Assembly: GCA_049513715.1 (NCBI GenBank) | Contig: JBEKVV010000004.1 | Location: forward strand, 64,001-128,000 | Source: Candidatus Bathyarchaeia archaeon | GTDB taxonomy: Archaea > Thermoproteota > Bathyarchaeia > 40CM-2-53-6 | DNA: 64,000 nucleotides | Direction of reading: 5' to 3' | Shown: in pieces, positions 1-64,000 of the stretch | How positions within the stretch are numbered: position 1 is the stretch's first letter | Layout: every line of letters begins with the position of its first letter | Translations under genes and position numbers: made by a program | Notes under the pieces: generated by a model | What the model saw: the letters and a program-made list of their open reading frames with translations, nothing else | Database searches by the model: none | What the model was told of the DNA's origin: nothing

Positions 1-248
1 TTACGACGAACATGGAGAAACTCCGGCAGTTTCTGCCCACATACTTGCCCACTAAGGAAGATTCCGACAAAGTTCGAGAGAGATTAGACAAGCTCCGTCA
101 AATGATTGATGAAGCTCCGAAGAGTAGCAGATGGAAACTGAGGGCTATGGTTGGCGAGAAGAAAACGTGGTACGAGTTACCGGAAGCTGACCGCTCAATC
201 GTTGAGTCACGGTTTGGGACAGGGCAGAATAGTTCGTCACAAGCATAG
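1..248 (+). CDS. 3' end of uncharacterised nucleotidyltransferase-like protein (partial; paralog of 37253-38034)
   Basis: The frame is open from the window edge (TTNMEK...PKSSRWKLRAMVGEKKTWYE) and aligns by eye with FTTNLAK...PKTFAWKMRAKIGTKNKWYK of ORF 37600-38034. Confidence 0.7.
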   Translation, partial: TTNMEKLRQFLPTYLPTKEDSDKVRERLDKLRQMIDEAPKSSRWKLRAMVGEKKTWYELPEADRSIVESRFGTGQNSSSQA

Positions 249-447
249 CGATACGGAGACATCTGAAACACCTGAAGACACTTTCTCATTTTCAACCATC
301 TTGCGCTGCTCGCTACTCCAAAGAATGAATCTACAATCAATAGATCGGCGCGAAAATCATTCTTGAACAAAGTCATGAGACTCCATATATACGAAGGTTT
401 TATATCGCGAACGGAGCGAAAACGACAAAGCTGCGAGAGGACGTAGC

Positions 448-2028
448 TTGACAAAAGCTCCCGGAGCCAAGTTATTTGTTCGTGAAGCCACTGGACTAGT
501 TAGACAACTATCGTCGTTTGACGTATTCGTTTGGAGCATAATTTACTTCCCGTGGCTTACCAGTTGGGCAGGCATTTTCTGGGTTACGCCGAGCTACTAT
601 CAGAACGTGAACTACTATGCAGCGTTGGCTCTCTGGGCTGTCGTGGCAATGGTCATCGTCCTTCTTTACTGGCAGGTTACTGTCGTGATGCCGAGAGCCG
701 GAGGAGACTACATATTCATTTCACGATCCACGACTGGCATACTCGGTTTTGTCGCAAGTTTTCTATTCCTGATGGGGGTAGTGGCCTCAGCGGGCGGCGG
801 TTCCTACTGGGCCTTCGCAGAAACCGGAACTCAACTGTCTTTTGCCGGGCAAGTCTTGAATGACCCAAGCATAACAGCATTGGGCACACTGATTACGCCC
901 TTCACAACAGACAACCCAACATTGCTGTTCGGGATTGGCTTGGTCCTGATGATAGTTGGTGGTATAGCAATCGCCCTGGGAGGAAAGGTCTTCAGAATGA
1001 TCGTCTACTCCTTCTTCGCATATGGACTCCTTGTACTAGGATTCTCAGTTGTTGTATTCCTGACACACTCTCCAGCGAATTTCGCCGCAGCGTACGCCCA
1101 ATATTTCCAAGGAGGCGTTCCCAAAGTATTCTCTGACGCAGCAGCGAAAGGGTATACTCCAGGTACATCGCTTCTCGCTTTGGGCGCTCTCGTGCCAGTT
1201 CTCTTCGTAAGCATCGGGCCATATCCAGTTATGCAGATGGTTGGGGGTGAGGTGAAGAATCCTCGACGCTCTCTTCTCTACGGCTTGGTTCTCGCTGAAG
1301 TTGTGTCGATTCTGGTCTGGTTCGGGTTAACGTACTTGTTTGACAGCGTGGTTGGAATCAGCTTCCTTGAAGCGTGGACGTTAACAGCAGGCGGAGGATT
1401 TTCTACAGTCCCAACAGTCTTCGTCACCTTATTCTATCCAAGCGTTGCAGTGTTGTGGTTCTTATGTATCGGCCTCTTTATCGGAAACATAGGTTGGTCA
1501 TGGCTTGGATTAGTTTTCATGAGTAGGCTCGTGATGTCTTGGTCATTTGACCGTGTGTTCCCATCTGCATTTGCCAATGTCAACGAAAGATTTCATACGC
1601 CACATGTCGCGATCGCGTTGGCATGCATTCTGGCCACCTGCTCAATGTATCTGATTTACTTCACATCTTTCATCACTGCGCAGGTTAACGGAATATTCCT
1701 CTTCTCAATTGTGTGGTTAGTGACCGCCATAAGTGCCATAATCCTACCGTTCCGAAGAAAGAGCTTGTTCGAGTCTTCGGCTGGCCGGTCGAAAATAGGT
1801 GGAGTTCCGGTTATTTCTCTGCTAGGCTTGGTGGGCGCAATCCTGTTCGCCTGGTTAGCATACAACGCGACAACAAACCCTGCTATAGGATCCTTAGCTC
1901 CAAGCGCTCAGCTCTTCGTTGCGGTATTAGTTATTGTTCCAGTAGTAATCTTCGCTGCCTCCTATTACTACAACAAGTCCCGCGGAATAGATCTCAGATT
2001 AGTCGCAGGCGAACTCCCACCCGACTGA
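448..2028 (+). CDS. APC-family amino acid/amine permease
   Basis: 526 aa with about 12 hydrophobic segments. Motifs: LFVREATGLVR N-terminus, MPRAGGDY, GEVKNP, SRLVMSWSFDRVFP, C-terminal ELPPD. Confidence 0.9.
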   Translation: MTKAPGAKLFVREATGLVRQLSSFDVFVWSIIYFPWLTSWAGIFWVTPSYYQNVNYYAALALWAVVAMVIVLLYWQVTVVMPRAGGDYIFISRSTTGILGFVASFLFLMGVVASAGGGSYWAFAETGTQLSFAGQVLNDPSITALGTLITPFTTDNPTLLFGIGLVLMIVGGIAIALGGKVFRMIVYSFFAYGLLVLGFSVVVFLTHSPANFAAAYAQYFQGGVPKVFSDAAAKGYTPGTSLLALGALVPVLFVSIGPYPVMQMVGGEVKNPRRSLLYGLVLAEVVSILVWFGLTYLFDSVVGISFLEAWTLTAGGGFSTVPTVFVTLFYPSVAVLWFLCIGLFIGNIGWSWLGLVFMSRLVMSWSFDRVFPSAFANVNERFHTPHVAIALACILATCSMYLIYFTSFITAQVNGIFLFSIVWLVTAISAIILPFRRKSLFESSAGRSKIGGVPVISLLGLVGAILFAWLAYNATTNPAIGSLAPSAQLFVAVLVIVPVVIFAASYYYNKSRGIDLRLVAGELPPD

Positions 2029-2348
2029 GGTCCAGGAACGGCAAGTCACGCCTGCGATTCGAGCAGCGTTTGGAATAGCGGAAGCTTGGCTCGCATTCAT
2101 CCCTGTTTCACTTGACTGAAAGATCATGGCGGCTTGATGAGTCGCCCAGGGCCTAAACAAGTACTTAGGACACTGGAAAGCGTGCTCGCTTGTGAAGGCT
2201 TCACAGTTACAAAGAGACGAACGAGGATGAGAGCTTCGAGTTGCTGGACCCTGTTCGAAAGCAACATCAGACCAGAAAATCAGAAACAGTCATACTAGCG
2301 CATCTGGGTCGGTTATTCGAAATCGGGGCAAGTGCAAAACATGTTTAC

Positions 2349-2738
2349 TTATATCAGATGGGACGCGGCTTTCATGAAGCGCATCAGGGTTGGATGAGAC
2401 TCCTCGGTGAGTTCTGCGACTCTCATCAGTTTGACGGCGTCGACGATCGATCCATTTATGGTGTATGCGCCAGAAGAGAAACCCTGGTCGAATTTCATTC
2501 TGCCTGTCATGACTTGGAAAAACTTCCCAGAGTCGGAGGTGAACACGAGATCTGGATTGTGGGTTTTACCAGCTCGACACGTAAAGTGGCCATCGACGAT
2601 CTCGATGAAAAATGGATCTTCTCCAGATAGTAGGAACTGGATCTTTCTGTCCCAGCCAATCAATATTGGCTTCACACTAGGGGTTCTATTTGTCATCCAA
2701 TTCAGGAAACGGAACGCCATTCCACATTTGCCGATCAT
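2349..2738 (-). CDS. SCP2 sterol/lipid-binding domain protein
   Basis: SCP2-like pattern (IQF..GEDPFFIEI..G..PDLVF..F..VMTG..YTINGS..DAVKL); paralog of 46797-47228. Confidence 0.75.
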   Translation of the reverse strand: MIGKCGMAFRFLNWMTNRTPSVKPILIGWDRKIQFLLSGEDPFFIEIVDGHFTCRAGKTHNPDLVFTSDSGKFFQVMTGRMKFDQGFSSGAYTINGSIVDAVKLMRVAELTEESHPTLMRFMKAASHLI

Positions 2739-2832
2739 CGACGGTTCGTTCTCAATGATGATGTGTTAGCTTACAAGTGTTTCCGGTCGTCAGTTATCCA
2801 GCGTATATAAAATACGTATGAAAGAATAATAC

Positions 2833-4380
2833 GTGTGTGGTGTAGACTTCCGCGCGATTTCCTTGTATAAATGCTCATTATGTCAGAAAGAAATCCGTGA
2901 AGGGCAACGTCCTGACTACTCGCCCATAAGAGGAATGGTGCACTATGCATGTCATGTTGGCCTCATAAAGAGTGAAGTACCAACTACAACAGCAAACGAA
3001 ATCTCTAATGTGCCTTGGCTTGAATCACTGAATAAGATCGTGGGACCAGAAAATGTGAAGACCCTTTACTTGGAGCGAGCGTATTATTTCCGGGATCACT
3101 CCACAGATTTTATCGACCTCGCACATGGCCATGTGCCTGATGCTGTGGTACTCCCTACTAACGAAGATGAAGTGTCCCAGTTGGTGGCCTTTGCAGCCAA
3201 AGAAAAGATCGCGATAATTCCGAGAGGGTCGGGAACCGGGTTTATGGGGGGTTCTGTAGCCGTCGGCGGTGGAATAGTTGTGGACCTAACCGGAATGAGC
3301 AGGATTATCGAAATCGACGAACACAATTACCGTGTCACAGCCGAATCCGGAGCGAATATGCAAGCCGTCGAACACGAACTCAACAAGAAAGGTTTGACTC
3401 TTGGCTTTGACCCTGGAAGCATGCCAGCTGTGTCGATAGGCGGCTCTGTCTCCACAGATCAGATTGGTGGGGATGGTTGGTACAGCAATGTGGGGTCAAT
3501 GAGACACAGGGTCATGTGTCTGAGAGTGGTTCTACCCGATGGTGGTGTTGTCAGTACAGGGCGGATGGTAGATCGCTCCTCCTCGACGGTAAATCTAACC
3601 CAACTCTTCCTTGGTGCGGAGGGAGCATTCGGAATCGTTTCTCAAGTCACTCTTAGAGTCTTTCCTCTGCCGGAAACGACTGATTTGCGGGTCGTGGTTT
3701 TTGATAGTTTCCGGCAAGCCGCCGGTGCTACCATGGAAATGATGCGTGTTGGGGTTTGGCCTCCTATACATCATACCGTTGAGGTCGTGAGGCCCGACGA
3801 GTCATCTGACAATAATGTGGTGAACTCCTTCGGAATGCTTGTTCTTGGTTTCGCTGGGTCGAAGGAGGTTGTGGCTGCACAAAGGGAAAGAACGCTATCG
3901 ATATGTGTGTCAAACGGCGGAGTGGACGCGGGTAAGCAAGCAGCGAACGATTACTGGGAACGTCATCATGAAGCTTACCCGGCCAATCTTCCCGGTAACA
4001 AGGTTTACGGGATGGAGGTCGTGTCGCTTCCACTCACCAAAGTGCTCCCAGTTTATGACGAATTCTGCTCCACAATCAGAAAACATGGCATGCAAAGGTA
4101 CGGATCCGGATTTGGGCTATTCCCTACGACGATGTGGGTTGGATATATTTTTGACAATACCGAGGATGGGCTTAAGGTAAAGACGGCTGCCACTGAGGAG
4201 ATGCTGAAGGCAGCCACAGGAGCAGGCGGGACAATTTCTGGGGTCCATGGAGTCGGTTACATCAAGAGAGATTACTCTTCCTTTGAATTCGACAACGACC
4301 AGTTAGCGCTAATACGAAGGTTGAAGAAAGCGCTTGATCCAAACGGAATCATGAACCCTGGGAAGGGCCCCTACGCTTAA
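2833..4380 (+). CDS. FAD-linked oxidoreductase (GlcD/D-lactate dehydrogenase/VAO family) with N-terminal Cys/His finger
   Basis: Motifs PDAVVLP, PRGSGTGFMGG, DPGS, GAEGAFGIVS, GGTISGVHGVG, LDPNGIMNPGK. Exact start uncertain. Confidence 0.9.
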   Translation: MCGVDFRAISLYKCSLCQKEIREGQRPDYSPIRGMVHYACHVGLIKSEVPTTTANEISNVPWLESLNKIVGPENVKTLYLERAYYFRDHSTDFIDLAHGHVPDAVVLPTNEDEVSQLVAFAAKEKIAIIPRGSGTGFMGGSVAVGGGIVVDLTGMSRIIEIDEHNYRVTAESGANMQAVEHELNKKGLTLGFDPGSMPAVSIGGSVSTDQIGGDGWYSNVGSMRHRVMCLRVVLPDGGVVSTGRMVDRSSSTVNLTQLFLGAEGAFGIVSQVTLRVFPLPETTDLRVVVFDSFRQAAGATMEMMRVGVWPPIHHTVEVVRPDESSDNNVVNSFGMLVLGFAGSKEVVAAQRERTLSICVSNGGVDAGKQAANDYWERHHEAYPANLPGNKVYGMEVVSLPLTKVLPVYDEFCSTIRKHGMQRYGSGFGLFPTTMWVGYIFDNTEDGLKVKTAATEEMLKAATGAGGTISGVHGVGYIKRDYSSFEFDNDQLALIRRLKKALDPNGIMNPGKGPYA

Positions 4381-4517
4381 TGCCTTTGCAAATCTAATAG
4401 TGCCTTCCTCTCATTTTCTCCTACCAAATGTTCCACCAACATTGACTAGCAATGGCGTATCGGCTTCGGGCAACTCCGAACAGCTTATAGGATTAGTGCG
4501 AGGCAGTCGACTAGCGA

Positions 4518-5261
4518 TTGATTATGTTTGATGGGATTCCAATTGTGGATGCTCACTGTCACATTGGCTATTTTGGCGGATGGGCCAATGTGGGAATTAC
4601 TTCCGAAGAACTGATGGCATTAAACAAGCAATTCAACGTGGTGCACTCGGTGGTGTTCACACAGCCAAACAGTTTGACTGCCGAAGCTGCAAAGAGATAC
4701 CCGCGTAACCTTACTGGTTATGTTTGGCTTAATCCGTTCGATGGAGACAAGGCCATCAGCGAGCTGCACACCGCGGTCAAAGAATGGGGCTGCAAGGGCG
4801 TAAAGCTGCATCCGCTGTTTCAGGCTTTCATCGCTGATGACCCGATAGTTTACCCAATAATGGATGAAGCCAGAAAACTCAAGATTCCTGTTGCCATTCA
4901 CTCTGGTCACCCGCCCTTTTCACTCCCATGGAGCATCGGCGAGTTGGCGGAGGTCTACCCGGACGTTACTGTTGTGATGCTTCATATGGGACACGGCCAC
5001 GGTCTATACATACGGGCAGCAATCAACGCGGCAAAGAGATACCCCAACATAGTTCTGGAGACATCTGGTATGCCAATGCACACCAAGATCAAAGAGGCAA
5101 TGGAGACCGTTGGAGAAGACCGGGTCATGTACGGATGCGATATTCCGTTTCATCATCCCTCCGTTGAACTCCAACGCATCAAGATGGCGGGACTAAATGA
5201 GAATCAGCTTCGAAAGATACTGCATGACAATGCAGTAGAAAAACTCGGTTTAATCTTCTGA
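4518..5261 (+). CDS. Amidohydrolase-2 family metal-dependent hydrolase
   Basis: DAHCH, GVKLHP, IHSG, LHMG and MYGCDIP metal-ligand pattern. Confidence 0.9.
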   Translation: MIMFDGIPIVDAHCHIGYFGGWANVGITSEELMALNKQFNVVHSVVFTQPNSLTAEAAKRYPRNLTGYVWLNPFDGDKAISELHTAVKEWGCKGVKLHPLFQAFIADDPIVYPIMDEARKLKIPVAIHSGHPPFSLPWSIGELAEVYPDVTVVMLHMGHGHGLYIRAAINAAKRYPNIVLETSGMPMHTKIKEAMETVGEDRVMYGCDIPFHHPSVELQRIKMAGLNENQLRKILHDNAVEKLGLIF

Positions 5262-5395
5262 TCAGAACTGTGACCTTAGGCCAGGTTTGTAATTTTCGAC
5301 TCAGCGCCGACTACGTTCAAACCATCTGACGTGGTCGGGAAACTCGCCGAGTCAAGCTGAAATGATGCAATGTAGCAGGTGACTTTGAATCAAGG

Positions 5396-6388
5396 TTATA
5401 TTACCGCAAAACGGCATTCGCAGTGTTTGGAGCATTGCCTTACCAGGTTCTCTCCTGACAAGTAGAGGTCTGTGCTGAAATACCTCTCAGTTCTGTCAGG
5501 TAGTAATGTCACCAGGCTCTTGTTGCGACCAATTTCATTGAGCACATTGATTGAAGCTAGCACGTTCGCTCCTGAGGAGACGCCGACCATCAGACCTAGG
5601 TTTCGTGAAAGTTGTTTCGCCATTTCCACTGCGTCATCGCTCTTGATTGCGACCACTTCGTCTACTTGGTTCATATTCACGATTTCTGGTATGAACCCGT
5701 CTCCGATGCCAGTAATCTTGTGGTCGTGGAGGTCCTTTCTGCCGGAGAGGACAGCTGCTTCTTCCGGTTCCACGGCGACCAAACGAAGTTTCGGGTTTTT
5801 CTCCCTGAGGGCCTTTCCGACGCCCATCAATGTTCCCCCCGTGCCAACGCCTGCCACAAAAGCGTCGATCGATTCAGTTCCCATTTGTTGAAGAATTTCT
5901 TTCCCTGTAGTGTTGTAGTGGGCCATGGTGTTGTCGGGGTTACTGAATTGGTTGGTCAGGAAATAGCGGTGGTCGCTTTCGGCTATCTTCGCGGCCCTTG
6001 CGACGGCTCCTTCAAAACCCTCGGCCTTAGGTGTCAGACAAAGCTCCGCTCCAAGGTTAGTCATTAGGCGGATTCGTTCCCCGGTCATATGTTCGGGCAT
6101 TACGACAAGCATTTTGTAGCCCTTTGCTGCGGCCACCATTGAAAGGGCTATGCCCGTGTTTCCGCTTGTCGCCTCGATGATAGTATAACCCGGTTTCAGA
6201 AGGCCTCGTTTCTCTCCTTGTTCTATCATGTATTTTGCGATGCGGTCCTTCACGCTCCCGCTTGGGTTCATAAATTCTAATTTCGCATGCATTCGACAGG
6301 TCCTGCCTTCAAAGTCTATGTTCAGGATTTGAAGGGGAGTGTTCCCCACGTAATTGAGAACTGATCCTTGCGATGTTAGTGACTTCAC
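5396..6388 (-). CDS. cysK: PLP-dependent cysteine synthase family protein
   Basis: KLEFMNPSGSVKDR (PLP Lys), EATSGNTG, GVGTGGT, GVSSGAN; short Cys-rich tail CSKHCEC. Confidence 0.88.
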   Translation of the reverse strand: MKSLTSQGSVLNYVGNTPLQILNIDFEGRTCRMHAKLEFMNPSGSVKDRIAKYMIEQGEKRGLLKPGYTIIEATSGNTGIALSMVAAAKGYKMLVVMPEHMTGERIRLMTNLGAELCLTPKAEGFEGAVARAAKIAESDHRYFLTNQFSNPDNTMAHYNTTGKEILQQMGTESIDAFVAGVGTGGTLMGVGKALREKNPKLRLVAVEPEEAAVLSGRKDLHDHKITGIGDGFIPEIVNMNQVDEVVAIKSDDAVEMAKQLSRNLGLMVGVSSGANVLASINVLNEIGRNKSLVTLLPDRTERYFSTDLYLSGENLVRQCSKHCECRFAVI

Positions 6389-6409
6389 GGGGAGGGCCTC
6401 TAGGTTAGG

Positions 6410-7360
6410 TTAGTGCTTCAAGTGTGGAAGGACCTCATCCGCAAACCATTTGATTTGCTTTTCCTGGTTATGAGAACTGAAGCGAATCGCGAAAACACGA
6501 GCTCCCGCATCGTGGAACGCGTTTATGATTTTCACCGCGTCCTTAGGCGACCCGAATGGTCCCCACCGGTCGAGTGGCGGCGCTGCACCATAGTACTTTG
6601 TGAGATAATCAACTGTTTCTGATTTGGCTTTGGATGAGTCATCGTTCAAGTTCATGGTCATGTAGAGCGACGAAATCATTTCTTTCTTCGGAGCGAATGA
6701 CTGAACTTTCGACAATCCTTCTTTGAATTCGTTAGGAAAAACTTCTGCCGACATCCAGCCATCGGTGAATCTAGCGGTTCGTTCGAAGGCTGTGGAGACC
6801 ATTCCACTTGACATTAGGATCTTAGGCCCACCTTCAGTATATGGTTTGGGATCTAGCGTCACATCTTGAAGGCTACAGGTTTTTCCTATGAAATTCACTC
6901 TCTCTTTGCTCCACAGCATCTTCATGACCTTCACGGTCTCATCAGTTCGGCTTATGCGCTGTTTGAAGGGAATGCCGCAACCCTCGAATTCTCTGCGATA
7001 GATTTCCATGGGCCCGCCCACACCAACACCGATTAGCAGCTTCCCAGCGGCAATCAGATCCAAAGTTGCAATCGCGTGCGCAAGAACTACCGGATGCCTT
7101 AGAGCGGGCAGCAGAACCGACATTCCGAGAGTTGATTTTGGACAAACAGCAGCCACCGCGGCCAAGGTTGTGAAAGGATCAAGTCGGGGTTTGGCCAGAA
7201 TACTGTCGCCGACCCAGAGCGAGTTAAACCCAGATTTCTCCGCGAGTTCAGCGAGGTCGAGGATGGTTCGAAAGTCTGGCTTCCCGCCCTTCTGCACGAG
7301 CCCTCTTGTGGGGAGCAAATATCCGTATGATGTTTCGTTATTCATGTCATCGCGTTCCAT
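6410..7360 (-). CDS. LLM-class (luciferase-like) flavin/F420-dependent oxidoreductase
   Basis: AEKSGFNSLWVGDS, LRHPVVLAHAIATLD, PKP..GPKI. Confidence 0.88.
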   Translation of the reverse strand: MERDDMNNETSYGYLLPTRGLVQKGGKPDFRTILDLAELAEKSGFNSLWVGDSILAKPRLDPFTTLAAVAAVCPKSTLGMSVLLPALRHPVVLAHAIATLDLIAAGKLLIGVGVGGPMEIYRREFEGCGIPFKQRISRTDETVKVMKMLWSKERVNFIGKTCSLQDVTLDPKPYTEGGPKILMSSGMVSTAFERTARFTDGWMSAEVFPNEFKEGLSKVQSFAPKKEMISSLYMTMNLNDDSSKAKSETVDYLTKYYGAAPPLDRWGPFGSPKDAVKIINAFHDAGARVFAIRFSSHNQEKQIKWFADEVLPHLKH

Positions 7361-7469
7361 CTTGTTTGATTTAAGTCCACGATATGTACCATAAATAACG
7401 TAAGACGTTCCTTTGAATTAACGAAAACCGAACGAACTTGTTAATAGCGAAGCAGACAACTGAGGCTTT

Positions 7470-8618
7470 ATGATTGAACCTCCTCGCACAATGATGTCGA
7501 CTGGGCCAGTGGAAGTTTCACCCCGAGTTCTCAGGGCACTTGGCACAAGAGTCATTCATCACAGCCGCCCAGAGTTCGGAAAGATATATGAAAAGATGCT
7601 AAGCGATTTGCAGGAAATTTGGAAGACAAAGAACGATATGGTGGTTCTCCACGGTGAAGGAATTATTGGCTTAGAATCCTCAATCGCATGCATGATTAAC
7701 CCGGGGCAGAAAATCATTGTGACCAGCGCGGGTGTCTTCGGTTCTTGGTTCAAGCAATTGATTGAATCACATGAAGGGGTTCCAATAGTTGTTGAAAGTG
7801 ACCCGAGCATGGAGCCAGACTTGGAAAGCGTGAAGACTGTTTTGGATGAGAATCCGGACGCTGCGTTGGTTGTGGGGGTTCACGGTGAAACTGTTGCGGG
7901 CATCGTGAATCCTGTGAACGAGATTTGCAGGTTGGCAAGGAAGAATGGCATTCTGACTGCTATCGATGCCATCGCCACAACTGGGGGGCAGGAGGTTCAG
8001 ACTGATGGATGGAAAATAGACCTGTGCATTGGCGCGAGCCAGCACTGCCTATCTGCACCCCCGGGCCTCACGCAAATCTCAGTTAGCGCGGAGGCGTGGG
8101 AGCAAATGGAGAAGAAGAAAAAGCCGATCAGAAATTCCTACCTGAGTATTCTGGATATGCGAGAAGCTTGGATCAAAGGGCACTACTTCCCCTACACCCC
8201 ATCAGTGTCTGGGGTTTACGCATTAGCCGAGTCATGCGCGGAAATCCTTGATGAAGGGTTAGAGAATGTGTTCCACCGTCACCATGACACTGCAGAAACT
8301 GTAAGGAGAGGCGTTGAGGGGATGGGTTTGAGGCTGTTTGCCGCTGACAAACGCTATGCATTGGACGTCAGCACCACTGTTCGATTGCCAGACGGCATAA
8401 ACGATACAGAATTGCTCGATGCGCTGGTAGCTCGCCATAGCGTTCTGCTTGCTGGTGGATTTAGGGAACTTAAGGGCAAGATCATTCGAATTGGGCATTC
8501 AGGGTACGCAGCTACAATATCCAACGCAATAGCAAGCTTGGCTGCGCTTGAAACCGAGTTCAGGCGGCTTGGGCACAAGTGCGCTCCTGGAAGCGCCGTC
8601 ACTGCCGCCCTATCGTAG
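7470..8618 (+). CDS. Class-V aminotransferase, pyridoxamine-pyruvate aminotransferase-like, with catalytic Lys replaced by His
   Basis: TGPVE, LHGEGIIGLE, HGET, IDAIA, SQHCLSAPPG (H where the paralog has K), FPYTPSVS, RIGH. Confidence 0.85.
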   Translation: MIEPPRTMMSTGPVEVSPRVLRALGTRVIHHSRPEFGKIYEKMLSDLQEIWKTKNDMVVLHGEGIIGLESSIACMINPGQKIIVTSAGVFGSWFKQLIESHEGVPIVVESDPSMEPDLESVKTVLDENPDAALVVGVHGETVAGIVNPVNEICRLARKNGILTAIDAIATTGGQEVQTDGWKIDLCIGASQHCLSAPPGLTQISVSAEAWEQMEKKKKPIRNSYLSILDMREAWIKGHYFPYTPSVSGVYALAESCAEILDEGLENVFHRHHDTAETVRRGVEGMGLRLFAADKRYALDVSTTVRLPDGINDTELLDALVARHSVLLAGGFRELKGKIIRIGHSGYAATISNAIASLAALETEFRRLGHKCAPGSAVTAALS

Positions 8619-8735
8619 AGCAAGGTAAATTGGTCCAGGCAGCCTGTTTGTATTTGTCCGCTAGTTTCTTGTATCACTGCCTTGGTTCAAGTGCGGCAAA
8701 ACGACAGCTTTCTGGGAGATGAACACGGAGCCTTC

Positions 8736-9581
8736 TTACGGGGGTTTGATTCCCATGAGATGATAGAGTATGTTTAGAGTGTAGATGATTCCGGGTTTCG
8801 GCGTGATGATTTGGATATAGTATCCGAGAATCATGGCTGCGATGCAGACTACTGTGGCGTAGTAGTCTAGGGGTTTGAATTTTAGCTCGTGCATGTAAGT
8901 TCGATTGGCTATATTTCCGAAGCCCTTTGATTCGATCGCCGCCGCAATCTGATAACCCCGGCGTATTGAGGTCATGATGATTGGAAAGAGTGTTGGGAGC
9001 ATTGCTCGAACTCGTCGCAGTGGATTTCGATACTCGAACACCCACCCGCGAGCTTTTTGGGCATCCATAATGTTGCCTACTTGTGTCACGAGGACTGGCA
9101 CGTAAGAGAAACCGATGCTTAGCGCAACGCCCAACTCCTTGGGCAACTTAAGCTTAACAAGAGCAAGGACATAGTCTGAAACAGTGGTTGTTAGAGTCAG
9201 AAGCCTGTACGCTGTCACCATCAGAATGAATCGTGCAACAACCCCTAAGGAGAACACGATTCCCTCCAGAGACACTGTATACCCATTAAGCATATACTGG
9301 GGTAGCAGGGAGAAGAACTTCGTTGGCCCAACATAAAACCACAGGTTCGTGAGGAAATAGAAAATCGAAATGGGGACGAGGCCTTTGTAAAGGGCTGACA
9401 TTTTGTTCCACGGAATCCGAGAAACTACGATTAAGAAGACAACGTTGGCGTACACTACAGTAAGTAGTATTGGATCGAACAGGAGTGCGCCGAGTACGAT
9501 GTTGGCTCCAAGCCACAGCAATTTTATTCTTGGGTCAAGCCTGTGCATCACTGAATTGCCTGGGTAGTATTCAAATGCCAT
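8736..9581 (-). CDS. ecfT: ECF transporter transmembrane component T
   Basis: HRLDPRIKL, AQKARG and IESKGF coupling motifs. Confidence 0.9.
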   Translation of the reverse strand: MAFEYYPGNSVMHRLDPRIKLLWLGANIVLGALLFDPILLTVVYANVVFLIVVSRIPWNKMSALYKGLVPISIFYFLTNLWFYVGPTKFFSLLPQYMLNGYTVSLEGIVFSLGVVARFILMVTAYRLLTLTTTVSDYVLALVKLKLPKELGVALSIGFSYVPVLVTQVGNIMDAQKARGWVFEYRNPLRRVRAMLPTLFPIIMTSIRRGYQIAAAIESKGFGNIANRTYMHELKFKPLDYYATVVCIAAMILGYYIQIITPKPGIIYTLNILYHLMGIKPP

Positions 9582-11336
9582 CTATTGCTTTCCTCCAATC
9601 GTACTCTGAATGAATGAAGTCATTTCCTCCACTGTGAGAACGTCGTTGGGAAAGCCAAAGCTACCCAGCGCTTGAGCCAGCGAGGTAATCTGTGGCGGCC
9701 GTAGGTTTGTTTGCACAAGTTTCTGTGGGTTGGCAAAAATCTCTCGCGTGGACCCATCTGCGAAAATCTGACCATCTTTCATTACTAGTGTTCTGGAACA
9801 ATATTCCGCAACGATGTTCATATCATGTGAAATCGTTACAAGGGTTGTTCCCTTTTTCAAAAGATTCATTGCCAGATCCATGATCTCTTTGCCGCGGAGA
9901 AAATCTTGGCCAGTTGTAGGTTCATCAATGATGAGCAGTTCAGGATCCATGGCTAGGACGGATGCAATGTTGATTCTCTGTTTTTCGCCCTTGCTGAGGT
10001 CTAAGGGATTTTCGCTGATCAAGTTGTAACACTCAACATCTTTCAGGCTCTTCTCGACGCGGCGTTGAATTTCATCTTCTGGCAGTCTGAGGTTTCGTGG
10101 CCCAAATGCGACCTCGGTGCTCACCTTATTGCTGAATATTTGCTGGTCGGGGTCTTGGAATACGAATCCGACCTTCATGGCCATCTCGGGAACAGTGTGT
10201 TCGCGTGTGTCCATTCCGAAGACTCTGACGCTACCGCTCGTGGGTTTCAGCAGGCCGATGAACTGTTTCACCAGTGTGGTTTTCCCAGAGCCGTTCTGGC
10301 CGATTACTCCAATGTTTTCGCCGCGTTTGATCGTGAGGTCCACATTGCTAAGTGCGGGGGATTTCGTATATGGATACTGAAACGTAAGGCCTTTGACCTC
10401 GATGGTTACTTCGTCTTGGTGTGGCGGAAGTTTTTCAGCCTCTGTTGGGACGCGTTTGAGTTGTGGATTTTGAAGAGTATGTCCGTTGTTCCTCAGAAAG
10501 AATGTCAGTGCTGTAATTGCTTGATTCAGTGTTATTGGAATTTTGGGCCAGTTCAATTGGTCGCGAAGCTTGGCGAAGAGGAGGCTAACTTGGGGCGGCT
10601 TCAGTCCGATTGCTTCAATGGCCTCTGCCTGGTTAAGGACTTCCTGAGGGGTCCCTTGGTACTTTATGCTGCCCTCATCCATGACGATCATGCGATCAGC
10701 CTCGCCCACTAACTCCTCCAGCTTATGTTCCACGATCAGGATTGTCTTGTGTTCGATGCGTGCAAGCTCCGAGATTGTCTGGAGCACTTGAGCGCTTCCC
10801 ACCGGGTCGAGGTTGGAAGTTGGTTCATCGAGCACGTAAATCTCAGGGCGCATCGCAAGAATGCTGCCTAGTGCGACGGCTTGCTGTTGTCCTCCTGAGA
10901 GATTGTGTGGGCTCCTACCACTGACTTGTTGAAGTCGAAGTAAACGTATGACGTCGTCAACACGCTTTCGGATCTCAACGGGGGGAACACCATAATTCTC
11001 TGCGCCAAATGCGATGTCATCTTCTACTGTAGCACAGAGAAGTTGCGTTGATGGATCTTGGAATAACATCCCGGCCTTTCCCGACAAGACTGCAGGCCCG
11101 TTGAGTCTCGTGTCGAGCCCGCGCACACTCACCTTCCCTTCCAATGTGCCAGTGTAGAAATGCGGAATCAACCCATTTAGGCAACTGCAGAGTGTTGTCT
11201 TCCCCGCGCCAGCTGGTCCCGTAACGAGAAGGAGCTCACCCGGTTTTACTTGCAGAGTCACGTTCTTCAGAGCCGGCCGCTTCTCACCGCGGTAAGTGTA
11301 CGATACGTTTTCGACTGTTACGTCGTATTCGCTCAT
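9582..11336 (-). CDS. ecfA: ECF transporter fused double ATPase (EcfA-EcfA')
   Basis: Two ABC domains (GPAGAGKTT/LSGGQ/DEPT and GQNGSGKTT/LSKGE/DEPT). Likely start is the ATG at 11336. Confidence 0.92.
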   Translation of the reverse strand: MSEYDVTVENVSYTYRGEKRPALKNVTLQVKPGELLLVTGPAGAGKTTLCSCLNGLIPHFYTGTLEGKVSVRGLDTRLNGPAVLSGKAGMLFQDPSTQLLCATVEDDIAFGAENYGVPPVEIRKRVDDVIRLLRLQQVSGRSPHNLSGGQQQAVALGSILAMRPEIYVLDEPTSNLDPVGSAQVLQTISELARIEHKTILIVEHKLEELVGEADRMIVMDEGSIKYQGTPQEVLNQAEAIEAIGLKPPQVSLLFAKLRDQLNWPKIPITLNQAITALTFFLRNNGHTLQNPQLKRVPTEAEKLPPHQDEVTIEVKGLTFQYPYTKSPALSNVDLTIKRGENIGVIGQNGSGKTTLVKQFIGLLKPTSGSVRVFGMDTREHTVPEMAMKVGFVFQDPDQQIFSNKVSTEVAFGPRNLRLPEDEIQRRVEKSLKDVECYNLISENPLDLSKGEKQRINIASVLAMDPELLIIDEPTTGQDFLRGKEIMDLAMNLLKKGTTLVTISHDMNIVAEYCSRTLVMKDGQIFADGSTREIFANPQKLVQTNLRPPQITSLAQALGSFGFPNDVLTVEEMTSFIQSTIGGKQ

Positions 11337-11495
11337 TTTCTTGGAGTCACGCTGCTGCACGTCGGACTGTTTGTCTAAAAACGTGCCTATCGTTTGTCAG
11401 GTATAGTAATCCCGTTTTCGATGTATAGACACTCTATTCCATTTCTCACATTCATTATGATGGTGTTAAATACCATCACAGCGCAGTAGCGGTTA

Positions 11496-12062
11496 GTGAA
11501 AAAATTGAGTCAACAGAAAGCTCCGTTACTAACCTCACGTCAACTGGCGACTGCCGCTGTCTTTGGCGGGCTTGGCTTCGCCACCAGGGCAATGGGCTTG
11601 ACTGTCCCCTTGGTTCCACCGCTTGTCGTCGACTTAAGAGCAGTATTTTGGATTCTGGGAGTTGCTGGCTCCGGCCCCGTCGGTGCCATCATCGTTGGTC
11701 TCCTGATAGGATTGCCATCAGCGTTCCCAATTGCATCAATACCCGACGCAATAGTCTATGGCCTAGTATTCTGCATTCTCTACAAGCAAATCCATGCATT
11801 GAAAGGTGCAGTGAAGTATGTGATGCTGGCTATATGGGCAGCTGTGTCCGTGTACGTCGGCGATTTAGTTCTGGTATGGGTCTTCGTATACATCTACCAC
11901 ATCTACCCCGACATGAGCACTGGACTTGCAATTGACTACACAACATCCGCTGTAGTTTGGTCAATTCTAGGTGCGCTCGCGATAATACTGCTAGTCAAAT
12001 ATGCTCCAGACTACGCTGAACCAACGTGGTCTTGGATGAAGTCCAAGATTTCAAAGAAGTGA
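11496..12062 (+). CDS. ECF transporter S component (substrate unknown)
   Basis: 188 aa hydrophobic protein with LATAAVFGGL (AxxxA-like) helix 1 and GPVGAIIVG; divergent from ecfAT. Confidence 0.75.
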   Translation: MKKLSQQKAPLLTSRQLATAAVFGGLGFATRAMGLTVPLVPPLVVDLRAVFWILGVAGSGPVGAIIVGLLIGLPSAFPIASIPDAIVYGLVFCILYKQIHALKGAVKYVMLAIWAAVSVYVGDLVLVWVFVYIYHIYPDMSTGLAIDYTTSAVVWSILGALAIILLVKYAPDYAEPTWSWMKSKISKK

Positions 12063-12067
12063 TTGAA

Positions 12068-12430
12068 ATGGACCTAATATCAATCCTCTCGACAGTCGTC
12101 CAACAGGCAATGCCGTCAATTCAAGAACGAGTACTCCCTACAATGATCTTCGCTGCTATCATGGTCATCGCTCTCTTAGCCTATGGTGTGATGAAGAAGG
12201 TCAAAGGCGCCATATACGCAGGGATAGTCCTGCTCATTGGCGTACTCTTCGCCTACGTACGCTTCCTCACCCCGTACCTGCCAAGCACGTACAATGCCGG
12301 AATGGCTACAGTACTATTCAACGCTGGAGGCGTGGACGTCACTATAGGAACAGTTGGCGCGATAATCTTCCTGATAGTCGTCGTCGCCATTCTGGTCTGG
12401 TACAGAAAGAACGCGAAACGCTCTCGATAA
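12068..12430 (+). CDS. Small membrane protein (about 3 TM), co-transcribed with the S component
   Basis: Hydrophobic ORF starting 5 nt after the S-component stop; basic C-terminus. Confidence 0.65.
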   Translation: MDLISILSTVVQQAMPSIQERVLPTMIFAAIMVIALLAYGVMKKVKGAIYAGIVLLIGVLFAYVRFLTPYLPSTYNAGMATVLFNAGGVDVTIGTVGAIIFLIVVVAILVWYRKNAKRSR

Positions 12431-12638
12431 GAGAGCACCTCCTTTCTTTTTCTTCACTTGTGTTCTTAGTAACTTGCCGTTCCTCTCCAATCTGCGCTGG
12501 GTTGCGAGGCCCTCAAGAAGAATAAGAGACAATTTTCTTGAGGTTTGAGGTCAACGCGTTCTACGGCTAGTTTTTCCTCTGTAACATTACAATCTATCAG
12601 TAGTATAAGAACAAGAGACGAAACGCACTTCCTTGGGT

Positions 12639-13658
12639 CTACTGAACCGCTCCAACTGCTGATGGAATCGGAAGGTCGGCCATCGTAACGAGACCTGGGT
12701 TCGCTGCCGCAACTTTCGTAATCATATTAGCGACGACGGCTGCCGTGGCAAGGTCTCCGTGAACTCCTCCCCTGATTACCAAGTCAACAGGAGGAGATCC
12801 CTTGATTACCACTTGATCGAAGGCTTCAGGTGGCCTAAGTGATGCTTGGAACTCGAATTTTACAACCTCTCTGCCATTCAGGTCAATTGCACTGGCAACC
12901 TGAGATAAGCCCCTGACTTGCCCCGGTCTCACCGTGATACACTCGCTTGACACCTCATTGTCGGCGATTATTGGTTCAATCTTCTGTTGTATGTCTTTCA
13001 ATTGTCACCCAAGCTTCTCGGCCACCATAGCTGCTGACTCGGGTAGTCCAATGTGGCCGAACTTCCCGCTAGCCACGTTCTCGTTGAATTCGTCGGGCGA
13101 TAGGCCTGCGCCTATCTTCTTCTGGAAGGGCAGGCGCCTGTTACTGGCGTCTTGTATTCGTCGAGCTATGATTGAGTCGATATCTTGGCACACACCGCTT
13201 GAAGTGAGGACTAACGTGTCCATAAGAAACCCAGGGTTCACACCTGTGCCGAGCATTGTCGTCTTATATTTCTTCGCAAGCCTATCAAGAGCTCTCGATT
13301 CCTTGGGATATTTCTTGAATGGGTATGATAGCTCTTCGCAGGTCGACACGATGTCGAGTTTGGCTTTTGTTATTTGCTCTAACTGACTGATGACGGCCGG
13401 TATGAAGGAAGAAGTGGAGTGCACTACTAGGTCCGCCTTCGCTTCTCTGAAAACCTTCGTTGGATTGTCGGAGACCTTCAAGCCGAGGTTCCGCTGCAAA
13501 CCAGCAACTTCCCCTAAATCTCTTCCAACCTTCGCTTTGTCAATGTCGATGGCACCGACAATCTGGAAACCTTTCTTTCTGACTAAGAGTTTGACTATCG
13601 CGCTTCCGATTGGTCCAATGCCGAACTGGATTATCTTCAAGCCTGTGTCACCTTTCAC
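12639..13658 (-). pseudogene. 2,4-diaminopentanoate dehydrogenase / native amine dehydrogenase family gene interrupted by an in-frame TGA
   Basis: ORFs 13005-13658 and 12639-13001 are in the same frame, joined as EKLG-TGA-QLKDIQ. Motifs GIGPIG, STCEEL, GTGVNPGF, GHIGLPES, GGVHGDLATAA. Confidence 0.8.
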
Positions 13659-14980
13659 TTCGGAATTAGCATCATCAGCGTGACGAGGCTTAGTATCTTT
13701 ATCGTGTTGATGTAATCTTCGAGAATCACGTATTCATCAGGAACATGCCAGGCAGGCGCTCCGCAGGAATAGCAGATCATCGGAATCCCTGCGTCGTAGA
13801 TGGCCCAACGCATGTCCGTAGAAGCCGCTATACCCGTGGCCTTCGGCCTTAAGCCGATGACTTGCTCAGCCGCGAGCTGAGTGTAAACAACGATCGGCTC
13901 GGAGGGTGCAAGTTCACTTGGCCTTACATAGTTGATTACCTCGGCGTCGACTTTCAACTTCGGGTCTGCATTTCGCAATGCACCAAGCATCCTCTCGACA
14001 TCGGCAATGACGGACTGTACGGTCTGGCCAGGCATAGTTCTAATGTCACAAATGACTGAGCATTCATCCGGGATTACGTTCTCCTTTGTGCCCCCTTCGA
14101 TTCGATTCACGCTGATGTATGGACCACCTGGAACGTGAGGGTGTGCTTTCCAGCCAGTGAACTCCATCTGATCAAATGCTTCAGCCACTTTACCCATCTT
14201 GAGAATTGCGTTTGTGAGGAGCTTCTTCTTGCTTGTATGGCCGCCTTCACCTTTTGTGGTTACCTTCAGCCAAATTTGACCATTCGCTGCCAAATGAATT
14301 TCGTCGCGAAGAGCTTCAATGTAAATTGCGCAGTCGCCATGCAATAGATTCGCCTTGATCAATTCGTGAATTCCCTTATGACCTCCAGCTTCCTCGTCAG
14401 CCGCGGCAGCAACAGAAATGCTTCCCACTAGTGGAATGCCTAATTCGACTAGTGCTCGAGCGGCGACTATTGATGACGCTGTCCCAGTCTTGCAATCCAA
14501 TGTACCTCTGCCAAACATCTTTCCGTTCTCAATCACTGCCCCAAATGGAGGGTGTTTCCATTTGGAGAGGTCACCAGGCGGGACAGTGTCTGTGTGGGAG
14601 TAAAGCAGCATTCGCGGCTTTTCCTTTTGAAAGACTTTGTCGCCGACCACGCTTACGCGGTTAGGATAAGGCTCTATGGTCTTAACATCAAAGCCAATTG
14701 ATTGGAGTTCGCGGACAACTATACCTGCTACTTTCTTTTCTCCCTCGAGTTCGTTGTTTACGCTAGGTGTGCGAATGATTTCTTGGAGAAGAGAGATCGC
14801 GTAGGGCCGCAGGTTTTTAATTTTCTCAAACAACTCCTTGGCATGTCTATTCGCCATCTTCAACCTTGTTTGCGCGTCTTCCAGAATCCATTCGTGGTCA
14901 GGTGTTTTCCACGTTCGATATGGTTCACGGCCGTCCATTTCGACTTCGACGAGCCTCGCCTTGTCAACCGTGATAGTCAT
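13655..14980 (-). CDS. M20 family metallo-hydrolase (ArgE/DapE-like deacylase)
   Basis: HTDTVP, GRGTLDCK, ADEE, WHVPDE. Confidence 0.9.
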   Translation of the reverse strand: MTITVDKARLVEVEMDGREPYRTWKTPDHEWILEDAQTRLKMANRHAKELFEKIKNLRPYAISLLQEIIRTPSVNNELEGEKKVAGIVVRELQSIGFDVKTIEPYPNRVSVVGDKVFQKEKPRMLLYSHTDTVPPGDLSKWKHPPFGAVIENGKMFGRGTLDCKTGTASSIVAARALVELGIPLVGSISVAAAADEEAGGHKGIHELIKANLLHGDCAIYIEALRDEIHLAANGQIWLKVTTKGEGGHTSKKKLLTNAILKMGKVAEAFDQMEFTGWKAHPHVPGGPYISVNRIEGGTKENVIPDECSVICDIRTMPGQTVQSVIADVERMLGALRNADPKLKVDAEVINYVRPSELAPSEPIVVYTQLAAEQVIGLRPKATGIAASTDMRWAIYDAGIPMICYSCGAPAWHVPDEYVILEDYINTIKILSLVTLMMLIPK

Positions 14981-15200
14981 GACAGTTCAACCTGCTGTCA
15001 CGTTTGCCAGTGTTTACAAGGTTTTGTTCTGTAACCAGGAGAGGTTAACGCGAAGCTTCGAGCTGGTCCCAGTCATGGCCGATCCTCTGCTGTCGAAAGG
15101 ATGATTGTAGCCAAGTATATACATGCTGCAGTAGGTAGCCTATAGAATTAGGACTATCAATTAATACACATCGTGGGAACTCACACAACATACTAGGTGT

Positions 15201-16355
15201 ATGCTAATGTGGAATAAAGCTAGAGAACCAATTCGACTTCTTATGACACCGGGCCCTGTCGAAATATCTCCTCGAGTTCTGTCAGCCTTAGCAAGACCTG
15301 AAGTCTACCACTACTACAAAGGGTTCATAGACTTATTCGCCGAAACGACTGAGAAGATGAAGAGGATCTACCAAACAAAGAACGAAGTCCTCATTATGCA
15401 AGGCGAGGGCGTACTCGGCTTAGAGGCAGCCGTACTCAACACTATCAACCCAGGAGACAAAGTATTGGTGTTGGATAACGGACCATTTGGTAAATGGTTT
15501 GGGATCTACGTTGAGAACGCGGGCGGCAAACCCGTCTATCTGACCTCCCCCAACAACGAGGCATTTTACCCGGAGAAACTCAAAGAGAAACTTGATGTTG
15601 AGAAAGACATCAAAGCAATGACGGTTGTGCACTGTGAAACCCCGGCCGGAATTCGCAACCCAATCAAGGAACTCTGCTCCATCGCCAAGAAGAAGGGAAT
15701 CCTAACAATCGTCGACGCAGTCGCATCACTCGCAGGAGACGACGTCAAACCAGATCAGTGGGGAATTGACCTCTGTTGCGGCGCCTCGCAGAAAGCACTC
15801 TCAGCACCGCCCGGGCTAACGTTGTTGTCTGTCAGCAAAGATGCATGGGAGGCAATTGACAACAAGAAGAACCCAATCAAGAACTCTTACGTGAGCATAC
15901 CTGACTATCGGGACACTTGGGTCAAAGAGAAGCGCTTTCCGTTCACGCCAATGGTCTCAGATATCTACGCACTAAACGAGGCCGCTGATGAACTTCTCGA
16001 AGAAGGATTGGAGAGCTCCTTCAAACGACATCAAATCGTTGCAGACGCGTGCCGAGAGGGAGCGGAGAAGATAGGCTTCAAACTTTGGGCTAAGCGACGA
16101 GAAGACGCCTCCAATACAGTAACTGCCCTGCAAATACCGCCATTAGCCACTGACTCTGAGATTGTCAACCACATGGTTCAGAAGTACGGCATATTGATTG
16201 GCGGAGGCTACAAGGAAACTAAAGGCGAGCTGCTAAGAATCGGCCATATGGGCTACCACGCAACCCTAACGAACATCATGACGACGCTCGCCGCACTCGA
16301 AGGAACTCTGGCGGACCTCAAGAAGAAGAAACCCATAGCGGTTCCGGCCAAGTAA
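15201..16355 (+). CDS. Class-V aminotransferase, pyridoxamine-pyruvate aminotransferase-like
   Basis: TPGPVE, MQGEGVLGLE, HCET, VDAVAS, SQKALSAPPG (catalytic Lys), FPFTPMVS, RIGHMG. Confidence 0.88.
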   Translation: MLMWNKAREPIRLLMTPGPVEISPRVLSALARPEVYHYYKGFIDLFAETTEKMKRIYQTKNEVLIMQGEGVLGLEAAVLNTINPGDKVLVLDNGPFGKWFGIYVENAGGKPVYLTSPNNEAFYPEKLKEKLDVEKDIKAMTVVHCETPAGIRNPIKELCSIAKKKGILTIVDAVASLAGDDVKPDQWGIDLCCGASQKALSAPPGLTLLSVSKDAWEAIDNKKNPIKNSYVSIPDYRDTWVKEKRFPFTPMVSDIYALNEAADELLEEGLESSFKRHQIVADACREGAEKIGFKLWAKRREDASNTVTALQIPPLATDSEIVNHMVQKYGILIGGGYKETKGELLRIGHMGYHATLTNIMTTLAALEGTLADLKKKKPIAVPAK

Positions 16356-16425
16356 GGCCGCGAACCCGCCCTCTTTCTTGCTTGCCGGTATTTCCAGCGG
16401 AGCTAACAGCATAGAAGCCAACATG

Positions 16426-17397
16426 TCAGAGTGGTCTAGCAGGCTTCACGGTAAGGTAGACCCCTGCGAGAATTAAGGCACCGCCAACGCCAGAATATAG
16501 ACTTGGGATCTCCTGCAAGATCCACCACCCTAGGATTATTGCTATGATTGGTGTGATGAACGCCATCATGGAAACGTTTGTTGCCGTGGTCTTTGTTAGG
16601 AGCCAGTACTGGCCGACGAATGCCGCTGCGGACCCGAAGATTGCCAGGTAGATGATTGCTACAGTTGCCGTTAGCGTAAAAGACTTCGGTGAATTTGCCT
16701 CCGTTACGAGACCGATAGATGACAAAACCACTGCGGCAATCAATGACTGAACAAAAACATTAGTCGCAGGCTGTATCCGCGTAGCGAAACGTTTGACGAC
16801 AACACTTGACAACCCACTCAACGCGGCGCTCCCGACGAGTGCTAGCCCACCAAGAAGAGAGCTCTGCACAGCGAGGTTTCGTGACGCCGCAATGTCTGGC
16901 CAAAAAACAACAATTAGTCCCAGAAATGAAGATATGACTCCCAGAATCTTGAACGGAGTCATCTTCTCGTTTCGTACGATGAAGTTTGCGAAAATAACGA
17001 CGAAAAACGGGTTCGTTGCAAAGAGTATGGACGCGAGCCCAGATGGGATGTACTGCTCTCCCCAGAAAATGAGACCGAACGGTACGCTCATTTGGAATAT
17101 TCCTAAGAACAGCATGATTCCCCATGAGAGGCGGTCCTTGGGAAAACGTGCGTGCAGAAGTTTCACAATGACCAACAGCGCCATGGTGGCAATGATGTAG
17201 CGAATTCCCACGAATGTGAAGGGGGGAACTGCTTCGAGGCCAGCTTTTATGGCAAGCCAAGTGGATCCCCAGATAAGGCAACATGCAGTGAAGACAGTCC
17301 AACGTAATTGTGATGAGTGCAAGTTTTCTAACTCATGGCCTAATGCTAAACACGAATTCCCGAAGGATTTGGGGAGATGACCTTGCTCGAACTTCAT
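16426..17397 (-). CDS. EamA/DMT family transporter
   Basis: LIWGSTWLAIK, PPF..GIRY, about 10 TM in two repeats. True start is probably downstream of 17397. Confidence 0.88.
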   Translation of the reverse strand: MKFEQGHLPKSFGNSCLALGHELENLHSSQLRWTVFTACCLIWGSTWLAIKAGLEAVPPFTFVGIRYIIATMALLVIVKLLHARFPKDRLSWGIMLFLGIFQMSVPFGLIFWGEQYIPSGLASILFATNPFFVVIFANFIVRNEKMTPFKILGVISSFLGLIVVFWPDIAASRNLAVQSSLLGGLALVGSAALSGLSSVVVKRFATRIQPATNVFVQSLIAAVVLSSIGLVTEANSPKSFTLTATVAIIYLAIFGSAAAFVGQYWLLTKTTATNVSMMAFITPIIAIILGWWILQEIPSLYSGVGGALILAGVYLTVKPARPL

Positions 17398-17426
17398 AAT
17401 GAGAGCGAGGAGTATCTCTCACAATT

Positions 17427-19265
17427 CTATGAAATGGCGAGTTCTTTGAGTTTCTGTTTTGTTGGGATTCCCTGCTTGTCCCATCCTCGGAGCTTGTAGT
17501 AGCTGTCGAGCATTCTGTTGACGTCGAATGTTTGGCCTTTTGATTGGCCGGTGGGTAGCGGTTCTAGGAATCGGTCCGGAATGTTGTCGTCCTTTCTTGT
17601 GTAGCCTTCTCTGAGGTTGAAGAGTCGTTCGAGGTTGTTGATTCTCTCTCCGACCTTGACCAATTCAGCATACGTATGTTTCAACCCTACCGCTTCATGC
17701 ATTAGACGTTCGATTACCTCCGGGCTAAAGCCAAAGTCAAGGCAAAAGTCGCAGAACACAGCGGTATCTATGGGTGAGGCTGTGAAGTCTTGAAAGTCCA
17801 TGACCCATCTCGCCTTGTTCTCGTCCTCCGCGAATCTGTCAACCTTCTGTGGCATTCCGAACAGTTCAACTGCTATTGTCCAGCCATCGTTGTGATCTGC
17901 ACCTCGAGATGAGGTTGCATAGCTGAGTCCCATGCCCTTGGCTCCTCTAGGATCATACCCAGGCATTTCAAGGCCTTTCACGTGCATCGCATATCTATAG
18001 GCGTCTCCACCAAGTTTGTCAGCGGCCATTCTCACGCCGTCGGCCAGTACGTTGCCTAACCCTTCTCTGTGGGTGATCTTTTTCATCAGCCAGATGAGAC
18101 CTTTTTCGCTACCGAACTTCATGTTCACGCCGCCTGTGTCTTTTTCTTTGATGATGCCTCTTTCGAAGCACTCCATTGCGAACGATGCCACAACGCCTGC
18201 GGAGATTGTGTCCATCCCATATTGATCACAGAGGAGGTTGGCGTGCGCGATTGTTTCGAATGATGAAATTCCGCAGTTCGAGCCCAAAGCGAATATGTTC
18301 TCGTGCTCCGGTCTGTCGGTTTTGATCCCTGCGTGTTCTCCTTCCGTTACGTTGATCCATTTTGAGCAGAGAACGCGGCATCCCCAGCAATGGACGAATC
18401 CCTTGTCGGGCCAGTGTTTCTTGATGTAATCTGCGCCTATGCTTTCTGCGCCCTCGAAGTACCCGGTCTGATAATTCCTGGTCGGCATCAGTCCTAATTC
18501 GTTTACGAAAGCAACGGACCCTGTCGTTCCGTCGGCATTGAACGCTTTCACAACCTCATTGCTGTCAACAATCTTCCCGATCCATGCTAGCGTTTCTCGC
18601 CACTTGTTCCGATCGACAAACGTCTCAGCCCTTCCTGTGCCGCAGACAGCGAATGCTTTCAGGTTTTTTGAGCCCATTACGGCGCCGGGGCCGCATCTCG
18701 CGGCTGCCGCGTGTTTGTCGCTCATTATGGACGCGAATCTGACCATGTTCTCCCCAGCAGGGCCAATCGAGGCGACCTTCAATGTCGGTTTCGAACCCAA
18801 CTCCCTGGTTACCGCATCTTCCGTTTCATTTGTCGTCTTTCCCCAAAGATGGGACGCGTCCTTCAACTCCATCTTGCCGTCATGGAGGTACGCGTAGGCT
18901 TTCTTTTCCGACTTTCCTTCGAATATGACTCCATCGTACCCGGCGAATTTCATGTTAGGGCCAAAATGGCCACCGCAGTAACTGACTGAGATTGTTTTGG
19001 TCAGAGGTGATTTCATGCCGACCGTATACTTTCCCGTAAGGGGTATGTTCGTGCCTGCCAAGGGGCCGGTCATGAAAATCAGTTTGTTCTTCGGACCCAG
19101 TGGGTCTGTTCCCGGCTCAAGCTCGTCGTAGAGGATTTTCGCGATAAAGCCTCTTCCGCCGATCCATTTCTCTGCGAAATCGTCATCGATTTTCATTTTC
19201 CAAGTCTTCCCAGTGCTGAGGTCGACGCGCAGAATCTTGCCCACGTAACCTTTGTAATTGGTCAA
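17427..19265 (-). CDS. aor: Tungsten/molybdenum aldehyde:ferredoxin oxidoreductase (AOR family), copy 1
   Basis: GYVGKILRVDL, GGRG, GAVMGSKNLKA, CWGCRVLC, GMDTIS, YDPRG. Start reassigned to TTG at 19265 by comparison with copy 2. Confidence 0.93.
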   Translation of the reverse strand: MTNYKGYVGKILRVDLSTGKTWKMKIDDDFAEKWIGGRGFIAKILYDELEPGTDPLGPKNKLIFMTGPLAGTNIPLTGKYTVGMKSPLTKTISVSYCGGHFGPNMKFAGYDGVIFEGKSEKKAYAYLHDGKMELKDASHLWGKTTNETEDAVTRELGSKPTLKVASIGPAGENMVRFASIMSDKHAAAARCGPGAVMGSKNLKAFAVCGTGRAETFVDRNKWRETLAWIGKIVDSNEVVKAFNADGTTGSVAFVNELGLMPTRNYQTGYFEGAESIGADYIKKHWPDKGFVHCWGCRVLCSKWINVTEGEHAGIKTDRPEHENIFALGSNCGISSFETIAHANLLCDQYGMDTISAGVVASFAMECFERGIIKEKDTGGVNMKFGSEKGLIWLMKKITHREGLGNVLADGVRMAADKLGGDAYRYAMHVKGLEMPGYDPRGAKGMGLSYATSSRGADHNDGWTIAVELFGMPQKVDRFAEDENKARWVMDFQDFTASPIDTAVFCDFCLDFGFSPEVIERLMHEAVGLKHTYAELVKVGERINNLERLFNLREGYTRKDDNIPDRFLEPLPTGQSKGQTFDVNRMLDSYYKLRGWDKQGIPTKQKLKELAIS

Positions 19266-19380
19266 AGAAGAATCCGCTCTTGTAGCGAGGCTTCTTGGGG
19301 TATGTATTGTTTTTCTCACGTTTGCAAGAAAGGAACTGATAATTTTCGCGTTGGTTGGTCGCGGGGCTTCGAATTTAGAG

Positions 19381-19396
19381 TATATGTGCACATATA
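19381..19396. promoter_or_regulatory. Perfect 16-bp palindrome in the divergent aor/Mo-hydroxylase promoter
   Basis: TATATGTGCACATATA equals its own reverse complement. Confidence 0.55.
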
Positions 19397-19455
19397 TTGT
19401 TGGAGTAAAACCATGATAAGCTATAAGGCCCGTTCGGTCCTGACGGGCGAAGATT

Positions 19456-20337
19456 ATGGTAATGGCTAGACCTCTTGAGCTGCAATACTCAGAGCCTTCA
19501 ACTCTGAAGGAAGCATTCTCAATTTTGGCAAAAGTTGAGGGTGCCAAGATTCTCGCTGGAGGAACCGATGTGATCGTTTCCATGAGGGAAGGAAAAATTG
19601 CTCCAGCTCACATTGTGAATATCAAACGGATATCCGGACTTGACAAAATAGGGCCAAGCACCGGAGGGGGGCTCCGTATAGGTGCGCTTGCTACGATTGG
19701 TGCCGTGGAAACCTCAGCTCTGGTTCGTAACGCGTTCCCGATGGTTGCTGAGGCAGCGCACCAGATAGGTTCGCTGCCGGTTCGAAATCGTGCAACGGTG
19801 GGTGGGAACCTCTGTAATTCATCTCCTTCTGCAGACATGGCTCCGCCATTGATAGCGCTCGGAGCAGTCGCGAAGATAGCCGGACCAAAGGGAAGGAGAT
19901 CTGTTAACCTTGAGGAATTTTTCACAGGGCCAGGAAAGACCGTCCTGTCGAAAGTTGAGATTCTAACGGAGATTCATATTCCAGATCCTCCCAGGAACTC
20001 GTTCGGGGCATTTCTGAAACATGGCCCTCGGCAGTGCATGGACATTGCAACAGTCAACGCCGCCGTTATGGTTACATTGAAAGGAAAGGTGTGCGAGAAC
20101 GCTAGAGTCGTCTTGGGTGCTGTTGCCCCGGTGCCAATGCGCGCCAAAAGGGCCGAGGCAGAGATTCGCGGAAAACCCATTGAAGATGAGATCATCCGCA
20201 AAGTGGGTGAAATCGCAGCCAAGGAATGTGTTCCCATATCTGATGTGAGGGGGTCAGCGGATTACAGGCGAGAAGTGGTTAACGTGCTGGTAAGGCGATT
20301 GTTTGGGAAGGCTTTGGGAGCCAAATTGGCAAAGTGA
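19456..20337 (+). CDS. Xanthine dehydrogenase-family FAD-binding subunit (CoxM/CutM-like)
   Basis: AGGTD, RNRATVGGN, SPSAD, DVRGSADYRR. Confidence 0.93.
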   Translation: MVMARPLELQYSEPSTLKEAFSILAKVEGAKILAGGTDVIVSMREGKIAPAHIVNIKRISGLDKIGPSTGGGLRIGALATIGAVETSALVRNAFPMVAEAAHQIGSLPVRNRATVGGNLCNSSPSADMAPPLIALGAVAKIAGPKGRRSVNLEEFFTGPGKTVLSKVEILTEIHIPDPPRNSFGAFLKHGPRQCMDIATVNAAVMVTLKGKVCENARVVLGAVAPVPMRAKRAEAEIRGKPIEDEIIRKVGEIAAKECVPISDVRGSADYRREVVNVLVRRLFGKALGAKLAK

Positions 20338-20823
20338 TTGCTTTTGAAACACGTGAAATTCCGGGTCAATGATGAGTGGAGGGAGCTAGATGCTAGTCCA
20401 ACCAAGAGCTTGCTCGACGTGCTTCGGGATGACTTGTTTCTCACTGGCACCAAGCGTGGCTGTGATAGCGGTGAATGCGGGGCATGCACTGTTATCATGA
20501 ACGGGAAGGCTGTAAACGCATGCTTGGTACTCGCTACTGAGCTTGATGGGTCAGAGATTACAACCATTGAGGGATTGGGCAGAAGCGTTGACAAGCTTCA
20601 CCCATTGCAGAAGGCGTTCATCGAAAAAGGAGCGGTACAGTGCGGTTTTTGTACGCCCGGCATAATCATGACTGCGAAAGCATTTCTCGATATGAATCCG
20701 AAGCCGACAGAGGAGGAAGTGAGGGACGCTATTTCTGGCAACCTTTGCAGGTGCACTGGATACAGCAAAATTGTGAATGCCATACTCGCGGGTGCGGAAG
20801 AAGTTGGGAGATTGAAACATTGA
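20338..20823 (+). CDS. Xanthine dehydrogenase-family 2x[2Fe-2S] subunit
   Basis: GCDSGECGACTV, QCGFCTPG, NLCRCTGY. Confidence 0.95.
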   Translation: MLLKHVKFRVNDEWRELDASPTKSLLDVLRDDLFLTGTKRGCDSGECGACTVIMNGKAVNACLVLATELDGSEITTIEGLGRSVDKLHPLQKAFIEKGAVQCGFCTPGIIMTAKAFLDMNPKPTEEEVRDAISGNLCRCTGYSKIVNAILAGAEEVGRLKH

Positions 20824-23120
20824 CGGCTACAGTTGAGAAGGAAAAATACGTTACGATAGGGAAATCGGTTCCACGAATTGATGCCCTCGAAAAGGTAACT
20901 GGCAGGGCAATGTACATCGATGACCTCAAATTCAGCGATGTGCTCTATGGAAAAATTCTGCGCAGCCCACACGCACACGCCAAAATCAAAAGGATAGACA
21001 CTTCGAAAGCTGAAGCGCTGCTAGGAGTCCGAGCAGTTGTGACCGGTAAGGATGCCCCATTCAGGGGCGGCGAGGCCATCAGGGACCAGCCATTTCTTGC
21101 TGTAGGCAAAGTTCGTTGTGTAGGTGAAGTCGTGGCAGCTGTAGCTGCCGATACCAAGGAGATTGCTGAGCATGCTATAGGACTCATAGTGGTCGAGTAC
21201 GAGCCCCTAGCAGCGGTCTTAGACGTAATGGAGGCTGTGAAACCGAGTGCCCCGCTGATTCACGAAGAGATGCATGCGTACGCGCATATGCCTGTAGTGA
21301 CTGTCGTACCGCACACGAATATCTGCGCAAAGTTCGAATTCAAGCAAGGGGATGTCGAAAAAGGCTTCCGCGAATCGGACTACGTTTTCGAAGATACTTT
21401 CCGGTTCCCCACAGGTCACCATTGCCAGATAGAACCCTTCGGCGCGGTGGCTCAGGTTAGTGTCAACGGCAAGATCACCATTTGGGTTGCAAATGACGCC
21501 CCACACCGGTTGCGAAAGGACATAGCTGACGCTATGGGCATTCCTTTCGAAAACTTGAGGGTGATATGTCCACCCTTCATGGGCGGAGGGTTCGGTGGAA
21601 AAGGTGGCCTGAAAGTTGAAACAGTCTGTATCGCCCTCGCAATGCACACAAACGGCCGCCCAGTCAAAATCATCTTGGACCGAGAAGAGGTCTTCATGGC
21701 CTCACTGATGAAGCATGCCGCCGTCGCGACCGTTAAAACAGGCGTCAAGAAAGATGGGAAAATCGTTGCCACGCACGCAAAACTGTACTACGACACTGGA
21801 GCCTACGCAGAGAAAGGACCCACGGTCACACTACATGGTTGTGAGTCCGGAGTAGGGCCATACAAGGTTCCCAACACGCTGGTCGAGGGGTACACTGTCT
21901 ACACCAACAACCCAGTTGCAGGGGCCCTTCGAGGATACGGTTTACCACAGTCAAGCTGGGCACACGAATCAATGATTGACATGATTGCCGACAAGTTAGG
22001 CATTGATCAAATTGAAATGAGGTTGAAGAATGCTCTAGAAGAAGGCTCAATCAATCCAACTCGAGGAGACATTCTCACAAGCGTAGGCCTCAAGGAATGC
22101 ATTACCAAAGCTGCTGAAGCGATCGAATGGAACAAACCCAGGCCACTTAACCGCGGGGTAGGAATAGCTTGCGAATACAAAGCAACAAAGACCCCCTCAG
22201 GCTCATCGGCGTTCGTCAAGGTTGAGCAAGACGGTAGCGCCTCGGTGATCACTAGCGCCGTCGAAGTCGGCCAAGGCATCAAAACCATTCTCGCCCAGAT
22301 TGCGTCTGAGGAACTTGGGATTCCAATGGATCGTGTAATTGTCACCTCGCCTGACACCGATTACACCCCATGGGACGCCTCCACAACTGCAAGCCGTGCC
22401 ACCTTTCACATGGGTAATGCTGTAAGAAATGCCGCCAAGGACGCTAAAGTGCAGATCCTCGCCCTTGCTGCGGCCGCACTCAGCGTTAGCGCAGAAGACT
22501 TGGAGGTCTCAAATGGAGAGATTCGCCTGAAAGGCGGCGACAAGAAAATGACAGTTGCCGAAGCGATTAGGGGTAAATGGAAATCAGGGCTCACCGTTCT
22601 CGGAAGAGGAACATACTATCCTGAGATAAAGGGCACAATGTTCTCGGCCCGCAGCATATTCTACATGTACGCAGCACAGGCTGTCGACTTGGAAGTAGAC
22701 CCCGAAACGGGCAAGATTAAGGTTCACAAGGTTGCAGCCGCCCACGATGTTGGAAAGGCTCTCAACCCGATGGCCGTTGAGGGGCAAATAGAAGGAGGTG
22801 TAGTTCAAGGTCTCGGGACTGGACTTTGGGAAGAGGTCCTCTACGACGAGAACGGCAAGATGTTGAACCCGAACTTCAGAGACTACCGCGTCCCAACCGC
22901 CGTTGATGCTCCAGAGATCATACCCATCATCGTTGAGGCAACACATGAAGAGGGCCCGTTTGGAGCGAAAGGTATCGGTGAGATGACCTTGGTTTCAACC
23001 CCAACAGCAGTTGGAAACGCTATCTACAATGCTACAGGGATCAGGCTGAAAGAACTTCCCGCAACGCCGGAAAGATTGCTCAAGTACCTTAAGGCGAGAA
23101 GTTCGAGAACTGAGGAATAG
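20820..23120 (+). CDS. Xanthine dehydrogenase-family molybdopterin-binding large subunit
   Basis: RSPHAHA, GGGFGGK, GALRGYG, GQIEGG, GAKGIGE. The TTG start at 20820 overlaps the previous stop. Confidence 0.93.
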   Translation: MTATVEKEKYVTIGKSVPRIDALEKVTGRAMYIDDLKFSDVLYGKILRSPHAHAKIKRIDTSKAEALLGVRAVVTGKDAPFRGGEAIRDQPFLAVGKVRCVGEVVAAVAADTKEIAEHAIGLIVVEYEPLAAVLDVMEAVKPSAPLIHEEMHAYAHMPVVTVVPHTNICAKFEFKQGDVEKGFRESDYVFEDTFRFPTGHHCQIEPFGAVAQVSVNGKITIWVANDAPHRLRKDIADAMGIPFENLRVICPPFMGGGFGGKGGLKVETVCIALAMHTNGRPVKIILDREEVFMASLMKHAAVATVKTGVKKDGKIVATHAKLYYDTGAYAEKGPTVTLHGCESGVGPYKVPNTLVEGYTVYTNNPVAGALRGYGLPQSSWAHESMIDMIADKLGIDQIEMRLKNALEEGSINPTRGDILTSVGLKECITKAAEAIEWNKPRPLNRGVGIACEYKATKTPSGSSAFVKVEQDGSASVITSAVEVGQGIKTILAQIASEELGIPMDRVIVTSPDTDYTPWDASTTASRATFHMGNAVRNAAKDAKVQILALAAAALSVSAEDLEVSNGEIRLKGGDKKMTVAEAIRGKWKSGLTVLGRGTYYPEIKGTMFSARSIFYMYAAQAVDLEVDPETGKIKVHKVAAAHDVGKALNPMAVEGQIEGGVVQGLGTGLWEEVLYDENGKMLNPNFRDYRVPTAVDAPEIIPIIVEATHEEGPFGAKGIGEMTLVSTPTAVGNAIYNATGIRLKELPATPERLLKYLKARSSRTEE

Positions 23121-23124
23121 AGTT

Positions 23125-24129
23125 ATGGTGAAATTCGGTGTACGTCTACCGAACTCAGGCCCGCTTGCGGCCGCCGATTCGATTCTGAAGAGCGCGGAAG
23201 TCGCTGAGAAACTAGGTTACGACTCAGTTTGGGTGCACGACCACATCACTTGGGGTACAGAGCAACACAGAGGCCACCTTTCATCGGGATCAGCTGAAGC
23301 CTTAAAGTCAGCTCAACTTCCGAACTTCTATGAATGTCTGACAACACTCGCGACCATAGCAGGAAGAACAAATTCGGTGAAGTTAGGCGTCGCCGTCGTC
23401 ATACTGCCCCTCCGAAACCCCGTCGTCTTCGCAAAGCAGACTTCAGTCATCGACGTACTATCTGGCGGGAGATTGCTCGTGGGCGTCGCTCCAGGGGCGC
23501 CGAAAATCACAGAAAAAGAGTTCGATACGATTGGCGTCGACTACCACAAGAGAGGCAAGATCACTGATGACTACATACAAGCCGTGAGAAAACTTTGGAC
23601 TGAGCCACTTCCAACGTACGAAGGAAAATTCATCTCTTTCAAGGAAGTTCAGATGTTTCCGAAACCAATCCAGAAACCTCACCCACCTATCTTGATTGGC
23701 GGCGGTGAAAGAGGTCTAAGCGACGTCGCAATGAAACGAGTGGTCGGGCTCGGGAATGGTTGGATACCCGCTTACCTGACAGAGGCCGAACTTGAGCAAG
23801 GCGCCAAGCAGCTGCGCGAGGGCGCGAAGAAAGCTGGCAGGGGTGGCGAGAAATTCATCGTAGGCTTGGAGATGTTTACCGGCCTGGGCCCATCCGACGA
23901 TGCGGCAAGAAACACTTTCTCAGCAACTCTGACCAAGAACTTCGTGTCCGTTGAGGAAGGGTTGAAACGAAGTCTAGTCGGCACATCAAAGACCATCACA
24001 AGGAGAATGGAAGCCTACGCGAATGCTGGACTCGATTATGTCGAGTTGAAGTTCATGTACTCGACAATCCCCGAGTTCCACGAAGAAATGGAAACCTTCG
24101 CGAAAGACGTGCTTCCATCATTCAAGTGA
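23125..24129 (+). CDS. LLM-class flavin/F420-dependent oxidoreductase
   Basis: GYDSVWVHDH, LPLRNPVVFAKQ, DVLSGGR, PKPIQKPHPPILIGG. Confidence 0.9.
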   Translation: MVKFGVRLPNSGPLAAADSILKSAEVAEKLGYDSVWVHDHITWGTEQHRGHLSSGSAEALKSAQLPNFYECLTTLATIAGRTNSVKLGVAVVILPLRNPVVFAKQTSVIDVLSGGRLLVGVAPGAPKITEKEFDTIGVDYHKRGKITDDYIQAVRKLWTEPLPTYEGKFISFKEVQMFPKPIQKPHPPILIGGGERGLSDVAMKRVVGLGNGWIPAYLTEAELEQGAKQLREGAKKAGRGGEKFIVGLEMFTGLGPSDDAARNTFSATLTKNFVSVEEGLKRSLVGTSKTITRRMEAYANAGLDYVELKFMYSTIPEFHEEMETFAKDVLPSFK

Positions 24130-24205
24130 AGATCTAGAACTGGCACCAGGAACGGAATCGGACCCAGCGCATGCACCGGATGGCTAAGGATCGAGGACGC
24201 TCCGA

Positions 24206-26044
24206 CTATGTCAAACCCAGTGACTTGAGCTTTGCTTTGGTTGGAACGCCTTGTTCGTCCCATGCTCTCAGTGTGTAGCATGTGTCCAACATCTTGCTCA
24301 CGTTGCAAGTCTGGCCCTTAGCAGTTCCATCGGGCATCGGTTCAAGGAAACGGTCTGGAATCGTGTCGTCTTTTCTGGTGTAACCCTCCCTTAGGTTGAA
24401 GAGCCTCTCAAGGTTCACGATTCTCTCACCAACTTTCACCATCTCCGCATAACTCTGCTTCATGCCAGTTGCGTCGCGGATTAGACGTTCAATGACTTCA
24501 GGGCTGAATCCGAAATCCAAGCAGAAATCGCAAAACACGGCCGAGTCGATTGGTGCGGCTGTGAAATCTTGGAAATCTACCACCCACTTCACTTTGTTGG
24601 CGTCTTCAGAAAACCTGTCCACGGGTTGGGGCACGCCGAAGAGCTCGACGGCAATGGTCCACCCGTCGTTGTGGTCTGCGCCGCGCGATGCGGTTGCATA
24701 GTTCAACCCGATTCCTTTGGCGCCTCTTGGGTCGTAACCGGGCATCTCTAGACCTTTCACCTGCATCGCATATTTCCATGCGTCCCCGCCTAGTTTCTCG
24801 GCCGCGACTTTGACGCCTTCAGCGAGAATGTTACCGATTCCCTCCCTGCGCGCGATTCTTTCGACAAGCCATAGCAAGGCCTCATCATTGCCGAAATTCA
24901 GTTTCATTCCACTAGTCTGTTGATCAGTTATGATGCCTCTCTCGTAGCATTCCATGGCAAAGGAGGTCACTACACCTGTTGAAATTGTGTCCATTCCATA
25001 TTGGTCACACAGAAGATTAGCGTGGGCGATGGTTTCGAAGGATGGAATCCCGCAGTTCGCCCCCAGAGCGAAAATGTTCTCGTGCTCAGGGCGGTCGGTC
25101 CTGATTCCGGCATGAGGGCCTTCCTTCACTTCGATCCACTTTGAGCAAAGGACTCTGCATCCCCAGCAGTGAACGAAGCCGCGGTTTGTGTAGTGGGTGT
25201 TAATGTACGTGGCGTCTATGTTATCCACCGAGTCGAAATATCCAGTCTGAAAGTTCCTGGTGGGCATCAACCCCATCTCATTCACAACTGAGACGGAACC
25301 TGTTGTTCCCGCTTCTTTGAAGACCTTGACGACTTCGTTATTGTCCACAATTTTGTTGATCCAAAGCAGCGTCTCTCGCCATGTATCCCGGTGCAAATAA
25401 GTCTCCACTCTGCCCGAGCCTTGAACGGCGAATGCTTTCAAGTTCTTTGAGCCCATCACTGCGCCCGGCCCACATCTGGCAGCAGCGGCGTGTTTGTCGC
25501 TCATGATTGCGGCGATCTTGACTAGGTGCTCGCCGGCCGGGCCGACTGAGGCAACCCTTAGCGTAGGCTTTGAACCCAGTTCCTTCATCACAGCCTCTTC
25601 AGTCTGATGAGTGGTCTTTCCCCACAGGTGCGACGCATCCTTGATTTCCACTTGGCCGTCATGGAGGTACGCGTAAACCTTCTTCTCAGATTTCCCATCG
25701 AAAATGACCCCGTCGTACCCAGCGAATTTGATGTTGGGGCCAAGGTGCCCACCGCAATAACCAACGGAAATGGTCCCAGTGGAGGGAGACTTCATTCCGA
25801 CCGTGTACTTTCCGGTAAGTGGAACGTTCGTCCCTGCTAGGGGACCAGTCATGAAGATCAGTTTGTTCTCGGGCCCAAGCGGGTCTGCGTGAGGGGGAAG
25901 TTCATCGTAGAGGATCTTGGCGATGAACCCTCTACCGCCCATCCACTTGTCGGCGAACTCGTTATCGATTATTTTCTCCGATGTTTTTCGTGTTGTGAGG
26001 TCGACCCGTAGAAGCTTCCCTACATACCCTTTGTAGTCTGTCAA
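24206..26044 (-). CDS. aor: Aldehyde:ferredoxin oxidoreductase (AOR family), copy 2
   Basis: Collinear and highly similar to copy 1; TTG start at 26044. Confidence 0.93.
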   Translation of the reverse strand: MTDYKGYVGKLLRVDLTTRKTSEKIIDNEFADKWMGGRGFIAKILYDELPPHADPLGPENKLIFMTGPLAGTNVPLTGKYTVGMKSPSTGTISVGYCGGHLGPNIKFAGYDGVIFDGKSEKKVYAYLHDGQVEIKDASHLWGKTTHQTEEAVMKELGSKPTLRVASVGPAGEHLVKIAAIMSDKHAAAARCGPGAVMGSKNLKAFAVQGSGRVETYLHRDTWRETLLWINKIVDNNEVVKVFKEAGTTGSVSVVNEMGLMPTRNFQTGYFDSVDNIDATYINTHYTNRGFVHCWGCRVLCSKWIEVKEGPHAGIRTDRPEHENIFALGANCGIPSFETIAHANLLCDQYGMDTISTGVVTSFAMECYERGIITDQQTSGMKLNFGNDEALLWLVERIARREGIGNILAEGVKVAAEKLGGDAWKYAMQVKGLEMPGYDPRGAKGIGLNYATASRGADHNDGWTIAVELFGVPQPVDRFSEDANKVKWVVDFQDFTAAPIDSAVFCDFCLDFGFSPEVIERLIRDATGMKQSYAEMVKVGERIVNLERLFNLREGYTRKDDTIPDRFLEPMPDGTAKGQTCNVSKMLDTCYTLRAWDEQGVPTKAKLKSLGLT

Positions 26045-26168
26045 CGGCAGGTCTGCGTAGTCAAGGAAGAAATTTCCTATATAACATATGCCATGCGGCG
26101 AAGCCGCAGTTGACTCCATTTAGAATGCAGAATGGAAAGGTTGGGTGAAGAGAAAAAGGGAATGGGTT

Positions 26169-26531
26169 TTACTCGGCGTTCTTGGTCGGGGGGTACTCTG
26201 GATGTGAGAACGTGTACACCATTACCACATCATTAGGTCCATCATTCCGCACTCCGTGTGCAACTCCAGGTGGAATATAGACCGCCGAATTCGGGCCGAA
26301 CTCAATATCGCCGTCCTTCAGCGTGATTTTGCCTTTGCCTGAAATTATGAATGCACATTCCTCTTCGGTGTGAATTTTCTTTTCGGTGTTCGCGCCAGGC
26401 TTGAATGTGGAGAAGCCTAACATCATTTTCTTAGTGCCAATCGTTTTGTTTGAGAGTAATTCGATGAGCCAGCTACCGCCAGGGAGTGTCGTTCGAATTC
26501 CCTCCTCTGACCGAACTACCTTTACCTGCAT
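26169..26531 (-). CDS. Cupin domain protein
   Basis: HTEEE..IISGKG and YIPPGVAHGVRN cupin motifs. Confidence 0.88.
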   Translation of the reverse strand: MQVKVVRSEEGIRTTLPGGSWLIELLSNKTIGTKKMMLGFSTFKPGANTEKKIHTEEECAFIISGKGKITLKDGDIEFGPNSAVYIPPGVAHGVRNDGPNDVVMVYTFSHPEYPPTKNAE

Positions 26532-26558
26532 AATTTCGCCCCAGTTGATTATGTTCCT

Positions 26559-26999
26559 TTAGCCGAATTTGTTAATGCTTTTTTCGCCTTTGATGTCGGA
26601 TGTCCAGTGGAAGTCTTCGCCCTTCTTGACCTTCTCTTCCTCTTCCTCGGCAGCCTTGACTGCCTCGCTACCACCGTCGACCCACGTAGCCCAGCCTGCC
26701 AGCCAGATGCAAAGTGAAACGGCTTCTTGAACCTCTCTTGGAGTCGCTCCCAGCCGAACTGCCTTTCGCGCATGGCTTCGGCCTTTTTCGCCGCGGCCGG
26801 TCGCTACTTCTACAGCTGTGATGATCAGTTCCTTGTACTTCTCAGATATTGCGCCTTCCACGCCCTTCGGTGGGAGTGTTGCTTTTCGAATCTTGATAAA
26901 TCCCTCAACGATTTCTGAGCTGTACTTGTCCATGTGTTCGAAGACGGGATGCATGCGCCCAAACTTTTCGAGAATGTACTTCTTCGTTTCTTCATTCAT
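26559..26999 (-). CDS. Carboxymuconolactone decarboxylase / AhpD-like protein
   Basis: ISEKYKELI, HARKAVRLGATPREVQEA. Confidence 0.85.
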   Translation of the reverse strand: MNEETKKYILEKFGRMHPVFEHMDKYSSEIVEGFIKIRKATLPPKGVEGAISEKYKELIITAVEVATGRGEKGRSHARKAVRLGATPREVQEAVSLCIWLAGWATWVDGGSEAVKAAEEEEEKVKKGEDFHWTSDIKGEKSINKFG

Positions 27000-27107
27000 C
27001 GCGGATCATTGGTGGCTTAATATTCAGCTGCTTAGATTTCCTGCCAGTGGTTTCTGTAAGCGGCTTATATGCGGTGGTCTTAAATAATCAGTTTCGTCCG
27101 TGACCAT

Positions 27108-28115
27108 GTGATTTTAATGGTTTCATTCGAAGCCGCAATCAAGGAAGCGAAACTTGCGATTGAACATTGTTATTCAGTAAAGAAAGGAGAGAACGTCGCC
27201 ATACTGACCGACCAGGATCATATGGTTGAAGCAAAAGCATTGGCCGCTGTCGCCGGACAATTCGCCGCGAACGTGGTCATGCTGGACGCGTCGGCGTACG
27301 TTCAATCAGGAATGCTGATGGCCGGCATCCCAGAACCTCCGTCGCACATTTCTGCTATGATGGAAAAAACTCAGGTCTTCATCATCAAAACCGAAATGGA
27401 CTTCGCACATAGATTTGCACACACAGATGCTGCCAGAATAGTTGAACGCAACAAAGGAAGAATAGCGTCGGTCGAGGAGGACATGGGAACGTGGGGAATC
27501 GAGTACGATTATCTGGTTGAAACAAAAGAGCGGACGGCGAAGCTTGGAGCAATTACGGGCAAAGCCGACAAGATACACATCACTTCTACCAAAGGGACAG
27601 ATATTACGCTCTCTATCAAGAATCGCCCAGCCCTCGTAATAGTACCCCAACGAGCGCCCGGAGACGTAATGTCTCCTTTACCATTGTGGGGAGAAGTCGC
27701 ACACTCAATCATCGAGGACTCGGGGAATGGAGTCGTTGTAGCGGACGGAATCGCGAATGCGGTCGCGAACAACGGCCTCAAGGAGCCTATCAAATACAAA
27801 GTCAAGAACGGAAGGGCCTATGACTACCAAGGTGGAGACGAAGCGAAGCGCTGGGAAGCCATAATCAAAGCCGCAGACGAGAACGCGAACGTGTTATGCG
27901 AATTCGCCGTTGGAACAGGCCGAAGGGAACGGTGGAACACCGTCTCGGAGAAGGGAGCCTTAGGAACAATCCATCTCGCTCTCGGAGAAAACGCAGGGCC
28001 CTACCCGGGCGGTAAGAACCACAGCAAAGTGCATTTGGATGTCACCCTCCGATTTCCAACAGTTGAAGTTGACGGCAGAGTCGTCATTGACAAAGGCATC
28101 CTCAAACTAGACTAG
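27108..28115 (+). CDS. M29 aminopeptidase-fold protein (AmpS/NicX-like)
   Basis: KGTDITL, P.GEV, CEFAVG, EKGALGTIHLALGEN, HLD metal ligands. Confidence 0.8.
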   Translation: MILMVSFEAAIKEAKLAIEHCYSVKKGENVAILTDQDHMVEAKALAAVAGQFAANVVMLDASAYVQSGMLMAGIPEPPSHISAMMEKTQVFIIKTEMDFAHRFAHTDAARIVERNKGRIASVEEDMGTWGIEYDYLVETKERTAKLGAITGKADKIHITSTKGTDITLSIKNRPALVIVPQRAPGDVMSPLPLWGEVAHSIIEDSGNGVVVADGIANAVANNGLKEPIKYKVKNGRAYDYQGGDEAKRWEAIIKAADENANVLCEFAVGTGRRERWNTVSEKGALGTIHLALGENAGPYPGGKNHSKVHLDVTLRFPTVEVDGRVVIDKGILKLD

Positions 28116-28167
28116 CACTACGTGACCAAGTCGTGCATGATTCAGATTCACCTCCTGTTCAGTATCG

Positions 28168-29118
28168 GTGAAAGTCATGAAAGTCGAAGACGTCAAGACA
28201 GTCTCAATTATTGGCGCGGGCCTAATGGGCCACGGAATCGCCCAGGTTTTCGCGCAGGCAGGATACAATGTCCTCCTGAGAGACATTAAGCAAGAGTTCT
28301 TATTGAATGGCGTCAGCAAAATGAAAGAGAACCTTCAGAAATTGTCAGCGGCCGGCCTCGTTCGGAAGGAAGAAATCGATGCCACCATATCCAGGGTGAA
28401 AACAACGCTCGACATGCAGGAAGCCTTAACGAATTCTGACTTCATGATTGAAGCCGCAACCGAAAACATAGACCTAAAGAAACAGATCTTCAGGGAAGCC
28501 AGCAAATTCGCCCCCGAACGCGCTGTTCTGGCGACCAACACTTCCGGCTTGCCAATCCTTGATATCGCTGGAGTCACAAACCGGCCTGGCAAGATTATTG
28601 GGACGCATTTCTGGAACCCGCCGTACTTACTCCGCGCCGTGGAAGTCGTCAAAGGAGCCGGCACGACAGATGAGACCGTCAAAGTGACCTACGACCTCCT
28701 TACAAAAGTAGGCAAGAAACCTGTAGTCGTGAAAAAGGACATTCCTGGACAAATCGGGATCAGAATTCTCTACGCAATGCTTAGGGAAGCAATATCTCTA
28801 GTTGAGAAGGGAGTTGCTTCGCCCGAGGACATAGATACGGTCGTGAAGGAAGCATTGGGAACTCGATTGCCGGTCGTCGGCGTCTTAGAGTTAGCAGACT
28901 TGTCGGGCGTCGACTTAGTTCTGATGGTATCCAAACGATTGTTCAAGGATTTGGACAATTCTCCGGAACCCTCAAAGTTCCTCACAGATATGGTCGCAGA
29001 CGGTCACACTGGGATCAAGAGCTTGAAAGGTTTCTACAGCTGGACGCCTCAAAGTGTTGCATCCATCGTCAAGAAGCGGGATGAACACTTACTTAGAATC
29101 CTGAAGGATCAAGCATAG
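28168..29118 (+). CDS. 3-hydroxyacyl-CoA dehydrogenase family protein
   Basis: GAGLMGHG, IEAATE..K, ATNTSG, HFWNPP..VEVV. Confidence 0.92.
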   Translation: MKVMKVEDVKTVSIIGAGLMGHGIAQVFAQAGYNVLLRDIKQEFLLNGVSKMKENLQKLSAAGLVRKEEIDATISRVKTTLDMQEALTNSDFMIEAATENIDLKKQIFREASKFAPERAVLATNTSGLPILDIAGVTNRPGKIIGTHFWNPPYLLRAVEVVKGAGTTDETVKVTYDLLTKVGKKPVVVKKDIPGQIGIRILYAMLREAISLVEKGVASPEDIDTVVKEALGTRLPVVGVLELADLSGVDLVLMVSKRLFKDLDNSPEPSKFLTDMVADGHTGIKSLKGFYSWTPQSVASIVKKRDEHLLRILKDQA

Positions 29119-29203
29119 GTTGCGAATACCCCAATTTCCTTTGATGAGAAATTCAACCAATCCTTAAGTACCGTCCGACTGCCATCACGATCGATGACGC
29201 AAA

Positions 29204-30637
29204 TTGCACAAGCTTTTCATCAACGGAGAGAACGTTGACTCCGCGAGCGGAGCAACCTACCAGATTCGAAACCCAGCAACATCTGAGCTGGTCGATACTG
29301 TCGCAAAAGGTAATGCCGATGACGCAAAGAAAGCGATCGACGCGGCTGAGGACGCGCTCGAGAAGTGGTCAGATTCAGCGCCCACACAAGCGCCCGGTGT
29401 CTTGAGCAAAGCTGCGCAACTCATCAGAACAAACGAGCAAGAGCTCGCTACGCTGCTGACAAAGGAGCAAGGTAAGACGCTACCAGAATCGTTGGGTGAA
29501 ATCAGGTTCTTCGCTAAGACTCTAGAATACTATTCCGGCGCTAAGATCACTGGTTCATACGTAACATTGACCGACAGAGTTTCCGCTGAAGTTGTGAAGG
29601 AGCCGGTAGGCATCGTCGGAGGCATCGTTCCATGGAACAACCCAGTTATGCTCATGGGTGCTAAGGTTGTGTCATCGATCAAGTCAGGCGACGCAATAAT
29701 AATCAAACCTGCTACTACAACGCCACTCAGCACGATTAGATGTGCTCAGATTCTTAGCGAAGCAGGCCTTCCGAAAGGCATCTTCAACGTGGTTCCCGGG
29801 CTAGGAAGCGTTGTTGGAGAGGAGCTGCTGAGAAATCCCAAGGTAAGAAAAATCTCTTTCACTGGTGAAAGCGAGACCGGGAAGCACATAATGGAGGTCG
29901 CGGCCCGCGACCTCAAACGAGTCACACTTGAATTGGGTGGTAGCAACCCGGTGATCGTCGCAGACGACGCCGACCTGGAAGCGGCAGTTGACAATACCCT
30001 TTTCGGACGGTTCCGAAACTGCGGCCAAGGCTGCATGTGCATAAAGCGAGCTTACGTGTTCGAGAAAGTAGCAGACTCGTTCATCAAAAAGCTGGTTGAC
30101 AAAGTGAAGGCGATAAAAGTCGGCAACGGCCTTGTCCAAGGCGTCAACATGGGCCCAATCCACTCAGCTTCCCAAAGGGAAGGATTCGAGGAACAAGTTA
30201 ACGATGGCATCAGCAAAGGCGCCAAGGTTTTGACGGGCGGCAAACGGCCAACCGGGCCAGAATACGACAGTGGGTTCTTCTACCTACCAACGCTCCTCGA
30301 GAACGCGGACCCGAGTTCGAAAGTTGTAAGGGAGGAAGTCTTCGGTCCAGCGTTACCCATCTTCCGAGTGAAGGACATGGAAGAGGCCGTGAAGCTCGGC
30401 AATGATTCAATCTACGGTCTAGGTGCTCACCTGTGGACTAGGGACATACAGAGAGCAATGAAGGCAGCGAGGAAACTCAAGGCTGGAACAATTCTTGTGA
30501 ACACCGCATACGGCTCAGGCGGCTGGGAAATCGAGGTACCTATGGGCGGCTTCAAACACAGCGGTATCGGTCGCGAGTACGGAATCGAGGGCATGAGCCA
30601 GTACCAAGAAATGAAAACCATCGTCTACGGTACCTAG
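29204..30637 (+). CDS. NAD(P)-dependent aldehyde dehydrogenase
   Basis: PWN, FTGE, LELGG, GQGC (catalytic Cys), EEVFGP, GGFKHSGIGRE. Confidence 0.95.
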   Translation: MHKLFINGENVDSASGATYQIRNPATSELVDTVAKGNADDAKKAIDAAEDALEKWSDSAPTQAPGVLSKAAQLIRTNEQELATLLTKEQGKTLPESLGEIRFFAKTLEYYSGAKITGSYVTLTDRVSAEVVKEPVGIVGGIVPWNNPVMLMGAKVVSSIKSGDAIIIKPATTTPLSTIRCAQILSEAGLPKGIFNVVPGLGSVVGEELLRNPKVRKISFTGESETGKHIMEVAARDLKRVTLELGGSNPVIVADDADLEAAVDNTLFGRFRNCGQGCMCIKRAYVFEKVADSFIKKLVDKVKAIKVGNGLVQGVNMGPIHSASQREGFEEQVNDGISKGAKVLTGGKRPTGPEYDSGFFYLPTLLENADPSSKVVREEVFGPALPIFRVKDMEEAVKLGNDSIYGLGAHLWTRDIQRAMKAARKLKAGTILVNTAYGSGGWEIEVPMGGFKHSGIGREYGIEGMSQYQEMKTIVYGT

Positions 30638-30723
30638 AGGCCAAGACTCCGCCCCACTCTTCTCTTTCTCAACAGACTCACCGGCACAACATGCCGGGTG
30701 AAGCCCTTATCGGGGTTCCTTTG

Positions 30724-31935
30724 CTACTGTTTTCCTTCGCAGATCCACAGGCTCATGAGTCCGTAGATTTTGGCGAATGTTAGCAGGCTGGCGAGTGAGA
30801 CGTTCTCATTTGGGCCGTGGGCGTTACTCTGGGTGTCGTCGCCTGGACCGAAGCCGCACAATGTTGGAATCTTTGCGTCGTTGATCAGTAGTCGTGAGTC
30901 GTTTGTTCCGTAGCCTCCCCGAAACTCTGGTTCATATCCTGTAACTAGTTTAGTAGCTCGTTTCGCAACTTGAACGAGGTAGTGGTCCATGGGAATTTCT
31001 GCGGGTGCCCCCCAGATGACGTTCGTAATATTCGCAGTGAGCCCCGGGTTTTCTTTCTGGATGCGATCGATCACGTCTCTGACGGATGAGAGTACTTCGT
31101 TCTTATTCATCCCTGGGACGGTTCTGATATCCACATCCGCATAGCACTCTGGGGGAATCACGTTCGTCTTGATTCCGCCACGAATTACGGTCCCTGGTGA
31201 AATTGTCGGTGAAGGCAGTATTTTGTGGGGCTCGTGTGGCAGTCGTAAGTGCTCCAGAGCTAACAGTAGCTTGCTCATGCCGAGGATGGCGTTTACGCCG
31301 TTTGCTGGGTTGCTTGCATGCGCGGCCCGTCCCACGGTTTTCACTGTGAGCCAGCAAATCCCCCTAACGGACGGGCGAATGTAGATTGACTCTTTGGCAA
31401 CTGAGCCTTCGGCGACAATTGCCAGATCTGCCTTGGCCAGATTTTTTTTGACCATGTATTTCGTTCCTAACGAGTTGGCTTCCTCGTCAGCAACAGCGTG
31501 CAACACAACATCTCCCCTAAGAGGCAGATCGGAGTCTGCCAGAGCTCTTAGGGCGATAACCATTGACGCAAGCGCACCTTTCATGTCAGCTGAGCCTCGT
31601 CCCCATATTCTCGTTCCATCGAACTCGCCCGCGAACGGATCCTTCTTCCATAGTTCTCTGGGCCCTGCAGGAACTACGTCTGTATGGCCGTTGAAAAGAA
31701 TCGACCGGCCCCCACCTTTACCGCGAAGGGTAGCGGCAACATTGATTCGTTTACTCGCAACCTCATACTGATCTACTTCGAACCCAATCTCAGACAACAC
31801 GCCAGAAAGTAACTGGGCGACGTCTTGCTCGTCTCCAGGTGGGTTCTCGCTCGGTATCCGAATGAGCTTCTGAACGAGGTCGAGAAGGTTCGGCTTCAGC
31901 CTCTCAACTTGGTTCAGTACTGAATCCTCAAGCAT
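30724..31935 (-). CDS. M20 family metallo-hydrolase (ArgE/DapE-like)
   Basis: NGHTDVVP, GRGSADMKG, ADEE, AHGPNE. Confidence 0.92.
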   Translation of the reverse strand: MLEDSVLNQVERLKPNLLDLVQKLIRIPSENPPGDEQDVAQLLSGVLSEIGFEVDQYEVASKRINVAATLRGKGGGRSILFNGHTDVVPAGPRELWKKDPFAGEFDGTRIWGRGSADMKGALASMVIALRALADSDLPLRGDVVLHAVADEEANSLGTKYMVKKNLAKADLAIVAEGSVAKESIYIRPSVRGICWLTVKTVGRAAHASNPANGVNAILGMSKLLLALEHLRLPHEPHKILPSPTISPGTVIRGGIKTNVIPPECYADVDIRTVPGMNKNEVLSSVRDVIDRIQKENPGLTANITNVIWGAPAEIPMDHYLVQVAKRATKLVTGYEPEFRGGYGTNDSRLLINDAKIPTLCGFGPGDDTQSNAHGPNENVSLASLLTFAKIYGLMSLWICEGKQ

Positions 31936-31950
31936 ACTCGGTCGCCTAAT

Positions 31951-32448
31951 CTACTGGTGTGTTGTACTAGTCAAGGGTTGGTGCTGCGAGACTTCGAAAG
32001 TGATTAGTTCCACTACTTTTCGCACAGCCCGCTCAACCACAAGTGACATGGCTGCCCCTTCGTCGAAGCATTTCCCCTCGATACCATAGACAATAAGCCT
32101 CTGGGGGAGCTGGTTCATGACTCTAGCTAGTTCGATCGCTTGTGGAACGCCGAAGGCATGCGTTGAGTAATGAAACATGCTCGCTGGGAGCGGTGAGTTG
32201 TGAGCCTCGTACCTGTGAATGTGTCCATGCTCGGCTCCGGATTTTACTGCGTCAACGAGTATTGTGACTTGCGAACTCTTCCACAATTCCATAAGACGTG
32301 CTCCTTCGCCAGACTCCTCGACGCTATTGCATTGATGGGGAAGTCTTTCTCTCACTCCACTCGCAACACGCAAACCGACTTCATCATCACCGCGAATTTC
32401 GTTTCCCACCCCGATCACGAGAACGCGTGAGTCATTCGAGCCCACCAA
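31951..32448 (-). CDS. [NiFe]-hydrogenase maturation protease
   Basis: GVGNEIRGDDEVG, LVDAV, STHAFG. The TTG start lies just after the large-subunit stop. Confidence 0.92.
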   Translation of the reverse strand: MVGSNDSRVLVIGVGNEIRGDDEVGLRVASGVRERLPHQCNSVEESGEGARLMELWKSSQVTILVDAVKSGAEHGHIHRYEAHNSPLPASMFHYSTHAFGVPQAIELARVMNQLPQRLIVYGIEGKCFDEGAAMSLVVERAVRKVVELITFEVSQHQPLTSTTHQ

Positions 32449-32450
32449 CT

Positions 32451-33743
32451 CTACTCCCTCTCTATTTTGAGTTTCAAGTAATGGGTTGCGCAGGAGATGC
32501 AGGGATCGTAATTGCGTATGAGTTGCTCGCACTGCCACGTAAGCTTGTCCGTCGACAGCCTAATGTTTTCTTCCACGAAATGCTTCAGGTCTTCCTCGAT
32601 TCCGCTTTGGTTCTGGGATGTGGGTGGCACGATTTTGGCATTGAGTATGATGCCGTTGTCGTCGATGGTGTATCGGTGGTAGAGTATTCCGCGAGGTGCC
32701 TCAGTGCAGCCATAACCTGTACCTCCGTGCGGATGGATTTGTACTGCGGGCTCGAGTGGTGGTGTGTATTGCTTTATGATGCGCAATGCTTCATCGCATG
32801 CGTGGAGGGTTTCCACGCTGCGTGCGATGATGCTTTTGAAGGGGTTTCGGCAGGTTGGCTTCAACCCTGCCTGCCTCGCGGCCTTCTGTGCCGATGAAGA
32901 CAGCTTATCGAAGTTCAGGTTGAAGCGGGCCATCGGGCCTGTGATGTAGGCTCCGCCGTTTTTCATGTGACCGTGAAGGGCGTTGGAATGTGCAACATGT
33001 TCCTCTATGAAATTGTCTTCGTAGTCGTTTACGGCGATGTCCAAACCACTGCTTGAAACCAAACGCCCCTCGTTGAACGGGTACTCGTCTGGGTGCCGTA
33101 GGGCTACGTATTCGTAGTCTTGTTCAAAGTCGGGGAACTTGAAGCCTGCTACCCAACGAACGGTCTCTTCTGCGGCCTTGCGTGCCCACTTCAACTCCTC
33201 AACAATCGGAGCTATTTCATCTTTGGTTGGGACCTTGTAGAAACCGCCCACCCGAACGTTAATCGGATGAATCTCCCTTCCACCGAGAAGCGAAACTAAC
33301 GCATTACCGATTTTCTTGAGCCGCAGTCCTCTCTGAACAATTTGGGGGTTGTCTCGTGCAATTTGGAGGACGTTGTCGTACCCTAGGAAGTCGGGTGCAT
33401 GAAGCATGTAAATGTGCAGTGCGTGGCTCTCGATCCATTCCCCGCAGTAGATTAACCGGCGTAGGTCACGGAGGGAGCCTTTGACTTGGACGCCACAGGC
33501 GTTCTCCATTGCATGAACCGCGCTCATCTGATAGGCGATGGGGCATATGCCGCAGATTCGCGCAGTGATATCTGGCGCCTCTGTGAAATGGCGGCCGCGT
33601 AGGAACGCTTCGAAGAACCGGGGTGGCTCGTAGATTCTGAGCTTAGCGTCAGTGACCTTTCTGCCCTGAATCTTTAGATTTAGTGCGCCTTCGCCTTCTA
33701 CTCGCGCGAGAGCGTCCACGTCGATGGTTCTACTTGCTGGCAT
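32451..33743 (-). CDS. hydA: Group 3b [NiFe]-hydrogenase (sulfhydrogenase-type) large/alpha subunit
   Basis: [21 protein letters not shown] followed by a cleavable C-terminal extension. Confidence 0.95.
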
Positions 33744-34512
33744 GTGACTCGCTCTCCTTTCTGAATGGTTCAGCGTACGCGTTGAATGTGCGGAATGCCC
33801 GCAAGATATCTTCGCCCTTCATGCCCAGATGTGCCAACCAATTGCTCATTGAGCCTGTGTTCGGCGTCTCCATTGGGCCGAAACATGCGTAGCAACCACG
33901 GTTGTAGCTGGGGCAGATTGCACCGCAGCCGGCTTGCGTTACTGGCCCAAGGCAGGGTGTGCCATGAGCAACCATGACGCATGTGGTTCCACGCAGCTTG
34001 CACTCCATACAAACGCTGCTCGTGGGAATGTTCGGCCTACGCGCGTTCAGAGTTGCGTTGATGACCTCAAGTAGCTGGTTCTTGTTGATTGGGCAGCCGC
34101 GTAATTCGAAGTCAACCTGAACATGTTCACTGATTGGGGTCGACGTGCTCAGGGTGTCTATGTATTCTGGTTTGGCGTATACGGCGGAGATGAACTCCTT
34201 GACGTCTTTGAAGTTGCGAAGTGCTTGAATGCCACCGGCCGTTGCGCATGCGCCAATGGTGACAAGTAGCTTGGATTCCTGGCGAGCCTTTTGGATCCGT
34301 TCAATGTCGTGCGCCGTTGTGATGGAGCCCTCTACGAGTGAAACATCGTATGGTCCTCTGGTTACGGCGCTTGATGCTTCTAGGAAGTATGATATGTTAA
34401 CCTCACCAGCCAGGGAAAGCAACTCGTCCTCGCAGTCCAAGATGCTGAGCTGGCAGCCGTCGCAAGATGAGAACTTCCAAACGGCAAGTTTGGGTTTCTG
34501 TTTATTAGACAT
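33730..34512 (-). CDS. hydD: Group 3b hydrogenase small/delta subunit
   Basis: [37 protein letters not shown]. Confidence 0.92.
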
Positions 34513-34513
34513 C

Positions 34514-35353
34514 CTAAATCTCCCTCTTTGATAGGAATGGTTGGATCTGGTCGTATCGGAAGACTGGGCCGTCCTTGCAGACGAATACGGATCCGAGCTG
34601 GCAGTGGCCGCAGAGTCCATTGCCGCACTTCATGTTGCGTTCCATGGAGACGAAGATGTTTTCTGTGGTGACGCCGCGATTCTGGAGTTCTAGGATTGTG
34701 AAACGGGTCATGATTTCTGGCCCACAGATGAACGCCTTCGTATGCTGAGGGTCGAAGTTGGCCCTTGGAATGAGTGTAGTCACCACGCCAACATTTCCAT
34801 GCCACCCAGGTTTTGCAGTGTCCACAGTTGTTTCGACGTCTATGTCGAATCGGGCTCGCCATCGTTTAAGCTCGGTTGTGTAGAGCATGTCTTGCGGCGT
34901 CCTCGCTCCGTAAAGGAGAACAATTCGCCCGTAATGCTCGCGATTAGCGAGCAGTTGGTAGATTGCTGGGCGCAACGGGGGTAGCCCGACGCCCCCCGTA
35001 ACTATGAGCACAGCATGCCCGACCGAGTCTTCAACGGGCCAATGCGTTCCGTAAGGACCCCGAACAGTGACTTCTTCGCCTTTCTTTAGGAGGCATAATG
35101 CTCTGCTCACCGCACCCACTGATCTTATTGTGTGAATCAGCCTCTCTGGTTTTGTGGGGTCACCGCTGATTGAGACTGGGACTTCGCCAACCCCGAACCC
35201 GTACACCATATTGAACTGTCCCGGGGTAAATGAGAAGTCGTCATGGTCATCGACCGGCTCAAATTCAAGGGTCCAAGTGTCGTATGTTTCCTGGTTGGAT
35301 TGTTGAACGCGGTAAATGCGGGGAAGAATGGACTCGGTGGAGAGTGGTTTCAT
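34514..35353 (-). CDS. hydG: Group 3b hydrogenase gamma subunit (FAD/NAD(P)-binding, 2Fe-2S)
   Basis: [40 protein letters not shown]. Confidence 0.92.
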
Positions 35354-35360
35354 GATGGCC

Positions 35361-35822
35361 CTATCCGCCCTCGTCGTACAGGTCCAAGAGTTGTAGTCGT
35401 GTGGCCTGTAGCCTCTGTATCATGACTGCGGAGAATCTCTTCATCAGCTCGTAGCCCAGGTCGTGGTCTTCTTCACACTTCTTGCGCAAGCATTTGCCGT
35501 CGAGGCTAATGGCCCGCGTGAGTTCGATTGCTCTCGCACCAAAGTGCACGTGGTAAGGCGGAAAGAGCCATGACCAGCCTAGCACGTCTCCATTTGTAAG
35601 AGTCTGGATTGTAATCGCTCCACGTTTTGGTGAGAAGGCCTCAATGGCGACTTTGCCTTCGCGTATGACGAAGAAGTTGTTCGCCTCATCCCCCTCTCGG
35701 TACAGAGATTCTTCTTGCTCAAAGCGGACGTTTGATGCGCAGCCCGCTAGGAATTGTAGCTGTTGCGGTTTTAGGCCTTTGAAGAATGGGTGGTCGGCGA
35801 GCACCACGTCAAGCGTTTTCAA
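35361..35822 (-). CDS. Stand-alone cyclic-nucleotide-binding domain protein inside the hydrogenase operon
   Basis: [34 protein letters not shown]; no HTH domain. Confidence 0.88.
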
Positions 35823-36963
35823 TTTTCATACCTCCAGATTCAGCTGTTGCAGTCTTTTCGCTTTCGCGAATTGCGCGTGCTTCTTCCGTTATGTCGATGC
35901 CGACAGGGCACCATGTGATGCAGCGGCCACAGCCTACACACCCAGATGTTCCAAATTGGTCGATCCAGGTGCCGAGTTTGTGTGTCATCCACTGTCGGTA
36001 CCGGGACATAGGTGAGGGTCGAATGCTGCCGCCATGAATGTATGAAAAATCAACGGTGAAACATGAATCCCATTTCCGCCAACGCTCCGCATGCCTGCCT
36101 GTGAGGTCGGTCACGTCATAGACGTCGCTGCAGAAGCAGGTCGGGCACACTAGGGTGCAGTTGCCGCAGGTCAGGCAGCGGTCGGCGACTTGGATCCAAC
36201 GTGGGTTATCATAGTTCCTGTATAGCAGTTCTTTAATGCCATTTGTATCCAGAGTCTTACGCACTTCTACTGCATCAGATACGTGATCGGCCGCTCTTGA
36301 TTGTGCCTCGGTAGCCGTTTGGTTGGTAATCGATTCGATGACAGAGTTGCCCCGCTCTGATCCTACATCAAGCACGAAGAAATGCGAACCGTTTTCGAGA
36401 ACCTCGGTTAGAGCAAGGTCGTAGCCGAAAGTCGCCTTTGGGCCTGTGCCCATGGAGACGCAGAAGCAATTGCTGCTTGCATGGCTGCAATTTGCCGCAA
36501 GAACAAATGTGTTCTCGCGACGCGCCCTATATCCTGGATCCGAGTATTCTCCTTCGAGGAAGACTTTGTCTTGGATGGCGATTGCGTGTATTTCGCATGA
36601 ACGGGCACCGATGAATGCGTATTTCTCGGTTGGCCCTTCTTTCTCACTGACCGCTTGTATCTTCTTCGCGCCTCGATTCGCCTGCCATAAGCGAGCCATG
36701 GGAGGGAATAGTAGGCGTTTCCACGATTGGGGGCCGACCGTATATCCGAAGACGCGTTCATCATTACTCCTCTTGAGCCGGCAAGCACCTCCATCCTGCT
36801 CATCGATCCATCCTACTGGCAGGTCGGCGAGAGCTGTTATGTTATCGTAAACGATCGCCCCTTCGCGGACAGTGGGTCCAATCAGGTGGTAGCCCCGCTT
36901 CCTGAGCAGATCGAAAAGTTGCTGTAGGCCTTTTGTGTCGACAATCAACTTGCGCGCAGTCAT
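35809..36963 (-). CDS. hydB: Group 3b hydrogenase beta subunit (4Fe-4S dicluster)
   Basis: [32 protein letters not shown]. Confidence 0.92.
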
Positions 36964-37252
36964 TTGCCCACAGCTCGCCCAAAATGGCACGTTTCTGTAT
37001 GAAGCAGGCTAACCTTTTCGGCTGATTTCCTCCATTGAATCCCTGCTTGGAAACGGTTGCAGGGGGAATCTTAGGGCATTGTGGTCTGTGGAATGTTCTA
37101 TCATTTTCACTAGGAATGCTGTTGCGGACCAACTAGACAAAATGAACCGGCTGCCCATCTGACCTGACTCGCCACGAGGGATTCTTACAGAACTAGGCTT
37201 AATAATCGGAATAAAATTCGATGCATGCGCGTCAGTTCAGTAGGCCTATCGC

Positions 37253-38034
37253 TTGGAAACTAGTTCGAATTTCGTTGAACATAATGAGGCATTGAAGAAA
37301 GAGGGCCTACGCATAATCTCCGAGGGCAACAAGCGTGGGTTTCACTTACGCCTTCTTGGCGCAATAGCATTCCAGACCCACTGTCCCAAGTATGACTACT
37401 TCACGCTGAAACTAAGAAGAATGCCCTCAGACGTCGACTTCGTAGGCTATGCAAAGGAGAATCAGCTAGTCACCAGTATGATGCGAGAGCTGGGTTATGC
37501 TGACCAACCGATGATCACCGCTCTCTGGGGAGATAGGCGAACCATCTGGGACCACCAAACGAACGGAACCCACGTTGACATTTTCTTTGAAAGTATGAGA
37601 TGAACCACAACATTCCTTTCACAAATCGACTTGAACTCGAACCATTCACGATTTCCCTTGCAGACATGCTCCTGGAGAAGATGCAGATAGTTCACATCAA
37701 CGAAAAAGACATCATAGACACGATAATGCTACTGCGCGAACATGAGATTGGGTATGAGAATGCTGCAGAGACGATAGACGCACGGTACATCGTCGGCCTA
37801 CTCTCCAAAGACTGGGGCTTTTACTACACCTTTACAACAAACCTCGCCAAAGTGAGAGAGAAAACCGCAGCTACCAAAGAATTAAGCGAAGACGATCGAG
37901 CAGATGTGAACAGGAAGATTCAGAAATTAGCTGATATTCTTGAAAAAGAGCCGAAGACGTTCGCTTGGAAGATGAGAGCCAAGATTGGAACGAAGAACAA
38001 GTGGTATAAGGATGTAGAAGAGATTAGGCGCTAA
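37253..38034 (+). pseudogene. Nucleotidyltransferase-like uncharacterised gene, frameshifted or split at about 37590-37603
   Basis: The N-part has LRLLGAIAF..SDVDF..HVDIFF. The C-part, in the -1 frame, is paralogous to 1-248. One extra A in GAAA (37589-37592) would fuse them as FFEKYEMNH. Confidence 0.65.
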
Positions 38035-38216
38035 TCGCGGCAACCTTGTTTGAACGCGCGATTCTCATGTTATGAGGAACATGTAACCTTTGAACGGCAT
38101 TTTAGGATATTTACCACTTACCCGTCTTTGACTGGAACCTTCGGTGTGAGTAAGTTAATGCCTCTAGCAGCCAGGGCTCAGAGTGATTGCACCGAGAGTT
38201 TCAGAGATCTTAACTG

Positions 38217-38723
38217 TTAATGGGCTAATGCGTGAGCCTGAACGCGTGCTTCGAGCAGTTTCCTTAGGTCTTCGGGCATATTGGGCTCGTACGCTACCTT
38301 CACCAGCCAATACAGCATGTCTCTCTCAGTGACCATTCCGACAAGTTTGCCACCATCGATGACAGGAAGTCGTCGAATGTCGTTCCTCACCATCTGTTCC
38401 ACAGCCTTCCAAATCTCCATCGAAGGCGCGACCGTCACAAGTGGCTTGGACATTGCCTTCTTGACAGCCATCGTACGCAAATTCTGACCCTTCGCGATCC
38501 TCGTCGTAACATCTCGTTCCGTCAGGATTCCGATTGGCTTCCCCTTCTCAACCACGATTATGCTTCCAATCTTGTGCCTCACCATCGTGCGAAGAGCCAC
38601 GTTAACCTTCTCATTCGCCTTTGCAGTTACAATCTTGGTGGACATTATGGCGGAGACATCCTCACTCGGTGTACCAGACGCGGACAAGCTTCTCCTCTCG
38701 CTTCGACGATGCGCTTCAATCAT
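38217..38723 (-). CDS. Tandem CBS-domain protein
   Basis: IGILTERD, IRRLPV, GMVTERD. Confidence 0.9.
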   Translation of the reverse strand: MIEAHRRSERRSLSASGTPSEDVSAIMSTKIVTAKANEKVNVALRTMVRHKIGSIIVVEKGKPIGILTERDVTTRIAKGQNLRTMAVKKAMSKPLVTVAPSMEIWKAVEQMVRNDIRRLPVIDGGKLVGMVTERDMLYWLVKVAYEPNMPEDLRKLLEARVQAHALAH

Positions 38724-38831
38724 CTAAAAGACTTCCTGAAGACGCCAGATTAGATCACTTTGCAGCACAACCGCACAGGAACCTAGAATAGGATTTATTG
38801 CGGGTTTTGCAGAGCTACCTTCTGGTTTCGT

Positions 38832-39086
38832 TTGAGTGGGGTTAAGGTAACCATTGTGTATCTCGGTCAAGCTCGCGAAGTCGCCCGGACAAAAGAGGAA
38901 GAGCTTGTATTAACGACCCCTGCAAAGGTCGAGCACGCGATTATTCAAGCCGTCAGCGCCCACCCTGAACTGTCCAAATTAATGGAAACAATTCGCCTCC
39001 TCTTAAACGGCCAATGGGCAGCGGGGAACGCGGAATTGAAGGACGGGGATCGAGTCACTCTTCTACCGCCGGTCGGAGGAGGCTAG
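38832..39086 (+). CDS. MoaD/ThiS/SAMP ubiquitin-like sulfur carrier
   Basis: LKDGDRVTLLPPVGGG with C-terminal Gly-Gly. Confidence 0.9.
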   Translation: MSGVKVTIVYLGQAREVARTKEEELVLTTPAKVEHAIIQAVSAHPELSKLMETIRLLLNGQWAAGNAELKDGDRVTLLPPVGGG

Positions 39087-39221
39087 ACAAACACATCGGT
39101 TCCACTTGGAGAAAGTCAGCTCCTAGGCTGCGCCCACGGTGCCACAAGTTTCTCGAACAAGGTTTCATCCTGCGAAAACATGAATGTAACTGACTAGTTT
39201 TTGAGTAATCGGCAGTCTCCG

Positions 39222-39848
39222 TTAGCATTTTGCGCCGCAATTGTGGCAGTACATCGCGCCGAGAGAGATTGCAGCTCCGCAATTTGTGCAGAATCCCGGA
39301 AGAACAGAAGGGGGAGCAATCGGGCGTGTGGACAGTCGGTAGTATTTCCATGCGAGGTAATACGAAGCTAACGTTGCCCCCAAGCCGCCGACAAACCAAA
39401 GCAACCCTAGGCTGGCGAACAGGTTGTTGAGAAAGTGCAACCCCACGGATACGAAATAGTACTTCAGTGTAGCACGTTTGAATACACCGTAAGCGACGAT
39501 CGTTGTGCCAGCTGCATGAAAACCGATAGCTGGCAACCTAGCAATGAAAGGAACCCCGCTCAAGACGTAGACAATGGATTCAGCTAACCCGAAACCAAGC
39601 CCAGCGAGAAAACCGAAAAGGAGGAGAGATTTCGCAGGCCTTTCGTACCGAAAGAATAACGGGTTTGCTTTCGCGAATTCCTCCACGAAGGGGGCCACAA
39701 TCGTGACTACACCAAATGTCGTAAACCATAGATGGGAGGTCATTTCGAAGAGGAACGCCACAGGTGCACCTACCACGATTCCTGAAAGAAAGAAGAACAG
39801 CTTTTCTCCTGTTGACGACTCGCTCGGCATTGACGTCTCCTTGCCCAT
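39222..39848 (-). CDS. PrsW-like glutamic intramembrane protease with C-terminal zinc ribbon
   Basis: APFVEEFAK, GLGFGLAE, FH, LHFLNN; CTNCG..CHNCG. Confidence 0.8.
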   Translation of the reverse strand: MGKETSMPSESSTGEKLFFFLSGIVVGAPVAFLFEMTSHLWFTTFGVVTIVAPFVEEFAKANPLFFRYERPAKSLLLFGFLAGLGFGLAESIVYVLSGVPFIARLPAIGFHAAGTTIVAYGVFKRATLKYYFVSVGLHFLNNLFASLGLLWFVGGLGATLASYYLAWKYYRLSTRPIAPPSVLPGFCTNCGAAISLGAMYCHNCGAKC

Positions 39849-39901
39849 TTTGTCGCTGTGCCCTGGGAGTAACAGCGGGTTGGGGTTAAGAGTTTAGGCA
39901 G

Positions 39902-40696
39902 CTATGTGGAGAACGTTAGTTCCACGGGCTGCGCCCACGGTGCCGCAAGCTTCTCGAATAGAGCGGTGATCGCAAAGAGGATCACTCCAACCAGTGTGAT
40001 TAGGAGAATTCCGGCGAACAGGGGCGCTGTGTCAAAGTTCGAGGAGTAGACCAGCATCAAATACCCGACTCCATGGCTGGAGCCACCAATCCATTCCCCA
40101 ACTATGGCGCCGATGATTGCAAACGTCATAGCAACCTTGAGGGAGGCAAAGAGGTAGGGGATGCAGTTAGGGAGTTGAACTTTCAAGAAGACTTGGCGTC
40201 GGCTTGCGTATAGGGAGGACATTAGGTCAGCGATGGATTGGTCGATTGTGACGAGGCCTTTAATTGAGTTGACCAAAACCGGGAAGAAGCAGATTAGCGC
40301 GGTAATCATTGTGATGGGGACCTCTCCGTACCCGAACCAGACCAAGAAGACCGGCGCGAGTGCTATTTTCGGTATGACTTGCACGGCGACGATTACGGGG
40401 TAGAGGATTTTTGGTAGTAAAGGAGAGCTGGCAATGATAACGGCCAGGCCGAAAGCCACCACCGTCCCCAACGCGAAGCCAACCATGATTTCCTCCAACG
40501 TGTAAATCAGTTCGGCTGAGAGAGCCGGCCACTTGGTTACGAAGGAGGCCAACGTGGCCGTGGGGGATGGAAGCAGGTATTGTGGAATCTTGAAGAAGGT
40601 GGTGAAGAGTTCCCACAGTATTACTACGAGGATTATGAACCCCACGCTGAGCGAGTATGTTCTGATTTCGCGCCCTAATTGCGACATGGTCGTCAT
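39902..40696 (-). CDS. ABC transporter permease (NitT/TauT/SsuC family)
   Basis: LLPSP, IPKIALAP, KVQLP, GAIVGEW. Confidence 0.92.
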   Translation of the reverse strand: MTTMSQLGREIRTYSLSVGFIILVVILWELFTTFFKIPQYLLPSPTATLASFVTKWPALSAELIYTLEEIMVGFALGTVVAFGLAVIIASSPLLPKILYPVIVAVQVIPKIALAPVFLVWFGYGEVPITMITALICFFPVLVNSIKGLVTIDQSIADLMSSLYASRRQVFLKVQLPNCIPYLFASLKVAMTFAIIGAIVGEWIGGSSHGVGYLMLVYSSNFDTAPLFAGILLITLVGVILFAITALFEKLAAPWAQPVELTFST

Positions 40697-40697
40697 A

Positions 40698-41462
40698 TTA
40701 CGCCAACCCGAAATGTTCCCTTATGGTTTGAACGTGGCGTGTGAACGCGGGGTCGTTTTGACTTTCAGCAGACCTCGGGCGCGGTAGATCAATTTTCAAC
40801 GTCTCCACAATTTTCCCAGGTCGTTCGGACATTATTGCGATTTTGTCGGATAGGAGTACTGCTTCTGGTATGTCGTGGGTTACGAAGACGACCGTTCGCC
40901 TAAACTGGATCCAGATTCTTAGTAATTCGTAAGCCATCTTTGTGCGCGTCATAGCGTCCAACGCGCCGAATGGCTCGTCCATTAGCAGAAGCTTCGCGGA
41001 GAAGGCCAGGGCTCTGGCAATGGAGACCCGCTGCTGCATTCCGCCCGACAGGGCAGAGGGGTAGCTGTCCAGGAATTTTGAGAGCCCCATAAAATCGAGA
41101 AGATCAAATGCTTTCTTTCGGTTGGTCGGAGTGTTCTCACCAATAACCTCCAAGGGCAGGAGCACGTTTTGCATAACGTTCCTCCACGGCAGAAGTGCGG
41201 GGGTTTGGAAGACGAACCCGAATTCGCGGTTTTTTCGAGCATCTTGAACTGGCCTTCCATCTATTGCGATTCTTCCCGAGGTCGGCTTGAGTAATCCACC
41301 AATTAGCTTTAGGACCGTGGTCTTTCCGCAGCCACTTGGCCCGACGATGGAGAAGAACTCGCCGGGTTCAATGCTGAGGCCAACGTTTTCCAAGGCCTCA
41401 ACCTGTTTCTTCTCCTTACCGTAGGTCATCGTGACCTCGGAAAGATCGATTGCGTGTGACAA
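40698..41462 (-). CDS. ABC transporter ATPase (NitT/TauT family)
   Basis: GPSGCGKTT, LSGGMQQR, LLMDEPFGALD, VTHD. Confidence 0.95.
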   Translation of the reverse strand: MSHAIDLSEVTMTYGKEKKQVEALENVGLSIEPGEFFSIVGPSGCGKTTVLKLIGGLLKPTSGRIAIDGRPVQDARKNREFGFVFQTPALLPWRNVMQNVLLPLEVIGENTPTNRKKAFDLLDFMGLSKFLDSYPSALSGGMQQRVSIARALAFSAKLLLMDEPFGALDAMTRTKMAYELLRIWIQFRRTVVFVTHDIPEAVLLSDKIAIMSERPGKIVETLKIDLPRPRSAESQNDPAFTRHVQTIREHFGLA

Positions 41463-41565
41463 CGAACGTTCGCTCGAATGAGAAGCATGGAATGAGATGA
41501 TTTTGTCGTAAATAAAGAAAGGGGTGGTAGGGTTTGTACGCGCGCTTCAGTGGTTCGTTTACTTT

Positions 41566-42747
41566 CTAGGAGGTTTTTCCTGTAGCGGAAACGGTCAGGT
41601 TGAAGCCGATTCCGGGGACGTTGGCGCCGGTAATGGTTCCTGGGTTCGTTGGGAAGGCCCTGTTGGATGGGAGGAAGTCGTTTGTGAAGACCTTCGTGTA
41701 GTCGACTGGGGTGCTGCCTAGGACTCCGGTGAGGTATTGTCCCATTGCTTGCCATTTCGCGGATGTCTGCCACCACAAACCATTCGCGTCGGTGTCAGAG
41801 CTTGTCCACAACTTGTACGCGAAGGCTGAGGCTAGTTGGTCTCTCAGTAGTGTTACGTTTGTTGATGAGACGTGGTTGTTGAGGCTGGTTATTGCATCCA
41901 TTGGGTGTTGAATGGTGTACAGTTCGCCCTGTAATGCGCCAGCGAGAAAAGCTTTGACGGTGTCGGGATGGTCTTTGAGCATAGCGCTGTTTGTAAGGAT
42001 TCCAAAGCCGTACTCGCTGACTCCGTACTGTGTGAACGGAAGCAGGGATACAGCGTAGCCCTTGTCGACTACGTTTACTGCTTCGTAGTCTACGAATTCG
42101 GTTATGAAGTCCACTGAGCCAGACATCACGAATGCCTCCTCAGGGTACCCGATGGATGTGTTGCCTTTGATTGATGAGCCTTGGATGTTGTTGGCGGTTA
42201 GGAATGCTTGGAAGGCTGTTGGGCCTGCGCCTCCGGGGTGGTAGCCCCAAGTTAGGCCTGAGAGGTCCGATGGAGTGGTTAGTTTGTGCATCGACTGCAG
42301 CGCGATTGCTGAAAGACCTGTGTTCTGGTCAACTGCTGCTACGGAAACAACGTCAACTCCTTTCGATATAGCTACCAAAGCTGTTGGTAGATCTGCCTCA
42401 GCGAAGTCGAAGGTGCCCGCTGCAACTGCGCGAATCGCTACGCCCGAGCCTGTTCCTTCAGAGATTGAGACATCGAGGCCTTGGGCCTTGAAGAACCCTT
42501 GGTCGATGGCCACGTAGAAGGGCGCGTTGTACCCTGCGGCTAGCCATGGTAGGGTAAATGTGACACTAGATTTGCTGAGCGGTGCCATACTGCTTTCGCT
42601 CGTCATGCTGGTAGTGCTGGTTGCAGGAGAGGGAGTCATCGAATAGTAGAAGCCCGCCGCTGCTCCCGCAATGACGACGATGGCGACAACCAAGACGATT
42701 GCTGCTGTTCGAGAAATTGCTTTTATATTTGAAGATAGATGTGACAT
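41566..42747 (-). CDS. ABC substrate-binding protein (NMT1/THI5-like), N-terminally anchored
   Basis: TM anchor, Ser/Thr-rich linker, W...YNAPFYVAIDQGFF..GLDV...G.GS. Confidence 0.88.
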   Translation of the reverse strand: MSHLSSNIKAISRTAAIVLVVAIVVIAGAAAGFYYSMTPSPATSTTSMTSESSMAPLSKSSVTFTLPWLAAGYNAPFYVAIDQGFFKAQGLDVSISEGTGSGVAIRAVAAGTFDFAEADLPTALVAISKGVDVVSVAAVDQNTGLSAIALQSMHKLTTPSDLSGLTWGYHPGGAGPTAFQAFLTANNIQGSSIKGNTSIGYPEEAFVMSGSVDFITEFVDYEAVNVVDKGYAVSLLPFTQYGVSEYGFGILTNSAMLKDHPDTVKAFLAGALQGELYTIQHPMDAITSLNNHVSSTNVTLLRDQLASAFAYKLWTSSDTDANGLWWQTSAKWQAMGQYLTGVLGSTPVDYTKVFTNDFLPSNRAFPTNPGTITGANVPGIGFNLTVSATGKTS

Positions 42748-43021
42748 GGATCAGATTTCAGGCTGCAAGTTCCTAAAATACTTGCTTACAATCCGCGCGC
42801 CGCGCGATGATGTTGATTTTTTCCTGATATCGCTTCAATAAATCATGATTACCAAACAGTAGATCCTATCTCGCGCAATCTCAATCACTCCGTTCTTCGT
42901 CTGTTGGGTTGGTGCGCGTTGTGGGAAAAACTCATACATACAGCTGCACCTCAACACGGCGCCTATTGATTTGATTAAACGCGGCCCAGAACATGATTGC
43001 CATCGGCAAAAAGTGAAGTGT

Positions 43022-43903
43022 ATGCCTTTTCATCCAACGGATTACTTCGAACCCACCACTCCTGAAGAGGTGTGCGGACTTCTTTCGCAGTATGGCAAGC
43101 ATGCAAAGGTGATCGCGGGCGGGACTGCGATTTACGAATTGGCAAAGCGAGACTTGGCATCTGAGGTTAAGCAATTAGTCAGCCTTCGCAAGGTTCCGCT
43201 GAAATATGTTCGCAGAGATGAGCAAGGGCTGCATGTTGGAGCCACAACTCCCCTCGCTGAACTCGCAGGCTCATCTGAAGTTAATAGTGATCCTTTGCTG
43301 CAAGTCTTGGCGGAAGCGCTCCGAGAGATTAGGCCTATGCAGGTTCGGGCTGTCGCAACCGTGGGAGGAGAAATTTGCACATCCCTTCCACTATTGGATT
43401 TACCCCCAGCGCTACTTGCACTCGACACAGTCGCGATTATTCAAGGGGAGAGTCGCCAAAGAGCTATCGCCCTCAATGAGTTCCTAGTGGATTTCTTCCT
43501 GAACGCCCTGAATAGAAGCGAATTTCTCGTTGAGGCGTTGATTCCAAAGCAGCCGGAACATTCGGGCTCAGCGTTTTTGAAGTTTGGCCGCACGGCTTAC
43601 GACTTCAACTTAATCAATGTTGCAACTAGGCTGACGCTCGCCAAAGACGGAACCTGCTCGGATACGAGAATCATTCTTGGCGGAGTTGGGCGCGTGCCAT
43701 TGCGCGCGGCTGCGTCTGAAAACGAGATCAAGGGTCGACGGATTGATGACCAGACAGTGGCCAGGGCTGCGGAAGCATTGGGTGAATTCAAAGCGATACC
43801 CCAAATTCATGGCGACGCTGGATACAAACGAGACATCGCACGTGTGCTGGTTCGGGATTGTGTTAAGCGGGCTGCGGAACGGACGTTGGTGGTGGCACAT
43901 TGA
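43022..43903 (+). CDS. Xanthine dehydrogenase-family FAD subunit, second system
   Basis: YFEPTT, AGGT, QVRAVATVGG. Likely start is the ATG at 43022. Confidence 0.88.
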   Translation: MPFHPTDYFEPTTPEEVCGLLSQYGKHAKVIAGGTAIYELAKRDLASEVKQLVSLRKVPLKYVRRDEQGLHVGATTPLAELAGSSEVNSDPLLQVLAEALREIRPMQVRAVATVGGEICTSLPLLDLPPALLALDTVAIIQGESRQRAIALNEFLVDFFLNALNRSEFLVEALIPKQPEHSGSAFLKFGRTAYDFNLINVATRLTLAKDGTCSDTRIILGGVGRVPLRAAASENEIKGRRIDDQTVARAAEALGEFKAIPQIHGDAGYKRDIARVLVRDCVKRAAERTLVVAH

Positions 43904-44367
43904 AGAACAAAGTCGCACTGCGAGTGAATGGCAAGAAGTACGAATTGGAGCTGGGCCCGTATGCGCTACTGTCGGAAGTTCTTCGCGAGGATTTGGGTTT
44001 GAAGGGGACGAAGCGGGGTTGCGATTTCGGTGGTTGTGGTGCCTGCACGGTTCTCATGGATAGGCAAGCGATCTACTCTTGCATGATGCCTGCGCGGCAC
44101 GCGGAGGGACATGAGATTACCACGATAGAGGGCTTAGCGGAGGGTGGGAAATTGTCGCCAGTTCAAAGATCGTTCGTGAAGAACATGGGATTTCAATGCG
44201 GCTACTGCACGCCGGGAATAATAATATCCGCAACGGCTTTGCTCAAACGTAACCCGCACCCAACCGAGGACGACATGCGTGAAGCGTTGGCGGGGAACCT
44301 GTGCAGGTGCACAGGCTACACGAGCATCTTCAAATCCATCAAAGAAGCAGCCGAAACGCAAACCTAG
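43900..44367 (+). CDS. Xanthine dehydrogenase-family [2Fe-2S] subunit, second system
   Basis: GCDFGGCGACTV, QCGYCTPG, NLCRCTGY. Confidence 0.95.
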   Translation: MKNKVALRVNGKKYELELGPYALLSEVLREDLGLKGTKRGCDFGGCGACTVLMDRQAIYSCMMPARHAEGHEITTIEGLAEGGKLSPVQRSFVKNMGFQCGYCTPGIIISATALLKRNPHPTEDDMREALAGNLCRCTGYTSIFKSIKEAAETQT

Positions 44368-44376
44368 CAGGATATA

Positions 44377-46752
44377 TCAGTCAACAAAGACTGTTTCGTT
44401 ATTCTTCTTCTCTTTGAGGGCTTTCAGAATTCTCTCCCCCGTGACTGGGAGCGACCGGAATCTGAGGCCTATGGCGTTGTGGATTGCGTTGGTTATGGCT
44501 GGTGCGGTTGCGGTTATAGGGGCCTCGCCGCAGCCTTTCGCCCCGAACGGGCCTTCCTCGAAGGGGTTTTCGAGGATTTTGGATTGAATGGGAACGTAGT
44601 CCATTGAAGTCCAGATCTTGTAGTCTTTGAGGTCCCCATTAATGACCTGGCCGTCTTGAATTACGAGTTCTTCGGAGATGGTTGTGCTGGCGCCCATGAT
44701 GATGCCGCCCTCATTCTGCCCTAGCACATTCAGCGGGTTAATTACACGGCCAACATCCAACACGCCAATAATGTTCAGCAACTTGACCTGTCCAGTTTCA
44801 ATGTTCGTGGCTAGGTCGACGACCTGAACCACGGGTGTGTAGTAGGCTACGGCCCGATCTGTGGAGCATTGTCCAGTCTCTGGATCAAGTTCTCCGGTTT
44901 CGGGGTGCCAGACAGCTTTCGACGCGAACTCACCGATTCCCTCAACAAAGCCATCGCCCATGGGACCCGGCCTGAACAAGTCACGAACACGAACCTGCAC
45001 GCCAGGATTCTTCCTACCACGAACCACTCCGTCTGCGAGTTCCAAGTCGTCTGGGTTCAGGTTTAGTTTGCGTGAGGCGATTGTGAGAATTTGGGCTTTG
45101 ACGCCGCGGCAGGCCATGCTCACCGCTTTGCCGAGTTGAGAGGTTTGCCTGCTGCCACTGGCTCCGGGGCCGACGGGGGCGAAGGATGAGTCTGCTTCCC
45201 GAATGGTTATGCTTTCAAGTGGTAGTTTGGATTCCTCTGCCGCGATTTGCGCTAGTCCAGTTCGGGTTCCTTCCCCGGGGTCTGCGACAGCGGTTGAAAT
45301 CTCAACGGTGTCGTCTTCCCTGTACTTTGCGTATGCCATGCTTGGGAAGCTTACGTCACACATCTCTTGGGCGACGGCTATTCCTCGGCCGAATCGCCAG
45401 TGGCTGTCGAGTTTGGGTTTCGGAATCTTCTCCGCTTCTTTAAGCGCTGTCGTTATGCATTCTTGTAGGGTGAATTTTCTCATTCGTTCGCCCATTGCGT
45501 TCTTGGAGTCGGTTCTTAGCATGTTCTTCAAGCGAAGTTGGATCGGGTCGATGTTGAGTTTCTGAGCGATGATGTCCATCTGGGATTCTATGGCGAAATA
45601 TGCTTGGGGCGTCCCGAAGCCGCGGAAGGCGCCGCCTTGAACCTGGTTCGTGTAAACGCGGAAGACGTCTAGTTTGAAGTTTGGAATATCATAGACGCAG
45701 ACGGAGGCGTAGACGCAGTCCCTGACAGCCACGTTGCCTGCTAGGGAGTAGGCGCCGCCGTTGTAGATGGCTTCCATTTCCCTGGCGATTATTCGGCCGT
45801 CGGCATTGACGCCGTCTTTGATTCTGATTATGGACGGATGCCGGATGGAGGTGGTCTCGAAGACTTCCTCGCGGGTGAAGGTGATTTTCACGGGCTTGCT
45901 TGTTTTGAGGGTTAGGGCCGCGCATATTAGTTCGGCGTGGGTTTGGCCCTTGTTTCCGAAGCCGCCGCCGACGTATGGTGGGATGATGACGCGGATTTTG
46001 GATTGCGGAATTCCGAGTCCGTCGCTGAGTTCTTTTCTGGCCCTGTAGACGTTCTGTCCTGACACCCAGACCACCAATGTCCCGTCGGGCTCTGTCGAGG
46101 CGATTGCGGCAACTGGCTCAATGTGCATGTGCTGCACAGGGTGAGTGCGAAACGTATTCTCAACGACTAAGTGGGCTTCCTTGAAGCCCTGCTCGACGTC
46201 GCCATGCCTGACTTTGAACCTGTTTGTCACGTTAGGGCGGGATGGGTCTGTGGCCGCCCGATAAATCTGCGAGGAGTACCGTTTGTAGTTAGGAAGGTCT
46301 GGGTGAACTGTGACCGGTGGGTTTTCTTTGACGGATACAAGGGAGTCGAAGATTGGTTCAAGCTCCTTGTATTTGACCTCGATTAACTCGGCCGCTTCCT
46401 TGGCCAGGTCCTTTGTTTCGGCAGCGACGGCCGCGACCGGCTCGCCAATGTACCTGACCCTGCCCCTGGACAGGATTGGGGTGTCGTAGAGCCCGCGTCC
46501 TCGTAACCCTGCTGGCACATCATCACCGGTTATTACTGCATGAACGCCGGCGAGTGCTTCGGCGCGGGATTTGTTGATGGAGATTATCTCCGCGTGGGGA
46601 AGGGGGCTGCGTTTGATTGCGCCATGCAACATGCGCGGCAGCTCCATATCATAAACGTACACAGCACGCCCCGTAACGACCTCCTCAGCTCCTATGCGGG
46701 GGAGTGCTTTCCCGATGACCTTCGAATCGCGAGCTAGTTCCGATTGTTGCAA
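44377..46752 (-). CDS. Xanthine dehydrogenase-family Mo-binding large subunit, second system
   Basis: RSPLPHA, GGGFGNK, GAFRGFG, GQNEGG, GAKGCGE. Confidence 0.92.
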   Translation of the reverse strand: MQQSELARDSKVIGKALPRIGAEEVVTGRAVYVYDMELPRMLHGAIKRSPLPHAEIISINKSRAEALAGVHAVITGDDVPAGLRGRGLYDTPILSRGRVRYIGEPVAAVAAETKDLAKEAAELIEVKYKELEPIFDSLVSVKENPPVTVHPDLPNYKRYSSQIYRAATDPSRPNVTNRFKVRHGDVEQGFKEAHLVVENTFRTHPVQHMHIEPVAAIASTEPDGTLVVWVSGQNVYRARKELSDGLGIPQSKIRVIIPPYVGGGFGNKGQTHAELICAALTLKTSKPVKITFTREEVFETTSIRHPSIIRIKDGVNADGRIIAREMEAIYNGGAYSLAGNVAVRDCVYASVCVYDIPNFKLDVFRVYTNQVQGGAFRGFGTPQAYFAIESQMDIIAQKLNIDPIQLRLKNMLRTDSKNAMGERMRKFTLQECITTALKEAEKIPKPKLDSHWRFGRGIAVAQEMCDVSFPSMAYAKYREDDTVEISTAVADPGEGTRTGLAQIAAEESKLPLESITIREADSSFAPVGPGASGSRQTSQLGKAVSMACRGVKAQILTIASRKLNLNPDDLELADGVVRGRKNPGVQVRVRDLFRPGPMGDGFVEGIGEFASKAVWHPETGELDPETGQCSTDRAVAYYTPVVQVVDLATNIETGQVKLLNIIGVLDVGRVINPLNVLGQNEGGIIMGASTTISEELVIQDGQVINGDLKDYKIWTSMDYVPIQSKILENPFEEGPFGAKGCGEAPITATAPAITNAIHNAIGLRFRSLPVTGERILKALKEKKNNETVFVD

Positions 46753-46796
46753 GGGGTTGTTCAGTAGGTTGGCTGGATGTTTTCTCTTTAACCTTT

Positions 46797-47228
46797 ATGT
46801 GCGAAAGTTGCGAAGGAAGAGCGGTGCCTGTTTTGGCGGGAAAGTGCGGCCGCGCCATCCAAATGCTATCCCGATACATCGGGTCGACACCGGAGGTCAA
46901 GGGTATGTTGGAGGGTTGGCAGTCGATTATCCAGTTCGATTTCGTTGGCGAAGACTCATTCTACTTGACGATTTCTGGCAACGCCGCCAATTTCCATGAG
47001 GGCAGAGCGGAGAGCCCTGATGTTGTTCTTTCGGGGCGGTCGGACGTTTTCTTTGACGTTATGACAGGGAAGCTGGATCCAGATGAGGCATACATGATGA
47101 AGAAGTACGCTGTGAAGGGCTCGGTTGTGGACGCGATGAAGTTTCGAAGAATCAGCGAGTTAACTGAACAGGCACACAAATCCACGTTCTCTCTGATGAA
47201 GGCCGTGGGAAAGATCGCATTCAAGTAG
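46797..47228 (+). CDS. SCP2 domain protein
   Basis: PDVVLSG..F.DVMTGKLDP..AYM..Y.VKGS; N-terminal CxxC; paralog of 2349-2738. Confidence 0.78.
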   Translation: MCESCEGRAVPVLAGKCGRAIQMLSRYIGSTPEVKGMLEGWQSIIQFDFVGEDSFYLTISGNAANFHEGRAESPDVVLSGRSDVFFDVMTGKLDPDEAYMMKKYAVKGSVVDAMKFRRISELTEQAHKSTFSLMKAVGKIAFK

Positions 47229-47389
47229 AAAATGCTGTAAGTGCACGTGATGAGAAGTTCTCTTTCAGTTACCCAACGTCATGTGGAACAAGAGGAGACT
47301 TACAGGTAGCTGCCTGCAGACCTAGAATCCAAGTGAACTTAAATCAAAAAGAGAAAAGGGAGAGAGTGACCGGTTCACAGGTTCTCTGC

Positions 47390-47797
47390 TCAAAGCAGAT
47401 GAATTGCTGTGAACGGCCCTCCACCGATCGCTGCCAGGACTGCTAAGGCTAGGGAGAATACTAGCAGCAGGAGGTCTAGCTCATAGCCGCCCATGAACTT
47501 CTTGTGGATTTTTGCTGTTGAAAGCCAAATTAGAGCAGCCATCCACAATACGAAGAGCCCGGCGATTATTGATGTCAAGATCCCTAGGATCAGCGCTATT
47601 CCGCCGAAGAATTCGACGATCCCTGCGAACAGCCCGAAACCAGAAGGAATCCCCATCGTCTTGAGCCATTCCCCTGCCTGCTTTCCGCCGTTTTTGAGCT
47701 TCGGATATCCATGAAGCATGAACAGTGCGCCCAACGTCAACCGTAACAACAGAGATACGGCGTCTAGGGAGCTGCCGAAGATTAGATTGGATGTCAT
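47390..47797 (-). CDS. DoxX family membrane protein
   Basis: LLLRLTLGALFMLHGYPKL, EFFGG, GYELDL. Confidence 0.9.
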   Translation of the reverse strand: MTSNLIFGSSLDAVSLLLRLTLGALFMLHGYPKLKNGGKQAGEWLKTMGIPSGFGLFAGIVEFFGGIALILGILTSIIAGLFVLWMAALIWLSTAKIHKKFMGGYELDLLLLVFSLALAVLAAIGGGPFTAIHLL

Positions 47798-47812
47798 ACT
47801 TTTCACCTGCAC

Positions 47813-47829
47813 AGTAACCTTTAGTTACT
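47813..47829. promoter_or_regulatory. Putative HxlR-family operator
   Basis: AGTAAC-N5-GTTACT inverted repeat between the divergent doxX and hxlR genes. Confidence 0.55.
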
Positions 47830-47877
47830 AAGCTACAAAAGGTAACTATTTAAACGAATACCCCAACTATCACCCCA

Positions 47878-48222
47878 GTGGCCCTCATGAAGCGGGAGCA
47901 CATGTGCCCAGTGGTTCAGACAGCACGACTGATTGGCAAGAAATGGGATTTGATTGTGATTCGCTACCTGTTGGATGGGCCGAAACGATTTGTGGAACTG
48001 AAAGCGGAGATTCCAGACGTCTCCTCCAAGAGCCTCTCAGCCACGCTGAAACAACTCAACTCCAAAGGAATGATTCAAAGGAATGTTGAATCAACTTTTC
48101 CCGTCTCCGTGGTCTACTCTCTAACCAAAATGGGACGAGAGATGGGCGACATTGTTGAAGCGATGCGACATTGGGGAGAGAAATGGGCACTACCCTACGC
48201 TGCCCATTCCAGCCGCAGGTAA
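47878..48222 (+). CDS. HxlR/DUF24 winged-helix regulator
   Basis: CPV...IGKKW, GPKRF.EL, P.SV.YSLT.MG, W. Confidence 0.92.
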   Translation: MALMKREHMCPVVQTARLIGKKWDLIVIRYLLDGPKRFVELKAEIPDVSSKSLSATLKQLNSKGMIQRNVESTFPVSVVYSLTKMGREMGDIVEAMRHWGEKWALPYAAHSSRR

Positions 48223-48314
48223 GGGAACCGTTCAGGAAACAATCGAAGGCTACTTGCGGTCAAAGCAGCAAAGCCTTAGGAAGAAATCAGGCACACAGTG
48301 TCGACAGAGTCTCA

Positions 48315-48905
48315 TTAATCAGATTGTTCTTCGGAGAGCTGGCCGCCCGCCCACCGGTGAAAGAGCTCATGCTGAATACCTAGGGTGTCCAGGATCTTGC
48401 CTACGACATGGTCCACCATCTCGCGAACATCCTTGGGCCTGTGATAGAACCCGGGCATGGCGGGTAGTATGATGGCTCCCGCCTCCGCTGCAAGAACCAT
48501 GTTCTTCAAGTGAACTAAGCTAAGGGGTGTCTCACGGGGAACTAGGACTAGTTTTCTGTGTTCTTTGAGGCAGACTTCTGCCGAACGTGTGATCAGGTTG
48601 TCGGAGATTCCGTGAGCAACACAAGCTAATGTTTTCGTGCTGCAAGGAACAATCACCATACCCTTCATCAGGAAAGATCCGCTGGCCGGACCTGCCCCCA
48701 TATCCCTCTCGTTATACGTGACCGTGCAAAGGCTTGCAAAATCCTTTGGCCCAAAGCTCTTTTCGATTTTGAGATTCGTGATCCCCGCTGAACTTATTAT
48801 CCCATGAGTTTCGACACCAAGGTCCCTTAAGACTTCTAGAAGTCGAATGCCGTAAGTTGCCCCACTAGCGCCGGTGATGGCGATTAAGTATCTATCCGGC
48901 ATCAA
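48315..48905 (-). CDS. ubiX: Flavin prenyltransferase
   Basis: AITGASGATYG, ASGS, PCS.KTL, VPRETPL, PGFYHRP. Confidence 0.95.
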   Translation of the reverse strand: MMPDRYLIAITGASGATYGIRLLEVLRDLGVETHGIISSAGITNLKIEKSFGPKDFASLCTVTYNERDMGAGPASGSFLMKGMVIVPCSTKTLACVAHGISDNLITRSAEVCLKEHRKLVLVPRETPLSLVHLKNMVLAAEAGAIILPAMPGFYHRPKDVREMVDHVVGKILDTLGIQHELFHRWAGGQLSEEQSD

Positions 48906-49283
48906 CTTGACGGCTCATCCTCAACGAGTTTCAGGTATGGTACAATAAGGGCTGATTAAGTCAACGGTTTGACTCTCAGAATCAACAGGATGTAATTGAG
49001 CAATGAACCACGGGGCTGCAGACTGCCCGAGTTCTGCCTCTCAGAAATGCTGTCTATGACTGCCGCTCTCTCTACCTGTCTTCACAGCGTTTAGGAACTC
49101 AATGCATGCGGACTGATTGTTGCCTGATTTTCCTCTAATCACCGCATCATTCCTAGATTGGGATTTGGTCATCCGTGCCCGTCGCGGCAACAAGCCGATC
49201 CTCGTGGCAAGTAATCCACTGGCAAGAACTTCATTTCCCTTGGAACCGCAACTCCCATATCGTTGGAATGACAAGTATAGTAC

Positions 49284-49510
49284 GCTGCCTAACCGAGACA
49301 GGGGTAGATTCGTCGGTCGGCTTCGTCCCAGGGTTTGCCTTGGGTCGCATTGTGGATCGATGAGCGCTCGGGTGTAACGTCACGACGCTAGCGGGAAACC
49401 GTAGAAACTCCGTGAGGCCCGAGTGAGGGAAAACCAAGGCGGAGGATGGAGGGAAAGGTCGAATGTCCCTCGCGAAGGGAAAGCCACATCTGCCTCGAGA
49501 GTTAGGCAGC
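49284..49510 (+). ncRNA. Candidate structured ncRNA with terminal BHB-like processing motif (putative 200-nt circular RNA precursor)
   Basis: Perfect 10-bp closing stem GCTGCCTAAC/GTTAGGCAGC. Central helix CGAG/CTCG has 3-nt bulges ACA and AGA. Nested G-U-containing helices and GNRA-type loops; no credible ORF. Confidence 0.7.
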
Positions 49511-50163
49511 TAACTTCTTACTTTCTCCCACGTAGCCAACAAAGCTTCTTCATAGGTTTCAGGGTCCACCTCCCTTGCTCTACGCATATCGACATCAATG
49601 AAGAAGAGCGAGTGAACTCTGCCTGAAGCTATCTCCTCCAAGGGTATGGGCGGATTCTCGTAGTAGCGGTCGCACAGCTTCTTCGTCTTCTCAATCTCTT
49701 CTCGTTCTCTCACTTTTGGAGGTTTCAGGAAAAGTGCGGGGATTGGCAGAACTTGGTAGAGAGGGGAGGCCAGGCTGAACTTGTCCGCGAACCTGCTGTA
49801 CCTCGCTATCTTGCTGGCAATTCTGGCCGAACAAAATGCAGTAGGATCCAACGCGTGCTCCGGAGGAACAAACCCAGTCTCTATTTCTATAACCGCTCTT
49901 CCATCGCCCTTGATCCCCAACAAATCGCAGACAAGGGATTCTCCCAAGCGATGCTCAACATCTACATCATAGCCCTTCAAGATCAAATCTTTGGCGCAGA
50001 TAAATTCCATGGCCGAGTGGTTGATCTTCACCAGATTTTGTCTGTGCATCTTAACCAGCTTCGTCTTTATGGCGTCGAGCTTGAAGAATGCCTCATCGTT
50101 CTGGTCAGGGACCAGTTTTGAGAGAAGAGCATCGAGGTCGGATGCGAACTTGTCGTCGCCCAT
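49510..50163 (-). CDS. Hypothetical protein with PD-(D/E)XK-like nuclease signature
   Basis: H-helix, VDVEH..CD......IEIETG (D-xn-ExE); clean 217-aa ORF. Confidence 0.65.
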   Translation of the reverse strand: MGDDKFASDLDALLSKLVPDQNDEAFFKLDAIKTKLVKMHRQNLVKINHSAMEFICAKDLILKGYDVDVEHRLGESLVCDLLGIKGDGRAVIEIETGFVPPEHALDPTAFCSARIASKIARYSRFADKFSLASPLYQVLPIPALFLKPPKVREREEIEKTKKLCDRYYENPPIPLEEIASGRVHSLFFIDVDMRRAREVDPETYEEALLATWEKVRS

Positions 50164-50381
50164 TTGAACACAGAGGCGGGATTACCTTGAGGCGACATAT
50201 AATATGCATATTTGCCTCCGCCCAGAAAGAAAAAACCGGGTAGATTGGTTACGGTAATTCAGCTTTGTTGATGATCAGTTTTGGTGGTGGGTGTAAAGAG
50301 GAATGAATTGCCTCTGGCTTACCCCTGCGTTCAAGCCGCAAACCTTGAATTCCCATACAGGTCAAACGCCTCCGAAGGGAA

Positions 50382-51179
50382 ATGAGCAAAAGCGAGAGAC
50401 AGCGGGCTTCGAGGACCGCTCTCATTACCGGAGCGTCCAGCGGGATTGGTTTGGAACTCGCTAGAGTGTTTGCGCGGGAAGGTTACAACTTGGTTTTGGT
50501 GGCGAGGAGTGTGGAGCGGCTGGATGAGATAGCGAAAGAGTTGCGGGCGCTTGGTGTTTCTGTGAAGAGCATGCCCATGGATTTGGCCGACCCACATGCA
50601 CCTCAGGCGATTTGTGACGGGCTCCGGAAGGAGAGTGGGGTGGTTGATGTTCTTGTCAACAATGCTGGGTTTGGTAGCCATGGGGTCTTCCACGAGAATG
50701 ACCCTGCCACGGAGCTGAGTATGATTCAGGTAAACGTCACCGCCCTTACAGAACTGACCCGACTATTCCTGCCGGATATGGTTAGGAGGGGGGAGGGTGG
50801 CGTTTTGAATGTGGCTTCTACGGCTGCCTTTCAACCAGGCCCACTCATGGCAGTTTACTATGCCACCAAAGCCTACGTGCTGTCCTTTTCGGAGGCGATT
50901 GCGGAGGAATTGAGAGGAACTGGTGTGACAGTCACGACCTTGTGCCCCGGACCTACGTTGACAGGGTTCCAGGGCAGGGCAGGAACAGGGGAAATGAGGA
51001 TGCTCAAAGGAGGCCTAGTGCTTGACGCAGCAACGGTCGCCAAAATTGGTTACGAAGGCCTAATCCACAACAAGACAGTCGTCATTCCAGGTTTCAAAAA
51101 CAGAATACTAGCCTTCGGAGTGAGGTTAACCCCCAGACAATGGGTTACCCGAGTCGCCAGACAGATGAATGAAACCTAA
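50382..51179 (+). CDS. Short-chain dehydrogenase/reductase
   Basis: TGASSGIG, NNAGFG, VAS, YYATK. Confidence 0.95.
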   Translation: MSKSERQRASRTALITGASSGIGLELARVFAREGYNLVLVARSVERLDEIAKELRALGVSVKSMPMDLADPHAPQAICDGLRKESGVVDVLVNNAGFGSHGVFHENDPATELSMIQVNVTALTELTRLFLPDMVRRGEGGVLNVASTAAFQPGPLMAVYYATKAYVLSFSEAIAEELRGTGVTVTTLCPGPTLTGFQGRAGTGEMRMLKGGLVLDAATVAKIGYEGLIHNKTVVIPGFKNRILAFGVRLTPRQWVTRVARQMNET

Positions 51180-51258
51180 TGCCCTTCAGGGAACTTCGTC
51201 AAAGTTTCTTATTATGAACGAAATCTTTCCCGCTTGCAGCTGACAACCAAGAAAAGCT

Positions 51259-51284
51259 TAAACGTATACGTTTACGTTTACGAT
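51259..51284. promoter_or_regulatory. TA operon operator: 16-bp palindrome plus TACGTT tandem repeats
   Basis: TAAACGTATACGTTTA (51259-51274) is perfectly palindromic and overlaps an AAAAGCTTAAA BRE/TATA-like element. Confidence 0.65.
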
Positions 51285-51296
51285 GCCGTATGCGCT

Positions 51297-51482
51297 ATGA
51301 AGACTACTGTGATGCTGAGAGAAGACCTGTACGAGATCCTGAAGAGAAAATATGGACCGAGAGGCCTCTCCGAGGCCATCAACGTAATCTTGGCCGAGGC
51401 ATTGCTCAAAGGAGAGAGCATGTTCGGGACGATGCCCAAGAGGTCGCTCAAGGACTTGAGGAATCACAGTGACCGTATTTGA
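51297..51482 (+). CDS. vapB: VapB-type antitoxin (ribbon-helix-helix-like)
   Basis: MKTTVML.EDLY..L; small ORF overlapping the PIN gene by 4 nt. Confidence 0.8.
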   Translation: MKTTVMLREDLYEILKRKYGPRGLSEAINVILAEALLKGESMFGTMPKRSLKDLRNHSDRI

Positions 51483-51868
51483 GATACATCATGGACTCAT
51501 ATGCGTGGTTAGAATACTTCATGGGCACCGACTCCGGAAAAAAGGTGAAAGGCATCATTGACTCTGAGGCTCATGAGAAACTGACCCCGACGATTTGCTT
51601 GGCCGAAATATACTCCAAGATTCTGAGAACAGAGGATGAGAAGAAGGCGGAACTCCGTAGAGCTTTTATCAAATCTCGAAGTGGCCTCGTCCCACTTACT
51701 GAAGAAGTGGCAGTCGAAGCCGCTAAAGTCGATGTGACCATGAAACGTAAAGTTCAAGGTTGGGGGTTGGCTGACTCAATCGTGCTCTCCACCGCGCAAA
51801 ACAGGGACGGGAAAGTTGTTACAGGTGACCCGCACTTTCGAGGATTAACCGAGACCTTCATGATATAG
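51479..51868 (+). CDS. vapC: VapC PIN-domain toxin
   Basis: DSYAW.EY, LAE, GLADS, VTGD.HF. Confidence 0.92.
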   Translation: MRYIMDSYAWLEYFMGTDSGKKVKGIIDSEAHEKLTPTICLAEIYSKILRTEDEKKAELRRAFIKSRSGLVPLTEEVAVEAAKVDVTMKRKVQGWGLADSIVLSTAQNRDGKVVTGDPHFRGLTETFMI

Positions 51869-51937
51869 CTACGTGATGGGGCCGCTGGGATCAAGGCTCA
51901 TCAACAATAAGCGAAAGTGGTAATTGCTTGAGTAGCT

Positions 51938-53449
51938 ATGTTGATTCGAAGTCAGTTGGCTAGCCTCAAAAAAGAAACCTATCCCAATGAGTTGACGCAT
52001 CGGGACCTACCGCCAGACATTTTCAGAAAGTACGCCCATGAGGCAGCTGATTGGATCGCTGAATACTTGGAGAACATGGATAATTATCCAGTACTGGCTA
52101 CTGTGAAACCGGGCGAGGTCAAATCAAAGCTACCGAAAAACCCACCTGAGAAACCAGAGCCGTTCGAGAATATCCTAGGCGATTTTCGGAAGGTTCTCGT
52201 ACCGGGAATTACCCATTGGAATCATCCACGATTCTTCGCCTATTTCTCAGTCACCGGCTCCTATCCCGGAATCATCGGGGAGATGTTGTGCAGCGCGTTG
52301 AATGTGAACGCGATGCTATGGAAGACCTCCCCGTCCGCCACTGAACTTGAGGAGGTCGTGTTGGATTGGCTGCGGCAGATGCTCGGCCTACCTAGGGGGT
52401 TTGAGGGCGTAATACACGATTCAGCCTCGGTTGGAGTCGTGTGCGCCCTGGCGGCAGCACGGGAATCCGGCAACCTCCAAATCCGCGAGAAGGGCTTGAC
52501 GGGAAGGAGTGAGCTCCCTCGATTGCGAGTATACGCTTCAGAGGAAGCGCATTCCTCCATCGAGAAAGCGGTAATCGTCTTGGGTGTCGGCCAAGAGGGC
52601 CTTAGAAAAATCCCGACCGATGAGGCCTTCCGCATGGATTCCCACGCCTTGGAGGAGGCTGTCAAGGAGGATGTGGACGCCGGCGTTAAGCCGATTTGTG
52701 TCGTCGCAACGATCGGCACCACCTCGACAACCAGTGTTGACCCGGTGAAGGAGATTGCTGCGCTTTGCAGGAAATATGGTATTTGGCTTCATGTCGATGC
52801 CGCCTACGGCGGCGCCGCAGCCCTTCTCCCGGAAAAGCGGGTACTGTTTGAGGGTTGGGAGCAGGCTGATTCACTCATCGTCAACCCCCACAAATGGCTG
52901 TTCACTCAAATCGATTGCAGTGTCCTCTACTGCCGGCGACCCGAGGTGCTCAAACAGGCCTTCAGTTTGACACCCGAGTACCTTCGAACAGGAGAGGCCG
53001 GCGAGGTCAAGAACTTCATGGATTACGGCGTAGCCCTCGGCCGCCGTTTCCGCGCCCTCAAACTCTGGATGGTCATCCGTTCCTTGGGCTGTAGCGGAAT
53101 CACCAGCGCCATCCAGGAACATATCTCCTACGCCAACAAATTGGCCGATATGATTCGGGACCACCAGAACTTTGAGCTTCTGGCCCCGGTGCCATTCAGC
53201 ACCCTAGTCTTTCGCTTCAACCCCAACAAACACACAAACAGTCCCGCGACGCCCTCAGGTTTGGAAATCAACACCCTAAACGAGAAACTGCTCGAAGCAG
53301 TTAACCAGACTGGACGAGCATTCCTATCCCACACCAAGCTGAGAGGAAAATTCGGAATTCGATTCGCTATCGGCAACCTGAAGACCACATGGGAAGACGT
53401 AGCGCTAGCTTGGAAGATTATTCAAGAGAAAGCCACAGAGCTACCGTGA
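51938..53449 (+). CDS. Group II PLP-dependent decarboxylase (aromatic L-amino-acid decarboxylase-like)
   Basis: THWNHPRFFAYF, SPSATELE, AHSSIEKA, HVDAAYGG, NPHKW, GRRFRALKLW. Confidence 0.92.
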   Translation: MLIRSQLASLKKETYPNELTHRDLPPDIFRKYAHEAADWIAEYLENMDNYPVLATVKPGEVKSKLPKNPPEKPEPFENILGDFRKVLVPGITHWNHPRFFAYFSVTGSYPGIIGEMLCSALNVNAMLWKTSPSATELEEVVLDWLRQMLGLPRGFEGVIHDSASVGVVCALAAARESGNLQIREKGLTGRSELPRLRVYASEEAHSSIEKAVIVLGVGQEGLRKIPTDEAFRMDSHALEEAVKEDVDAGVKPICVVATIGTTSTTSVDPVKEIAALCRKYGIWLHVDAAYGGAAALLPEKRVLFEGWEQADSLIVNPHKWLFTQIDCSVLYCRRPEVLKQAFSLTPEYLRTGEAGEVKNFMDYGVALGRRFRALKLWMVIRSLGCSGITSAIQEHISYANKLADMIRDHQNFELLAPVPFSTLVFRFNPNKHTNSPATPSGLEINTLNEKLLEAVNQTGRAFLSHTKLRGKFGIRFAIGNLKTTWEDVALAWKIIQEKATELP

Positions 53450-53580
53450 ATTCTGAGAAACCAGTTTTGCTATCTGGACACGTTTACAAGGAGGTTCTGT
53501 TAAGGGATGGGAAACAAGCCGTCCTGAGGGTTCCTGACTGGCATGACGTTGATGATTTCTTGGGTTTCATTAACGCGCCT
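53446..53580 (+). pseudogene. Truncated N-terminus of a GNAT-type acetyltransferase
   Basis: LRDGKQAVLRVPDWHDVDDFLGFIN resembles a GNAT N-terminus; the frame then runs into the antisense of the next gene. Confidence 0.5.
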
Positions 53581-53616
53581 CCGTCGCGCGCGAAGGTGCG
53601 TGTGGAGTCCTCAAGA

Positions 53617-53904
53617 TCAGAAGTCCTCGTGGCCCAGCCATGGATATATCAGGGCGACCGCGTCTCCATCTTTCAGCTCAGCATTCAATCCGCCTACGAA
53701 TTGGCAGGACCGTCCGTTGATTAAGATCCGAGCATACGGCCTAACATCACCGCTCTCTGTAAAGATAATGTCAGCGATGCGATAGGTGTCCACGATTTCC
53801 TTCAATACATCCTTCAACGTGTTCTGTGAGGAGACGAACTCTACACGCCCAGTCCCGGTCCTCTGCCTGGGAATGCTCATGAACTTCACGGTCAACCTAA
53901 CCAT
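53617..53904 (-). CDS. MoaD/ThiS-fold protein lacking C-terminal Gly-Gly
   Basis: VKF, ILINGR, LKDGDAVALIYP, ending WLGHEDF. Confidence 0.8.
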   Translation of the reverse strand: MVRLTVKFMSIPRQRTGTGRVEFVSSQNTLKDVLKEIVDTYRIADIIFTESGDVRPYARILINGRSCQFVGGLNAELKDGDAVALIYPWLGHEDF

Positions 53905-54053
53905 GCTGTCGAGAATCTCCTAGTTATATTCCAATGTGAGGTGAAATCCATCAGTTCTCACTCACTTCATAAGGCAGGTGGATTTGAAGATGAATGTAGA
54001 AATCGTACACACTGGAAATCCAAAGCGTTTAACTCAGCGCGTTCGCTAAATAT

Positions 54054-55865
54054 GTGGCCATGACTCTGGGTGGATATGCCAACCGGATCGCAAGAGTTAA
54101 CCTAACCCACAGCAAAGTCGATTATGAGCAGCCGAATGAAGAAGACCTGAAGAAGTACATTGGCGGCCGCGGGCTCGGCGTGAAATATGTTCTAGACAAC
54201 GGGCCAAAAGTGGAACCATTCTCTGAAGACAACATACTCTGCTTCATGACTGGACCTTTGGTGGGCAGCGAGGTTACGATGAGTGGCCGTATGGCCGTTG
54301 TCACGAAATCACCGCTAACAGGGACAGTGACGGATTCTCACCAAGGGGGTTGGTCAGGCGCACGGCTTCGATGGGCAGGCTTCGATGGAATAGTCTTCAG
54401 GGGTAGGGCGAAGAAACCGACCTACGCCTACATTGAGGACGGAAAGGTCACGTTGAAAGATGCATCCCACCTCTGGGGTAAGAACGTTCACGACACGGTC
54501 AAGGCGGTCAGGACGGAACACGGTGAACATGACACGAGTGTGGTCACCATAGGACACGCCGGAGAGAAACTGGTGAGGTTCGCTGCAATCATCAATGAGA
54601 ACGATCGTGCTTCTGGAAGAGGCGGCACGGGTGCAGTTATGGGATGGAAGAATCTGAAGTGCCTCGTAATCAAAGGCAGCATCAAAAACAAACCTACGCC
54701 CGCGCATCCAGATGAATTCAAAAATGCGGTAGCTGTCGCGAACACGGCCATCGTACAAGGAGCTGTGACTGCCCCCAGAAAGGGAGGTCTCTCTGTTTAT
54801 GGAACGGATGTACTCATGAACCTTGTCAATGAAATCGGCGCTCTTCCAACTAAGAATGCGCAATTGACGCAGTTCGACCATGCAGACCAGTTGAGCGGGG
54901 AAACCATAAAGGAGACGATTCTGGTCGGCGACCCGACCTGCCACGCCTGCCCTGTTGCATGCAAGAAAGAGGTAGAGGTGAAGGAGGGCAAGTATAAGGT
55001 CCACATGGAGAGCACTGAATACGAATCCATGTGGTCGCTTGGAGCCAACTGCGGGTGCAGCATCAAGGAGGCCGTTGCAAAGATGGTCTACCTGACCAAT
55101 GATTATGGAATGGATACGATCGAAACCGGCAACTGCCTCTCCGTCACAATGGAAGCAAGCGAACGCGGACTCATTCGCGACAAGGTTGAGTGGGGTAATG
55201 CGGATGCGATGATCGATCTCATTCACAAAATCGGGAAGAGGGAAGGTCTCGGTGACACTCTCGCGGAGGGCTGTTGGAGAGCCGCCAAAACCTTCGGGGA
55301 CGAAGGAATGGCCAACCAATCAAAGGGCCAAAGCATAGCGGCCTACGACCCGCGAGGCATGCAAGGGATGGGAATAGGATACGCCACATCCAATCGAGGA
55401 GCATGCCACCTCAGAGGATACACACCTGCAAGTGAAGTGCTCGGCGTACCCGGAAAGACAGACCCGCTCGGCTGGGAAGGCAAAGCAAAACTCCTAACGA
55501 TTTTCCAAGACCTACACGCCATCTCGGATTCATTCGACATCTGTAAGTTCAACGCGTTCTCAGAGGGAATTAACGAATACGTCGCGCAATTCAATGCCAT
55601 GACTGGTCTACAATTGGACGCGGATGGCCTGATGAAGGCTGGTGAAAGAATCTACAACCTAGAACGCTACTACAACAACTTATGCGGATTCACAGGCAAG
55701 GATGACTCGCTCCCGGAAAGATTCTTGAAGCGACCCGGTTCCGGGCCCGCTGCAGGTCATGTGTGCGAGCTCGATAAGATGAAGAAGGAGTACTACGAAG
55801 CCCGCGGTTGGGTTGACGGCGTGGTCCCCCAGCAGAAACTGCAAGAACTAGGAATAATCGCCTAA
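54054..55865 (+). CDS. aor: Aldehyde:ferredoxin oxidoreductase, copy 3
   Basis: GGRG, SGRGGTGAVMG, CHACPVAC, EYES, GMDTIE, YDPRG, RGACH. Confidence 0.95.
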   Translation: MAMTLGGYANRIARVNLTHSKVDYEQPNEEDLKKYIGGRGLGVKYVLDNGPKVEPFSEDNILCFMTGPLVGSEVTMSGRMAVVTKSPLTGTVTDSHQGGWSGARLRWAGFDGIVFRGRAKKPTYAYIEDGKVTLKDASHLWGKNVHDTVKAVRTEHGEHDTSVVTIGHAGEKLVRFAAIINENDRASGRGGTGAVMGWKNLKCLVIKGSIKNKPTPAHPDEFKNAVAVANTAIVQGAVTAPRKGGLSVYGTDVLMNLVNEIGALPTKNAQLTQFDHADQLSGETIKETILVGDPTCHACPVACKKEVEVKEGKYKVHMESTEYESMWSLGANCGCSIKEAVAKMVYLTNDYGMDTIETGNCLSVTMEASERGLIRDKVEWGNADAMIDLIHKIGKREGLGDTLAEGCWRAAKTFGDEGMANQSKGQSIAAYDPRGMQGMGIGYATSNRGACHLRGYTPASEVLGVPGKTDPLGWEGKAKLLTIFQDLHAISDSFDICKFNAFSEGINEYVAQFNAMTGLQLDADGLMKAGERIYNLERYYNNLCGFTGKDDSLPERFLKRPGSGPAAGHVCELDKMKKEYYEARGWVDGVVPQQKLQELGIIA

Positions 55866-55909
55866 CCCGCGTCCGCGAGTACCCACGGCCCGGATGTCAG
55901 CGTGTGTGC

Positions 55910-56191
55910 TCAGAAATTCTCCGCGTAGGGATAAATCAGTGTCAATCTGTCACCATCATGAAGCTCAACACCTAACCCTCCTACGAACTCTTGCGACCTC
56001 CCATTAACCAAGACTCTTGCCCACGGCCTCACTTCAGCACTCTCCGTCAAGATAATGTCTGAAATGTGATAGGCTTCAACGATTTCCTTTAACACAACCC
56101 CAAGCTTCCGCTCCGCTGAAACATGCTCTGACTCGCTTGCTCCTACACGTTGCCGTGCTATGCTGAGAAATTTGACAGTGACCGTTACCAT
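55910..56191 (-). CDS. MoaD/ThiS-fold protein lacking C-terminal Gly-Gly (paralog of 53617-53904)
   Basis: VKF, VLVNGR, LHDGDRLTLIYP, ending YAENF. Confidence 0.8.
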   Translation of the reverse strand: MVTVTVKFLSIARQRVGASESEHVSAERKLGVVLKEIVEAYHISDIILTESAEVRPWARVLVNGRSQEFVGGLGVELHDGDRLTLIYPYAENF

Positions 56192-56460
56192 GAAGGCATA
56201 ATCTCGAGTCTCTGGAAGCCAGAATCGGTTTACTGGACTCTAGAGGTTTAGTATTGTAGCGACGCCCAGAAAAAAACTGTTCGCAAACACATTCGCTCAT
56301 CTCTACCCACAAAACTAGCAACGCAAGTAACCTGTTGTCTCCCAAAAATGGGGTACACCCCACCCAAACAAGTCTGCGCGCGAAGCGAGGTTCCAACTCA
56401 TCGATATGCCCACTCGGTCAATGGTCTTTAATACCAATACGGCTTGAACAGTAAGGCCAG

Positions 56461-56949
56461 ATGTTCTTGGATCTTAAACAGACCGCTTTTGGCTTGGTTC
56501 TGCTGATTGTTTTCCTCCTCTTCCAATTCGGGGTCTTCAACCCCCTTGGCCCCTCAGCGTGGGTGCTAGGCGTTATCGTGCTCTCCGTGGTCTTCTTCTT
56601 AATGGGTAAAGTTACCATGCCGAAGAGGCAGCCACCTCAACTAGTGGAGGTTTGGCAGTTCGCAACAGCATTCGCAGTCATCGCGACCGTAATCATCGCC
56701 TACGCAAGCCCACTCATGCCTGCCATGATGTCGGCCTCAATGCCAAACTTGACGCCGCTCGTTCTGGGCTTGTGGCTCGTAATCTTCGGAGCCGCAACCT
56801 TCGTAACCGGCTGGACTGCGAAATGGGGCGTAACAACCGTGGTAGGCATAATCTGGCTATTCTCAGCATTCCACACAGTCTCCTACCTAGACTTCGCATT
56901 CCTCGTAGGTTTACCGTTCATCATCTACGGCCTAATCTCCAAGGGCTAA
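56461..56949 (+). CDS. Hypothetical polytopic membrane protein
   Basis: 162 aa with about 5-6 hydrophobic segments. Confidence 0.7.
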   Translation: MFLDLKQTAFGLVLLIVFLLFQFGVFNPLGPSAWVLGVIVLSVVFFLMGKVTMPKRQPPQLVEVWQFATAFAVIATVIIAYASPLMPAMMSASMPNLTPLVLGLWLVIFGAATFVTGWTAKWGVTTVVGIIWLFSAFHTVSYLDFAFLVGLPFIIYGLISKG

Positions 56950-56953
56950 TTCT

Positions 56954-57079
56954 CTATTCGTTCTTGCTGGTTCGGGGTAGTTCGATCTCAGTGGTCTCCT
57001 TCGCCGTGTCAAAAACTAAGCACGTTTCCGTCCTATCAATCTCCTTAACGGTACGCAACTTCTCTGGAAGAAACCTTCC
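56954..57079 (-). pseudogene. Possible C-terminal remnant of an Lrp/AsnC regulator
   Basis: The minus frame reads GRFLPEKLRTVKEIDRTETCLVFDTAKETTEI; an upstream in-frame TAG truncates it. Confidence 0.45.
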
Positions 57080-57221
57080 CGCACCCTGTGCCTAAAATGC
57101 GGATATGAGACAGGCGCCAAACTGAGTTAGCCACCCATCGCTAATGCCTCTAATGCCGTTTCCAACTAGCCCCAGAGGGGCCAATCTGATTCTTGTTGAG
57201 CTTCCTTAAGACTAAGGTGCC

Positions 57222-57455
57222 TTGGTTTCATTTCAGCAGGTAGGTGCTAACGTGAGCTTCTTGCGCGAAAGAGTGAGGGCGGTCCTTGATACGTTCGATA
57301 GTCTCCAAAGGCAGGCGGGGGCTGTTGAGAAAGAGGAACTAATATCCGCATTATCGGGAAGGGTTGAAGCTGACGAGGCCGTGGATATCATCGACAAACT
57401 ACTCAAAGAAGGCCTGATCTGCAGCCCTCGACCGGGTCTGCTAGAAAAGCCCTGA
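57222..57455 (+). CDS. Small winged-helix protein resembling the MCM C-terminal WH domain
   Basis: EELI....EA..IIDKLLKEGLI.SPRPG.L pattern. Confidence 0.55.
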   Translation: MVSFQQVGANVSFLRERVRAVLDTFDSLQRQAGAVEKEELISALSGRVEADEAVDIIDKLLKEGLICSPRPGLLEKP

Positions 57456-57497
57456 CCTCAAGAAAACTTTGAGCCCTACTGAAGAAAGTTTTGTTGG

Positions 57498-57824
57498 CTA
57501 ATATCGTGGCATAGCCGGATCCACTTCGGCAGCCCACTCATCGATTCCACCCTTCAGGTTCTTCGCTCTGAAACCCATCCTTCGCAAATAGGCCGCAGCC
57601 CACGCACTTCGAACACCCGTATGGCAGTAAATCACACACTCACGCCTAGGATCCAATTCATGTACCCGATTCGGAATCTCACCCATCGGAATCAGCCTGC
57701 AACCCTCAATCCGGCACACTTGAAACTCATGCATTTCCCTAACGTCGATAAGGATTATCGTCTCTCCGTTGTCAAGCCGCTGTTTAAGCTCACGCACCGT
57801 AATCTCGTTCGCGCTGTTCGACAT
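57498..57824 (-). CDS. Single-domain rhodanese sulfurtransferase
   Basis: LIDVRE, YCHTGVRS, NLKGGIDEW, DPAMPRY. Confidence 0.92.
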   Translation of the reverse strand: MSNSANEITVRELKQRLDNGETIILIDVREMHEFQVCRIEGCRLIPMGEIPNRVHELDPRRECVIYCHTGVRSAWAAAYLRRMGFRAKNLKGGIDEWAAEVDPAMPRY

Positions 57825-57896
57825 CGTAATATCGTTTCTCAAAGAAAACGTCTTAATATGCATACCCTCCGCTCGAAGAGCGAGTGGGCATATGCA

Positions 57897-59711
57897 TTGA
57901 CGTCAGCAGAATTGGGCAGACTTCCCCATTGGAACTTATCAAACGTATACCCGAGCCTTGAGTCCGAACAATTCAAGCGGGCAATCGTGGATCTGCAAAC
58001 TCAAGTCGATGTTATCGACACATATCTGAATGAACGCAAAATCTCCAGATCTTCCCCAGCCGCAAACGCGCTGGGAGCCAAGAATGCGATGGAGGGTTAC
58101 TTGGAGAAAGCGAACGCAGTTTACCGGCTGTTCGGCACTTTGACCGCTTACGTTGCGTCCTTCGTTACCACGGATTCCTACAACACCGCCGCCAAGAAGC
58201 TGGAATCTGAGCTTGAAACGCTCGGCGTGCGGCTCCGCAAACAGGACATCAAGTTCCAAGGCTGGATCGGCAGCGTCGCCAACACTCTACCACAAATCCT
58301 AACGCAACCAGGCTTAGCAAAGGAACACGCGTTCTACCTTAACGAAACCGCTCAGCAGAGCCGTTACATGATGAGTGACGCCGAGGAATCCTTGGCCGCG
58401 GAGCTTGATTTGAGTGGCGGAAACGCCTGGGGCAAACTGCAAGGCACCGTCTGTTCGCAACTCACCGTGAGCTTCGATTTACACGGAAGAACTCAGAAGC
58501 TACCGATCACAGCCCTCCAGAACCTAAACCACGACCATGACCCTGAAGTTCGCCGACGTGCCTACGAGGCAGAGCTAACCGCTTGGGAATCCGTACGCGA
58601 ATCACTCGCAGCCGCTTTGAACGGCGTCAAAGGCGAGGTAGTGATAGTTGACAAGCGCCGTGGCCGAACCGATGCACTCCACGCCTCACTCGACCGTTCA
58701 CGTTTAGATCGGGAAACACTCGAAGCAATGCTCAAAGTAATGCGTGACTCCTTTCCTATGTTCCGCCGCTACTTCAAAGCCAAAGCGAAACGGCTGGGGC
58801 ATCAGGGTGCGCTGCCATGGTGGGACCTCTTTGCCCCTGTAGGTAAGAGTGAGCGGCGCTACTCGTGGGATGAGGCGAAGCATTTCATTCTAACCCAATT
58901 CCGAACCTTCAGCGACCACCTGGCCGATCTGGCTCAGAGGGCATTTGAACATGATTGGGTTGATGCTGAGTCAAGAGATGGGAAGCGGGGCGGGGCGTTC
59001 TGCATGGGCGTCCCAGCTGTTGATGAGTCTCGCATATTGTGTAATTTCGACGGCTCATTAGACCAAGTATCAACGGTTGCCCATGAGCTTGGGCACGCGT
59101 TCCACAACGATTGCCAAGTGGGCAAAACCATCCTGCAAACCATCACTCCCATGACCGTCGCTGAAACAGCATCAATCTTTAACGAAACAATCATCACCAA
59201 CGCAGCACTAGCACAATCCAACGGGCCCGAAGAATCCCTGGCAATCCTGGAAGCGCAATTGGTTAATGCAAGCCAAATCGTTGTTGACATATCCTCAAGG
59301 TTCCTCTTTGAGAAGGAGGTTTTCGAGCGTCGCGAGAAATCGGAGTTGTCGGCAGATGATTTCTGTGAGATAATCCTACGCTGCCAGAGAGACACTTATG
59401 GTGATGGTCTCGACGAACACTACTTGCACAAGTACATGTGGGCGTGGAAGCCGCACTACTACAGCCCCTCATTCTCCTTCTACAACTATCCATACGCCTT
59501 CGGGTTACTCTTTGGAACAGGGCTCTATGCAATCTACAAGGAACGCGGCCGAGAGTTCACTAAAGATTATGAAACCCTGCTAGCCAGCACCGGTGAAAGA
59601 ACACCTGCAGAGCTCGCTGCCAGGTTCGGGATCGACATCCGCAAACCCGACTTCTGGCAGGGCAGCCTGAAGGTTATCGAGCAACAGATTCAGCATTACT
59701 TGAAGCTCTGA
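57897..59711 (+). CDS. pepF: M3B oligoendopeptidase F
   Basis: WNLS, WDLFAP, GKRGGAFC, HELGH, AETAS, FYNYPYAFG. Start reassigned downstream of the rhodanese overlap. Confidence 0.92.
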   Translation: MTSAELGRLPHWNLSNVYPSLESEQFKRAIVDLQTQVDVIDTYLNERKISRSSPAANALGAKNAMEGYLEKANAVYRLFGTLTAYVASFVTTDSYNTAAKKLESELETLGVRLRKQDIKFQGWIGSVANTLPQILTQPGLAKEHAFYLNETAQQSRYMMSDAEESLAAELDLSGGNAWGKLQGTVCSQLTVSFDLHGRTQKLPITALQNLNHDHDPEVRRRAYEAELTAWESVRESLAAALNGVKGEVVIVDKRRGRTDALHASLDRSRLDRETLEAMLKVMRDSFPMFRRYFKAKAKRLGHQGALPWWDLFAPVGKSERRYSWDEAKHFILTQFRTFSDHLADLAQRAFEHDWVDAESRDGKRGGAFCMGVPAVDESRILCNFDGSLDQVSTVAHELGHAFHNDCQVGKTILQTITPMTVAETASIFNETIITNAALAQSNGPEESLAILEAQLVNASQIVVDISSRFLFEKEVFERREKSELSADDFCEIILRCQRDTYGDGLDEHYLHKYMWAWKPHYYSPSFSFYNYPYAFGLLFGTGLYAIYKERGREFTKDYETLLASTGERTPAELAARFGIDIRKPDFWQGSLKVIEQQIQHYLKL

Positions 59712-59765
59712 GGCAACCCCTTCCCTACTATTCACAATAATCTCGTTAGCGCGACGCAAAGTCTT

Positions 59766-60881
59766 ATGGCTGGGTGGTCGCGAGTTTGCAGAACTATGTT
59801 CAACTACGATGCCCTCGTAAGAAACGTTCTCAATTCAACCCTCAGCATCCAGCCTGGCGATGATGTAATCGTCGAGTCTTGGGACCACGGACTTCCCATC
59901 GCAGACGCATTCATTTACAGGTTGCGTGAATTGGGCGCTCACCCAATGCTACTATTCGAGCACGAAGAAACATTCTGGAAATCAGCGGAATCGCTTCCTG
60001 AAGAGAAGCTTGGGAAGGTTGGGGAACATGAGTGGGCGGCGATCGAGAAGGCCAAGGGATATGTCTTCATCACAGGGCCTGCCGATTTTCTTAGAATTTG
60101 GAAGAACCGGACAAAGTTCGGCGCGGCAACCGCCTACAATGAGGAATGGTACGAGAGGGCCAAACGATATCGGCTGAAAGCAGCACGCATAGCACTAGGG
60201 TACGCCACACAGCAACGCGCTCGCGCCTACAACATTCCACTCGCCGCTTGGCAGCGCATGCTGATTGCAGCCTCCACGGTGGACTTCACCGCGCTCAAGG
60301 AAAGGGTAGCGAAGTTCGGCTCCCTCATGCGGAGCGGCGATGTGAAACTCACAGCATCCAACGGCACAAACCTGAACCTTCGACTGAGCGGTCGGGATCC
60401 GTCCCGAGACGACTGCACCGTTGACGCGGAGGATCTTGATCGTGGCAAAAATGTTGCAAACATCCCAAGTGGCGACGTCCTAGCCTGCCCGGACGAGACA
60501 TATGCTGAGGGAACTGGCGCTTTTGATAGGCCAGCCCCGTTCATGGGCAAATGGGTTGGCGGAGTACGATTAGAGTTCAAGAATGGTCTGTTGTCGGATT
60601 ATCGAGGGCGTCTGAACGCTGAGCTCCTGAAAGCAAGCTATGACAAGGCCACTGGTGAGCGAGATAGGATTGCGGTCATTGGAGTTGGTGTGAATCCGAA
60701 GGCGAAGACTGGGTTCCTGCAAGACAGTCTAGCCCCCGGTGTCGTGACTGTGGGAATCGGGGGCAACGATGACATAGGCGGCGCCAACAAAACCGATTTC
60801 TATTTCGCCGGGGTTCTAACTAAGGCCACGTTAACTGTTGACGGCAAAGTTATCGTGGAGAACGGAAAACTCATTCTGTAA
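59766..60881 (+). CDS. M29 aminopeptidase-fold protein lacking most metal ligands
   Basis: Fold motifs NGTNL, NIPSG, GVGVNP, TLTVDG are present; the E/H ligand positions are substituted. Confidence 0.75.
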   Translation: MAGWSRVCRTMFNYDALVRNVLNSTLSIQPGDDVIVESWDHGLPIADAFIYRLRELGAHPMLLFEHEETFWKSAESLPEEKLGKVGEHEWAAIEKAKGYVFITGPADFLRIWKNRTKFGAATAYNEEWYERAKRYRLKAARIALGYATQQRARAYNIPLAAWQRMLIAASTVDFTALKERVAKFGSLMRSGDVKLTASNGTNLNLRLSGRDPSRDDCTVDAEDLDRGKNVANIPSGDVLACPDETYAEGTGAFDRPAPFMGKWVGGVRLEFKNGLLSDYRGRLNAELLKASYDKATGERDRIAVIGVGVNPKAKTGFLQDSLAPGVVTVGIGGNDDIGGANKTDFYFAGVLTKATLTVDGKVIVENGKLIL

Positions 60882-60926
60882 GCCAGATCGTCTGATTTCT
60901 CAAGAAAATACGTGATGTGAGCTCAG

Positions 60927-61487
60927 CTGGTCGAGAAAGAAACTGCAGTTCTGAACCGAAGGATTCTTTTCAGAGAGTTTCTAATCGCTCTAGTCCCCAT
61001 CACAGCGCTCATCGCCGCTTTGGCGTCCAGAAGTCTGGTGTTGCTCGATTATGTTCATGTGATAACCGGCGGAACGTGGACGGGGATAGACCTCTTCATG
61101 GGACTGGTGATGACTAGGATCATGCGTTCTCTGCCAATCCCACAAAGAGTGGCCATCGCCAGTCGTCTGACGCCTAAGACTCTCTTCCTCCTACCCTCAC
61201 TTGCATCAACCGCAATAACTGCTGGCGTCTACATGGCAATGGCCGAAGGCGTATTCAGCTTCCACTCGCCCTGGATCGTGGCAGCGATAGTCGTAGTGAC
61301 CATACTAACAGTGCAAGGCTTCGGGCTCCTAATGCCAAACAGCATCAGAATCCTCCTAGAAATTCGCAAAGGAAACCCCGACACGGAGAAGATAGCTCGG
61401 TTGAACTTGAGAAACCTCAGGGTCTCGGGAAGCCAAGCAGCCTTTCAGATTGCGATAATATTCATCATGGCCAACCTCGCAATCTGA
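60927..61487 (+). CDS. Hypothetical membrane protein
   Basis: HV..G..WTGIDLFMG; several TM segments. The frame is open upstream to a CTG at 60927. Confidence 0.7.
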   Translation: MVEKETAVLNRRILFREFLIALVPITALIAALASRSLVLLDYVHVITGGTWTGIDLFMGLVMTRIMRSLPIPQRVAIASRLTPKTLFLLPSLASTAITAGVYMAMAEGVFSFHSPWIVAAIVVVTILTVQGFGLLMPNSIRILLEIRKGNPDTEKIARLNLRNLRVSGSQAAFQIAIIFIMANLAI

Positions 61488-61500
61488 GTGGCCCAGTGCC

Positions 61501-61995
61501 TTAAGATTGATTTTTCTCTCCGGGCTTCGTTTTCCCAAACGGAAGCCGTTTGAGCACCTCGACAACCTCATGCGTATGCTCCGTAACGTCCACGTTCGTG
61601 AAGACCTTGGCAATTCGGCCCTCTCTGTCGATTATGAATGTTGTTCTTTCGGCATACGAGCCATCTTCACTCAGAACCCCGTAAGCCTTCGAGATCCGCT
61701 TCTCATGGTCGCTGACGAGGGGAAAGTTCAGACTGTTTTTCTCGGCGAATTTCTTGTGGGAATCGACGGCGTCGACGCTAACGCCAATGACCTCAGTCCA
61801 GAGAGCGGTTATCGATTGTAATTTGTCTCTGAAACTGCAGGCTTCAATTGTGCAACCTTTGGTATCATCCTTCGGGTAGAAGTATAGTACCACGTTCTTC
61901 TTTCCGAGGTAGTCTTTGAGTCGGATCTGGGTGTCAGTGGATGTTGACCCCTCGAAATCAGGTGCCATATCACCGGCTTTCAGTTTTGCTTCCAC
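61501..61995 (-). CDS. bcp: Peroxiredoxin (BCP/PrxQ)
   Basis: FYPKDDTKGCTIEAC, GVSVD, RTTFIID. Confidence 0.95.
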   Translation of the reverse strand: MEAKLKAGDMAPDFEGSTSTDTQIRLKDYLGKKNVVLYFYPKDDTKGCTIEACSFRDKLQSITALWTEVIGVSVDAVDSHKKFAEKNSLNFPLVSDHEKRISKAYGVLSEDGSYAERTTFIIDREGRIAKVFTNVDVTEHTHEVVEVLKRLPFGKTKPGEKNQS

Positions 61996-62123
61996 AGCTG
62001 TTCCCTGCTCTCCAATTCTATAGCTACGAACGCCAATGCCTTGCCGCGTTTATCACGCTTGCTCTGAAATGGGACTTGGCAAATTGCGGGGCGCGTCCTT
62101 AATCAGTACATGTAACAACTAAT

Positions 62124-62921
62124 GTGTTGGGTAATTTGCGAACGTCCACTTTTCCCGCAATCTATTTGCTGATTCTGCTTTTTGTTAGTGGGACCTTGAT
62201 GACGGCGGCCGCTGTTGACCCTTCGCGGGAGTTCGGGGGAGTCTTCTATTTTCACTATGGATCTCAGTTGTACCGGAATCAGAATGCATCGATCACACTC
62301 CTTGAAGAAGCAAATCTTACCTCTCCCGTAGGGGTCACCCCTCAAGTGGTTGAGGTGGCTTCTGATATTCGCAATGCGACGTCGGTCTTCGGGTCGATTT
62401 GGGTTGGGACGGTGGCTTGGGTTACTCAGCCTCTGGTTCAGTCAACATCAATCCAAGGCCCGGTAGTGTTCGCCGTTTGGTTATCCAGCGACGACTCGGC
62501 CCCATCTTTCTCAGGCGTGGGAGCAGGCATTGCCATCTTGAATCAGCAGAATGAAACCGTGGGAGACTACGATTATACATACTCATACGCCGAGGGAAGC
62601 ATTCTAACCCCCACTCCTAAAGAGTACGATTTCACAGTTGATTGGAACAGGCATGTTGACACTGACCAGAGGCTGGTTTTCGCGGTCGGCGTCGGGTCCA
62701 CGATGGAGGGCTGGCGAATGAAAGTGTACTATGGCGCAGCAGAATACCCCAGTCACACCCAGCTACCAATATCCATGTTGGTCATTCCGGAGTTCACTCA
62801 ACCCATTATGCTTCTAACCGTAGTTTGCGCAATTGTCGTCACATTCGGTGCAGCCCAAAGGGAATCTAACAGGTACGGCGATGAGTCTCAATGTTCCGGG
62901 GCATCGCTAAACGTAAAGTGA
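62124..62921 (+). CDS. Secreted/surface protein with PEF-CTERM-like sorting signal
   Basis: N-terminal signal, N-glycosylation sequons, VIPEF followed by a TM helix. Confidence 0.65.
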   Translation: MLGNLRTSTFPAIYLLILLFVSGTLMTAAAVDPSREFGGVFYFHYGSQLYRNQNASITLLEEANLTSPVGVTPQVVEVASDIRNATSVFGSIWVGTVAWVTQPLVQSTSIQGPVVFAVWLSSDDSAPSFSGVGAGIAILNQQNETVGDYDYTYSYAEGSILTPTPKEYDFTVDWNRHVDTDQRLVFAVGVGSTMEGWRMKVYYGAAEYPSHTQLPISMLVIPEFTQPIMLLTVVCAIVVTFGAAQRESNRYGDESQCSGASLNVK

Positions 62922-63018
62922 ATTTCAGAAATTTCGAGTGCCCGAAATTGTGCGGTGTGTGCGTCTAAGAGTTTACATATCGGGGTCGAGTTGGCAAGGA
63001 GAATCGGGCAGGCTAAAC

Positions 63019-64000
63019 TTGGACAATCGTTCTGGGTTGTCAAAGGTTACGATTTGCATGCTGACAATCGTGTTGGCAATTGCGTTATTCCTGCCCTTGA
63101 ACGTTCATGCGTCAGCTGGTAACCGAGCAGCCCCGCTCTCAGCAACAACCCTAGTGCCCTCCGGGATTGGCGCTAACACATCTCTTCCAACAGCCCAAGC
63201 TCCTACTACGAGAGACATTATTGTTGAGTGGATGAAGACTCAATCCGGGCAAGATAGGTTCAATCCTGAATTCATCATTGTAACCCAAATGGATACCGTG
63301 AACTTGGTATTCATCAACAACGATACGGTTGCGCACGACTTTGTGATAGGGCCTCCGTACAACATACTCGTGAACGCTTCAGTTCCTGGGCTGTACGATG
63401 ACGTGACCGGGCAGAAAATCACCACGCCGGCACTTCGCAATTCCCCCGGCGTAGTGGTCACAGGCACACCTGGAAATGTTTCAGCGTCGTACTCATTCGT
63501 GGCAAGATACGCTGGCATTTTCCAGTACGTGTGCACTTACCACATTGAGGTCGGTATGATTGGTTACCTGGTAGTATTAGCGCCTACATCTCCCAGTTCA
63601 GGTCAAACCCAACCCAACGCTACCACCCAAGCGGGGCAAAGCCCCAACACAGTGCAGGTCAGCATCGACGCCGGATCCGGCGTCAACACCAACTTACCAG
63701 GCTATACGCCTGCGGACATTACGGTTGTAATCGGCGTAAACAACACGGTCGTGTGGGCTAATAACGACGACATGCCGCACACCGTGACCGCCCTCGACGG
63801 CAGTTTCGATTCTGCGAACCTGAATCCCGGCAAACCGTTCGTCCACACCTTCACCAATCCGGGGGTATTCGCCTACACGTGTATGTACCATCGTTGGATG
63901 AATGGGACCGTGACTGTTCTGGGTGGGGCGGGCAGTTCGCCAGTTCAGGGGTCTGGGGATTTCACGGTGGTCTTAACGGGGCATGAGATCTACGGAATAA
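63019..64000 (+). CDS. Secreted tandem cupredoxin (two type-1 copper sites), partial at window end
   Basis: Open frame from TTG 63019 to the edge. Signal peptide; AHDF..CTYHIEVGM and PHTVT..CMYHRWM. Confidence 0.85.
   Translation, partial: MDNRSGLSKVTICMLTIVLAIALFLPLNVHASAGNRAAPLSATTLVPSGIGANTSLPTAQAPTTRDIIVEWMKTQSGQDRFNPEFIIVTQMDTVNLVFINNDTVAHDFVIGPPYNILVNASVPGLYDDVTGQKITTPALRNSPGVVVTGTPGNVSASYSFVARYAGIFQYVCTYHIEVGMIGYLVVLAPTSPSSGQTQPNATTQAGQSPNTVQVSIDAGSGVNTNLPGYTPADITVVIGVNNTVVWANNDDMPHTVTALDGSFDSANLNPGKPFVHTFTNPGVFAYTCMYHRWMNGTVTVLGGAGSSPVQGSGDFTVVLTGHEIYGI

Follow-up and report, generated by a model that had tools for sequence, protein, structure and literature searches.

A putative archaeal gene family for a 200-nt RNA ring excised at a relaxed bulge-helix-bulge motif

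Introduction

RNA rings released at bulge-helix-bulge (BHB) motifs are known mainly as by-products, as for tRNA introns, as intermediates, as for pre-rRNA, and as the outcome of the repair of a permuted gene, as for the SRP RNA of Thermoproteus. In archaeal tRNA introns and pre-rRNAs the motif is cut by EndA and the ends are ligated by RtcB, with rings as the result (PMC12918454, PMC7714728, in their available text). With regard to motifs that depart from the canonical form, the accessible part of PMC5829648 assigns the cleavage of non-canonical introns only to the (alpha-beta)2 and epsilon2 types of EndA. Rings have also been catalogued in Sulfolobus by sequencing, where, according to the available portion of the report (PMC3326292), they are mostly joints of 20-70 nt within C/D box RNAs, RNase P and 7S RNA, and often minor forms.

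Here we describe a ring-RNA gene of an uncultured soil archaeon of the Bathyarchaeia, whose only apparent job is the supply of a tightly folded RNA ring of 200 nt. The gene lies in a stretch of 64,000 nucleotides, referred to below as the window, and its precursor spans positions 49284-49510 of the + strand (about 227 nt). We consider it likely that this is a dedicated gene, whose precursor carries a relaxed BHB motif and gives rise to a 200-nt ring, refolded around a tetraloop that the joint itself builds.

The locus and its two proposed successive folds

The elements of the locus, in the order of their coordinates, are the following.

49244-49261, + strand: promoter-like element, an A-rich BRE-like stretch with a weak TATA-like CCCATATC; about 22 nt separate its end from the outer stem
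49284-49293, + strand: outer stem, 5′ strand GCTGCCTAAC, 10 bp with GTTAGGCAGC; would end up in the discarded flank
49294-49297, + strand: central BHB helix, 5′ strand CGAG, 4 bp with CTCG (CUCG) at 49494-49497
49298-49300, + strand: 5′ bulge ACA, probable cut after 49299; 49300 is also where the joint begins in the RNA contigs, to within an ambiguity of 2 nt
49300-49499, + strand: excised ring RNA, 200 nt, with RNA cover within the span and the back-joint 49499->49300
49301-49309, + strand: 5′ strand of P1, GGGGUAGAU; its first 3 bases mimic GAG of the central helix and would pair with CUC only after excision
49310-49363, + strand: P2 arm with tip hairpin CCAGGG-UUUG-CCUUGG (helices 4-6, 93.5%, 74.4% and 98.8% paired)
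49365-49425, + strand: P3 arm with tip GNRA hairpin GCGG-GAAA-CCGU (helices 7-9, 93.1%, 92.5% and 93.6% paired)
49427-49485, + strand: P4 arm (helices 10-13), with GAGGG..AAC opposite the GAAAGCC strand and an A-rich internal loop between them
49488-49496, + strand: 3′ strand of P1, AUCUGCCUC, with a conserved ACA immediately before it
49494-49497, + strand: central BHB helix, 3′ strand CUCG, overlapping the 3′ strand of P1
49498-49500, + strand: 3′ bulge AGA, probable cut after 49499
49501-49510, + strand: outer stem, 3′ strand GTTAGGCAGC, in the putative discarded flank
49510-50163, - strand: gene for an unannotated protein of 217 aa, in convergent orientation to the RNA gene and with a stop codon that overlaps the last base of the outer stem

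The outer stem, the CGAG/CTCG helix and the two 3-nt bulges had been proposed in a first-pass annotation of the window, and each of them is present where it was placed. The same annotation had judged the inner helix weak and the motif a relaxed BHB/BHL form, a description that holds in detail. Specifically, the strict inner helix h′ abutting the bulge is absent: when the central helix is formed, GGG at 49301-49303 stays unpaired, and an inner helix of 6 bp (49304-49309/49488-49493) begins only beyond it. The 5′ site is in other words a relaxed, BHL-like form of the BHB. The minimum-energy fold of the precursor contains no BHB and pairs GGGGUAGAU with AUCUGCCUC instead, so that CUC is common to two rival helices. 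As CUCG overlaps the 3′ strand of P1, the central helix and P1 are mutually exclusive; and since the triplet after the 5′ bulge copies a triplet of the central helix, the 3′ strand, once freed, can re-pair into a hairpin of 9 bp. Folding energies are -100.1 kcal/mol for the + strand (z -3.94; none of 200 shuffles did as well) and -80.2 kcal/mol for the - strand (z -2.98).

Conservation among homologs bears on both folds. Two homolog alignments, of 21 and of 20 sequences, were used, and 12 homologs beyond the first 21 keep the motif. The BHB motif is kept, with compensatory changes of the kind that the proposed covariation check was to look for, in all 33 full-length aligned homologs, which come from Bathyarchaeia and Nitrososphaeria. 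The motif goes beyond what chance would give. Across the 21 homologs, pairing in the outer stem reaches 98.6%, and 9 of its 10 pairs have both bases changed; in the central helix every cell is paired (100%, 84/84), and 3 of its 4 pairs covary. The variants of this helix found among all the homologs are CGAG/CUCG, CGAA/UUCG, CGGA/UUCG, CGGA/UCCG, CAGG/CCUG, CGGG/CCCG and CGGG/CCUG. Two opposed 3-nt bulges, 4 bp apart, are retained in 21/21 and 20/20 aligned homologs; the 5′ bulge measures 3 nt and has A as its third base in every homolog, while the 3′ bulge, likewise of 3 nt throughout, follows the pattern A-R-N. The structure as a whole reaches 94.0% pairing, where shuffles reach 71.1% and none of 500 does as well, and 57 of its 70 pairs have both bases changed. 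The homologous rings measure 192-210 nt.

The product fold is conserved as well. In P1, the extension that the triplet adds after excision shows 96.8% pairing, 14 cells having both bases changed, and the loop formed across the joint is GAAA or GAGA (G-A-R-A) in 21/21 and 20/20 aligned sequences, which bears out the earlier proposal of a GNRA hairpin made by ligation. Within the arms that proposal stood in part: among the inner helices that it named, GCUCGGGU/GCCCGAGU (93.1% paired) and CGG-GAAA-CCG (93.6%) are kept, while the other three, though complementary here, are paired in relatives to only 63.4% (UUUGCCUUGG/CCAAGGCGGA), 66.7% (CUUCGUCC/GGAUGGAG) and 56.2% (the hairpin UCCCU/AGGGA), and are given up. 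The place of UUUGCCUUGG/CCAAGGCGGA is taken by a local hairpin, CCAGGG/CCUUGG, which is 98.8% paired and in which 7 of 8 pairs covary. In P4 the strands GAGGG..AAC and GAAAGCC are conserved, with invariant and near-invariant bases in the homolog alignment. A naive screen of the alignment for additional covarying pairs (pseudoknots) gave a signal swamped by noise.

Relation to known RNA families

The RNA appears, from sequence comparison, to represent a family without an Rfam entry. At gathering thresholds Rfam gave no match over the whole window, and at E up to 10 the region 49100-49700 returned only a 13-bit chance match to Ms_IGR-2; for the linear form, then, no known family was matched. A tRNA gene with an intron was considered and rejected, as ARAGORN found no tRNA in the whole window and the joined flanks fold only to a hairpin of 10 bp with a 7-nt loop, the small hairpin that had been foreseen. 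SRP RNA was set aside since the linear sequence has no Rfam match to it and a canonical SRP RNA lies elsewhere (C1:348050-348367, 160 bits), and RNase P RNA since it has no match at the locus and the genome's own is found at C1:235847-236142 (188 bits). Because the genome has both genes elsewhere, SRP and RNase P are excluded also as permuted families, and no sign of permutation is seen in the ring-RNA gene. The first-pass verdict that the RNA is not a tRNA, rRNA, SRP or RNase P RNA is thus upheld by the negative Rfam and ARAGORN searches and by the SRP and RNase P genes found elsewhere.

A dispersed repeat or MITE, the possibility against which the annotation had asked that its claim be checked, was likewise rejected: a repeat check of the genome (G000) gives a single gene copy, and the Nitrososphaeria sample has at most 2 copies per genome, in 2 of 41 genomes. 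A search of the literature outside subscription journals returned no description of the ring RNA.

Evidence for the ring in environmental RNA

The RNA is present in 20 public runs from 15 studies, 16 of the runs being on record as RNA, and it is assembled even in very small soil metatranscriptomes. RNA contigs from four metatranscriptome runs (X1, X2, X5 and X7) were aligned to the locus. Looking for the junction sequence in metatranscriptomes had been suggested beforehand, and the joint is present in contigs of 3 of these 4 runs: one RNA contig each in X1, X2 and X5, from three studies, contains the back-joint 49499->49300, which goes back 200 positions, with a shorter side of 31 letters. The predicted release of 49300-49499 (200 nt), with the joint CTGCCTCGAG|AGGGGTAGAT, is matched exactly in all three; AG stands at 49500-49501 as well as at 49300-49301, which leaves the position of the joint ambiguous by 2 nt. 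The GAAA form of the joint, as it occurs in relatives, is likewise found among the RNA contigs. The RNA cover of the joint-bearing contigs is confined to 49300-49499, with none on the flanks, and cover is zero on 49150-49285 and 49507-49650. Run X7 gave a single contig (49328-49501), in which the joint was not found. This evidence consists of assembled contigs, which are strandless and from which the ratio of ring to linear form is not readable, and RNA libraries can contain DNA.

A conserved tetraloop at the joint, on a covarying stem, points to selection on the joined form. This speaks against the best-surviving alternative, namely that the ring is a transient processing intermediate, like circular pre-16S/23S rRNA, and that the working form is linear, the ring being re-opened elsewhere. 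Pre-rRNA excised at a BHB is the textbook case of such circular intermediates (PMC12918454, in its available text), and contigs are blind both to molecule ends and to the ring:linear ratio; yet they display no pile-up of molecule starts or ends, although contigs show such features poorly. Given the conserved G-A-R-A loop, we regard a mere intermediate as improbable.

It is very improbable, in turn, that the gene specifies a conventional structured RNA, linear and closed by a long stem that has an internal loop, and that the back-joint is an artefact of assembly, template switching or DNA. The minimum-energy fold needs no BHB, the evidence is of contigs only and X7 lacks the joint, all of which would suit a linear molecule; but an identical joint, just where the BHB rule predicts it and with 31 letters on its shorter side, recurs in three studies, and the cover stops at the cut sites, whereas a linear RNA would include the outer stem. 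Furthermore, both rival helices covary, which a linear RNA with a single state cannot explain. The internal loop of such a stem could be thought of as a K-turn. In K-turns, tandem sheared G-A pairs following a 3-nt bulge are essentially invariant. A K-turn or L7Ae-binding loop at the terminal stem was rejected for this locus, given that G49297 and G49499, which would have to supply the guanines of the G-A pairs, are each replaced by A in two homologs (G041 and G049), a change that preserves a Watson-Crick pair.

Proposed maturation pathway

Under the reading that we favour, a dedicated gene for a ring, an independently transcribed gene would yield a precursor of about 227 nt, the ends of which would pair as a relaxed bulge-helix-bulge. 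The tRNA-splicing endonuclease would then cut between the second and third base of each 3-nt bulge, freeing 49300-49499, and RtcB would ligate the ends into a ring of 200 nt. Once the flanks are gone, the CUC of the 3′ strand of the central helix could re-pair with the GGG behind the 5′ bulge, bringing P1 to 9 bp with a GAGA tetraloop at its end, a loop that only the joint creates. The ring would be a four-arm junction of P1-P4, a stable and abundant product, and the leftover flanks could fold only into a hairpin of 10 bp and a 7-nt loop. The genome encodes two ORFs with the tRNA_int_endo (EndA) domain, 214 aa and 226 aa long, and one for RtcB, and these enzymes are the putative agents of cleavage and ligation, respectively.

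Archaeal promoters are recognised by the BRE/TATA rule. The promoter-like element upstream of the outer stem is kept in 8 Bathyarchaeia loci, where relatives carry TATAAATA at the same position, and homologs in Nitrososphaeria have AAAAGTTTATATC ahead of the stem, the distance to the stem being 22-26 nt in both classes. By analogy, the element at 49244-49261 probably acts as a promoter, which would give the RNA gene an archaeal-type promoter of its own.

The neighbouring protein gene

In the order to which this archaeon belongs, all 8 genomes that carry the RNA have it next to the gene of the 217-aa protein. The protein is present in 25 of 105 genomes of the order, and these 25 include all 8 that are RNA-positive; in the other 17 there is no such RNA within 2 kb. 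In a sample of Nitrososphaeria both genes lie on one contig, at most 1.6 kb apart, in 8 of the 12 genomes having both, although co-occurrence says little in this class, as the protein is common there anyway (29 of 41 genomes). In G113 the two are on separate contigs, and 65 of 80 protein-anchored loci are without a nearby RNA. The link between RNA and protein is a patchy co-occurrence and not a universal one.

The relative orientation of the two genes differs between the classes, and it bears on the possibility that the product consists of spliced exons, from a longer functional transcript such as the mRNA of the neighbouring protein, and that the ring is the BHB intron of this transcript. At 10 loci of the Nitrososphaeria the RNA follows the stop codon of the protein at a distance of 49-67 nt on the same strand, as such an intron might; but a promoter-like TTTATATC stands between stop codon and stem in those loci, and in Bathyarchaeia the RNA is on the strand opposite to the protein gene. 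Moreover, the sequence beyond the stems is unconserved among relatives, the flanks have no RNA cover, and their joining would make only a hairpin, so that we give an intron even less credit than a linear RNA.

The protein itself was modelled with AF2 (pLDDT 90.8). Structure comparison with VIA-align matched it to 3dnx (Z 9.2, rmsd 2.4, 104 residues aligned), XisH (2okf, 8.9) and AF1548 (8.5), values near the tool's stated background of 7-8, and the Foldseek list is dominated by PD-(D/E)xK nucleases, with a best E of 1.3e-3. The model is therefore suggestive of a restriction-endonuclease-like alpha/beta core, that is, of a PD-(D/E)xK nuclease-like fold. Residues E53, D80, E93, E95 and K118 are invariant in the family. 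The protein belongs to no Pfam, NCBIfam or PADLOC family, has no sequence relative in the PDB, and in the ESM Atlas falls only in unnamed archaeal clusters. Searched by profile, 1.84 billion representatives yielded 244 clusters, and among the 150 listed, which span 59-274 aa, there are no fusions hinting at a function.

The likeliest role of the ring is that of RNA partner or scaffold of this PD-(D/E)xK-fold protein, a role that we put forward tentatively, as one possibility among others. More doubtful is the idea that ring and protein together form a new RNP, with the ring as its RNA subunit, which Bathyarchaeia would share with many ammonia-oxidising Nitrososphaeria. If true, the RNP might be, for example, an RNA-scaffolded or RNA-directed nuclease, and the tRNA-splicing machinery would have been recruited as its dedicated maturation pathway.

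Distribution of the RNA

Homologs are found in Bathyarchaeia and Nitrososphaeria, including relatives of Nitrosocaldus and Nitrososphaera. Within the genus the distribution is patchy, with the RNA in at least 5 of 23 genomes, G000 included; genome tallies of the RNA are lower bounds, the first-pass search being lossy. For instance, G354 has a genome-level score of nil with model R1, yet its locus scores 75.6 bits. An nhmmer profile built from alignment A6 recovers the same 15 of 80 loci as R1. A shorter model, R2, received only 2 base pairs from RNAalifold and acts for this reason as a sequence profile; with 150 candidates scored per genome, it did not find the RNA in the protein-bearing genomes G355, G357, G358 and G359. 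Several weak candidates were dropped: BLAST pieces of 24-33 nt in G010, G037 and G045 and the loci L093 and L085 (E 0.41 and 0.87) as noise, and G305 (24 bits) as unconfirmed by R2; G375 (25 bits) is doubtful.

The patchiness within the genus (5 of 23 genomes) and a product that is an abundant small RNA ring might recall a mobile, viroid-like or viral element in place of a cellular gene, but this is the least probable reading of all, as the RNA is single-copy, keeps its position beside the same protein gene, is DNA-encoded in every genome where it was found and has no homolog among the 43 pattern matches in viral contigs (0/43).

Comparison with known systems

A dedicated ring gene, if correctly read here, would belong to a whole gene family that exists solely for the production of a ring. 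The family spans two major and ecologically important archaeal classes and is tied to an uncharacterised protein with a predicted nuclease fold. It would offer a natural model of how cells manufacture stable, functional ring RNAs, and a concrete target for biochemistry in ammonia oxidisers amenable to enrichment or culture; it also suggests that archaeal RNA catalogues are still without some abundant species.

One close parallel is the circular SRP RNA that Thermoproteus tenax makes from a permuted gene (Plagens et al. 2015, PMC4731332), which, in the available text, is also a stand-alone ncRNA gene, processed at endonuclease sites and ligated into a ring. That ring is stable and functional, and its joint restores a structural element (PMC4731332), just as the joint builds one here. 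The difference is that the T. tenax RNA is a known family with a permuted gene, whereas here there is no Rfam match and an ordinary SRP RNA lies elsewhere. The rings of the Sulfolobus circRNA-seq survey (Danan et al. 2012, PMC3326292), together with circular C/D box sRNAs, are likewise archaeal ncRNA rings, some of them with no assigned function, but the accessible part of that survey includes no dedicated, BHB-flanked family of 200 nt. Metazoan tricRNAs (PMC4536317, in its available text) resemble the present ring as abundant products of the tRNA-splicing machinery; however, they are by-products of animal tRNA genes, and the gene here has no tRNA part. The circular isoforms of IS200/IS605 omega RNA in archaea (PMC12558985, as far as its available text goes) share the genetic linkage of a ring RNA to a nuclease gene, although no TnpB or transposon is present here and the linked protein, of predicted PD-(D/E)xK fold, belongs to an unnamed family.

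With tRNA introns and the processing stems of pre-16S/23S rRNA (PMC12918454, PMC7714728, in the portions available), finally, the locus shares two 3-nt bulges, 4 bp apart, and a long adjoining helix, and the 7-nt loop formed when its flanks are joined is shaped like a spliced anticodon loop. In contrast to those motifs, the locus contains neither tRNA nor rRNA and has a relaxed 5′ site, and the excised piece would be the product and the flanks disposable. Again unlike them, a built-in copy of the helix triplet allows the ring to refold into a GNRA-capped hairpin. The design of the sequence would be explained by two successive folds, that of a precursor that shows the cut sites and that of a product closed by a tetraloop created by ligation.

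A bulge-helix-bulge motif encloses the RNA gene

The candidate RNA gene at 49284-49510 (+) is enclosed by a motif of bulge-helix-bulge (BHB) type whose outer stem, central helix and two bulges, read from the sequence, lie where the first-pass annotation had placed them:

49284-49293 with 49501-49510, + strand: outer stem, GCTGCCTAAC with GTTAGGCAGC
49294-49297 with 49494-49497, + strand: central helix, CGAG with CTCG
49298-49300 and 49498-49500, + strand: bulges ACA and AGA, three unpaired nucleotides 3' of each central-helix strand

On both strands of the motif the helix is followed by the bulge, as in tRNA splicing, where this polarity leaves a 7-nt anticodon loop. The + strand folds at -100.1 kcal/mol (z -3.94; 0 of 200 shuffles equally good) and the - strand at -80.2 (z -2.98). 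The minimum-energy fold does without the central helix and pairs GGGGUAGAU (49301-49309) with AUCUGCCUC (49488-49496), so that CUC at 49494-49496 has two alternative partners. Since GGG at 49301-49303 stays unpaired when the central helix forms, the 5' site is a relaxed BHB, the form proposed at first reading.

The element could not be identified with tRNA, SRP RNA or RNase P RNA, in agreement with the earlier view. Specifically, Rfam gave no match at gathering scores in the entire window, the linear form of the RNA included, and only one 13-bit chance match over 49100-49700 when E values up to 10 were allowed, while ARAGORN found no tRNA in the window. The source genome (2.79 Mb, 11 contigs), in which the element is single copy, carries ordinary RNase P (188 bits) and SRP (160 bits) RNAs on another contig. 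Single-base indels between close relatives argue against coding by the short ORFs that overlap the gene. A K-turn in the terminal loop is rejected: both would-be sheared G's are A in genomes G041 and G049, a change that retains a Watson-Crick pair.

Distribution of homologs

BLAST against 61 related genomes returned 7 full-length copies, the source genome's included, with identities of 78-92%, after removal of three weak short fragments. R1, a covariance model of the RNA, detected it in 8 of 105 genomes of the order, in 3 of 151 of a class sample and in 3 of 151 of a phylum sample (one of the latter a 24-bit match later dropped), all RNA genome tallies being lower bounds, as the first pass of the whole-genome search is lossy. 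In particular, the copy of genome G354, which scores 75.6 bits in a locus search with R1, was missed by the whole-genome search with the same model, and RNA absences from that search are therefore unreliable. Among 80 loci anchored on a neighbouring 217-aa protein, R1 found 15 full-length copies, under record titles of Bathyarchaeia, Nitrosocaldus (three named species-level MAGs), Nitrososphaerales, Nitrosopumilales and Nitrososphaera. R2, a sequence profile of the 3' 93 nt, matched in 14 of 41 relatives of one Nitrososphaera-type genome, one match being doubtful, and R1 gave a full-length match in 11 of the 11 newly added R2 loci searched, plus locus L109. The aligned set comprises 33 distinct full-length sequences (21 in alignment A6, 12 more in A9), with predicted rings of 192-210 nt. 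Within the 41-genome R2 sample, the Nitrososphaeria genomes G367 (contigs C4 and C9) and G374 (C72 and C63) hold two copies of the RNA 3' part on different contigs, and every other genome with a match holds one.

Two mutually exclusive helices are conserved

The comparison of homologs, proposed at first reading as a check on the motif, finds the BHB kept, with compensatory changes in outer stem and central helix. For the whole structure including the BHB, 94.0% of the cells in A6 are paired versus 71.1% in shuffles (0 of 500 as high), slid controls reach 33-39%, and 57 of 70 pairs have changed on both sides. The outer stem is 98.6% paired, with 9 of 10 pairs covarying, and the central helix is paired in 84 of 84 cells, with 3 of 4 pairs covarying; its variants in A6 are CGAG/CUCG, CGAA/UUCG, CGGA/UUCG, CAGG/CCUG, CGGG/CCUG and CGGG/CCCG, to which the added homologs contribute CGGA/UCCG. 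Both bulges measure 3 nt in all aligned sequences.

The rival pairing is visible as well. The triplet 3' of the 5' bulge (GGG, GAG, GGA, GAA or AGG) mirrors the triplet within the central helix, and either one can therefore pair with the same 3' strand. In A6 the pairing of this triplet, as predicted after excision, with the central-helix 3' strand holds in 61 of 63 cells, 14 of which show changes in both partners, and no value among 500 shuffles is as high; it is partial in genome G113 (GUC) and in loci L178 and L109. The predicted ligation brings the final G of the central helix, together with nucleotides 1 and 2 of the 3' bulge, up to nucleotide 3 of the 5' bulge. The resulting tetranucleotide is GAAA or GAGA in 21 of 21 and in 20 of 20 aligned sequences, which bears out the GNRA tetraloop foreseen across the joint. 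The bulge bases predicted to leave with the flanks are variable.

Judged by these substitutions, both the BHB motif and its rival post-excision fold are under selection. A molecule with a single fold would need no such pair of mutually exclusive covarying helices; one that folds first as precursor and then as product would.

The predicted joint is present in contigs of environmental RNA

Of the 20 public runs in which the run index places the 227-nt stretch, 16 are registered as RNA; they belong to 15 studies, whose samples were soil, freshwater, lake, compost and groundwater. One run from each of four studies (X1, X2, X5 and X7) was mapped on 49150-49650 as Logan contigs, which are blind to strand, molecule ends and the ratio of ring to linear form. 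In all four, contig cover is confined to bins 49286-49506 and is zero on 49150-49285 and 49507-49650. RNA libraries may contain DNA, but DNA would bring the flanks along.

The junction predicted by the first-pass annotation is present in contigs of three of the four runs: one contig each in X1, X2 and X5 runs from 49499 to 49300, going back 200, at depths of 14.9, 167.6 and 18.1 respectively and with 31 letters on the shorter side. Because the dinucleotide AG occupies 49500-49501 as well as 49300-49301, its position is ambiguous by two bases. Those three runs further show the joint of relatives, 49498 + A + 49300, that is, the GAAA variant. X7 yields a single contig, 49328-49501, with no joint; for the same reason, its last two letters are compatible with the ring too. 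In X2, a soil metatranscriptome that totals just 19 million letters, contig word depths are about 70-740 over 49300-49499, summed over several strain variants, which suggests that the RNA is very abundant there, contig depths being a poor measure of expression.

Gene anatomy and proposed processing

The promoter-like element and the four arms of the predicted ring fold are as follows:

49254-49261, + strand: TATA-like box, CCCATATC, conserved in Bathyarchaeia loci
49301-49309 with 49488-49496, + strand: P1, covariation
49310-49363, + strand: P2, covariation
49365-49425, + strand: P3, covariation, tip a GNRA loop
49427-49485, + strand: P4, covariation

Eight Bathyarchaeia loci share a conserved A-rich stretch and the TATA-like box (TATAAATA in G041 and G049), ending about 22-24 nt before the outer stem. 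Ten Nitrososphaeria loci carry AAAAGTTTATATC 22-26 nt ahead of the stem, in the gap that separates the RNA from the stop codon of the protein gene upstream. Under the BRE/TATA rule for archaeal promoters, transcription should begin at or just before the first stem base, and the primary transcript would therefore be little longer than the hairpin-closed precursor. The ring is predicted to fold as a four-arm junction, every arm being supported by covariation, and its best-kept unpaired bases, GAGGG..AAC and GAAAGCC-ACA, lie around P4. As regards the inner helices first drawn, covariation and pairing in relatives support two and leave three unsupported.

Genes for RtcB and for two proteins with an EndA domain (214 and 226 aa) are present in the source genome. 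Two such proteins fit a heterotetrameric EndA, a kind of enzyme reported in PMC5829648 to cut relaxed motifs; its action on this RNA is inferred. What was observed is that the two-state design is conserved, that RNA contigs carry the joint, that a promoter-like element precedes the stem and that the genome has the enzyme genes. In the proposed sequence of events, EndA would cut after 49299 and 49499 and RtcB would ligate the ends; CUC would exchange GAG for GGG as its partner, so that P1 reaches 9 bp and carries a GAGA cap, and the flanks would be discarded.

A linked protein of predicted nuclease-like fold

49510-50163, - strand: 217-aa ORF that converges on the RNA gene and whose stop codon overlaps the last stem base

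The 217-aa protein matches no family in Pfam, NCBIfam or PADLOC and has no relative among PDB sequences. Among 5.8 billion proteins it has 2719 relatives, and the names listed in the best 120 are all 'hypothetical'. A profile search of 1.84 billion representatives gave 244 clusters at 50% identity, of which the 150 listed span 59-274 aa, without fusions. The best VIA-align matches of its AF2 model (pLDDT 90.8) were 3dnx (Z 9.2), XisH (8.9) and AF1548 (8.5), with NucS, YaeQ and Can2 next. The model resembles PD-(D/E)xK nucleases, a claim limited to fold class because these scores lie near the stated background.

Across the order, where the RNA is found in 8 of 105 genomes, the protein is encoded in 25, and it directly adjoins the RNA gene in all 8 RNA-bearing genomes; in 17 protein-bearing genomes no such RNA was detected within 2 kb (filters off; best score 11 bits). 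Within the genus, 5 of 23 genomes hold RNA and protein together, and the pair was not found in the rest, which include genomes 96-100% complete. In G113, from another order, the two lie on different contigs. In the Nitrososphaeria sample (n=41), the protein occurs in 29 genomes (two of them, G381 and G368, flagged unpublished), the RNA in 14 and both in 12, of which 8 have them on the same contig within 1.6 kb, co-directional, convergent or spaced; owing to kinship among genomes, none of these linkage counts are independent. The link is strong, not universal, and free in orientation, which points to a functional connection, not to co-transcription. Our best guess, a tentative one, is that the ring may be a stable scaffold or partner RNA of this protein.

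The neighbourhood offers further observations. In 21 of the 80 loci anchored on the protein, a GIY-YIG domain ORF of about 95 aa follows the 217-aa protein gene immediately downstream, roughly at the site of the RNA gene in other lineages; the example in locus L042 (3314-3601, +) matches PF01541 at E 1.8e-16. In L091, a Nitrososphaera-type locus, an XPB/Rad25-like helicase gene (3143-4534, -; ResIII, Helicase_C, ERCC3_RAD25_C) is convergent with the protein gene, and a 3-hydroxyacyl-CoA dehydrogenase gene sits between protein and RNA genes. Archaeal XPB pairs with the nuclease Bax1, which is a weak match (rank 38) in the fold list of the protein model. In the window, at 51234-51868 (+), an 82-aa ORF without Pfam family precedes and overlaps a PIN-domain (VapC-like) ORF (51479-51868), a layout usual for toxin-antitoxin pairs. 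Judged by eye, three translated ORFs at 42971-46752 look like subunits of a molybdopterin dehydrogenase (310 aa; 155 aa, its Cys pattern 2Fe-2S-like; 791 aa), and the one at 54054-55865 like a 603-aa aldehyde:ferredoxin oxidoreductase.

Comparison with known systems

In the literature outside subscription journals, no description of this RNA family was found. The closest case described is the permuted SRP RNA of Thermoproteus, which is likewise circularised through a BHB but, as portrayed in the relevant portion of PMC4731332, is a known RNA family with a rearranged gene. The rings of tRNA introns and pre-rRNA arise by the same machinery and, in the sections of PMC12918454 that treat them, are by-products or intermediates. 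The Sulfolobus circRNA survey (PMC3326292) reports small rings that belong to known RNAs, along with a few of about 68 nt that are unknown. Against this background, we rate the RNA as a new family and its processing as a new form of a known process.
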